A stretch of DNA of 64,000 nt. It comes from Phallusia mammillata (taxonomy: Eukaryota). Shown in pieces: positions 1 to 64,000 of the stretch. Under the pieces are notes generated by a model. That model was given only the letters and a program-made list of their open reading frames with translations. It ran no database searches and had not been told where the DNA came from. Location of the stretch: assembly GCA_965637545.1 (NCBI GenBank), contig OZ281499.1, positions 8,370,001-8,434,000 on the forward strand, written 5' to 3'. Position 1 is the stretch's first letter. Each line of letters begins with the position of its first letter. The position numbers and the translations under genes are program-made.

Positions 1-160
1 GTAAAATCGATAACAGATGTACAACAAAAAACTCTTTGTACTTCCATTTGGGGCATCGGCGCACTGGACTTTATTGCGAACTTAAGTTCTACTACCATTT
101 TAGGGCATATGTTAGTGGAAAACTGTGTCAGGTGCCCTATACAGAACACTAGAGTTTCTC

Positions 161-327
161 AAATAAGGAACTCAACTTGGCAAAAGCGTTTGGCAAACAC
201 AACGTTGGGACAATGGCTCGAAATAAGGATCTACCTGATGAAACCCGATAGCAAACATAGCGCTATTACTAAATAAGGGCCCTCACCAGCGAAATCAGTT
301 GGCAAACAAAGAATGGGTGCTATAAAA
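161..327 (+). promoter_or_regulatory. Repeated AAATAAGG...GCAAACA module ending in a TATA box, upstream of carboxylesterase 1
   Basis: AAATAAGG at 161, 221, 271, each followed by GCAAACA (193, 251, 302; reverse complement TGTTTGC is a forkhead-type site), then TATAAAA at 321. A homologous module lies at 8714-8808 upstream of the paralogue. Confidence 0.5.
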
Positions 328-971
328 GCTTGAAGCATTCTGTTGCATCTGAGCTTGCTGCATAAGCTACTAGAAATATTTTTAAATTGGTTTGATAAGC
401 TGAGATTCAGGATGTGGAATATTCTAACAAATGCTAAACTATCGCAGGTTTGCGCGTTAGTGTGAAAACGACTTTGAGCTTCAGTTGGGTTTCATTTACT
501 TCGCTGGTGAAAGAAAGCGCAATTGCACTGAAGCTGAACAACCAACAACTCGGAAATAAGATTGGATCATGGCTGTACACGCCGCAGCTACACTGTATTT
601 AAAAAGCGTTATGTAACTGGGCCGCTAAAGACACACGGCAGCAGGTTACTAGATCCACGAAATATTTATAGCACGAGCACAAGAGGATATAAATGAGAAT
701 ATGATTCGTTGCTTTAAACCTATGTATATGTGTTTTGGTCCAATATAAAGTATATAAAATGCGCACAGCAAAATTAGTCCGAAAGTGTTATAGCTTGATC
801 ACTACACTAGCACATGTAGTGAACAGTGAACACTGAGCACACGCAGTCAAGTGTTGCATAAAGAACTTTGACCTTAGCTTTTCCCGACCTACCGTTAGTA
901 ACGAAATACGAAACCAAACGGAAAGCGAGCAGCTGCGCAGCAGTAGTTGATGGTGCATCGACGGTTTAAGG

Positions 972-1752
972 CAGGGTTCTTCAACGGGGGCGATATCGCC
1001 CCCCAGGGGGCAATTTTGTCTACCGAGGGGGCAATGGTGACAATTTTGGAAGTTGGGGGGGCGATTTCAACATTAGTGATTGTATAAATATGTACAAGAA
1101 CTGTGAGACTCAGCTAACTTTAACTTACAAGCAGATATAATTCGTCTTGCAAACAAACACCAGGTACAAGCTTAAGTGACGCATCAGCTTAAACTTCTAT
1201 TTGAATACATTGTGTTTACTGGGGTTGTTTCTACTTTTTGTGATCTCGAAAGCAAGGTTGGGCATTTAATTAGCTACAGGGTACACTTTATTGAGGCTAC
1301 GTATGGTGACGGGCCATACTTTTTAAATACAACGGTAACGAGCTACTTCAAACTTGTTTCGCTTTCACATTTTCTATAGGCCTACAGGCGCTTCCCAAAC
1401 TGCGAAGTATTTGTATCATTTAGGATTCTCCTCTACCAAGTAATGCCCCATTGTTTTTGACAAACGAAGGCTATTGTTTGCGCATAATCGTGATATTGTA
1501 TTATCTATGATTGAACATTTTTTTCTGAGATGCGCTAGAAGAATTGCGTGTACAACACTTGCTACTATAGTAGCAATTAAATTAGGTTTTAACTGTTTAA
1601 CAAAAGCTTTCGTGTTGCTGGGTGAATCTAACCGCCCATATCTGCTCAAAAAAGGCAGAACTTTTATACAAATAACAATCTCATAGGGGGGCGATTTTGA
1701 GCCAAGTGCCTTGGAAAGGAGGCGATTCAGCCAAAAAGGTTGAAAACCCCTG
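972..1752. mobile_element. Non-autonomous hAT (Buster/Charlie-type) DNA transposon, 781 bp
   Basis: TIRs CAGGGTTCTTCAAC / GTTGAAAACCCCTG; 8-bp TSD GTTTAAGG (964-971) / GTTTAAAG (1753-1760); subterminal GGGGGCG repeats. Confidence 0.85.
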
Positions 1753-2172
1753 GTTTAAAGTAAAGTTTTAAGCTAACAAAATGTTATGACTTACAGAGTT
1801 TAAGTTGTGAAGTGTTAACTTGTGGGGTGAAAGCCCATAAGATAGGGTGTTCGTCTATGTTATTATAGATTAATATATTGTGCTTCTGGGCCAAAGTATT
1901 GCGTCCATTGCTGATTTATAATGCCATGACATCAGATCAGACAATATTAGAAAGTATGGCTAGATTAGTTAAGCTTTTTATAAGGTATAGTAGTAAACCA
2001 GCATTCACATAAAGGAAGAAAGTTTTGTTGAGCCAATTTATTCAGATAAGTTAAGAGTTCACCTAAAATATACTATCCAAAGCAAGCGTTGCATATTTAA
2101 ATTTTACAGATCGAAAACTCTTCGCCCGTTGTGGCTCAATTTTAGGAGATTAAAGCAAAGTAAACTAAAAGT

Positions 2173-6970
<4,798 letters not shown>

Positions 6971-8713
6971 ATTTAAACCTTTTATCGTTCCTTTATGCGA
7001 CTAAAGTGTATAGAAACGGGTGTAACTGATGTGGCCTTCATATCACTGATGATGGCATGAGCATTTGCCGAAACGTTTGAACAATAAGGCATGTTGCTTT
7101 TTACGTCTATTTGGGCCGTTATTTTCACCATTGAATTTAAACCGTTGTAGTAGTATGTTTATGCCTTGTAGTGACCTTAAGAAATTATTATTGCGTTATT
7201 CTAGAAATAATTATATCACGTGTCATGTATACAATGCCTCTATTTGCGTACGTCTTTTGGGTTCATTGAACTTTACTTTAAATGACTTTAAACCAAACTA
7301 AGTTTCGAAATCTCTTAGGGTCCGTAAAGAAATTTCGCGGCTTTAAGTATTTCTGCAATCGTATTTGATGTGAGATCGTGCTACTGAATGAATTTAATTC
7401 AAAGTAGAATTTAAGATGGGCGGTATTCATTGTTGAACAATGCTTTTTAAGCAATCATAGTTATCATAAAATAGGCAATTGTTTGCGCACAATCCTGGTG
7501 CCTTTTTTTGTCTTGTCTGTGATGTCACAAACTGCCTTTGGATTGTTGTTGTGTGTAATTTTGCAAAACTAGCTAAAGTTTTATTGGTACAGTATTATGT
7601 ATTATGGATGGCGAGTCCTCAAGATAACGGCAAGGGTCCGAATTTTGCCGTAAATTGTTTTACTAGCAGCACACTCAAGATTACTTAGTAACTTTGCATT
7701 TTATCGCAATAAATTCTCAGAAACATTGTGGTAGGTTTGTTTGAAAAAAGTATTTGGCTACACGAAACTTGACATGCTACAAGCATGGGCTTAAGCTTAA
7801 ACCAAAGCTATTACTCTATTACTATTAGTTCACTTTTTGAGATACTAGTATTGTAAAGTTTGTATCGCACAAGTTGAGACAACGTTTTTAAACCTAAGTG
7901 CAGAATTTTTGGATCAGTAGTTTTTATCGTGATTCAAACTGATCCTATGAGCTACTAAATTGAAAGTTTTAAAGGAAGTATTTGGAAGCAGCAAAGTTCA
8001 ATTTTGTCTAAAATTGTGGAGGGATATGGATTGATTGGTAAAATTGGGAATGCCTCAGTATCAGATCTTTGAAATTGTTCACATTATTCACTGCATGTGT
8101 TGTAGAGTAGACAATGGTGCTTATGCTAAATTTAACAAAAGTTTATAACAAAGGTATAAAACTATCCACTTTAAATTATTATTATTTTTTATTATCGGGC
8201 GTTTTTGAACAGAACAGTAAGTCAATATACACTGGTGTTACTTAAATAAATATACTACAAGATCAATGGGCAAACACCAAGAAATTTTATCTTTTGTTAT
8301 GTTAATAAATTAATATTGGATTTGGCCAAACGTGATTTTTTACAGTTATAATTGTTCAATGTTAGTTCTGCTCTAATTTATGGTTTTGACTGCAAATGTT
8401 ATGGTGTTTCACCATAGAAAAAAACACCAACGCCTCCACGGTAAGTTAGGAGAAACGCTCACCGTTGTAAAATTACAAATGGTATCAGCAACTTTTTTTA
8501 AAAGAAAACACTGCCTATATAAACTAGGGCAATCGCTAATTAGGTTTTATGTACATTAGTCACCAACGGTCATCAGGTTAATTGCCGGATTGCGTACCTA
8601 ACAAGACCTGAAAGCAATGTAGTAAATAAATTATTTACTTTAAAATCTGTCACCGACCGAATTAGGGCAAATATTTTAGTCGTATAGCAAATCCCGAAGC
8701 CTATACGTTCATC

Positions 8714-8808
8714 AAATAGGTCCACGATTTGACAAAAACGATAAGCAAACAAAATATCAGGACTCTAACTAAATAAGGACCTTAACCCGGCCAATCAGTT
8801 GGCAAACA
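8714..8808 (+). promoter_or_regulatory. Conserved AAATAAGG/GCAAACA module upstream of carboxylesterase 2
   Basis: CTAAATAAGGACCTTAACCCGGCCAATCAGTTGGCAAACAA (8769-8809) aligns with CTAAATAAGGGCCCTCACCAGCGAAATCAGTTGGCAAACAA (269-309). A second GCAAACA is at 8745 and CCAAT at 8791. Confidence 0.5.
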
Positions 8809-9338
8809 ACGCTATACGAGAAAAAAGGCTTTTCACTTTTGGTTTTACCTTCGATGATTCAATGTGAACTGTACAGTAGTCAAAACCAGCAGCCTTGTAA
8901 GCCTAATGTAAAATTCATTAGAATAGACTTCTGCACTTGGGTTACGATCAACTTTATTGAACACTATTTGCAGTGTAGGCTCAAGGCAGCTTACTTTGTA
9001 GGCGTAACGTCGAAACAAAGTTAGTTTCAAGGCCTAAGCATTGTAATCTAGACAGGCTTTACCAAACGTATATGGGACTTCATTTTTGGTCTTCTGTATT
9101 GTGTTGTTTAACTTTATTCGTTTGGTAAAGCAGAAAAGTATAAAACTCTATACAACATATATGCGACAGAAAGCGACCAAACGCATCTTACCAGTTACAC
9201 ACTATCATTTCTAGACAACAGCTGTGTTTTTGGCCTTGCTGGTTACTAGTGCTGCATAATAAAAATTTAACAGATCAAAAACTGTTGGCCGTAAGTGACG
9301 CAGGTAGACAAATTTAGGAGATTCAACCAAACAATAGC

Positions 9339-16407
<7,069 letters not shown>

Positions 16408-17424
16408 TCATTTACCAATGTAATACCATATACAACGTATGTCTTACCACTTTTTTAATTTGGTGGAACAATTGCGGGTTTTTTAAATTATAAGTTAACT
16501 TACTACCTTTCTGCCATTGGATTCAAAATCATGAAAAATATTTCTGAGATTCTTGTTTCTTTACACGCTCTTCAATAAGTTTCATACAGTGTATTCAATA
16601 AAATATTGTTACTTATCATGCTCTACAAACAAAAAAAGCAACTTAACACTATAGTTTGCTTTATCAATGTAAATCATATACATTCTATAAACAAGAACTC
16701 ATAAACTGGAATGCTCTTTAAAAAGTCTTCGCAGTCCGGTAAAAGCCATTAAATTTTGCGGTAAAAGCCTTTTCAGTGATTCTCAAACTATGTGCTAAAT
16801 TTCCAATTTCCAATATATGCTACTTTGAAAAGCAAAATAAATGTAACTTATGATGCTTTAGGATTAGATGACGAATGCATGAAAACGTTTCAAAGCTCAT
16901 TTTCCGCATTTGTTATTAACAACATGCTTACCCATGTACCACGATAAAATGTCATTTAACATTCTTTTGGCGACGTTTAGGTTGCTGGTCTGCAGACTTG
17001 AGAAGTCCGTTTCAAATGAGCTGAATACTTAAAAAGTTTGAGATCCACTGCTCTACTAGGCCAGCACACATTTAATTTAGATAAACCTGACCTTGCAGAA
17101 GCAGCAGAGATATGTTCAAACGTAACTCACCAAGAAACAATTGTCCGATGTGTGACATTACAATTTTTACTTTGTATTATAAAGCTTAATACAAAACGAA
17201 TAACATATAGCCTATACCAAAATTTAACTTGGCGTTGTCAACAACAATGTAGGGTAAAATCAAGCATTTGAAAACTTACAAGTTATGTGTAACGATTAGA
17301 ATCGAAATATACAATAAAAACTAAGTAACATTATAACACATGTTCTAGATCAGTGTTTCTCACAAACTTTTTGAAGCGACCGAACTATTATTATGGGTCC
17401 CCTTCCCTGAAGGGGACACATTTT

Positions 17425-18905
17425 GATTTTACTCGATTTCTTTTTTTTTTTTTTCTTTTTTTTTCTTTTCTTTTTTTTTCTTCCCTGAAGTTTGTCCACC
17501 CCATTTTGCCATGAAATCTTTGGTGAATTTAGATGAAACTTTCACAGATGGTAGATATGGTTGTGCAGATGTGCCATCTGCTTCGTTTGTCATGACAACC
17601 CCAGTATTTACCCCGCTAGCCCCCAAAATGTAAAATGTTGTTGGTGCGCACCACAAACGTTAGTTTTCTGCTAGCCATCAAAGTGTAAAATGTTGTTGGT
17701 GCGCACCACAAATGTTAGTTTTCTGAGGTGTTATAAAGGCAACCAGACATTTGTTACCAGTGTTTGTGGGTTTGTTCGAGGATGTTTTGCAGTTGACACT
17801 TAACAGCCTTATGACGTCAGAAGCATTGAGGAATGTTGCTAATAACACCTCTAGTGGTCAAAATGTTAAACATTGTCAGAATTGGATAAAATTTTACATG
17901 ACTGTTGATTGGGTCATTGTGGTTTCATATTTTATACTTTTGGGTTTTAAACCCCATCAGTTACCCCACTAACCCCTAAAATGGGTGAGTGTTTTAAACG
18001 CTGTCGGAATTAGATGAAATTTTGACAGCTTGTATAATTTGTCATTTTTAGGTTTCAATTGTTGTGTTTAACCCTGTAGCCCCAATATTTACCCCTCTAG
18101 CCCCCTAAAAGGGTGAATTTGTTAAACATTGTCCGAATTGGATGAAATTTGGACAGCTTATAGAGTGTGCTACTTATAGTTGTTGTTTGTTATGTTCAAC
18201 TTTGTCGCCCCAACATTTACCCCACTAGCCCCCCAAAATGGGTCAATTTTTTAACAATGTCAGAATTAAATGAAATTTGGACAGCTTGTAGAGTGTGCAT
18301 TTATAGGTGTATAATGTTGTGTTTTACCCTGTTGGCCCAGCATTTACCCCACTATCCCCCCAAAATGGGTCAATTTTTCAAACTATGTCTGAATTAAATG
18401 AAATTTGGAGAGCTTGTACAGTGCAATATTTATAGGTGTTAATTGTTGGGTTCAACCCTGTAGCTCTATCATTTACTCCACTAGCCCCCAACAGTCATGT
18501 GCAATTCGCGCTGATTTGTGTTATAGGAGCTGATTGTTGTGTTTTAGCCTATTTTCTCACTGTTTAACACTTTTTTTCTCAGATAGACCATAAAATAGAA
18601 AAACCTTCAAAAATGTATAAATGGACTGAATTTGAATAGTTTGTTCTCCATATAGCATATTTATTCAGGCACAGTACCAATCACTGTGTTTTACCTTACA
18701 ACACCCGACTTTCTCATGGTTATCTCTTGAAATGTATTATTTACAACTTTGCATGTGTGGGGGACCCATGAGTTTTTGCTTGCAGAAACAGCCAAGGTTA
18801 TAAAAGACAATGGATGATATGGGACCTAATATAAAATTAGTGTAGAAAATATGTGTTATAGTGTATATGCAAGGGCAATATGTGCTAAGCCACCCTTCTA
18901 GTTAA
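17425..18905 (-). mobile_element. Probable non-autonomous Helentron/HINE-like element with internal minisatellite
   Basis: On the minus strand it starts AACTAGAAGGGTGG, contains a 128-bp tandem array with CCAAATTTCAT motifs and ends in a long A-rich tract. It interrupts a hAT-type left end (CAGTGTTTCTCA at 17351). Family assignment and boundaries are inferred. Confidence 0.45.
17955..18490. repeat. About 128-bp tandem repeat (roughly 4.5 units, plus a detached unit near 17520-17625)
   Basis: Anchor TTACCCC(A/T)CTA at 17961, 18089, 18217, 18344, 18473 (spacings 128, 128, 127, 129) and at 17608. Confidence 0.85.
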
Positions 18906-20284
18906 ATTTAATTCTTTAGATTTTCCACAACACATACATGTACCTTATTACTATTTTTTTTTAAATTTGCTATGTCAGTTCGGACCGAAATTATTGGTCC
19001 TTTTGATCAAGGAAAAACTTTTAGATCCCCAACTTATCTGCTGGTTATAGTAAGCTGAAAACAAATTGAAGTTTTCAACATAAAACAACATTGTCAGTTG
19101 TCATGATTTTTTTTACTCCACAGTTAAATACCAGTAGAAATGAAAAAAAGCACACACACTATCAAACAAAGTCAAAACAAAGTCAAACTGTTTTTACAAA
19201 AACAAGCAAACCAAAAGCATTTTCAGGCGAAACAACTTTAGGTCGCTAAACATACTTTGGAAAACACTGTACAATATATTACTGGTTCTTGCAGGGATTA
19301 TATCAACACTACGTTTACACAAAATCAAGAATGTTACTCGATGCTACTGGTGTAGAATCAACAAAAGTCGATACTTACATAGGAATTCGAAAGGTTACAT
19401 ACAAAACTGTCCATCAAATATTTTATAGCAATCTAAGAGCGCCAGTGTTTTAAATTTTTACACACACATTTAAACTGTCATTTAGATGACGTATTATTAA
19501 TCCGTGAGCGAAAAAAGGATAACAAAATAAATGTTAAAAAATCTCAATTCGGCTAGTTTGCTACACATATTAGGATTGTAACAGAATGGTTTTTGTCCCA
19601 ATTTGGACATGAAAACACTGCAGTGCAATATATTGCACAACATCTATGATTCGGAATTTCGTATGGTAATGTAAAATATTAGGAATACAGAACATGTCGA
19701 ATTATCTACATTCTACAGTAGAGAAATACAGGGCTTTAAGTCATTTACTGATAATACAACAGCATCGGGTCCTAAACGAATATAAAAACACGTTTTCTAG
19801 TTAATCTCATAACATCGATGAAATATATACAATAAGTATATTTTGCTATAGGTGATACTGTAAAGTGATTTAAAAGGATAAAGAAATATATTTTTTGACC
19901 ATATTACTATTTGTGACACCAAATTAGAAAGTGATGTAGATATACAATGTACTCATTTTGAAGTGCTTCACATTTCCAATTAACTGATTCTACTAAGTAT
20001 ATGCAAATAATTTTTATGTGCAAGGCTATGCTGCTTGACAAATACAAGTCAAAATGACGTAACAATGGAACAAGAACGTTCGACAGATGAAACAAGCACC
20101 AATTGCGAAACGGTGGACATTGGTGCAACCATAACACAATTGCGAAAATAGCACAAAAAGTCAAACGAAATATTCAATGAATGTTAGTAAGTACTAGCGG
20201 ATGGGGAGTACGTGGTGAAATAAACAACTGTTTGCAGAGTTGAATGCAGTGGTCATCAGTTAATCAATACGTCAAGATCTAAAT

Positions 20285-20510
20285 CAGTGATTCCCCCGAT
20301 TCCCGAGGTATTCCTCCCTATGAAATTTTAAAACTGCAGTGGAGGAATTAACTTTAAATCTTTACGGTTTTTAAAGCGGTTTATAAATAGACACTTTAGT
20401 TTTGAGAATGTGGCTTGTGAATCTGATAAAACAAACAAATATAAAATGATGTTTGTATGGTTTGGCATCTTTTATTTAGTATATTAGGAAAAAATGTTAA
20501 GGAACCACGG
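20285..20510. mobile_element. hAT MITE (226 bp)
   Basis: CAGTGATTCC / GGAACCACGG ends; perfect TSD ATCTAAAT (20277-20284, 20511-20518). Confidence 0.75.
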
Positions 20511-21443
20511 ATCTAAATGCATGCTTTTACATGCAAAGTATTAAAAATGAAAACTACACTAAAAGAGGGAAATGGCGTTAAATGCGTTGAAGGTGTCTGT
20601 ATGTTTTGTTATATTGTTGCGGCTATGGCTAAGGGTACCCTAACGCATACATTTTAAAAAAGGACAAGAACAGTTGACTAGAAAGGAAAAGTCTAACTGG
20701 CAGCCTATCAAAACTAACATTTTTGTTCATATTGACAAAAAGGGACATATTATTGTCTTAAAAGGGTTTTGAGGCATTTTCTGCAGGGAATTGAGGTTTG
20801 GCCACGATTTACTGCACGAAGCAAGGACGGAAACAGCTTTTCTCATGCACCAAACTTTCCACAGGAAGTTTTTACACACCAACAATGCGACACTGTTGTG
20901 CGCATTTTACTGCAATTGTAGTTTTTAAAAACATAATTGCACCAACGCTCGTGTTACTAGTCATCGAAGTCCATAAAAACATACTTTTTGTGCTGTTTAG
21001 CAAAAAATTACAAAAACAGTTGAAAAAGCACAGAACAATAACAAAATCTTTAAGCTATGGGTCTCAGTACAAAGTAAATATTTGGTACGTTCGTTTATCA
21101 AAGCATTGATTGAAAACATGAAAACAACAGTAGCACATTACTTGGTATTCTTTTTTTGTGTTGCTTGGTGAGTACAAACCAATATAAGTACAATGTTAGG
21201 AAACGACAGTCAATAAAGTACATTAGGTCCAGTAACTACATTAGATTTGATATCTCAGTATTTCTTAAACAAAAGGAGTTTTTTTACAAGAAAGACAAAA
21301 AGTGAAACGTTACATATTCAACACTATGAGGAAAAAAGTATGAAGGATTTACACAAAACGAAAACAGGAACAATGTGCAAACAGAAATTAAGTACAACTC
21401 CATACTTTAACGACTAATAAATCCATAATGATTGTAACACTTT

Positions 21444-24400
21444 TTAATCTTCACGAATGGCTTTAAGGGCATCACGTAAGTGCTTCATCGTTTCCTTGTA
21501 GCGTTGTGAAGTCTCATAACTTGTTTCCTTGTTTAAGTTAATGTCCAACGTTACTGCGGAATCTGTATTAAAAAAGGGATGGTTTATCGAACACCCAAGG
21601 TTTAAATAAGAATGGTACTGGTAGTGCATCGTTTTTTAAAACACCAACTTCAAAATACCCGGAAATGCTAATCAAGCGACCGTGTTACCAGGCATATGAA
21701 AAGAAAAATTTAGATACACAATCAGAAAAACGACAGACCACCAAAAGTTAGCAACAATTCATACGTGTACATTACAGGTTTTTTCAAGCCTAAAGCCAAT
21801 TAGTGCTAAAAAGGCAAAATTTGGCCAGAAAATTGGTGAAGTTGCTGGACAAAAGATGCCACGTGTGAAATCAGGACTGTTTCAGTCCAACGTAAACCAT
21901 TGTCATTCTGCCAGAATAAAAAACAAAAATAACCCAACAAGGCCCGAAAAAGAGGTCAAAGATCAGAGATTTTCATTTTACATACATCCGCAAGGTGGCA
22001 GCAGATGACAAATCAAGGCGCACAATACTTACACGGGGTGCATTCGGGCACGTCCACTTCATAATATACCGAGTTTTCGTAACCCTGAGCTTCGACCATA
22101 ACGTGATACGTTCCAGGGGCTAAAAGTCGCCAGTAATCTCCGTGTTCTGCTGTCCACACGGCATGATGAACGTCCTTCAGCATTACAACAGCCCTTGGGA
22201 TGCCTTCACCAGTTGCAGAGTCCCTGACAAAACCTTTAACTCCACAAGTTGCCTGTTATAAAGTAAGATTGTTAAATAAGGCACCACGCGTTAAAACTTT
22301 TTTGGTAATGTGTGGTTGTGTAAAGAAATGTTAGTAGTGTAGGTAGTAATGTATGGTGATGTGACGTATAGTATGTAGGTAATATAAAGTATCGTGTGTC
22401 AGTAATGTATGGTAATGTAAAGTATGGTATGAAAGTAGTGTAGCTAAGTAATGTATGGTATGTAGGTAATACAGTAATGTAAGTATGGTATATATGAAGT
22501 AATGTATGTAGGCAATGTAAAGCATAGTATGTAGGTTATGTACAGTAATGTAAGTATGGTATATATGAATGAATATAGGTAATGGAAAGTATGGTATGTA
22601 GGCAATTTTGTGGTAATGTAAAATATAGTATGTAGGCAATGTACAGTAAAGTAAAGTATGGTATAAATGTAGGTAATGTAAAGTATGGTATGTGGTAATG
22701 CAAAGCAATGAACTAGACACAGAACAGTTTTCCAAAGTAAATACATTATATATTGCAGAGGTTTTCATTTGTATCAGTTGCCATTATCATTGCAAGAAAA
22801 TTCATTCAGAACATGAAAGCTCTTTAAAAGGTATTACAAAATCATTGGTCACGTGATGAAGGTCGGAATAAAAAACAAAACTGATCCCTTCGCTTTGACG
22901 AAATTATTAATGATTAATGACGCATCTATGCCGTTGACGCGGCACTTCAATTTTGACAATTATCCGTTAAAATCGAACCCCGGGCACTCGAGCTGTATTT
23001 AATCGGTCGGATCAATGAAAAACAGACAAGGGAAATATACGGCAGTACGCACAGGTCAAAACCAATCGAAATAGCACAATATTACGCACGACCCTGAATT
23101 ATTCATTCTCCCTATGGCGTGGATTGTATGACCGGATGTTATATTACATTTTGCTGCCAATAAATGCTGAATTTTAAATACTAAAGCTGTTATATGCCGT
23201 AAATTAACGTAACTGGCATAGACCTTTGATGCGGAAATTACGCCCAATGGCAATTTTTACGTTTCTGATCGCACCATGAATTTGAAAATATTAAGCGTTA
23301 TGTCCTTTCTATTAACCTTACTGTGATTTCTATTAACCTTACAACGCTTTTGCATTTTGGTTTTAACATGTATGGCGCTGCCATTTATAAAAAAAGTGTC
23401 AAATTATTTGGCTGATGAGCTAGCCCGGTTAAGCGAGCCTTATCGACATTTTAACAACTAAAGGACACAGTCATGCTGGAGAACATTTTAAATACAAGAA
23501 AAATACATCAGGTCGTATGTAAATGGCATTGGGAACAACAAAGGCTCGATGGTTACAGGGACGGTTTAACATATCACCGTTTAGGTTCAACACATGTCAG
23601 GTTTTCGATTTCATGGCGGTATGTGGTTAAAACACAATGGGCAGTGTACATGGGAAAGATCGATCGTTTGTCCGGTCTATAAAGGTTGCATCCGTATGGT
23701 GATGAGAAAGGCGGTTTAAAATGCCACAAGCCTTAGAATTGACTGTTTTATTTTGGTTGTTGACACAATCAAAACCACAGGCATATGTAATTTGACGTGG
23801 CAACCAACAGACAAAAAACAACGCTTTGCTTTTGTGGGAAACGGTTTTGACCAAAGCAAAGCATCACTGAAAATAACTTTCAAATGATAGCAGTTGAGTG
23901 ATTTCCTTTATTTTACGAACTCAAAGAAAACCTCTCTTTAAGGTTCCATAAGACACAGGTAATTATAAGCAACCCTTTTTGAGTGTTTTATCATTTGAAG
24001 CAGTGGCTTGCATACACCGCACCACATAGATAAATTATTTGTGTCTGTAGCACATTAGGAAATAGGTTTCATTTTTATAATGCCACTAGAATTACCTACT
24101 TGAAGCTTGTTGCCTTGATACCGGAATCTATCCTTAATCTCCTACTTATTTGGGCACCTTATATATATGGTTAATTTCGAGACATAGCTTTGTTGTATTT
24201 TTTGTAGCAATAATCGTTGCTCGAAACGTTTTCGTTTTTACAATCGTGCCAGAAGAAGAAAACAAATCGTTTTGTAGCACTGATGGTGAAAATCAAGACG
24301 TGCAATGTTTCTTTTTGCGATAGTGATCCTCAGTACCATATACGTATGCGAACATTCTATCTATAAACCCGTCAAGAAAAGAGTTATAGCATATTTACCT

Positions 24401-27400
24401 CACAATCATAAAGCCTGCATTTTTGACAATTTTTTTACTGTTTATTTCTTTTCGAAATATGTAGATTTTTCCACATGCTATACCCGGACTGCATCCACAG
24501 TAAACCTCGGTTGAGCTGGATCTTTGTCAAATTCGAGCAAAACTTACAAATGATTTGTAATGTGACAAAGCTTTAACTAATAATAATCGACGTCGGGTAA
24601 TCCGGACAAATTGTTTGGTCTGAACGGCTCCGGATCAGCCGATATGGCTTTGGAAAACCGTGTATGGAAGGCGATATTTATAACGATCCCGTTTACAGTC
24701 ATATTTGTTCATTTAAATATTACGCAAAATGGTTTAAAAGAGCAGGTTCTCCAACAATTTGTCAGCTGTGTTTACCTGAAGGGCGTAGTTCATGAGCGCG
24801 TGTTTGTTTTCCCGCCAATACTCGGGCAAATCGCTCGGAGGTGGAAATTTCTCGCAGCCCATTTCAATTGTCAATTCAAAGCAGTTAGTCGCCAAATAGT
24901 TGAAGTCCTGCATGCCTGCGGAAATACAATTGTGTGAAAAACGGATCTTAATGCAGCTCACGCAAATCTACCTGAAAATGAAACAGCCTGAAACAAAATA
25001 CAATGGTATATTTGGTTGTGCTAAACTTACTATTTACTATTGTGATCAGCCCTGAAGCATTTATGCAAACCAGCGATCACCACACATTATTATACAAATT
25101 ATAGTACGCAATTTAAACGCTGCTAAAAACCTTGTGAAATATGTCTTCTTGTGTGACTTTTTTTGCATATGATTTCAACATGTATGTGTTAACTTCACTT
25201 CTTTTTTTGCAGAAATATAAGTTTAAAGCTAAATCAACCTCTGCTTATGATGAGACAAGTCGATCTAAGTACTTTTCATGGTAAATTTTACTGAACCCAC
25301 TAAGAGTTTTTGACGTTGCCCACTTTTTAAATGTCAAATATTCTAAGCGGCATATTCAATAATCAGTACACAAAGTTGAACAAGTATATTGGACCAATAC
25401 AAAACTGTTTCCGTCGCATTTAAGTATTAGTAATTTGTGCGACTTGCCTCATCTTTATTTTTAGCATGACCAATATTCTGAGTATGGCTAGAGGTTTAAG
25501 TAATGTTAGTCTTGGATTTTCGTAAGTTTTAAAACAGCCACACTTAGCTACAGACAGTGTGTAATGTTAAACGGTATAGGGTCTCAACAGCGCAAGTTAG
25601 TGAAATGACAATTACCGTGTTAACTAGTATAGCTATATTATACGACACTCTAGTCCAGTGGTGAAAAATTTCTCACAAGGGGAAATAATGAATCAAATAA
25701 CGACCATTATGTTTAATGTATGGCATAAAACAGGGGTTCTTAACCAGGGGTACGTGTACCCCTTGGGGGTACGAAGCATCAAAGCAGGGGGTACGACATG
25801 CAGGGTGAAATTATATGCTATATATTTAGGCATATTTGTGAAGAATGGGTAACAAGTTACTTTGTTATATATCTAGAACGGGTTAGTTTTGTCCTACTTA
25901 CAATACTGTTTTCATTCATGCATTCAACACGTTAGTTATAAATACACTGAGTTTAATTCCTATTATTACAATTTTATTTACTTCCGTCGGCCACTGTAGA
26001 CAGGGGGTACGAGAAAATTTTATGAAATCTCAAAGGGTACGAGCGCAAAAAAGGTTGAGAAACACTGGCATAAAACATTGAAAAAAACAGAGAGGGGATT
26101 CTAACTTGGTGATTGACTTTAGTTTTTTGTGGGAAAACACACACTAAAAGGGTTAAGAACCACTGCTCTATAGTTCGTAACAGTGTGCACTGTCCGCAGC
26201 TACCTTAAGACGTAAAGTGTTGTAGCTTTCATAATAATATAATAAAAACGTTACTCATTTGGCAATATACCTCCAGAAACGCTGTACCACATTGCACCAT
26301 TGGTGATTCCATCTTTAAAGTTATCGCCAGCTGAGCAACCGGTGGATTTTGACATGTGATCGTTTCCATTGCTGTACGCGTGGGCTAGCTGTCGGAAAAT
26401 TCGGTCGTCTGGGCTTGCTGTAAAGAAACGGAAAAGTCAATAGGGGCGGGGTTGTTAAATGAAGTTCCGAAAATGTCAGAACGTGGGTTGCCGGAGCCGC
26501 CTTATGCCTTGGTTTGCGGGAACAAATTCAGCTTAGTTAAGGAATGAATTGGACATGACTGACAAGTGTTGTCACCCTTTCGATATTTTTTTGATAATAT
26601 CGAAAGGGTGCGGAGGTCATCAAGAGACTTTATGATGGATATGTGTATATATATCGTAGTTCATACCTGTGATACCTTCGCACGAAGACATTCTTTTTTG
26701 TAAAACAGTGACTTTCACTACCGAATATACTCTGTTTAATTGTGTAATAAGGCATAGTACCGAGCTGTTTCGGTTGAAAACAAACCATAGTATTTTTTGT
26801 TTCTTTTGCGACATTACAATTTTTACAGAATACATTCCAGTTATCGAGGTCATATGTACTATGTCATGGCTTTTGAAATTCTTCGGTTAGATTTGGGAGT
26901 AAAATTGAAGACTTAACCAGACGTATTTTTAGCACTTTGCCCTAATCCATTTTAATGATAACCAACTATAATAGCTATTGGCATGGTCTTAAACTAGTTA
27001 CGCTGATAAATCAAAATAACAGCGTAAAAACATCGATTTCAGCGGCATCTGTGTCATTTGAACATGCGATTTAAATAACAGTGCCATTTATTGTTTGTTC
27101 TACCAAACAAAACAACAGTGTCATATTAATGAACCAAGCAGGCACAGCCAATTAACTACGAAATCAGGTTAGGCATGTACAGTCATATTAGCACCTGATC
27201 AAAAACAGAATTACACAGTTGAGCCAGGAACCCGAGGGTAAAGCAGGTCACAAAACGCGCATATGTTTTGCATAAGTAAGGCCTTATTGTCGCACTGGGT
27301 TTTATTATGTACGCGTTAATCGATATATGAAGCCGTAATTAGTCAATATTTCGTGTAATTCGATATATTAACATCAGACGTCCCATCTGTTCGAAACATA

Positions 27401-30400
27401 AGGTCTTAATAAGTTTTAAATTAAAGTTGCCGCCCTACCGTTGTATTCTCGAGATTTTCCGTTGCACGTTGTATCGTATGGGTAATTTGCCACCATATCC
27501 CCACCATGGAAGTTGGCTGACAGCACGAAGGATTTGTCCATGATCCACTCAATTATTGCCGTCGTCTCGGGCTGAAGCTAAAATTTTAAATATTTTTTTT
27601 ACATTATGAAACAGTAGCAATCGAGTTTTAGGCCACAAATAGGATTTTTTTGATGCAAAGAACTAAAGACGACAAAATTTAACAAAGAAATACTAACCAT
27701 GCAATAATAATAAAAAATTACCCAGAAATAAAAATTTTAAATAAACTCTTGCATCTGGGCATATATAATATAAAAACTAAATCATGCTCTTTTGGCAATG
27801 TTTTAGTAGGACGTTGAAACGGTGGTTAAAGAAACACATTTGCCAGAAAAGCATTTAGTTTGTGTGAAAATTGTATTTAAAATGTAGTACAAATCTGCGT
27901 AAGTATGGATGAAATTTTAGATTATGCGGATATAGGAAGCGAATCTAACATGTACGTTGTATCGCTGCCCAATACGTGTAAAACGCCGTTTACCTCGATT
28001 TTCAGGCCGTGGAAAAAAGCAAACAAGCCCTTTCTGAGAAATTCACTAATTTGGAAAACCCCGTATTGAACAAATGTCAATGCTTCGTCCATGTATTGAA
28101 TATATTAGACACGCCTTCGCCATTAATCACGCAAATGTGGCTACAGAACAGGTGCGCCCTGTAATGTCAATTTAAACACAGCACCAAGGGAACGCAGACC
28201 ACAATTATCCAACGATGAACATTTTGTAGGGGGCCATATTTTACGCCACGACATGAAATATTGATTACCAATCGATTGTCAAAGTCTTTGAAGACCACAA
28301 ATCGATTTTCTGTACAAGACAGGCTGCCGAGAGTCTACGACACAGGCAAAAGGTAGTGGGTTTGAATGTAAGTTTTGAACAATTTTGTAATACAATTTTG
28401 AATATAGTTTTGTGACCTAAAATGTTAGTTTTTGTTATAGTTTAAAACTTTTTTGTGGCGGCAATAATAAAACAAACATAAGCTTTTTAAAGGCAAATGC
28501 GTCATGTTTGTGGTACAAATACTTATTTACAAAAACTGCTCAAATCACTACCTTAAGGTAAAATACTTCAAGAAATTATATAAAACACACACAAAGCTAA
28601 ACTATCACATGCTCTTAATTACAAGTCAAAAAAGAGTATATATCACTTACCACAAGCCCTTTAGTAGCTATTGCAACATACTTTCGGAAGTACCCCAAAT
28701 GACTGTTTTTCTTAAACTCACACACAACCTTGTCGAAATCAGGAAAGTTTCTATTTAAATCAACACCATTCGCATTGTAGCGACCCTTGATGTAATCCTT
28801 TGGCCAATCCTAAAAACAATTTGTTTTCATGAATACCATAAACTGACCTTTTCAAATATATACACAAAGTTCAATTATCATTTCCACAAAGCTGCTGATG
28901 ACAGATCAAAGGTGATAAATCACTGTTAAATATGATGTTGCAATTACACACACTGGGAAAGACATTTTAATACTAACCTTTGACTTGTTCTCAACAGTTT
29001 TATATAGCAGAACTGCTATTGAATTCTGTTTGTGCTAAGTCATTACAGTGCACAATTTTTTTTGTAATGAGGACTTTAAATGGTTAAATGGTGCAGTAAC
29101 TGTTTCCAACTAATGTACTGACACATCCCAATTACCAAATGTAATAACTGGTCTCGATTCAGTTTTTGAAATGTAGAAATTTTGGCAAAGAGATAAATAT
29201 GTGTTTTTATTGTAACTGGGTAAGTGTTTTGACATAGCAAGCCAGTTGATTTCCTGTTGTGTTGTGTTACATTTCCTGTTTAGGGTTTAGCCATTACAAA
29301 TCAAAGGTCGTGTAAGATTTAAAAAAAGAAACATATTACTATAAGATCGAACGCCACATGCCAAAAGTATCTGTATTTTCAGTAAACAATAAGAATATCT
29401 CAATAGGAATGCTTAATTGAGGTACTGTTTTTTTACATAAATGTCCAGTCTCACTATGAAAATCTAAATGGTCTTGTTTCACAATTTGAGTTTACATGAT
29501 GATTGACTGAACTGATTTATATAAAAAACTGGTAAAATATTTTGTTTTTATTCATTGCAGTATTCTTTGAGGGAAACTTGTATTCTCACAAGTCTATTTC
29601 CAAAAAATAAATTAAAGAAATAAGTTTACCTCTTGAGAGTCTGCAATCGCAAATCCATCAGGATTCATTGTAGGCATTATGTGCAGAGAAGTGTTGCCAA
29701 TAAATTCCAGAATTTCTTTATTACCCTGTTTAAAATACAAAGTTAATGCAACAAGTATATATGAAACTGTTGGATTCTGGATATAAACCAAGACATTGTG
29801 GCAAAAGAAAGACAACAAAATTGATTTTTGGGGGGATAATTGCTAATATGGGAAAGGTATTACAGTGTGAAAGCAGAATGGCACTAAGTCAGTAAGTTTT
29901 TCTTGGAAAATATGAAAAAATAGGAAATCTTTTAAACATGAAAACCGAACAAATGGCAAAGTTATTTAAAATGTAGTAAGAGATATTTACTACCATTACT
30001 AACCACAGAAAAAATAAAAATATCCAACATAACTAATTGATATGTTGATTTAATAAAACAAAAACATTTTTTTAAGACCTTGAGGTATTCAATGCAGAGA
30101 TATTGCACAAAATCAATAAGGACAGCTCGACCAACCACTTCATTTCCATGCATGTTTCCAATGTATTTTATTTCAGGAACACCTGTATTTAAGAATAAAA
30201 CAAACTTTATGCAGTGTTTGTTTGCAAGTATGGTATAATAATAAACACATTGTTAAAAAAAATTGTGGTATGTGTACATATAGAAATAGGAAAATTTGCG
30301 GTGATTGCAGAAAACTGTTTATTCAAATAACAAACCTGGTTGATGGAATTCAGGGCTTTTCGAGAAAGCTATAACAGCTAATTCCCTTCCCTTGACACTC

Positions 30401-30742
30401 TTTCCAATCGAGTAAACCTTAGTTATGTCTGTAATACATAACAGAACAGCAATTTATTTACAGAAAAGGCAATAATTTTAAACAAATTACCAAGCCAGAA
30501 GCAAAGATGGAAATATCTCATTTAATATAAAACAAAGCACCTTTCTTTCAAAATTACACACTTACTTCCACTTTCATTTAAAAAACACAAAACTTACCTT
30601 TGCATTTTGCATTGGTATCATGAAGCACTTTTAACATTTGTTCATGGTTGTGATATTTGTTGAAAATAATTCCATCCTGCGACGTTTTTGTGCATAAAAC
30701 TGGGCTAAGGAGCATCAACGTTGTAAAAATTAAACAATACAT
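21444..30742 (-). CDS. Secreted M14B zinc metallocarboxypeptidase, single catalytic domain, CPE/CPN1-like (10 exons, 453 aa)
   Basis: Exons 30742-30598, 30428-30336, 30182-30079, 29725-29630, 28809-28651, 27577-27439, 26417-26271, 24915-24776, 22252-22033, 21562-21444 join in frame (1362 nt). Signal peptide [17 protein letters not shown]; Zn ligands HGNE and ANFHGG; [16 protein letters not shown]; ITNGAMWY; GGMQDFNY; catalytic [10 protein letters not shown]; transthyretin-like [10 protein letters not shown]. Confidence 0.93.
22331..22720. repeat. Degenerate low-complexity GTAAT/GTATG-type repeat in carboxypeptidase intron 8
   Basis: Recurrent GTAATGTA, AAGTATGGTAT and GTATGTAGG units; the plus strand is strongly C-poor. 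It produces the spurious His/Tyr-rich ORFs in the track. Confidence 0.85.
25656..26165. mobile_element. Older hAT MITE acting as host of a nested insertion
   Basis: Ends CAGTGGTG / GGTTAAGAACCACTG; degenerate TSD CTCTAGTC / CTCTATAG. Confidence 0.5.
25731..26067. mobile_element. hAT MITE (337 bp) nested in the element above
   Basis: TIRs CAGGGGTTCTTAACC / GGTTGAGAAACACTG; perfect TSD GCATAAAA (25723-25730, 26068-26075); GGGGTAC subterminal repeats. Confidence 0.9.
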
Positions 30743-31396
30743 TTTCTGACAATCCTAATGAAGTCAAAAAATGGTACTAAACAAACACAACAATTTGGTA
30801 AATAAACTTCATATTGTACGTACGAAAAATATACCTATCCTTTTCACAAAAGTACACAGGTAAATCATACCCATTTACGTTTACTTAACTAATACAACAC
30901 AAAAATTCAAGAAGCCATCCCTAACGTTTTGGTGTAAATATCGTTTCTTGATCGACTTTTCAAAAACAAGCCCGCACATAAGCTGTACATACAGTGAACA
31001 CGTACAATAAAACACATACGACTGCGCAGTGCCTTGGGCTAACCACGTACTACTCAGTACTCTACTCACAGCACTCCGAAATGCGAACGTTGAATTGATG
31101 TCTTCGCCTTTTCTCAGTGTTTGCATTCACGGCTTCATCAATATGGCATTGCGTTCTGGTGCTCGAGCGCCACCTCGCTGAGTGCAAATTTGATTTAAGC
31201 TCTGTCGGCTTGGCGCTACATCGACATTGTACACGTGTTTATGACAGAGTATCCTTATGGATGAAGCTATGTTATGCAACCTGGTGACATTATCTGGAGT
31301 GTTTGCATGTTACCAATTTAACACTTTGCGTTAGGTCATATGTATTGCAGTATCGACAATCACTAAAGTCAGGCCTTATCTGCTGACGCTTTACAG

Positions 31397-32057
31397 AAGT
31401 GGTTCCCAACCGGGGTGCTGCGGCACACTGGGGTGCCAACTGCCAATTGCAATGCTCAGGGGTGCCGCGAGGTATTGATATTGAAATACTGCGACCCATT
31501 CTTTATTTTAATTTTAACCCCTTATTTGCGGATTTTTTTTTATTTCTAACCGTTTCAGTGTGTTTTAAGTTTCGCGTCTCGCAGTTATTCCCGACTCCAT
31601 TCTGGAGAGTCGCTGGCGGTAAGTAGATATCTTCTCGACGGGTTCTGGATAAAAATTGAAAATGAATATCCTTGCGTTGGAAAGAAAGCTATTGTGCTTT
31701 TGTTGCAGTTTTTTCTCGTCATAACTATGTGAGAGTAGATTCTCCGTATTGACGAACATAAAAACTGAAAAACGAGAACGACTACTTACAGTCGAGGAAG
31801 AAATGCGGGTGGCTTTATCGAATGTGCCTTCACACATCAAGGCACTTTGTGCAAGAAGCCAAGCCCAAATTTCACACTGAATTTTGAACAAATACATTTA
31901 TTTACGCGCGCTATTCTGTACAACTCATTCTGTGTTGTTTCATACAGTTATTTGAAATACAGAAACCTCATAAAATTGATCCAGTTTTGCCAGGGTGCCA
32001 CAAACTATTTACCTCTTTGATAGGGTGTCACAAGGTCATAAAGGTTGGGAGCCACTG
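31397..32057 (+). mobile_element. Internally deleted Buster/Charlie-family hAT transposon retaining a decayed transposase C-terminus
   Basis: TIRs (A)AGTGGTTCCCAACC / GGTTGGGAGCCACTG; perfect TSD CTTTACAG. 31643-31880 reads FWIKIENEYP..KKAIVLLLQF/ then *LCESRFSVLTNIKTEKRERLLTVEEEMRVALS...AQISH*, the hAT dimerisation-region pattern, with a frameshift and a stop. Confidence 0.9.
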
Positions 32058-32401
32058 CTTTACAGTATACGCAGACTAATACACAGTCTTTCTGTTACCG
32101 ACTATCGCGTAAGTCAGAGCTTTCCCAATTGACAATCACCAAAGTCATGCTCTTTTAGTCACAACTAACTTAGTCAGGCGTTTCGCATTCGTCCGTGTTA
32201 AGCCTTCTGCGTTCCAGTAAGCCCAAAATATTTTGTGAAACACCCCTGTCTGGTACACCATTAATATTGTGTGAAACACCCCTTTCTGGTACACTAAAGT
32301 TAGTTGTGATGTCACAACTATCGCGTTATATTGATATCACTTCTTGCGAGGCGTATTCTCAGTGACGGATATTCTAGACTAGAGGCTGCATACAGTTAAT
32401 A

Positions 32402-32742
32402 CAGTGGTGGCCAAACTACGGCCCGCGGGCCGCATCCGGCCCCCAGTCCTGTTTCATCCGGCCCGCCAAACACCTTGCCTGTTTTTTTTACTCCAGACTT
32501 TAAAAGGCTTGTTTAAAATTGTAGACGCAGTTGCATTTATCTCATTGATATATAAACCTTTTATTAAATACAAGTGTAAACAAGATGGTGTTATTTATTG
32601 TTATTCTACTACAATTATATGTATTTTAATAAAGATGGCAACCAGTTACGACAAATTTTACGTAAATCTTATTTAATCCGGCCCTCCAGTGGCAAGACAG
32701 TTGCAAATTTGGCCCTCTGGTAAAAAAGTTTGGCCACCCCTG
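32402..32742. mobile_element. hAT MITE (341 bp)
   Basis: TIRs CAGTGGTGGCCAAACT / AGTTTGGCCACCCCTG; perfect TSD AGTTAATA; GGCCCGC subterminal repeats. Confidence 0.9.
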
Positions 32743-32964
32743 AGTTAATAAATACTCGGTTATGCTTGTTTTGTGTAACGCTTAGGAAATATTTCCTGCA
32801 ATGCACTGTGTTGTCGCATATCGTGAAGTTTAAGGACGCGTGTCAAACTTGCTGTAATCAGTTTTTTTACTGTTGGTTGTGTGAAACCTTTCTTAAAAAG
32901 TAACGCAACCTTCGTCGGCGTGGTTTCGGCCATACGTATTTTCTAAACCTTTAATGCACTAATT

Positions 32965-33327
32965 CAGTGGTTCTTACCCAGGGGAGCACGCCCCCCTAGG
33001 GACGAGGTGTCAGACAATTCCAAGGGGGCGTGAGTCCAAAGTTCAATAAACAAATTTAATTAGTATTTTGCAAGTGAAGTGCATTGTTTGTGAGCAAACA
33101 ACAAACGAGTTGTAAAAAGAAACGGAATATTATGACGCAATACCTTATGACGTAATTTCGTGTGTTAACACACATTTTAAAGGCAAAGTTTTAGTTTATC
33201 TGTTAACACCATAGGCTGGGGAGACTTTTGGTAATGAAAATCAGTCGTTTTTGCATGTTGAGGGGGCGTGAAGTATCGGACAAACATCTTTTGGGGGCGT
33301 ATAGAGAAAAAAGGTTAAGAACCGCTG
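32965..33327. mobile_element. hAT MITE (363 bp), GGGGGCG family like 972-1752
   Basis: TIRs CAGTGGTTCTTA / TAAGAACCGCTG; TSD CACTAATT / CAATAATT. Confidence 0.85.
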
Positions 33328-34752
33328 CAATAATTGCTTTACAATGACTCTATAGTCCTACCTAGAATATGTCGGTAGAAGTCAATCATCACTGTTGTTT
33401 CCCGTTGCTTTTACCAAGTTAATACCAGTTTGCGTTAATTTCGCGCGAGGAAGACGCATACAACCGATCGGCTGCTTTGTGTCTGGGCACATACCGTCAT
33501 ATGACGGTAGCGTATAAACGCTTAACTCTAAACCGAAACGCTTTAGCCCGTAGCACTAAGACAAGTATATTGCTTGCAAGAATGGGATAAAACAGCGCGA
33601 AAAGGGTGTTGGAAGTTATTAGGTGGAAATATATTCAAACTGTTGTAAGCTTAGGTCAAATTGTAAGACAAATAAATAATATAGTTTCCCGATTCTGTGG
33701 CACTAGTGTAGTGCTTCTGTACTGGTATGTACCATTTTCATGCCCGGTTTCAAAATTAATACAATACCATATCAAAAAAGTTTGTTTGAAACTTTGGTTT
33801 TCAGGAAGCTTACAGCACACTTTTGCCTTTTTGGTTGCGCATGAATGTTTACTTAGTTATTATATCATTTATTCGTTTGACATGTACCAAATTAAAACAC
33901 ACAGTGCTGGGTTTGAACTTGTTTAGTCGCTTTTATTTACCCAGCAGCGCGCTCGTTCAGTGTAGGCAGGAGATTGTCTAGCAAGCCATTCGCTGGTACC
34001 AAAACCGCTCAAGCTTTGCCAACGAGATAAGAGGCGGCTGAGTCAATTTAGCCTCACGTACAGCGGCCGAGAAAAGTGATATGTTTCTCGTAGCCTTCAA
34101 AGACTTTTACATTGTTTTTGCTTTGGTGTTTAGATACTCCTGCTTAGCCTTGTGTAACTAGCATGATATCCTTATGTCAGAAATACGTGGAAAATAAAGC
34201 AGTACTGGTTAGGAATTGCTTATTTGGTTTCCAATTGTAGTTAAACAGTAAGAACAAAGTCGTACTGAAACTGTTGTAAAAGTGCTCACGTTATTCTTTA
34301 CCTTGATAAGTTCTTTTTAAAACAAACTGGCTCTTTTCTGTTTGACATGCAAAAATTTGACAATCAGACTTTAGTAAGTTGTATGGTAAGTGAACCTGTT
34401 GTTGCGGCTGATGTACATTACACAGCATTTTATTGTTGCCAACTGTCAATTTAAAGAACAGTGCTTTATTCAGCAGTTTTGTCTTACATTTTTTGGAAAT
34501 CTACTAACACCACACCGTACGGATACACATAATAGTTTTCGCTTTGTGGTAACACTGTTTTAAGCCTAAAATTTAAGGGAACGTTTAATATAACAAAGTT
34601 TTGCGAGTTGGAAACAAGATTGGACAATACAAGCAGCGTGATAAAAACTTTTTTGAAACACTGATAGATTTGCTTTACATCCAGCTAGCTTTCTGGTTGC
34701 TTAGACTGACAAGCTCAGCAAGTTCTTTTTCCTCGTAGACAAAAAAACAAAA

Positions 34753-35979
34753 ATGCTGCAACAAACAAATAAAATGGTTGAAGTTGTAGAAGGAAAAAGC
34801 AAGCCGAAAAAAGAAAATGCAAAACAGCGTAACCACAGCCTGAACTGCAAATCGATCGAAGGCTTTACCTACGCCGTAATTTCTACGTTTACTGGGTCCA
34901 TATCAAGCGTTTTTATTAAATTGGCCACAGGGGCCAGAGCGGATCAAATCCAGTTAGTACGACTGTACGCAGTGTATCTGGTAGTTTTACCGTATATGAC
35001 AAGAAAAGGGACAAGTGTGGTGCCAGCGAACAAAGTGACTACATTGTTACTGCTGGTACGAGGTGTAATTGGATCCGTAGCCACAATGGCTTACACCGCC
35101 AGTGTGAAGCTTATGCCCCTTGGTGACGCTATAGCCATCCTGTACACTTATGTGTTGTTTGTTGGAATACTTGCATGGATATTTTTGAAAGGTTAGTTAC
35201 ATTTCTGTTTAAAAAATGATCTAAAACAATCTGAAGACTATTAGGGTGCAGGTTTAGGCGCGAACATCCTGTGAAACGGGATTTTTTATCAAACAGTAAA
35301 AAGATTTTCAAAGTAGGCATGGTAATCATTGTACCGTACGACTTTTAAGACGTTTTCTTTTTGTGTTTGAACATTTAACTTGTGATCGGATTCGAAACAA
35401 CAACCTAAGGTATTTATTTCTGTCTCAGAAACTTGCACTGTAGTCGACGGCATCCTTTCAATATCCACCATCGCTGGTGTGGTTTTGATCGCACGACCAC
35501 CGTTTATATTCGGAAGTGATGGTGCCGACGAAACCTATCACGAAAGAGGCATGGGTGTCGCAATGGCCCTGACGGCGTCAATGGGCTTTTCTATATCTTA
35601 CCTGGTCATTCGGAAGATGGGCCCAGCCGTACATTGCAGTCTTTCACTGTTTTACCTAGCATGGTGTGGATTGCTTATTATTATAGTGTACATGGTTGCA
35701 ACCAGTAGTTCGAATATACCCTGTCTGGTGGACGTGCTGTATGTACTTGGCTCAGCTGGAACTGGGGTGTTGTCCATGTTGTTCGTCACCTTGGCTTTGC
35801 AGAAGGAACGAGCTGGTCCTGTGACATTGGTAAACACGACTGAAGTGTTATTTTCGTTTGCTTTTCAGTTCTTTTTCTTTGGTCAAAGCGCTTCGTTGTA
35901 CAGCATTGTTGGTGCAGTGTTAATATTTGTTTCTGCTCTTGTACTGACAGTTCGCAACATACGTAAAGATACAGACTAA
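34753..35979 (+). CDS. SLC35G-family (EamA/DMT) transporter, paralogue 1 (2 exons, 329 aa)
   Basis: Exons 34753-35191 and 35429-35979, phase-1 intron after LKG. Motifs MPLGDAIAILYT, LIARPPFIFG, LALQKERAGPVTLV; two EamA repeats of hydrophobic helices. Confidence 0.92.
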
Positions 35980-35988
35980 ACTAAAATA

Positions 35989-36077
35989 CAGTAAACTTCG
36001 GTTAATCCGGACCCATTCGGACCAAAAAAAATTGTCCGGATTAGGCGAAGATTCGGGTTAGCCTAGGAGGTTTATGG
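35989..36077. mobile_element. Very short Tc1/pogo-like MITE just after the SLC35G-1 stop codon
   Basis: TA-CAGTAAACTTCG ... GAGGTTTATGG-TA ends with internal AATCCGGAC / GTCCGGATT inverted repeat. A related copy is at about 24497-24645. Confidence 0.55.
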
Positions 36078-36786
36078 TATTCCAAGCAAAACAATGCAAG
36101 ACAATATCTGTGTGCTTAAGCATTACAATGTGTCGACGATTGCTGTTGTCATCGTCAAGTATTTCTTAAAACATTGTGATGCTTTACACAGAAGCTTACA
36201 TATTGGCTTGTATTATTTTTCTGAACATATTTATAACCGTGCTTTGTGTTTCCAAGTTAATGTTTTTTATGTTACTGGTAGTAACTGGTGAAAAATGTCG
36301 CCAACTACGTAAGGAGACACAAACCCACAGCTCAAGCAATTGCACCCTTAATCGGTTTCAAAATGGAACTAAGCCAAAAAACTTCCTCAACATAAGCTTT
36401 ATTTCTCTTTTTGTAATAATTGTTTTCGAAGAAAAAATAATTGTTTGTATAAACTAAGGTATCATAAAAATACAAGAAACACTTAAATATGTGCCACAGG
36501 AATTAAATGAATGTGATTTTCTGTGTTTTTTTTGTTGAAATATTTCCAGAAATAAAAAAAATGCAAGTTGAAATGTATCCAGTAGTACAATTTTTTTAAT
36601 GTTGAATTAATATCAACCAGGTGAGCAATCGAACATATGGCAAATATTGAAGTTTTAACAGACTTTTACTTTTGAAACAACACGTCGTCTTTGGTTTTAT
36701 TTAACCATGTGAAGTCACTTTTTTATTACAGTAAAATACTTAGTAAAAAAAACAACATTTACAGTAAAAAAACATTAAGTGGAGTT

Positions 36787-39010
36787 TTACTGGCTGGCCC
36801 TGTTGTTTCGAATGTTGCGTAGAGTTAGAAGAACGGCACAAACCAATATCAACGCAGTGCCCAACATACTGTACCACGTTGTTTTCAAACCAAAAATGGC
36901 AAATTGCAATATAAATGCAAAAATAACTTGTGACATGTTGACAAGAGTCACAGGGCCAGCTTTCTCGTACTGTAGAGCCTTGACCATTAAAATTTGTGCC
37001 AAAGATGCGTTTATGCCATAAGCACCCATTAGCAAAATATCTTGAAGACAAGGCATTGAAAAGACACTGGTTGCAATAGCGTGGATAAAAACAGCAATAA
37101 ATCCAAAATTTGTGTAATAGAATGTAGACAGAGAGAAATGGACACCAAGGCCCAACTTTCGTATAATAATGTTAGTTGTTGCGATAAAGACAGCGGCCAC
37201 AAAGGCAACGACGATTCCCAGAGTCCTTTGTGTGGACACATGTGATGTTGAATATTCAAACAGAAAAGACGGCCTTGCTACTAGAACCACCCCTGCCATG
37301 GTGAAAAAAGAAAATATGACCTCCAGTTTTCCGCATGGCTCTGAAAATATGATTGGCGTTATATGTGTTGCATGAGATTTACTAATTTTTTAAAATAGGC
37401 TAAAAGATATGTGGTAATAAATCTCTAAACCGAAATATCAAACTAAATAGGAATGTCATATTACTCCAGGCTTATTGAAGGCGTTATACCAAAGTAAACA
37501 GGTCTTCCAAGCATTAGCACATATGAGAAGACATAAAAATGTAGCCCGCGTTGGTACTTGAAACAACGACAGGATCCTATTCTGGTTTTTACGAAAAAAA
37601 CTGAAGTTGCTTTACTATGTTCAGTTGTATACGGTATGTTACATCTTCAAGTTAAGTTTCGCATGACGAACTTGTCCACCATTTCCCCTGCTATGACGCT
37701 ACAATCGCTAAAATATGTGTAACAGTGAAATTGGAAGGCAATTGTCTGAGATTTATAATGATTGGTTCATTTACTGTACAACGTAGTCGAGTGAGGTGAC
37801 TTTATTACTGCATTAAGTAAATTCGTTTAAAGAGCATTTTAAAGACGAATCAGGCGTTAGTGGCGACTGACTTAATCTCCAAGTGAATGTTGTTTTCGGT
37901 GATTGTCGGTGAGTGTTTAATTTTGACTTAATTAAATTGATTTAAATTGGACCTAAATTAATTCATGATATTCACATGTGACTTATGGCATGCAGTATTT
38001 TTCTTTAGTGCTTGCAGCTTGCAACTGCTTGATACGTGTACTGTATTTGTTGATTTTTTTGTGCTTTGACATGTGTCAATAAGTTTCGTTTTCTTGCTGG
38101 TTAGAAAACCGTTCTCGTTCCTGTTTCCGTCCAAGTTTCGTTGATTATGTACGACGTTGTGGCTGTTGCCGCTTGTCGTTGTGGCTTATTACACGAGATT
38201 CGGCAAGTGTGATTTTCGTGGGAAAGGGAAGGGTGTGTTTTGAAATTTGGATCCTAAAAATTAACACTTACACAAACTGAAAAAAGTTGAACGATTGAAT
38301 TGAAAGAAATAGGCATGATTTAAAAAAGCGCTGAAAATATTTTGCTTGTGCAACAAGTGTAAGGTCGAGCTTTTTGCCAACAGTGACCCAGCAATTCGCT
38401 TATTCTCATCGTTTGGTGAATGTGGTTAAATCGAGAATTTGAAAATTTTGAAATGATCTAACTTTGTTTGAATACAGACTGAAATCTTTAGCATACCGGG
38501 ATTCATTTAATAAAATTCCATCGTTGCAACTGTACAACTGGGGCAGAAGGGCTGTGACATAAACAATCGAAAGAACAAATTACTGTTGATGGAAACAACT
38601 CTCTTAACAAAGCTCTTTAACATACCTTTAAGGCAGACAGAAGCAAAAATCCCCACAAGCGAGACGTACGTATACTGCACAGCAATGACGTCACCCAACG
38701 GCGCCAAACTCAGACTCACGATAATTGCCCAAGTGGCTAGGATTCCAAAAAGGGCGCGGCCAACCAACAGCAAGTTAGTAGATAAGTCAGCATGCACGAT
38801 GTTTTCCTTTCTATACGTAAGAAATGGCACCAACCAAAAATATTGTACACACAGCCTTGTCAGAAGGGTAAGGCTGCTGCTTGGGTGTGTAATGTACTTT
38901 AAGGCCAGGCCAGAGAGAGCTGAAAAAAATGCTGAGACAGATGAAAAAGCGAAGCCAATGTACGCCCGATGGGTATTCGATGAGTTGAGAGCTTCAAACG
39001 AGGTTTCCAT
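36787..39010 (-). CDS. SLC35G-family transporter, paralogue 2 (2 exons, 312 aa)
   Basis: Exons 39010-38626 and 37340-36787, same phase-1 intron after LKG. Motifs LAPLGDV, LVARPSFLF, ALQYEKAGPVTLV. Confidence 0.92.
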
Positions 39011-39932
39011 CTTCTTTCTGTTGCCGTTGGTTTTCGCTTGACTTAAGTATCAATTGCTTCATGCAAACTACAATTGAAGGCTTATCTTCTGACCTGGTTT
39101 CGTAAAGTATGCCTGAATGCAGCCATTTTTATTCACGCACATAATCGGTGTTCAGATTTGTAACGGTGACTAAAAAACATCTCTTCAAACTTCTAAAAAC
39201 CATGTGAGAACGACGTACGTGACTGTCGGTTTGTTATGTCTAGCTGCACGCATAGATGGATAGGTGTTTTTCATGTGTCAGAGAGATCAGGAAGTTGTGA
39301 CGAGAACATTTTGACAGACAGGGGAATATAGACTTTCCCTAAACGATAATGTAAAGCAGGGCAACTCTATATCTCTGTTTGCATGTAACGCTAGGAAGCC
39401 TTATCGGTTAGTAGAAAACATTTTCCCTTTGGCCTTGCTCCTTCAATTTATAAATGTCACAACTTGAGTGCTGACGTACCTTCACAACTCCTGCACTTTT
39501 AATAACTAACTTGCATGTGTAAATAAGTTGGTTAGTTATTGAAAGTAAATAGAAGTTCTTAAATAAGAAAGTTCTACTATTGCGAATTAAACAACATTAT
39601 AACTTTCTGAATAATAAAGCTGGAAAGTTAAGTCAGAATGTTGACTGGAAACCCACTTCTTGCTGATGCTTTCTATGTTAATCTACAAGCACAATGTGCG
39701 GAAGACGGTACAGACATAGCTGAAAGTCATTGTTATGCATATATGCTCAAGGATAAACAAACACAAGCGACAATGGCACGTACACAGGCTTTCCGAAGAA
39801 AAGGCTGATGCCGCAAAATCGCTAAACCACAATAATGCCTTCTCTCCTGTTTGGTTGAAACGCAATAACACGATAAAAGCCACAAACCTGCTGGACCTTG
39901 TAACAAGTGCACATTGTGCTTTACAGTATTGT

Positions 39933-40789
39933 TTAACTGTATTTGATATTGCGGATTGTAAGAATAACGCCACAGGTCAATATCAACCCAGCGCCTAACA
40001 AACTATGCCAGGTGGTGTCTGTTCCTATGAAAGCAAACTGTAAAATAAACGCAAAAATCACTTGTGACATATATACGAGGGTTACCGGGCCTGCGTCTTC
40101 GCGTTGCAGCGCCATTATTATTAGAATTTGAGCTAAAAACGCAGTAAGGCTGTAAGCGATAATAAATAGCAAATCCTGCACACAGGGTAAATGAAAACCC
40201 TCACTCACGCCCATGTAAATAACAACAGCAACAATTGACATCCAGGTTAAATAAAATATAGATAGGGAGTAATGTACACTGCGGCCGATTTTTCGCACAA
40301 TAACTGTTGTTATTGCAGCACTGACACCTGATCCAAACGAAGTTAATATTCCCATGGTTCTTTGTAGAGAGCTGAAATCGAAGCTTTGATGAAACAGAAA
40401 TGGCGGACGTGCTATCAGAACCAAACCGATTAGATTCAGAACAGATAATATAACCTCCAGTAACCCACAGCGTTCTGAAACGGTTAAGACGAGATAATGC
40501 ATTTTAAAATTAGGTACATTTTTTTACCCTTCTTACCTTTGAGAAAAATGCACGCCAAAAAGCATACCAGTACGACGTAGCAATAGTGTACGGCAAAGAC
40601 ATCCCCCAGAGGTGCTAAAGTTAGGCTAAAAAGCAGCAACCACACTCTCACAAGACTAAAAATTGTTTGTCTCAACAGTAATAGATTGGTTTTGAGGTCT
40701 GTCGCAATAAAACCTTCGTTTCTGTAAGTTAGGTAAGGACCAGGCAAAGAAATTGCACACACATTCTCATAAGAATCGTCATATTTGTG
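39933..40789 (-). pseudogene. SLC35G-family paralogue 3, pseudogene (5' deletion plus frameshift)
   Basis: Exon 2 (40474-39933) is intact and the 62-bp intron is GT-AG. Similarity of exon 1 to paralogue 4 stops at 40789, removing the ATG and about the first 43 codons. A 1-nt deletion near 40739 (CTG GTC CTT ACC TAA versus CTG GTT CCT CAT CTA in paralogue 4) shifts the frame. Confidence 0.85.
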
Positions 40790-42382
40790 AAAAATGCTGA
40801 GTCGGCAATTTGCAGGAATTCGACCACTCTGCAACTCTGTTGCGCCACTTATCGGAAATTCCCAAACCTGGCTACTGTGAGTTCGTACGTTAGTAGCTCT
40901 ACCAGGGTTGGTAAGGTACCTGGTCTTTGTGGTAATTATTAACTTCTGTTCGGTAACAAAATAAATTCAATGGCGCCGTTTAAGCAAGGCTTGCATACCT
41001 TACTCATATAATTCTTTTAATATTATTGTCCCTGTAAAGAAATGTCCTTATTGTCTAGGGAACTAAGCTTTAGACGAAATTGCTTGTTTTAGTCCTACTT
41101 ATTCTTCTCAACTCCCTTAACTTATCGCTTACGGTAAAAAAAATGCCTTTTAAGAATCGATTACAAAGAGTTGTGTATAGTGCTAGTGTGTACATAATGC
41201 TCCCTTAAGTAAACAGACACATGTGTCCTGCAAGTCAGGGGTGTCCAAACTTTTTCAAATTGCGGTCAGTTTTTATCAGTCAGGACGCTCGCGGGCCAAC
41301 GTTGTATTTGCGCAGTTTTTGACAGTAGAATGAAACACAAATATATTGGATTTTACAGAAATTGTTGCGTTTTGTGGTTTCACGAGCATGATTACTTTCT
41401 TTTACGGGTAAATAAAGTTTTACAGAAAACTTTTGCGTGAAGTCACAAGTCACTACAACCCCAAAATATAATCCAAACTATGATGGACCATATGAGGTAC
41501 CTGAAGGTATATAGGCCCGGAAGGTAATAAGTCCCACTGCTTATAAGTTATTTTATATACACAAGAAAAAATGCTTCCGTTTTGATGTAATTTGAACATA
41601 TACGTACTTACAATGATTTACAAAGTTTTGTACCTGCAACTTGTGTGTAGCCTAATAGTTTTTACGACCAATCCAAATTTAAAAGTGTTCGTTTTCAACT
41701 TTTTATAACTTTATGAAGAATTTGGTAACAAAAATGGAAAGGTTGTGTTGCCGAAATGAAAACTTATTAAGATATATTAGTAATGGGGTCATTTTAGTTC
41801 AATTGAAGCATTATTACATCTGAAAAATGAATTACTTTAAATGAATTTTATACCGGTTTTGTTTCTCAGCCTGAGCTTGCAATAAGGCGCAACAGTTTTT
41901 TGTCATTTTTGAAAGTGACTTTTATAGTAAACGCGACTGATATGCACAAAATTTGCTTTTTTTGCTTTTTTAGGGAGATGAAAATCCTAATAAGAAGTTT
42001 GTGGAATGTATTCTTAAAATATGTTAAAAAAATTTTCAGTTTTTTTGGTTATCGACTGTCAGTGGTCGATTTTTTCTTGTTGTTAGTAAATTTAGATTAA
42101 CATTTTGTTATATGTCTTAGTTAACAGTATCAGTGTTATATACGTTAATAACGTTGCACTTCCTGCTAGTGGTTCCTGTGTTAATCAGCAAGCACAATGT
42201 GCGGAAGACAGTACAGAAATAGCTGAAAGTTATTGTTATGCATATATGCTCAAGGCTAAACAAACACAAGCGACAAATGCACGTATATAGGCTTCCCGAG
42301 GAAAAGGCTGATGCTGCAAAATCGCTAAACCACAATAATGCCTTCTCTCCTGTTCGGTTGAAACGCAATAACACGATAAAAG

Positions 42383-42677
42383 CAGTGGTGTGATTCAGCC
42401 GGTTCGCACCGGTTCTATAGAACCGTTTTCTCGAAATTTTATTAGATCAGCAAACCGGTTAGCATTGCTGACTACTGGCAATGGATTTGGGATAAATGTT
42501 GAGGTTAGAGCATAAAACACAACAATCATAACCTATAGACGGAAAATACCACAAGCTATCGAAATTTTATTCCATTCAGATATTGTTTAAACGTTCACCC
42601 ATTATAGGAGGCTACTTGGGTGAAAAATATGATTTTTGTGATAGAACCGGCTGGCAAAAATTTGAATCCCTCCACTG
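42383..42677. mobile_element. hAT MITE (295 bp) in the 3' region of SLC35G paralogue 4
   Basis: TIRs CAGTGGTGTGATTCA / TGAATCCCTCCACTG; perfect TSD GATAAAAG. The paralogous site behind paralogue 3 (about 39872-39879) has a single GATAAAAG. Confidence 0.92.
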
Positions 42678-42738
42678 GATAAAAGCCACAAAACTGCTTG
42701 ACTTTGTAACAAGTACACATTGTGCGTTACATTATTGT

Positions 42739-44070
42739 TTAACCGTATTTAATATTTCGAATTGTAAGAATAACGCCACATGCCAATATCAACGCAGCGC
42801 CTAACAAACTATGCCAGGTGGTGTCTGTTCCCATAAAAGCAAACTGTAAAATAAACGCAAAAATCACTTCTGACATATGTACGAGGGTTACCGGGCCTGC
42901 GTCTTCGCGTTGCAGCGCCATTATCATTAGAATTTGAGCTAAAAACGCAGTAAGGCTGTAAGCGACAATAAATAGCAAATCCTGCAGACAGGGTAAGTGA
43001 AAACCCACGCTCACGCCCATGTAAATAACAACGGCAACAATTGACATCCAGGTAAAATAAAAAATAGATAGGGAGTAGTGTACACTGTGGCCGATTTTTC
43101 GCAAAATAACGATGGATATTGAGGCACAGACACCTGATCCAAACGCCATTAATATTCCCATGGTTCTTTTTAAAGAACTGATATTGGAGCTTTGATGAAA
43201 CAGAAATGACGGACGTGCTATCAGAACCAAACCGATTAGATTCAGAACAGATAGTATAACCTCCAGTAACCCACAGCGTTCTGAAACAGTTAAAACCAGA
43301 TGTTGCAGTTAAAAGTTAGGTTTAGTTAAAACCGGCAATGCTGTACATTTTTGTTCGTGCATGACAGTTCCGCTTAATCGAATCTATAACATGGTATAGA
43401 CCAGTGACTCCCAACCTTTCTCGAAAATTTCTCCGTAAACATTTTGGAACATTTTCATTCCTCCCGAATATACTGCATAGTGATTGTTAAACAATACAAA
43501 TAAGATTATTTGAAATTAGGTCTTTGGTCAACTTCACAGGTCAAATTCCCAGAGCTTAAAGGTATATTTGCAAAACACATGCAAATCAAAGTAAGTTCCT
43601 CCCTCAAAATGAAAAAATCTTTTTTTGGGAGGAGTTTTTCCCCGATTGAGAACCACATATTCTTACAGTGTTTTTCACTTCTTACCTTTGAGAAAAACGC
43701 ACGCCAAAAAGCATACGAATATGACGTAGCAATAGTGTACGGCGAAGACATCCCCTAGAGGCGCTGAAGTGAGGCTAAAAAGCAGCAGCCACATTGTCAA
43801 GAGACTAAAGAAAGTTCGCCCGAGCAGCAATATATTGATTTTGAGATCTGTCGAAATGAAACCTTCCCTTCTGTACGTTAGATGAGGAACCAGACAGATA
43901 AACTGTATACACATTCTTATAAGGATTGTCATATTTGTGTCTTGGTTTCCAATAAACTTGATTACGAGACCAGACAGCGCTAAGAAGAAAGCAGACACTA
44001 AAGATAAGGCCAGTCCAATGTACGCTTGATAACCACGTGGATGGACGACGTTTTCGTCCGAAGAACTCAT
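42739..44070 (-). CDS. SLC35G-family transporter, paralogue 4 (2 exons, 308 aa)
   Basis: Exons 44070-43686 and 43280-42739, phase-1 intron after LKG; no stops or shifts. Confidence 0.92.
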
Positions 44071-44558
44071 TTTGATTTCGGAGAGATTTTGTGACAGTTA
44101 CTACAGATAAAGCACACGTAACTGCAAATACCCTTGTTTGCACAGTACTATAGTATCTGAAACTTAGAACAGTTTATAATTCAGAGAATTTATACAAGGT
44201 GGTTACTCATCGTTGGAATCAAGTACCAATGTACTTTCTATGCGTTGAATTAACTTTAAACAAACTTTACTATAGACTTCTTGATTAATAAAATACAAGT
44301 ACAAAATATTAACTGCAGCCCTAGTTCGTCACATTTAAGCTAGAATAGCTCTTTCACCATGTCACCACTCACATTACTTCCTTAATGCATATAGCTTTTA
44401 TATTTATCCACATCAACAATTTTGCACTGTAAAAAACACATTAAACGCGTAGGTCAAACATTTACAGTATGGTTATGTATAGGGTTGGTACCTGGTCTCT
44501 GTGGTAATTATTAACTTCTCTTCGGTGACAATATAAATCCAATAATATTGTTTTAAAG

Positions 44559-45025
44559 CAGTGGTTCCCAACCTTTTTGTAGTCCCGCTCCCTTGAATAT
44601 ATGTTATAAGACCGCGGACCCCCTAAGTAATTTATCCTTGTTATGTTTTTCGTTTCCTGCATTATACTTTCGCTTTTGGGGGCAGAATTTTAATTAACAT
44701 TCACAGTCTATAAATTCAATAGCAGTCAATGCAACAAAGAAATACAGTTTCTGGTGTACATTACCTGAAACAAAGCACTACACACTATAAGTTACATTGT
44801 TGATGTGTGTTGTAATGAAACAATGGAGGTAACAATCATACAAAAAGTAAGTTAAATATAGGTTGATTAACAGTTTGCACTTGTAAGCAGGATTGTAAAA
44901 ACGGTCTGTAAACTTTAAAATATTGTACTCTTGGTTAATGGTACTAAGAATGTTTGCCTTCACGGACCCCCTAAAACCATCTCACGGACCTTGGGGGTCC
45001 GCGAACCCCAGGTTGGGAACCACTG
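44559..45025. mobile_element. hAT MITE (467 bp) upstream of SLC35G paralogue 4
   Basis: TIRs CAGTGGTTCCCAACC / GGTTGGGAACCACTG; TSD TTTTAAAG / GTTTAAAG. Absent at the paralogous site near 40978-40985. Confidence 0.9.
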
Positions 45026-46179
45026 GTTTAAAGGAAGGGCTTCCAACCTTCCTTATAGGATTTTTAAATGTATTTGTCCCTTTCAAGATGTGTCCTTGTT
45101 GTCTCGGGAACTAAGCTTTAGACACAATTGCTTGTTGCAGTCTTTCTTATTCTTCTTAACTCCCTTTATTTATTTTAGGCTTCAGGTGAAAAAACGCCTT
45201 GAGGCCTCATTACATATAAACTAGATAGAACTATAAAGCACTTTTCTGTACCTAAATCTGAAGTAAAATAGAGACATGTGTCCTGTGGTATAACCTAAGT
45301 CCATGTCATAGTATTTTGTGACTCGATGCAAGTCCGAGTCATAATAATTCATGACTGTAACTCTAAATATATGCATAAATATTTATATCAAGAGTCATAA
45401 TGGTGTAGAGTCGGGTCATGATTCGATTCAAACCCGAGTTTTCTAATTTGCGATGCGAGTTAAGTGTAAATCTTAATACGTTGTGACCCGAGTCAAGGCA
45501 TCCCAGACACGTCTCAAGTCAATATCCAATTAAGATCAAGAAATGCTTTATAAACGATCATTAAAATTTTGCTCCAGTTGCTCGCCTTCACAACCTAAGC
45601 AATAGGTGGTACAATCATATATTGGATAAACTGCGTCGTAACAAGGTAAACTTCTTTTCGATTTGTGGTAACTGGCCTCAGTCGGCAAACACACAGTCAC
45701 ACAGCCTTAAACGTGTTTCAAAGACTACTCTTTAATATTCAATAATTTTAATGGTAAAAATAACGGCCCAAATAGACGTAAAAAGCCACATGCTTTATTG
45801 TTCAATATTCAATAAGTTTGGCAGACCCGAGTTTTAAAAAACACAATATCGAAAGCAGCAATCGTTTAAATGAAACACAGCGACTGATTTAGTGGGTTAA
45901 CAAAAAAATAGTCTTAATTAATGACACATCATCGCAGTCTGTTGATTTACGTGCAAAAAGATTTCAATGATAAGGAAAAATTACCTACATACCTAAATGA
46001 GGAATACATGTTGCTCTTATATGTGCCAATACATTTAAAGTTCTACTATGCGCAAGTAGACATCGGACCTCAGGAACTTGATCTTATTTATATTGACTAG
46101 ATGCTAGTCACTAGCATATATAAGCTTTGACTAATTGTGAATATAAAAACGATTCGTTTCATTAAAATCGTCTTTTAAT

Positions 46180-47918
46180 TTATTGCCCGCTTTCGCGAAT
46201 TTTTCTGGCGGTCAGACACACCGAGCATCCGAAAATTAAAATGGATCCGATGAGACTGGTAATCGGCGCTGAATACTGGAGAAAAATAAATTCAAGAACA
46301 ATAGCGAAAATAATCTGTGTGGAGTGAACTATTGCCAATGGTCCTGCCTTTTCCTTTTGGAGTGCAAGAGTTATAAATACATGAGCCATAAGGGCAGCTG
46401 CGGCTGACGACGCAGGGAAATGAGATTGCGAATGCATGGAATACGTAAAGGCTCATTAGCTGTGGCAAATACCAGGGACAAAATGATCCCTATCCAAGAG
46501 TAGTGAAATTGAGAAACGGATATGTGAACGGATGGGCCAAGTTTTCGAAGCAAAATATACATAAGCGCTGTAAGAATAGCTGAGGCAAGAGCTAAGAAAA
46601 TTCCCTTGATGTGGAGAACTTGATTTTCAACGCCGCTTCCAAACAGGTAAGACGGTCTTGCCACAAGAACAAGGCCAACCAAGGTGAGGATCGAAAATAA
46701 GCCTTCCATCCACGTACAGCGCTCTAAACAGGAACATAAACAACACTTGGATTTGAAAACTTACTGACTATCTGGCGTATTGTTGATGTATTAATAAACA
46801 CACTTTTTGCCTGAAAAATTAGAATCGCATTCTTATTTCTCAACCTGGGTATCGTCGAACACTCATTAGGTCTTTACTAAAGATAATTTTATCCAAATCA
46901 CTAACATTTTATTCATTTAGGTTGAAAATAACAAAAGGATGAAGGTTGACAGAAAACCGGCGTAATCACAAGGTTTACCGGTTGATCCAATGGGAAAATG
47001 CTGACAGTGCTCGCGTGTTTGGAAAATCCATAAAAGAAATATTAAAGTAAACAGTGTTGAGAAAGCAGAGGGGTAACCTATTTCAAGCTTTAGTAAAGCT
47101 GTTTCAAAACTATGGTCCGCGAAACAATTTTCTAGGGACCAGCAAGAGATTACGGACTTACTACAATCTTATTTAGAGTCATATTGCTACTCTGATTGTA
47201 AAATTGCAACCGTGTCGTTGCCGAAATACTTTCGTAAAAAGTAAAATAACTTTCAGCTTTAAGTCATGCTTTTATATTTTAATGTGTGCTTTTAGACCAA
47301 ATACCGTCAGGGGCCGGATGAAATGGTGTAGTTTGGTGACACATGCCTTAAGTTTAGGTCAGAATGGTTAAAGGTTTGTATACATAATGTACAATGCAAG
47401 AAGTAAAATAATCCAAATCTCATTTGACAGCTTTTATAACGAGAAGTTGTACTTGCAATCTTTGCTTTAAAAACTGTTGCGATGAATATGCATAGACAAC
47501 AAACACACTTACCTCTAAGGCAGATACAAGAAAAAATTCCGACAAGCACCACATTCGTGTGCAAGATGGAAACAGAATCGCCCAGGGGAACGTACAAAAC
47601 ACTGTAGTTGCTTGCCCAGTTTGCAACGATAGCTGCAATACAGGAACTGAAGAGGAAAAAGTTTTCTGCAATATTTCGACCAAAGACGGGTCGCTTAGAG
47701 TAATGCATTACAGGCAACGTGATGAAATACTGCAGTACAGAACGCATGAGTTGCATTTCTTCAGCGGTTGCATCCATGTATTTAACTAGTAACAACGACG
47801 TTGCTCCACTGATAGCTGATAGAAGGGCATAGACAAAACCAATCATATTTTTGCATCTTCCTAGCCGTGCTATAAGTCTGTGATAAAGTTTGACTTCGTC
47901 TTCTTCAAATGAACTCAT
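46180..47918 (-). pseudogene. SLC35G-family paralogue 5 with a single -1 frameshift (pseudogene, null allele or assembly error); 316 aa if corrected
   Basis: Exons 47918-47513 and 46723-46180 with the shared intron after LRG. The frame switches at 46415-46420 between ...IPCIRNLI and PASSAAAALMAHVFITLALQKEKAGP; no other lesion seen. Confidence 0.7.
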
Positions 47919-49547
47919 ATTCCAATTTTGAATTGAGAAGCAAACTTTACGTTCTATTTGACAAGCAGAGTCCAAATCAGCCCATAGTCTACAAGCATAG
48001 CTCCCCTGTACAAATTTACGATTTAAATTATTTTGCAAAGATACAATAGCTAGATCTTGGGTCGTTAAAACCAACAGAAGCGGGTTAGCCTTCTTGCAGT
48101 CTGTTACTGATAAAAGTAAAAAGGCGACGGCAAAAACGCTCAAGCAATAAGCATCAGAATAAGACGCTAATGAACACTACTTCCAGTAAGACGCCTTTTG
48201 TAAAAACGTGACGAAACAGTCCATATGTGTCGCCTTTTTCCCCTTGTTTTACGCTTTACAGTTTTAGACAACAAATTTTAAGATAGCTGGCCAAAAAAAG
48301 CTTATCTTAACTGGAAGTAATGCTTTTTTCAAGATCATAACTCAGGTCTAGGATCTATTGCTGAAGTTGTAACAATATAAGCAAAAATAGCTTGTATTAA
48401 TGGTTACTCTTTCCTAATATTTCGTGTCACAGGAACTTTTCAAAAGCGAATTGTGTATGAGAGCAAAAGTTCAACTGTGTTACATTATCATTATTGAACA
48501 ACTCGCGTACTCATGCAGATTGCATCTAATGACTCTAATCCTTTTCTCACCAGGACAGCACGCTGGAACTTATAAACACACCAAATTGCAGGATACTGAA
48601 GAACATAGGCTAAGTTACATCCGTGTACAACCAGATTTTACCTTGTTGGCTTATAGCTAGTACCGGTAAACACAAGATACTTGACGCCGTATTTACATGT
48701 AGCACTTGCAGCAAACAAGCTAAACCATTGGATTCCAACGCTACAATTGCTAATGTTTCTGTTTACATTTTGTTTTTAGTAATCGCTCATTCTCACTTCC
48801 CTTTTCGAATTAGTCACACACGATATGCAGTGGAAAAAAACATTTGTTTTGTCAGATACAAATTGGGATCTGCTTCATACTTAGCTGAGTTAACAATACC
48901 TAAAAGTGACAATACACCGCTCTCATTTCTCTGCGTTTGAGGGTAAGTCCTTATTTACCTTGGCTCCGGAATATTTTGTTTAGGTGTTAAAATATCTAGG
49001 GAAAATTCAATTACATGGTTGTTTATTTTGTTCAAATGCAATCATCTGAGCAAATGCCAATATGACCCCTAACCACGGCTATGGAAATTGAATAAAGCAA
49101 GTTTGCAAAGTAAATGCATGTAACCACATTTGGAATAATAGAGGCGAAAATTATCTTGTTTCAGGTGATTTACTGCTAAATTCGCAATAATTTTTGAACA
49201 ATTATATTGCACTGTATTGAAGGTTACACTTTTTTAACATTTCGGTTATTGACTCTTTAAAAGCGAGTGCATACAGCAGCAAAGACTGCGTCAGTTTAGT
49301 TTCACCGCTGACGCTGCGCACCGACGAAAATAACAGTTACACACACTGGTAGTTATAAAGAACGTGGATTAATCACAACCATTCAACAGCGTTTTTCAAA
49401 CGGGGGTCATCGGTCTTTTAAGGATCCGCCACTTGATTTGAGGGACCGTAAGGAGCTTGAAGTATTTCTACAATCTTATGTAATTTCAGTTCTTGGCAAG
49501 ATCATCTTGCGGATTCCTCAGACGCCAAGTCTGATTATTCAACCACC

Positions 49548-49660
49548 AGGGCAGGAACTTGGCCGAATCGTCTGGCGCGCCTGACCCACATACAGACATA
49601 AAAAACCTTAATCGGGATTCTTCCCCGGGAGTGTCCTGGGTTCGAACCCCTTGAAAAAAT
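49548..49660 (+). mobile_element. tRNA-derived SINE-like copy 2 (duplicated at 54537-54649)
   Basis: GGCAGGAACTTGGCCGAATCGTCTGGCGCGCCTGAC ... GGGTTCGAACCCC followed by an A-rich tail. Confidence 0.65.
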
Positions 49661-51436
49661 ATAGTCAACCACCACAAAGTTATACAAGATCTTGAAATTG
49701 ACTTTCGCAAAAGAGAGTAGGTGTTTTTTTGTCTTATACACATGCAAGAAAACGCTTTTACCTTGCTCATTGTTAAGTATGCAGTTTTTTGTCCACCATA
49801 ACAGGGACACAATCCTTTAAAGTATTATTATCAACCTTTTATCAAAAGCAGTGTTTAAATTACTTTAGAGTTTAGGGCAGTTATCTCTTTCAAGATATTC
49901 CAATCGTAACGAAAATTCTATTCCGGTCTTTACTGGATAAGATGATTTTTTCTAAACCCCTTGTTACGTTACGATTGACTATTAGATTATCCATACAAGG
50001 ACCATGAAACTAATGAAAGTTAAGGCTGTTTTTAAAAAACCTAAACAATCATATACAGTTTATATAATATAGATTATGCCTGAATTGGTCTTCACCATGG
50101 GCGCAAGAACTATTCATAAGGGATGTAAAGTTTCTGAATCGTGTCGGGGATTATTGATAGCAACAATTCCTGTTCAAAAAACAACAACACTTGCATTATA
50201 AAACGGTGTTTTGGTGTAAAGTAAATTTAATTATATGTACCAGAATAATGCACCTAGCGAAGATAATAGATTAATACGCTAAGCAGTTTACCACAAAAGA
50301 CTACGTTGAAGCAAAATTAGGTTAACGACTGAATTACATTCTATAACGATATTTTTTTAATGCGGCGTTGATTTATGCACGGGCTTATTGCTAAATAGAG
50401 TCTATTTCAAGCGGCATATCAACCTTTAAAGCCTAAATAATGGGGTTAGTTGGTATTCAGGCGTATAGTGATTAAGTATTGAACGCCCTACGAAAAACGT
50501 CACGCATTATTTCGTACACAAATACAAAAAAATGCAAACAGGTGTATCAACGAAGGGTAAGGCGGAACCACTAAATTGCTATTTTCATATGTTATTCAAA
50601 CCCTTAATTAATTTATTATGGACAACTACCTTTTTTCCCCAACCTAATTTAATTACTTCCTGCTTCATATGAATTCTTTAGCGCGCCGTACTATTCGGCC
50701 AAGTTTCTGCCCCACCCAAAACCTAATTTGATTATTTCCCGTTCATATGACCTGTTTTGAGCACTGTGTGTGACCCAACGAAAACATTCCACGTATCCAC
50801 TTTATGCAGTTGCCAGGGTTGTGCCGTGTTGACAGATTTGCACACAAGAAATAAGTTTTTTTAGAAATGGGCTATTTGTGCGTTATTTGTACACTCGTGA
50901 TGTTTTGTACAGTTACAATTCTGCTGCGTAAAATTTTTTGATTTAACATATTTTTTAGATTTATAATAATTAGAAAAAGTACAGTTGTTTAAACTTTCAA
51001 GAATGGTAAAAAAATTGATCGCGTGTTTTTTGGTCTTCCTTTCTACCACCCAGCTTATTCTGTGTATTTTGGCGCTTGTACTTCCAAACGTGATCGTGGG
51101 AGATATAACCAAGTAAATATATTGGCTAAAACTGAAACGGTTTTATAAATGCCTTATATTTGTTTCGTTTATTCTTTTGTTATATTTAAACTTTAAACCT
51201 AATTTTAGAATCAATTAGCTTAAAAACTTTAGTTTTGCTGCATGTAGATCTTGGTGTTGACTTGTTTTTAGTTGGTTTTTATCATTATTTGCACTGATAG
51301 ATATATGATGCGTAAGATTTTATTGTACCTGCTAACACATACGGTTATTTACCTTAATTCTATACTATTTTTCATGTATAAGCAAGGTTGGCAAAAGAAA
51401 TTTCTAACAAAGACGCATTCGTTTCATTTGTTTCAG

Positions 51437-52896
51437 AGAGGAAGCGGAAAACTTCATGGAAGACTCGCACGAAAGAGTTTTAAATCCAAATGAGATAGTT
51501 CATGCGATCATTGGATATTTCAAAAGCTACATAAACGGAAATAGGGATGACAGCAACAGGGAAGGTAAAAACAATTACATTGTCGCACAAGAACTGTGGT
51601 AGACTGAATCAGGGTTTTTGCGCCTAGTAAGCATGCATCTAAACCAGGGTTGAAAGTGGACTTAAAAGTGGGTCCGAATCTAGGACAAGTCATAAACTAT
51701 GACCGAGCCTGGTTACTACATGGTCTGAAATAGACCAAAAGTGAAATTTTTACCTTAAAATTTACGATCAAAATATAGCCAACGCTGACGTCATTTAAGT
51801 CCGAATGAACATCATTTTATTTACACTAACGCCTTACAACCTCAGCCGACCGGAAAGGTCCGAGCATACTTTACAACTCTGGGGTGAATACATTTGGCAA
51901 ATTTTTGGCATGCTACTATGTCAAAAAAATAAGCAACGATCGATGAATAAGCAAATAGCAAAAGAGCGATTAATATTGACTTATTTTTAGGCTTGGTGGG
52001 TGTTTATGGATTTTCCGTTCTGTCAGCTGCGTCTGCTTTTTTCACTTTGATTTTCTCTATTCAACTCTTTTGCAAATGTGACTCCTACAAATGCGGAGAG
52101 TGTTCGAAATGGGCTAGCGCCAAGCTTCGGCAAATTGCCTTGACAAACTTTTCCTCGGGTAAGCATAGTTGTCGTTCACAGCTGGCTGATTGATTTATTT
52201 TTAAGATCTTATCTCTCAAATAAATAAAGATAAACATATCTATACTTTAGGGGGGCGAATATTATGAACAACTAATTGGGGCTAAAGAAACATGAAGTAC
52301 TTTCGAAAAAAGTTTTTTAACTTGTTGAGTTACGATTTTTTGTGTATTTCAAATTTAGCATTTTGAATATGGCTAAAACGCCTGACCCATGTACAGACAT
52401 AAAAAACCTAAACGGGATTCGTCCCCGGGAGTGTCCTGGGTTCGAACCCCGTGAAAAAATATTGATGTTACTGCTGCACATGACAAGCTGCAAAGAACAT
52501 GAAAACGCAAATGTGAGAAAGTATGCCCGAATATTTCGTGCGTAATCCGCAACTAAGTTTAGTAGCATTTATAATTTTAAAGAACCCTTAATTTCACATA
52601 TTCGTGCAGTATATGACGTCAGTAAGTTTTTACCAAGAAAATCAAGTTACCGGCATGCAATGTTTGAAACAAAACACAACAGTGCTACAATTAGTAATCT
52701 ATATACCGCGCGTTAAATGTCGTATTGTTTTCAAGGTGTTTCGAGTGTTGCTGTTGCTGCCATGACAGCTTTTTCTGCCGAAGACTTGGAAGGTGCACAC
52801 TTTGGAGGAAACTTTTACATTCAGAGTTTTGGTGCCATCAATTCCTTCGTTATTTTTGCTGCTAAATGTTGCATCAAAGATGAAGATGATGACTAA
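51437..52896 (+). CDS. 3' exons of a divergent multi-pass membrane protein, claudin/PMP22-like, copy 1 (5' end unresolved)
   Basis: Exons 51437-51564, 51991-52158, 52736-52896 have good GT-AG sites and matching phases. They give ...REGLVGVYGFSVLSAASAFFTLIFSIQLF-CKCDSYKCGEC-SKWASAKLRQIALTNFSSGVSSVAVAAMTAF-SAEDLEGAHFGGNFYIQSFGAINSFVIFAAKCCIKDEDDD*. Candidate upstream exons are 49490-49528 and 50865-50927. Confidence 0.65.
52379..52460 (+). mobile_element. tRNA-derived SINE-like copy 3, 5'-truncated (duplicated at 57368-57449)
   Basis: CCTGACCCATGTACAGACATAAAAAACC...GGGATTCGTCCCCGGGAGTGTCCTGGGTTCGAACCCCGTGAAAAAAT. Confidence 0.6.
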
Positions 52897-55800
52897 TGAA
52901 CGCACTTTAGAGTGGCATTTTAGAGTGGATTGATTCCAAAGATGACACAAAACATATTTCAGAGTAGTGTAGTTTCTGAAAATGACAATAACATTATCTA
53001 TCGTACACCTATTGTCAGTTTTCTGTGATTTTGTATGTAGTGTTGCGTAACATCAGCTAACATTCTGTAGATTGTAATAATATTTACTAAACTAACCTGA
53101 CTTACATAGCATATTCAAATGCATGGCATATAAACTTGTCTTTACACCGGGCACTGTTAATTAAAATTAGAAATAGTAATTAGTACGCATTATGACACAC
53201 ATAATAACCGTCGAACACACTTATTGTTTATTCGATCATCATCTATCTCATCAACCTTTGCTAAGACAAGTTTTCAGCCAGGCCTAACCCCATAGCGGAG
53301 TTTGTTGGATGTCGGTGCGTAATAGTGGTAAAGTTTGCGTGTAGCATCAAAAATGTCTGCTCATTAAATTTATGTTTTCAGTTTAGCAATAAACTTCAAA
53401 AAAATATTTGTGCACACTTGCCCTATTTATACATTATGAATATTTATACCATTTTAAAGCCAAAACATAAAGAATTTACTGTGGCAACATTTTTGTGTGT
53501 CTAATAGTAATTTGTGGAAGCGTCTTAAAACAATAACCAAAAGTACACAAGTCGTATGTTTTATAGAATTTCACATGATAACAAACTTAAAATTTGAACA
53601 GCTCAAGTTGTATTAAAATGCATTTAATACTACTACATTACGTTGCAAGTATCGGTAAACACAAGATACTTGACGCCGTATTTACATGTAGCACTTGCAG
53701 CAAACAAGCTAAACCATTGGATTCCAACGCTACAATTGCTAATGTTTCTGTTTACATTTTGTTTTTAGTAATCGCTCATTCTCACTTCCCTTTTCGAATT
53801 AGTCACACACGATATGCAGTGGAAAAAAACATTTGTTTTGTCAGATACAAATTGGGATCTGCTTCATACTTAGCTGAGTTAACAATACCTAAAAGTGACA
53901 ATACACCGCTCTCATTTCTCTGCGTTTGAGGGTAAGTCCTTATTTACCTTGGCTCCGGAATATTTTGTTTAGGTGTTAAAATATCTAGGGAAAATTCAAT
54001 TACATGGTTGTTTATTTTGTTCAAATGCAATCATCTGAGCAAATGCCAATATGACCCCTAACCACGGCTATGGAAATTGAATAAAGCAAGTTTGCAAAGT
54101 AAATGCATGTAACCACATTTGGAATAATAGAGGCGAAAATTATCTTGTTTCAGGTGATTTACTGCTAAATTCGCAATAATTTTTGAACAATTATATTGCA
54201 CTGTATTGAAGGTTACACTTTTTTAACATTTCGGTTATTGACTCTTTAAAAGCGAGTGCATACAGCAGCAAAGACTGCGTCAGTTTAGTTTCACCGCTGA
54301 CGCTGCGCACCGACGAAAATAACAGTTACACACACTGGTAGTTATAAAGAACGTGGATTAATCACAACCATTCAACAGCGTTTTTCAAACGGGGGTCATC
54401 GGTCTTTTAAGGATCCGCCACTTGATTTGAGGGACCGTAAGGAGCTTGAAGTATTTCTACAATCTTATGTAATTTCAGTTCTTGGCAAGATCATCTTGCG
54501 GATTCCTCAGACGCCAAGTCTGATTATTCAACCACCAGGGCAGGAACTTGGCCGAATCGTCTGGCGCGCCTGACCCACATACAGACATAAAAAACCTTAA
54601 TCGGGATTCTTCCCCGGGAGTGTCCTGGGTTCGAACCCCTTGAAAAAATATAGTCAACCACCACAAAGTTATACAAGATCTTGAAATTGACTTTCGCAAA
54701 AGAGAGTAGGTGTTTTTTTGTCTTATACACATGCAAGAAAACGCTTTTACCTTGCTCATTGTTAAGTATGCAGTTTTTTGTCCACCATAACAGGGACACA
54801 ATCCTTTAAAGTATTATTATCAACCTTTTATCAAAAGCAGTGTTTAAATTACTTTAGAGTTTAGGGCAGTTATCTCTTTCAAGATATTCCAATCGTAACG
54901 AAAATTCTATTCCGGTCTTTACTGGATAAGATGATTTTTTCTAAACCCCTTGTTACGTTACGATTGACTATTAGATTATCCATACAAGGACCATGAAACT
55001 AATGAAAGTTAAGGCTGTTTTTAAAAAACCTAAACAATCATATACAGTTTATATAATATAGATTATGCCTGAATTGGTCTTCACCATGGGCGCAAGAACT
55101 ATTCATAAGGGATGTAAAGTTTCTGAATCGTGTCGGGGATTATTGATAGCAACAATTCCTGTTCAAAAAACAACAACACTTGCATTATAAAACGGTGTTT
55201 TGGTGTAAAGTAAATTTAATTATATGTACCAGAATAATGCACCTAGCGAAGATAATAGATTAATACGCTAAGCAGTTTACCACAAAAGACTACGTTGAAG
55301 CAAAATTAGGTTAACGACTGAATTACATTCTATAACGATATTTTTTTAATGCGGCGTTGATTTATGCACGGGCTTATTGCTAAATAGAGTCTATTTCAAG
55401 CGGCATATCAACCTTTAAAGCCTAAATAATGGGGTTAGTTGGTATTCAGGCGTATAGTGATTAAGTATTGAACGCCCTACGAAAAACGTCACGCATTATT
55501 TCGTACACAAATACAAAAAAATGCAAACAGGTGTATCAACGAAGGGTAAGGCGGAACCACTAAATTGCTATTTTCATATGTTATTCAAACCCTTAATTAA
55601 TTTATTATGGACAACTACCTTTTTTCCCCAACCTAATTTAATTACTTCCTGCTGCATATGAATTCTTTAGCGCGCCGTACTATTCGGCCAAGTTTCTGCC
55701 CCACCCAAAACCTAATTTGATTATTTCCCGTTCATATGACCTGTTTTGAGCACTGTGTGTGACCCAACGAAAACATTCCACGTATCCACTTTATGCAGTT

Positions 55801-56425
55801 GCCAGGGTTGTGCCGTGTTGACAGATTTGCACACAAGAAATAAGTTTTTTTAGAAATGGGCTATTTGTGCGTTATTTGTACACTCGTGATGTTTTGTACA
55901 GTTACAATTCTGCTGCGTAAAATTTTTTGATTTAACATATTTTTTAGATTTATAATAATTAGAAAAAGTACAGTTGTTTAAACTTTCAAGAATGGTAAAA
56001 AAATTGATCGCGTGTTTTTTGGTCTTCCTTTCTACCACCCAGCTTATTCTGTGTATTTTGGCGCTTGTACTTCCAAACGTGATCGTGGGAGATATAACCA
56101 AGTAAATATATTGGCTAAAACTGAAACGGTTTTATAAATGCCTTATATTTGTTTCGTTTATTCTTTTGTTATATTTAAACTTTAAACCTAATTTTAGAAT
56201 CAATTAGCTTAAAAACTTTAGTTTTGCTGCATGTAGATCTTGGTGTTGACTTGTTTTTAGTTGGTTTTTATCATTATTTGCACTGATAGATATATGATGC
56301 GTAAGATTTTATTGTACCTGCTAACACATACGGTTATTTACCTTAATTCTATACTATTTTTCATGTATAAGCAAGGTTGGCAAAAGAAATTTCTAACAAA
56401 GACGCATTCGTTTCATTTGTTTCAG

Positions 56426-57885
56426 AGAGGAAGCGGAAAACTTCATGGAAGACTCGCACGAAAGAGTTTTAAATCCAAATGAGATAGTTCATGCGATCAT
56501 TGGATATTTCAAAAGCTACATAAACGGAAATAGGGATGACAGCAACAGGGAAGGTAAAAACAATTACATTGTCGCACAAGAACTGTGGTAGACTGAATCA
56601 GGGTTTTTGCGCCTAGTAAGCATGCATCTAAACCAGGGTTGAAAGTGGACTTAAAAGTGGGTCCGAATCTAGGACAAGTCATAAACTATGACCGAGCCTG
56701 GTTACTACATGGTCTGAAATAGACCAAAAGTGAAATTTTTACCTTAAAATTTACGATCAAAATATAGCCAACGCTGACGTCATTTAAGTCCGAATGAACA
56801 TCATTTTATTTACACTAACGCCTTACAACCTCAGCCGACCGGAAAGGTCCGAGCATACTTTACAACTCTGGGGTGAATACATTTGGCAAATTTTTGGCAT
56901 GCTACTATGTCAAAAAAATAAGCAACGATCGATGAATAAGCAAATAGCAAAAGAGCGATTAATATTGACTTATTTTTAGGCTTGGTGGGTGTTTATGGAT
57001 TTTCCGTTCTGTCAGCTGCGTCTGCTTTTTTCACTTTGATTTTCTCTATTCAACTCTTTTGCAAATGTGACTCCTACAAATGCGGAGAGTGTTCGAAATG
57101 GGCTAGCGCCAAGCTTCGGCAAATTGCCTTGACAAACTTTTCCTCGGGTAAGCATAGTTGTCGTTCACAGCTGGCTGATTGATTTATTTTTAAGATCTTA
57201 TCTCTCAAATAAATAAAGATAAACATATCTATACTTTAGGGGGGCGAATATTATGAACAACTAATTGGGGCTAAAGAAACATGAAGTACTTTCGAAAAAA
57301 GTTTTTTAACTTGTTGAGTTACGATTTTTTGTGTATTTCAAATTTAGCATTTTGAATATGGCTAAAACGCCTGACCCATATACAGACATAAAAAACCTAA
57401 ACGGGATTCGTCCCCGGGAGTGTCCTGGGTTCGAACCCCGTGAAAAAATATTGATGTTACTGCTGCACATGACAAGCTGCAAAGAACATGAAAACGCAAA
57501 TGTGAGAAAGTATGCCCGAATATTTCGTGCGTAATCCGCAACTAAGTTTAGTAGCATTTATAATTTTAAAGAACCCTTAATTTCACATATTCGTGCAGTA
57601 TATGACGTCAGTAAGTTTTTACCAAGAAAATCAAGTTACCGGCATGCAATGTTTGAAACAAAACACAACAGTGCTACAATTAGTAATCTATATACCGCGC
57701 GTTAAATGTCGTATTGTTTTCAAGGTGTTTCGAGTGTTGCTGTTGCTGCCATGACAGCTTTTTCTGCCGAAGACTTGGAAGGTGCACACTTTGGAGGAAA
57801 CTTTTACATTCAGAGTTTTGGTGCCATCAATTCCTTCGTTATTTTTGCTGCTAAATGTTGCATCAAAGATGAAGATGATGACTAA
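56426..57885 (+). CDS. Claudin/PMP22-like protein 3' exons, copy 2
   Basis: Exons 56426-56553, 56980-57147, 57725-57885; no coding difference from copy 1 seen. Confidence 0.6.
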
Positions 57886-59124
57886 TGAACGCACTTTAGA
57901 GTGGCATTTTAGAGTGGATTGATTCCAAAGATGACACAAAACATATTTCAGAGTAGTGTAGTTTCTGAAAATGACAATAACATTATCTATCGTACACCTA
58001 TTGTCAGTTTTCTGTGATTTTGTATGTAGTGTTGCGTAACATCAGCTAACATTCTGTAGATTGTAATAATATTTACTAAACTAACCTGACTTACATAGCA
58101 TATTCAAATGCATGGCATATAAACTTGTCTTTACACCGGGCACTGTTAATTAAAATTAGAAATAGTAATTAGTACGCATTATGACACACATAATAACCGT
58201 CGAACACACTTATTGTTTATTCGATCATCATCTATCTCATCAACCTTTGCTAAGACAAGTTTTCAGCCAGGCCTAACCCCATAGCGGAGTTTGTTGGATG
58301 TCGGTGCGTAATAGTGGTAAAGTTTGCGTGTAGCATCAAAAATGTCTGCTCATTAAATTTATGTTTTCAGTTTAGCAATAAACTTCAAAAAAATATTTGT
58401 GCACACTTGCCCTATTTATACATTATGAATATTTATACCATTTTAAAGCCAAAACATAAAGAATTTACTGTGGCAACATTTTTGTGTGTCTAATAGTAAT
58501 TTGTGGAAGCGTCTTAAAACAATAACCAAAAGTACACAAGTCGTATGTTTTATAGAATTTCACATGATAACAAACTTAAAATTTGAACAGCTCAAGTTGT
58601 ATTAAAATGCATTTAATACTACTACATTACGTTGCAAGGCATAGATAATCGCTGGCCCGAGGTTGGTGACGGCGATATGCCTAAAAGAGCATGGACAGAG
58701 TTTAAAGCTCACACAAAGGGAAGGAAAATATGGCTGAGGAGTATTAAGTGCGATTATAATAGTAATAAAAAGAGTGTTTGACAACACCCCTAAAACTACA
58801 AGTATAACACAACAGTTATAATGCACCCCGTTGAGAACCTGATGTAGGTTAAATGATTTGAGTTACAGGTGTTAGTTGTGAAACTATTTTAAAATACCAA
58901 ATTAGAGTAAAAAGTAGCCAAAAGACCAACCATTTTGGAATTAATTTTAACAAAATCGATTGGTCTTGTATTATGGGGTTCGAAAACAATTTATTTAACA
59001 AAACTAAACAACTGTAACACACGCAAAAACACGCAAAAAATGTTTCACACAACATAATAAAGTGTCATTTATGCTATAGTAGCCCTGTTTCCCATTCTGT
59101 CGCGGTCAGTGTCAAGTGAAGTAG

Positions 59125-60218
59125 TTACTTGGAATGTGCCTGCAACCAATTAGCTCGCAGTACTAAAGTTCCATCCCGTTTTAGCTGTGACGTCACACTC
59201 GTGGCATCAACGTTAGAAGGCAGCTGACATCTGCAAGTATAGGTTACCAGTTAATACTCAGTTTCCGTTATTGTTGTGACTCGTCAATGGTATGACTGAG
59301 TCAAGACTAATCCCAATGATAAACAATTCGGATTTTTTCATGCAACTTTTCCATACCAAAGGCAAAATAAATCATTATTGTCGGGCAACAAAAGCGGCAA
59401 ATAACAATCCAGCATACTAGTTATTCCTTCTTTTTTTAAGAAAAACGTTTCCTAAATCTTTTGTCTACAGCAGTGATTCTCAAACGCGGCTCTCAGGGCC
59501 GCATGCGGCTCCCGACTACTTATTTTGCGGCTCCCACCAAATCTCAGAAAACCACCAAAGATTGCTATTTTAGCTTTCATGGTAATAATCTATCGTAAAT
59601 TTCTCAAGTTTTGTTTTTTTCGGCTCCCTGCACACTTAAAAAACTACCATTTGGCCACGACAATAAAAAAGTTTGAGAACCACTGGTCTACAGTGGTTTT
59701 TGTTTCGACCACGGCAACTGTTACATTATGTTTGATGACATTTGTGGTTACAAACCATCTCTGAATTTTTGTTTTAAAAGTTTTAAATTTTCTCCAAAGT
59801 TGAATCGTATGTACCGGAACGTTTCTGCGAACTTGATTTTAATAGTCTTATTTGGAAGATAACCCGTTTTTGAAACTATATTTGCATATTGTGGCGTCAT
59901 TGCGGTGTTAAAAAATGTTATGACCTCGTCTAATTCAACAAGTTAAAAAAGTTCTCCCAACATTTGCAATAAATTTGGAAAATTTTACAACAACACATTT
60001 AAACAGAATATATGAAGTTTTGTGACACCATCTAACAAAAATATACCTGTGACTGAACTCGGCTTCTGTTTTTCCGTCGCCAGAAATTTTCTCAGCGTTT
60101 ACCTCCACTAATTTGTTGACAGTTTTTACAATAACGTCTTCAGGTGCGAAATCGCCAACATGAACTACCATTTCCCAGCAGCCTGTCAATCCCATCTCTT
60201 TTGCTTTAATGATATGGG
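59125..60218 (-). CDS. HSPB7: Small heat-shock protein, HSPB7-like alpha-crystallin domain (5' end uncertain)
   Basis: Exons 60218 (or ATG at 60195)-60047 and 59230-59125 give WEMVVHVGDFAPEDVIVKTVNKLVEVNAEKISGDGKTEAEFSHRCQLPSNVDATSVTSQLKRDGTLVLRA. This matches the HSPB7-specific pattern (DFSPEDIIV...EVRAEK..ADG....FAHKCQLP.DVDPTSVTS.L..DG.L.IRA) recalled from the human protein. Confidence 0.82.
59471..59685. mobile_element. hAT MITE (215 bp) in the HSPB7-like intron
   Basis: TIRs CAGTGATTCTCAAAC / GTTTGAGAACCACTG; perfect TSD GTCTACAG; CGGCTC subterminal repeats. Confidence 0.9.
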
Positions 60219-61065
60219 CTACTTATACCTTTAACACCGAAAAATGAAAAGTGGTTAAGCCACCATAGCAAACAGTAAAGAAGTGATGCATCATCAGTAC
60301 AAGTAGCCCTTCTCGTTTCCCATGGGACTAATCACGTCAAGGCTTTGCTAAAGTTTTTTTTGTTAGCGATCGTAATGACAAAAGGATTTTGTTGCAGCTG
60401 ATTTTGTTATGACTAAAAATCTACAAGTTTTTTAATTGCGAGTATTCAACATTTTGTAACAAAATTGACAACTTACTTTGGTTTTCTTTCGATTAATAGA
60501 TATCATATTAGTCAATAGCGAATAAATGTAGGTTTATTCATGCGTAATTTTTTTCTTTATTTTGTCACAAGAGGAACCAAAGTCAATGTGCTTTGTTTTG
60601 CGACTTGCGAACTGTGTTGCAGAGGGACAGCAATAGCAATTATAATTATAATTTGATATTTTTTAGTACGTTATGCAGTTTGCACAACAAATCTTTCACC
60701 ATTTTAGTCAACACTAATCTATTCTAGTTCGTTCAAGGCCAATGGGTTTCGAGTCGTTGACCTCGAGATAGTCGAGAATTGTTGATTGTTGAAAGTTAGG
60801 GAAATAAGTTGAAACATTTGCGAATTTCTTGCATAGGTCCAACGTTTTATATGTAACGTTACACGTTTGATTCGTTTTGTATGACAGGGCTCATAAAAAG
60901 ACTTGAATTGTTTACACAAGTTTTGCAAATTCTGTTCATAAAATAAGTTTAATAATAATATATTTGTTTGTTTGTTGTTTTCGTCAGTACTAGCCTGAAC
61001 ATAGGTCACATATTTCTGCCTGTTAAGGTTCCTATCTAACTACATGATTTTGCAAACATTTGCCT

Positions 61066-62800
61066 ATGGATGAATCCATTGATGAGTTTGTTATTAACAG
61101 TAAGCACCAAAAAGTCCTGGAACAGACAAAAGAACATATTGAAGAAAGATTTTCAGTTATACTTACAATTAAGCCCTCACAGGATTTTGATTTTGTTTGG
61201 ATAAAACTGAGGGGAACCATAAGATGTGTCAGCAGAAGCAAGGTAACACAAATCTATGGAACTTAATAAAAAAGAAATTTGCATGCCTTCTGTTGCTTTT
61301 AATTATGATGACAACATCACTTGTTAGAACATAGTCATGTTTTACACACAAAAACTGGCTCTGATTTTTTTGCTCAGATTATTTAAAACCGTGAATAGTG
61401 TACTAAAAAAGACATTGTATGATACCTGCATATACATGAATATTGATTTAACCTTTACCAAAACAAAAATGAAATTGAAATGGAATTTTCTGCAATTGTA
61501 TTGATTATTTGTTTCAGAAAAACATTTAATTCACATATTTGTTCTTGGGAGATTAACAACAAATTAGTATATCCTGTTTAGTAGTACAGATAGTAGAAAC
61601 CTTCATTTGAAATAAATAAAACATATAATTATTTCCATTGTTAATGTGTTGTTATAAAACATTTTTGACATATATTAGCATGAAGTCAAATTTTTGTTTG
61701 TATTTTAGACACATATTAAGGCGTTATGTAATCCAGAACATCAGGAATGCATTGACCTTGCTGACTTTCCATTATGTATCACATTGGGATTACAGGTACA
61801 ATTTAACCTAGGCAACTACTGCTTGTGCACCAAGATTGGTATGTTAGGTGGCTTTTTATTACATACAAGGTGATTTTGACCCTATATTTAAGTACAGTTT
61901 GATAGAATAAAAACTGTAAGATTGCTTGACCAGTTTGTCATGATTTATATACTACTATAAATACAGCATACAAGTACCTATGTGCCAATGTTTAAATCAG
62001 CTCATACAACCACTTACTACTAAAATGTGTTAGTACAGTAAGTTACTGCCATTTTGACACAACAAGTAATTTTAGCATGTGGTGTTTAAAAGTTTTCAAC
62101 CCCTGGTGTGATCCAATGGTATCACAAGCTTCAACGCCCTAAGTAAATAGAAATAACAGCTACTAAATCTGGTTTGATACTGATTATATTGTCTTTCAGC
62201 GCTCTTGACTCGATAGCCCATGTTTTTCAATGTTCTTGCTGGCTCTGATCAACAATGTGATAAAATGACAATGCAAATAAAATCCAACTTTACTTGATTT
62301 GACACTTAGTCATCATAAGATAGTGTTTAAAATGCTTGTTTGCGTTTTTAGAGGTTTTGGACTGATTGGATTGAGTACACATGTGGAACTGTCATCAAGC
62401 CTGGCTCAAGTGTTGGCAAGTTGTCAATCCAAGGTTCTCAGCTCAATGTCATTAAGGCAGTTTCTATTTTAATGCACCTTCAGGAGCTATGCAGTCAGGA
62501 TTACAGGGTACACATTCAATTGCAGTTACATAGCTATTGGTGTAGTTGTTAAAAAGATGACTGCCATAGCACAATACCAGCCGTAATGAAACAAATTACA
62601 TGTAAATTCTATCCAAATTGTTTATTTACTGTTTTTACTTTTATGCCTACAAATTGGACTGTTTTAATATTTATTTTATTGACATGAAATTGTAATGATT
62701 GCAGACCATGGAAACTGTCGACAAGTTTGACGAAATTGTGAACAAGTGCAAAGATCCATTCCAGAGAGATTTACTTAAACTAAAATCTGGCATAAAAAAG
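61066..62800 (+). CDS. N4BP1/KHNYN-family protein, N-terminal KH-like region (partial; continues beyond the window)
   Basis: Phase-0 exons 61066-61242, 61709-61795, 62352-62507, 62705-62800 give MDESIDEFVINSKHQKVLEQTKEHIEERFSVIL...VWIKLRG...SKTHIKALCNPE...VGKLSIQGS..NVIKA...FDEIVNKCKDPFQRDLLKLKSGIKK. This aligns by eye with the N4BP1 N-terminus (LDEF...LLEQSR..IE..F.V.L...IWLQL.G...AKEYIK.IC.PE...DLL.LP..LKK). Confidence 0.85.
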
Positions 62801-62919
62801 GTACTTTGCTGGATTTTCATCTGTGTGAATCCCACATTAATGTCAAATTCTCAGATTTACATTTAAAATATATATATATATTTCAATTATCAGTTCAATT
62901 AAAAAAATTGCCTTATCAT

Positions 62920-63623
62920 TAGGGCAATTATTTTTTGACCTAAAAAACGAAAAATTTTGACCTACAAATTGAAAATTTTGACAATTTTGACTTTAAAAAA
63001 CTTTTTTTTGACAAAATTTTGACCTATGAAAAATTCAAGTAGTTAAATTACACATTATTGTACAAAAAGTTAAAATATGGCTGTAGGCTACTCTGTAGAG
63101 CAAATGTCTAACAGAAGGCAAAAATCTGAACACAGACCTAGCCTGTTCTGAAAAGGGAAATTAGCTAATTAAAAATCACTGCCAAAAAACTGCAGCTAAG
63201 ACACAACGAAAATTATTCAATACCGTTGTCTAAACGAAAGATACATGAAATACGTAAAGCAAAATCGAAGCAAGAGCTGCACCTAACCTGCAGCTGCCGT
63301 AAAATGACTTGGGACCTACCAAAATTTTGCACGTTTTGAGATGTGTTGAGCATAACGCCATATCAACCTAATTATTTCACTCACTTTATGGTTTATGATT
63401 CACAATAAATAGGCAATAGGCCAATTACAACAGTATAAAGTAGGCTACAAGGTGTAAAATGAACAGTTCACTGACAGTGCAACCTCTACAACACCACGGC
63501 AATGCAGTTTGTAAACAATTTTAACTTTGTAAAAAAATTTGACTTTGTGAACAATTTAGACAATTTTTGACCTATTCCAAAAATTGTGACAAAATTCAAG
63601 TCAAAAAATATATATTTGCCCTA
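62920..63623. mobile_element. Non-autonomous hAT-like element with TAGGG termini (704 bp)
   Basis: TAGGGCAATTATTTTTT / AAAAAATATATATTTGCCCTA ends; many TTTTGAC subterminal repeats at both ends; imperfect TSD CTTATCAT / CTATCATG. Confidence 0.65.
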
Positions 63624-64000
63624 CTATCATGTTTTTGTTATTGTTTAATATTGTTGAATAAAATCTAAATGGTTTCTTGGAAACGCTCAATGAAACATAA
63701 CCTTCCAATTTTGCTTTCCACTTTTTCATTTACCCTAAAATTTTATCTTGTAACTATATAATTATCAAACTGTTGCAATAAGCATTCAGTCATTATTACC
63801 TATGTTTTGGCATTGGAAAAAAGGAACTTGGTTTACCCACTTGATAAAAAAAACTTCTATAAATGATTTACAGAGGTTTACCATTGCCTAAGTCCGAGTA
63901 GGGCTGTATCTGTATGAATTGTGAATATATATTTATGCAAGCCAATAAGCCATCCTTAACTTCAGTTGTCTTTTGCATATTCAATTTTCAAAGTACAGTA

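What the first reader, a model, noticed from the sequence alone, without database searches (positions are those of the whole stretch)
49490..52896. Hidden small-exon gene for a divergent claudin/PMP22-like protein with a Cys-cluster loop
Seen: five short exons (49490-49528, 50865-50927, 51437-51564, 51991-52158, 52736-52896) splice in phase; the first has a weak GTCTGA donor. They give SWQDHLADSSDAKNGLF, with W-x12-GL(F) spacing like the W...GLW signature of the PMP22/LIM2/claudin family. There follow three hydrophobic segments, an FGGNFY motif where claudins have FG.(S/A)(L/F)Y, a juxtamembrane CC and an acidic tail. Unusual features: the predicted first extracellular loop is long (about 70 aa) and has no Cys pair, the inner loop carries CKCDSYKCGEC (CxC-x4-CxxC), and there is no PDZ-binding C-terminus. 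I could not find the start or TM1 exon. Inference: an undescribed tetraspan subfamily, possibly metal-binding or palmitoylated, now in two copies.
Basis: partly seen in the sequence, partly recalled or inferred. Interest (0 to 1): 0.7.

Follow-up and report, generated by a model that had tools for sequence, protein, structure and literature searches.

The report
Orphan four-pass membrane gene, duplicated
A real but unannotated sea-squirt gene, present as two near-identical tandem copies, encodes a 188-residue four-pass membrane protein of a small family with no named relatives; the "claudin signature" that drew attention lies in two exons that do not belong to the gene.

Summary
Its last three exons (51437-51564, 51991-52158, 52736-52896) hold. 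Its first two exons (49490-49528, 50865-50927), which carry the W-x12-GLF "claudin signature", are rejected.

The missing start and TM1 exon is at 51003-51112 and splices in phase to 51437. This gives a 567-nt CDS and a 188-aa protein.

Support comes from about 12 paralogues, all on the same chromosome. They share these four exons, the intron phases (2/1/1) and an ATG before TM1. dN/dS among them is 0.20-0.26.

The "two copies" are a head-to-tail 4,989-bp tandem duplication with two internal differences.

Claudin/PMP22 membership is not supported:
- Pfam finds nothing in any exon.
- PF00822 and PF13903 detect this genome's true claudin exons but none of the family loci.
- Loop 1 has no Trp and no Cys, and the exon-2 piece folds as two helices.
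- Exon-level profile comparison gives only a weak hint.

A profile search of 1.84 billion proteins found only two raw exon ORFs, on metagenome contigs.

No RNA evidence was available. The likely function, a palmitoylated tetraspan scaffold, is inferred and not shown.

The parts
51003..51112 (+). Exon 1 of copy 1: ATG, MVKK, TM1 (LIACFLVFLSTTQLILCILALVL), PNVIVGDIT. It ends AA|gtaaat (phase 2).
   Evidence: ORF, donor, phase. (conserved with its ATG and phase in all intact paralogues). (one of four conserved nucleotide islands).
51437..51564 (+). Exon 2 of copy 1: the acidic outer loop 1 (EEAENFMEDSHERVLNPNEIVHAIIGYFKSYINGNRDDSNRE). It ends G|gtaaaa (phase 1).
   Evidence: (predicted as two helices, pLDDT 74.5).
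51991..52158 (+). Exon 3 of copy 1: TM2, the inner loop with CKCDSYKCGEC and basic residues, and the start of TM3. It ends G|gtaagc (phase 1).
52736..52896 (+). Exon 4 of copy 1: the rest of TM3, the short acidic loop (SAEDLEGAHFGGN), TM4, KCCIKDEDDD and the TAA stop.
55992..56101 (+). Exon 1 of copy 2. The protein is identical to copy 1.
56426..56553 (+). Exon 2 of copy 2.
56980..57147 (+). Exon 3 of copy 2.
57725..57885 (+). Exon 4 of copy 2, with the stop codon.
48656..58638 (.). Head-to-tail tandem duplication of a 4,989-bp unit, with the junction at 53645-53653. There are 4 mismatches: 48658 and 48663 at the boundary, 50665 upstream of the gene, and 52391 in intron 3. None is in an exon.
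   Evidence: In two DNA runs of one study, contigs end exactly at 53649 and restart at 53653. This is the graph branching expected if both the junction and the flanks are present in the reads.

Best explanation
The locus is a four-exon, protein-coding gene on the + strand: 51003-51112, 51437-51564, 51991-52158 and 52736-52896. The CDS is 567 nt and the protein 188 aa. A very recent 4,989-bp tandem duplication made a second, identical copy.

The protein is a small four-pass membrane protein with both ends in the cytosol. In order it has:
- a short basic N-terminus;
- TM1;
- an acidic, cysteine-free outer loop of about 53 aa that is probably helical;
- TM2;
- a basic inner loop that opens with a cysteine cluster (CxC directly at the membrane, then further Cys);
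- a Ser/Ala/Gly-rich TM3, split by intron 3;
- an acidic outer loop of about 13 aa ending in a conserved G-x-N-F-Y;
- TM4, then a short tail.

It belongs to a taxon-restricted family of 12-13 loci in three clusters on one chromosome of this sea squirt. Some members are decayed. The family is under purifying selection and has no annotated relative in other organisms.

Inferred, not shown: the membrane-proximal cysteines after TM2 (and, in this gene only, after TM4) are S-palmitoylated, as in claudins and tetraspanins. On this reading the protein acts as a lipid-anchored membrane organiser or scaffold, not as an enzyme or channel. The small-residue-rich helices would mediate tight helix packing or oligomerisation.
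For: Gene model:
- The open frame, ag/gt sites and phases are present.
- Every paralogue has the same four exons in the same order, with the same intron phases and an ATG plus basic residues before TM1.
- Nucleotide similarity between diverged paralogues is confined to four islands that coincide with the four exons.
- dN/dS is 0.20-0.26 wherever dS is unsaturated.

Family:
- There are 12 clear exon-3 loci and one divergent one, all on contig C6 at 7.31-7.39, 8.42 and 9.60 Mb, plus a haplotig copy.
- Some members carry stop codons.

Restricted distribution:
- The word search found nothing.
- A full HMMER profile search of 1.84 billion representatives found only two single-exon ORFs. These lie on metagenome contigs that share just a short interspersed repeat with this genome.

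Topology:
- The hydropathy peaks, together with the charge distribution, fit the positive-inside rule: loop 1 has 10 D/E against 4 K/R, and the inner loop has 5 K/R against 2 D/E.
- An N-x-T sequon in loop 1 is kept in all other family members.

Cysteine cluster:
- One Cys at the TM2 end is invariant. The number (4-9) and spacing of the others vary. This fits lipidation better than a metal site of fixed geometry.
- Claudins carry palmitoylated membrane-proximal cysteines at the equivalent places after TM2 and TM4 (PMC8909277).

Duplication.
Against: - There is no transcript evidence. No RNA run holds the gene, and the two small runs guessed to be RNA that were laid showed only the interspersed repeat.
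- No spliced, cDNA-derived relative exists in the protein collections.
- TM3 is only moderately hydrophobic, so four passes is a prediction.
- The loop-1 helix prediction comes from a 42-residue fragment with an 8-sequence alignment.
- Palmitoylation and the scaffold role are analogy only.
- The CC after TM4 and the acidic tail are not conserved in the paralogues.
- The metagenome relatives that were seen look partly decayed: there is a stop in the exon-4-like piece of L014-L016.
Confidence: 0.72

Rival explanations
1. This would be a divergent member of the claudin/PMP22/LIM2 superfamily, possibly detectable only at the level of fold. It would have a large first outer loop, a short second loop, an FG.xFY motif before TM4 and palmitoylatable cysteines after TM2 and TM4.
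For: - The architecture fits: four passes, loop 1 (about 53 aa) much longer than loop 2 (about 13 aa), and Cys after TM2 and TM4 (PMC8909277).
- hhalign of family exon 4 against this genome's claudin last exons aligns FG.NFY onto the claudin FG.S(L/F)Y in register (P = 0.0067).
- Exon 3 aligns TM2 onto claudin TM2 (P = 0.042).
- The two non-cognate control comparisons give P = 0.26-0.28.
Against: - The W...GLF signature lies in exons that are not part of the gene.
- The true loop 1 has no Trp, no GLW and no Cys pair.
- Pfam finds nothing per exon at E up to 10.
- PF00822 and PF13903 hit none of the family loci in six-frame genome scans that do find the true claudins.
- The hhalign probabilities are only 5.7% and 1.2%.
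- A profile search of PDB sequences finds no claudin.
- The exon-2 loop piece is predicted helical, not beta.
Confidence: 0.2
2. The cytosolic cysteine cluster is a metal-binding site (Zn, Cu or another metal). The family would then handle or sense metal at a membrane.
For: - The window gene has a CxC-x4-CxxC pattern.
- Relatives are even richer in Cys and His, for example HCCDHCDCCGDGDMCERC in P0001.
Against: - The number and spacing of cysteines vary freely between paralogues, and only one Cys is invariant.
- The cluster abuts the membrane, where DHHC acyltransferases act.
- No metal-binding domain is recognised.
Confidence: 0.12
3. The second copy is an assembly artefact, for example a mis-joined haplotype, and not a real tandem duplication.
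For: - The copies are 99.96% identical inside the unit.
- The DNA-run contig across 50665 carries only the copy-2 base, with no bubble.
Against: - Contigs in two DNA runs end exactly at 53649 and restart at 53653. That requires both the junction path and the flank paths to be present in the reads.
- However, these runs come from one study and may be the source sample of the assembly.
Confidence: 0.12
4. The locus is an unexpressed or dying gene copy with no present function.
For: - No RNA support was found.
- Several family members are pseudogenes.
- The window gene has lost the loop-1 N-x-T sequon that all the others keep.
Against: - Both copies keep intact frames and good splice sites.
- The window gene has diverged from all other paralogues to synonymous saturation while non-synonymous change is only pN of about 0.30-0.33. 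This indicates long-term constraint on this lineage.
Confidence: 0.1

Closest known systems
Claudin / PMP22 / EMP / LIM2 superfamily (Pfam PF00822, PF13903)
   Same: Small protein (about 190 aa) with four passes and both ends inside. Loop 1 is much larger than loop 2. There are cysteines right after TM2 and, in this gene, after TM4, where claudins are palmitoylated (PMC8909277). A G-x-x-(F/L)-Y-(I/L) stretch enters TM4.
   Different: Loop 1 has no W-GLW-C-C signature and no cysteine at all, and it is predicted helical. There is no HMM match in any exon. There is no PDZ-binding C-terminus. The cysteine cluster is much larger (4-9 Cys). The exon structure and family are confined to one sea-squirt lineage.
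Tetraspanins (PF00335) and L6/TM4SF tetraspans (PF05805)
   Same: Four-pass membrane proteins with palmitoylated juxtamembrane cysteines that act as membrane organisers. This is the functional model proposed here.
   Different: In those families the large loop is the second one and carries CCG or disulfide motifs. Here the large loop is the first one and has no Cys. No sequence match was found.
Cysteine-string / poly-cysteine palmitoylation clusters (own knowledge: CSP, SNAP-25, scramblase-type CCCPCC)
   Same: A dense run of cytosolic cysteines at the membrane surface, variable in number and spacing.
   Different: Those clusters serve as the membrane anchor of otherwise soluble or single-pass proteins. 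Here the cluster sits between two membrane helices of a polytopic protein.

Membership tests
Claudin/PMP22 (PF00822, PF13903) | Significant match to the family HMM | tested here: not met
   There is no Pfam hit for any exon peptide at E up to 10. Six-frame scans of the whole genome with PF00822 (42 exon hits) and PF13903 (8 hits) touch none of the 13 family loci.
Claudin/PMP22 (PF00822, PF13903) | W-(x)n-GLW-x2-C-x8-10-C signature with a disulfide pair in the first outer loop | tested here: not met
With the corrected exon 1, loop 1 (PNVIVGDITK plus exon 2 plus G) has no Trp, no GLW and no Cys. The same holds in all paralogues.
Claudin/PMP22 (PF00822, PF13903) | Four membrane helices, large first and short second outer loop, both termini cytosolic | tested here: met
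   Hydropathy and charge distribution per exon. Loop 1 is about 53 aa and loop 2 about 13 aa. This is a prediction only.
Claudin/PMP22 (PF00822, PF13903) | Claudin fold: a beta-sheet built from loop 1 (four strands) and loop 2 (one strand) on a left-handed four-helix bundle | tested here: inconclusive
   Only the exon-2 fragment could be folded. It gave two helices, with pLDDT 74.5 from an 8-sequence alignment. The spliced full-length protein has no reference and was not folded, by rule.
Claudin/PMP22 (PF00822, PF13903) | Profile-profile similarity to bona fide claudins of the same genome | tested here: inconclusive
   hhalign gave: exon 4 against claudin last exons, probability 5.7%, P = 0.0067; exon 3 against claudin TM2 exons, probability 1.2%, P = 0.042; non-cognate controls, P = 0.26-0.28.
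Classic claudins | C-terminal PDZ-binding motif (-Y-V) | tested here: not met
   The protein ends ...KCCIKDEDDD. Paralogue tails are unrelated to each other.
Tetraspanin (PF00335) | Large second outer loop with a CCG motif; HMM match | tested here: not met
   Loop 2 is about 13 aa and has no Cys. There is no Pfam hit.

The most novel reading that the evidence does not exclude
This is the founding member of a new, taxon-restricted tetraspan family. On this reading it is not homologous to claudin/PMP22, tetraspanins or any other described four-pass family. It would have a helical, cysteine-free ectoloop and a cytosolic cysteine string between TM2 and TM3, and it would have been born and expanded within one ascidian lineage.
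Probability: 0.5. Interest if true: 0.5.

Novelty: new variant of a known kind. Interest (0 to 1): 0.4.

Why it matters
The gene appears to be unannotated. A profile search of representatives of about 15 billion public proteins found no spliced or named relative.

The result adds a lineage-restricted membrane-protein family of 12-13 loci, with tandem birth and decay, to the sea-squirt gene set. It also corrects a tempting but wrong claudin assignment that rested on two chance exons.

If the family proves unrelated to claudins, it is a clean case of a young polytopic membrane family with a cysteine-string inner loop. If a full-length fold shows a claudin-type bundle, it would be a claudin relative that has replaced the signature beta-sheet ectodomain. 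Either outcome can be tested with one structure prediction and one cDNA experiment.

Without expression or functional data, the present value is moderate.

Tried and rejected
No paralogue has them, the donor is weak, and the true exon 1 lies between them and exon 2.
- Pfam on each exon peptide: nothing. Pfam on the long tail of paralogue L010 and on an ORF at 59935-60195(-) that I had guessed to be a small heat-shock domain: nothing, so that guess was dropped.
- Word-based protein search with the exon2+exon3 alignment A1: 0 hits.
- ESM Atlas feature search with exon 3: no usable hit.
- PDB sequence profile search with exon 4: only chance hits, no claudin.
- RNA evidence: no RNA run holds the gene, and laying two runs guessed to be RNA gave only repeat matches.
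- Alignments A2 and A3, made to widen the profile, were misaligned by MAFFT and not used.
- Exon-1-like sequence upstream of the metagenome copy L017: not found. A LINE lies there.
- tRNA and Rfam scans of the 85-bp repeat and the whole unit: nothing.
- Literature searches for a similar ascidian family and for the metagenome sample ids: nothing relevant.
- Earlier scan notes by sequence or by words: nothing.
- Not done, by rule: joining the exons into one protein for any search or fold.
Full report
**What is in the sequence**

Exons 51437-51564, 51991-52158 and 52736-52896 each have a polypyrimidine-ag acceptor. The first two have a gtaa donor. All three share one open frame that ends in TAA at 52894-52896.

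So the pattern was read correctly.

It reads ATG, MVKKLIACFLVFLSTTQLILCILALVLPNVIVGDIT, then AA|gtaaat. Its two leftover bases plus A51437 make a Lys codon in the same frame as the downstream exons. The four exons give a CDS of 110+128+168+161 = 567 nt, that is 188 codons plus the stop.

**Which first exon is right**

I searched the window's whole genome, a 240-Mb sea-squirt assembly in which the window is C6:8,370,001-8,434,000. The exon-3 peptide, and later a family profile, were the queries. This found 12 clear paralogous exon-3 copies and one divergent copy. All lie on the same chromosome-scale contig, at 7.31-7.39 Mb, 8.42 Mb (the window pair) and 9.60 Mb. There is also a haplotig copy on C82. 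The exon-4 peptide finds the same set.

The evidence from these loci is as follows.
- tblastn shows the same four pieces in the same order at every locus: a TM1 exon (consensus ..QLxLCIxALxxPDxIVGxIS), a loop exon, the TM2-Cys exon and the last exon.
- Intron phases (2, 1, 1) and ag/gt sites are conserved.
- Every intact paralogue has an in-frame ATG and basic residues a few codons before TM1.
- Between diverged paralogues (L003/L006, L009/L010), nucleotide similarity is confined to four islands that coincide with the four exons.
- Nei-Gojobori dN/dS over the four exons is 0.20-0.26 wherever dS is unsaturated. The window gene is saturated at synonymous sites against all others (pS 0.74-0.87), with pN of only 0.30-0.33.

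The gene is therefore protein-coding and constrained. Its first coding exon is 51003-51112, and the W-x12-GLF "signature" is non-coding chance.

**The two copies**

Self-comparison shows a head-to-tail duplication, 48656-53649 and 53645-58638, offset 4,989 bp, with 4 mismatches in 4,994 positions. Two of these sit at the boundary. One is upstream of the gene (50665) and one is in intron 3 (52391). No exon differs.

In two DNA runs from one study, contigs end exactly at 53649 and restart at 53653. That is the branching expected if the reads contain both the junction and the outer flanks. The duplication is therefore probably real and very recent. These runs may, however, be the sample the assembly was built from.

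**RNA**

No public RNA run holds the gene. Two small runs guessed to be RNA matched only an interspersed repeat in the introns. Transcription and the splice junctions are therefore not shown directly.

**The protein**

Hydropathy and charge were computed per exon. They give the following layout.
- A basic N-terminus (MVKK).
- A strong TM1.
- An acidic loop of about 53 aa (10 D/E against 4 K/R in exon 2) with no Cys and no Trp.
- TM2.
- A basic inner loop that opens with CKCDSYKCGEC.
- A Ser/Ala/Gly-rich, moderately hydrophobic TM3, split by intron 3.
- A 13-aa acidic loop, SAEDLEGAHFGGN.
- TM4.
- The tail KCCIKDEDDD.

This fits an N-in/C-in four-pass topology by the positive-inside rule.

Family alignments show what is conserved:
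- IGFFxSxINxTxxxSNRE in loop 1;
- one invariant Cys at the TM2 end;
- KTN(F/Y)S at the TM3 start;
- DLxG...NFY before TM4.

The N-x-T sequon in loop 1 is kept in all members except the window gene. This supports an outside location for that loop.

The number (4-9) and spacing of the inner-loop cysteines vary freely. The CC after TM4 and the acidic tail are peculiar to the window gene. One paralogue has a Ser-rich tail of about 125 aa.

AlphaFold2 on the exon-2 piece with eight family sequences gives two helices, with mean pLDDT 74.5.

**Is it a claudin/PMP22 relative?**

- By sequence, no. Pfam finds nothing in any exon at E up to 10.
- PF00822 and PF13903 were run over the genome in six frames. 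They detect 42 and 8 exons at genuine claudin loci and none at the family loci.
- A profile of exon 4 finds no claudin among PDB sequences.
- I compared family exon alignments with alignments of this genome's own claudin exons by hhalign. Exon 3 against claudin TM2 exons gives 1.2% (P = 0.042). Non-cognate controls give P = 0.26-0.28.

That is a hint, not evidence. The defining loop-1 signature is absent, and the loop is predicted helical, not beta.

The overall architecture is claudin-like: a large loop 1, a short loop 2, and cysteines after TM2 and TM4. Claudins are palmitoylated at the same places (PMC8909277). So "works like" is defensible, while "is a member" is not. The fold-level test needs the spliced protein.

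**Relatives elsewhere**

- A word-based search with the exon2+exon3 alignment found nothing.
- A full HMMER profile search of 1.84 billion cluster representatives, standing for about 15 billion proteins, found only two hits. P0001 (172 aa) is an ORF over an exon-3-like piece with HCCDHCDCCGDGDMCERC. P0002 (56 aa) is an ORF over an exon-2-like piece.
- Both lie on metagenome contigs (L014-L017) that also carry exon-4-like or exon-3-like pieces and a LINE.
- These contigs share only a 70-100-bp interspersed repeat with this genome, at 77-91% identity. They therefore come from a different, probably related, animal. The copy on L014-L016 has a stop in its exon-4-like piece.
- No spliced or annotated full-length relative was found.

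**Most likely function**

Shown: this is a constrained, taxon-restricted family of small proteins predicted to span the membrane four times, with a juxtamembrane cysteine cluster.

Inferred: the cluster is S-palmitoylated and the protein acts as a membrane organiser or scaffold. The helices rich in small residues would mediate tight packing or oligomerisation. Variable Cys number and spacing favour lipidation over a fixed metal site, but metal binding is not excluded.

**Verdict**

Three of the five exons, the motifs and the two copies hold. The two upstream exons and the claudin signature do not.

This is an undescribed tetraspan family, but claudin/PMP22 membership is not supported.

Novelty: a new family within the broad class of small palmitoylatable tetraspans. 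Interest is moderate (0.4), limited by the lack of expression and functional evidence.

Noticed in passing
window 49578-49662, 52379-52462, 54567-54651, 57368-57451: An interspersed repeat of about 85 bp with a GGTTCGAACCC box sits upstream of the gene and in intron 3 of both copies. In the DNA runs the summed contig depth there is about 260,000, against about 90 for the flanks, which implies thousands of genomic copies. ARAGORN and Rfam see no tRNA in it.
   Followed up: partly
L010:2000-2512 (G000:C6, about 9.601 Mb): One paralogue's last exon runs on into a Ser-rich C-terminal tail of about 125 aa with no Pfam match. The window gene's tail is only ten residues.
   Followed up: partly
L007:1462-1935 (G000:C6, about 7.315 Mb): In this paralogue, intron 2 is 138 nt, in frame and free of stop codons. 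Exon 2, the intron and exon 3 therefore form one 158-aa open frame, so intron retention would insert 46 residues without truncating the protein.
   Followed up: no
L013 (G000:C6:9606600-9611800), about 2340-2970: This divergent family member seems to lack the loop-1 exon: the TM1-like piece lies only about 130 nt before the TM2 piece. Cys-rich CCCC-type ORFs sit about 1.7 kb downstream.
   Followed up: no
window 51438-51563 compared with the paralogues: The N-x-T sequon of loop 1 (IN[RKNQG]T) is kept in every paralogue and in the metagenome copy L017. In the window gene it is lost (INGN).
   Followed up: partly
window 39654-40789 vs 42157-43939, and 2162-5784 vs 9329-14918: Further intra-window duplications at 79-93% identity.
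   Followed up: no
L004 (G000:C82:13432-16590): A small contig carries a copy whose four exon-peptide matches are identical to those of the paralogue at C6:7.345 Mb. It is probably an unmerged haplotig and not a further gene.
   Followed up: no
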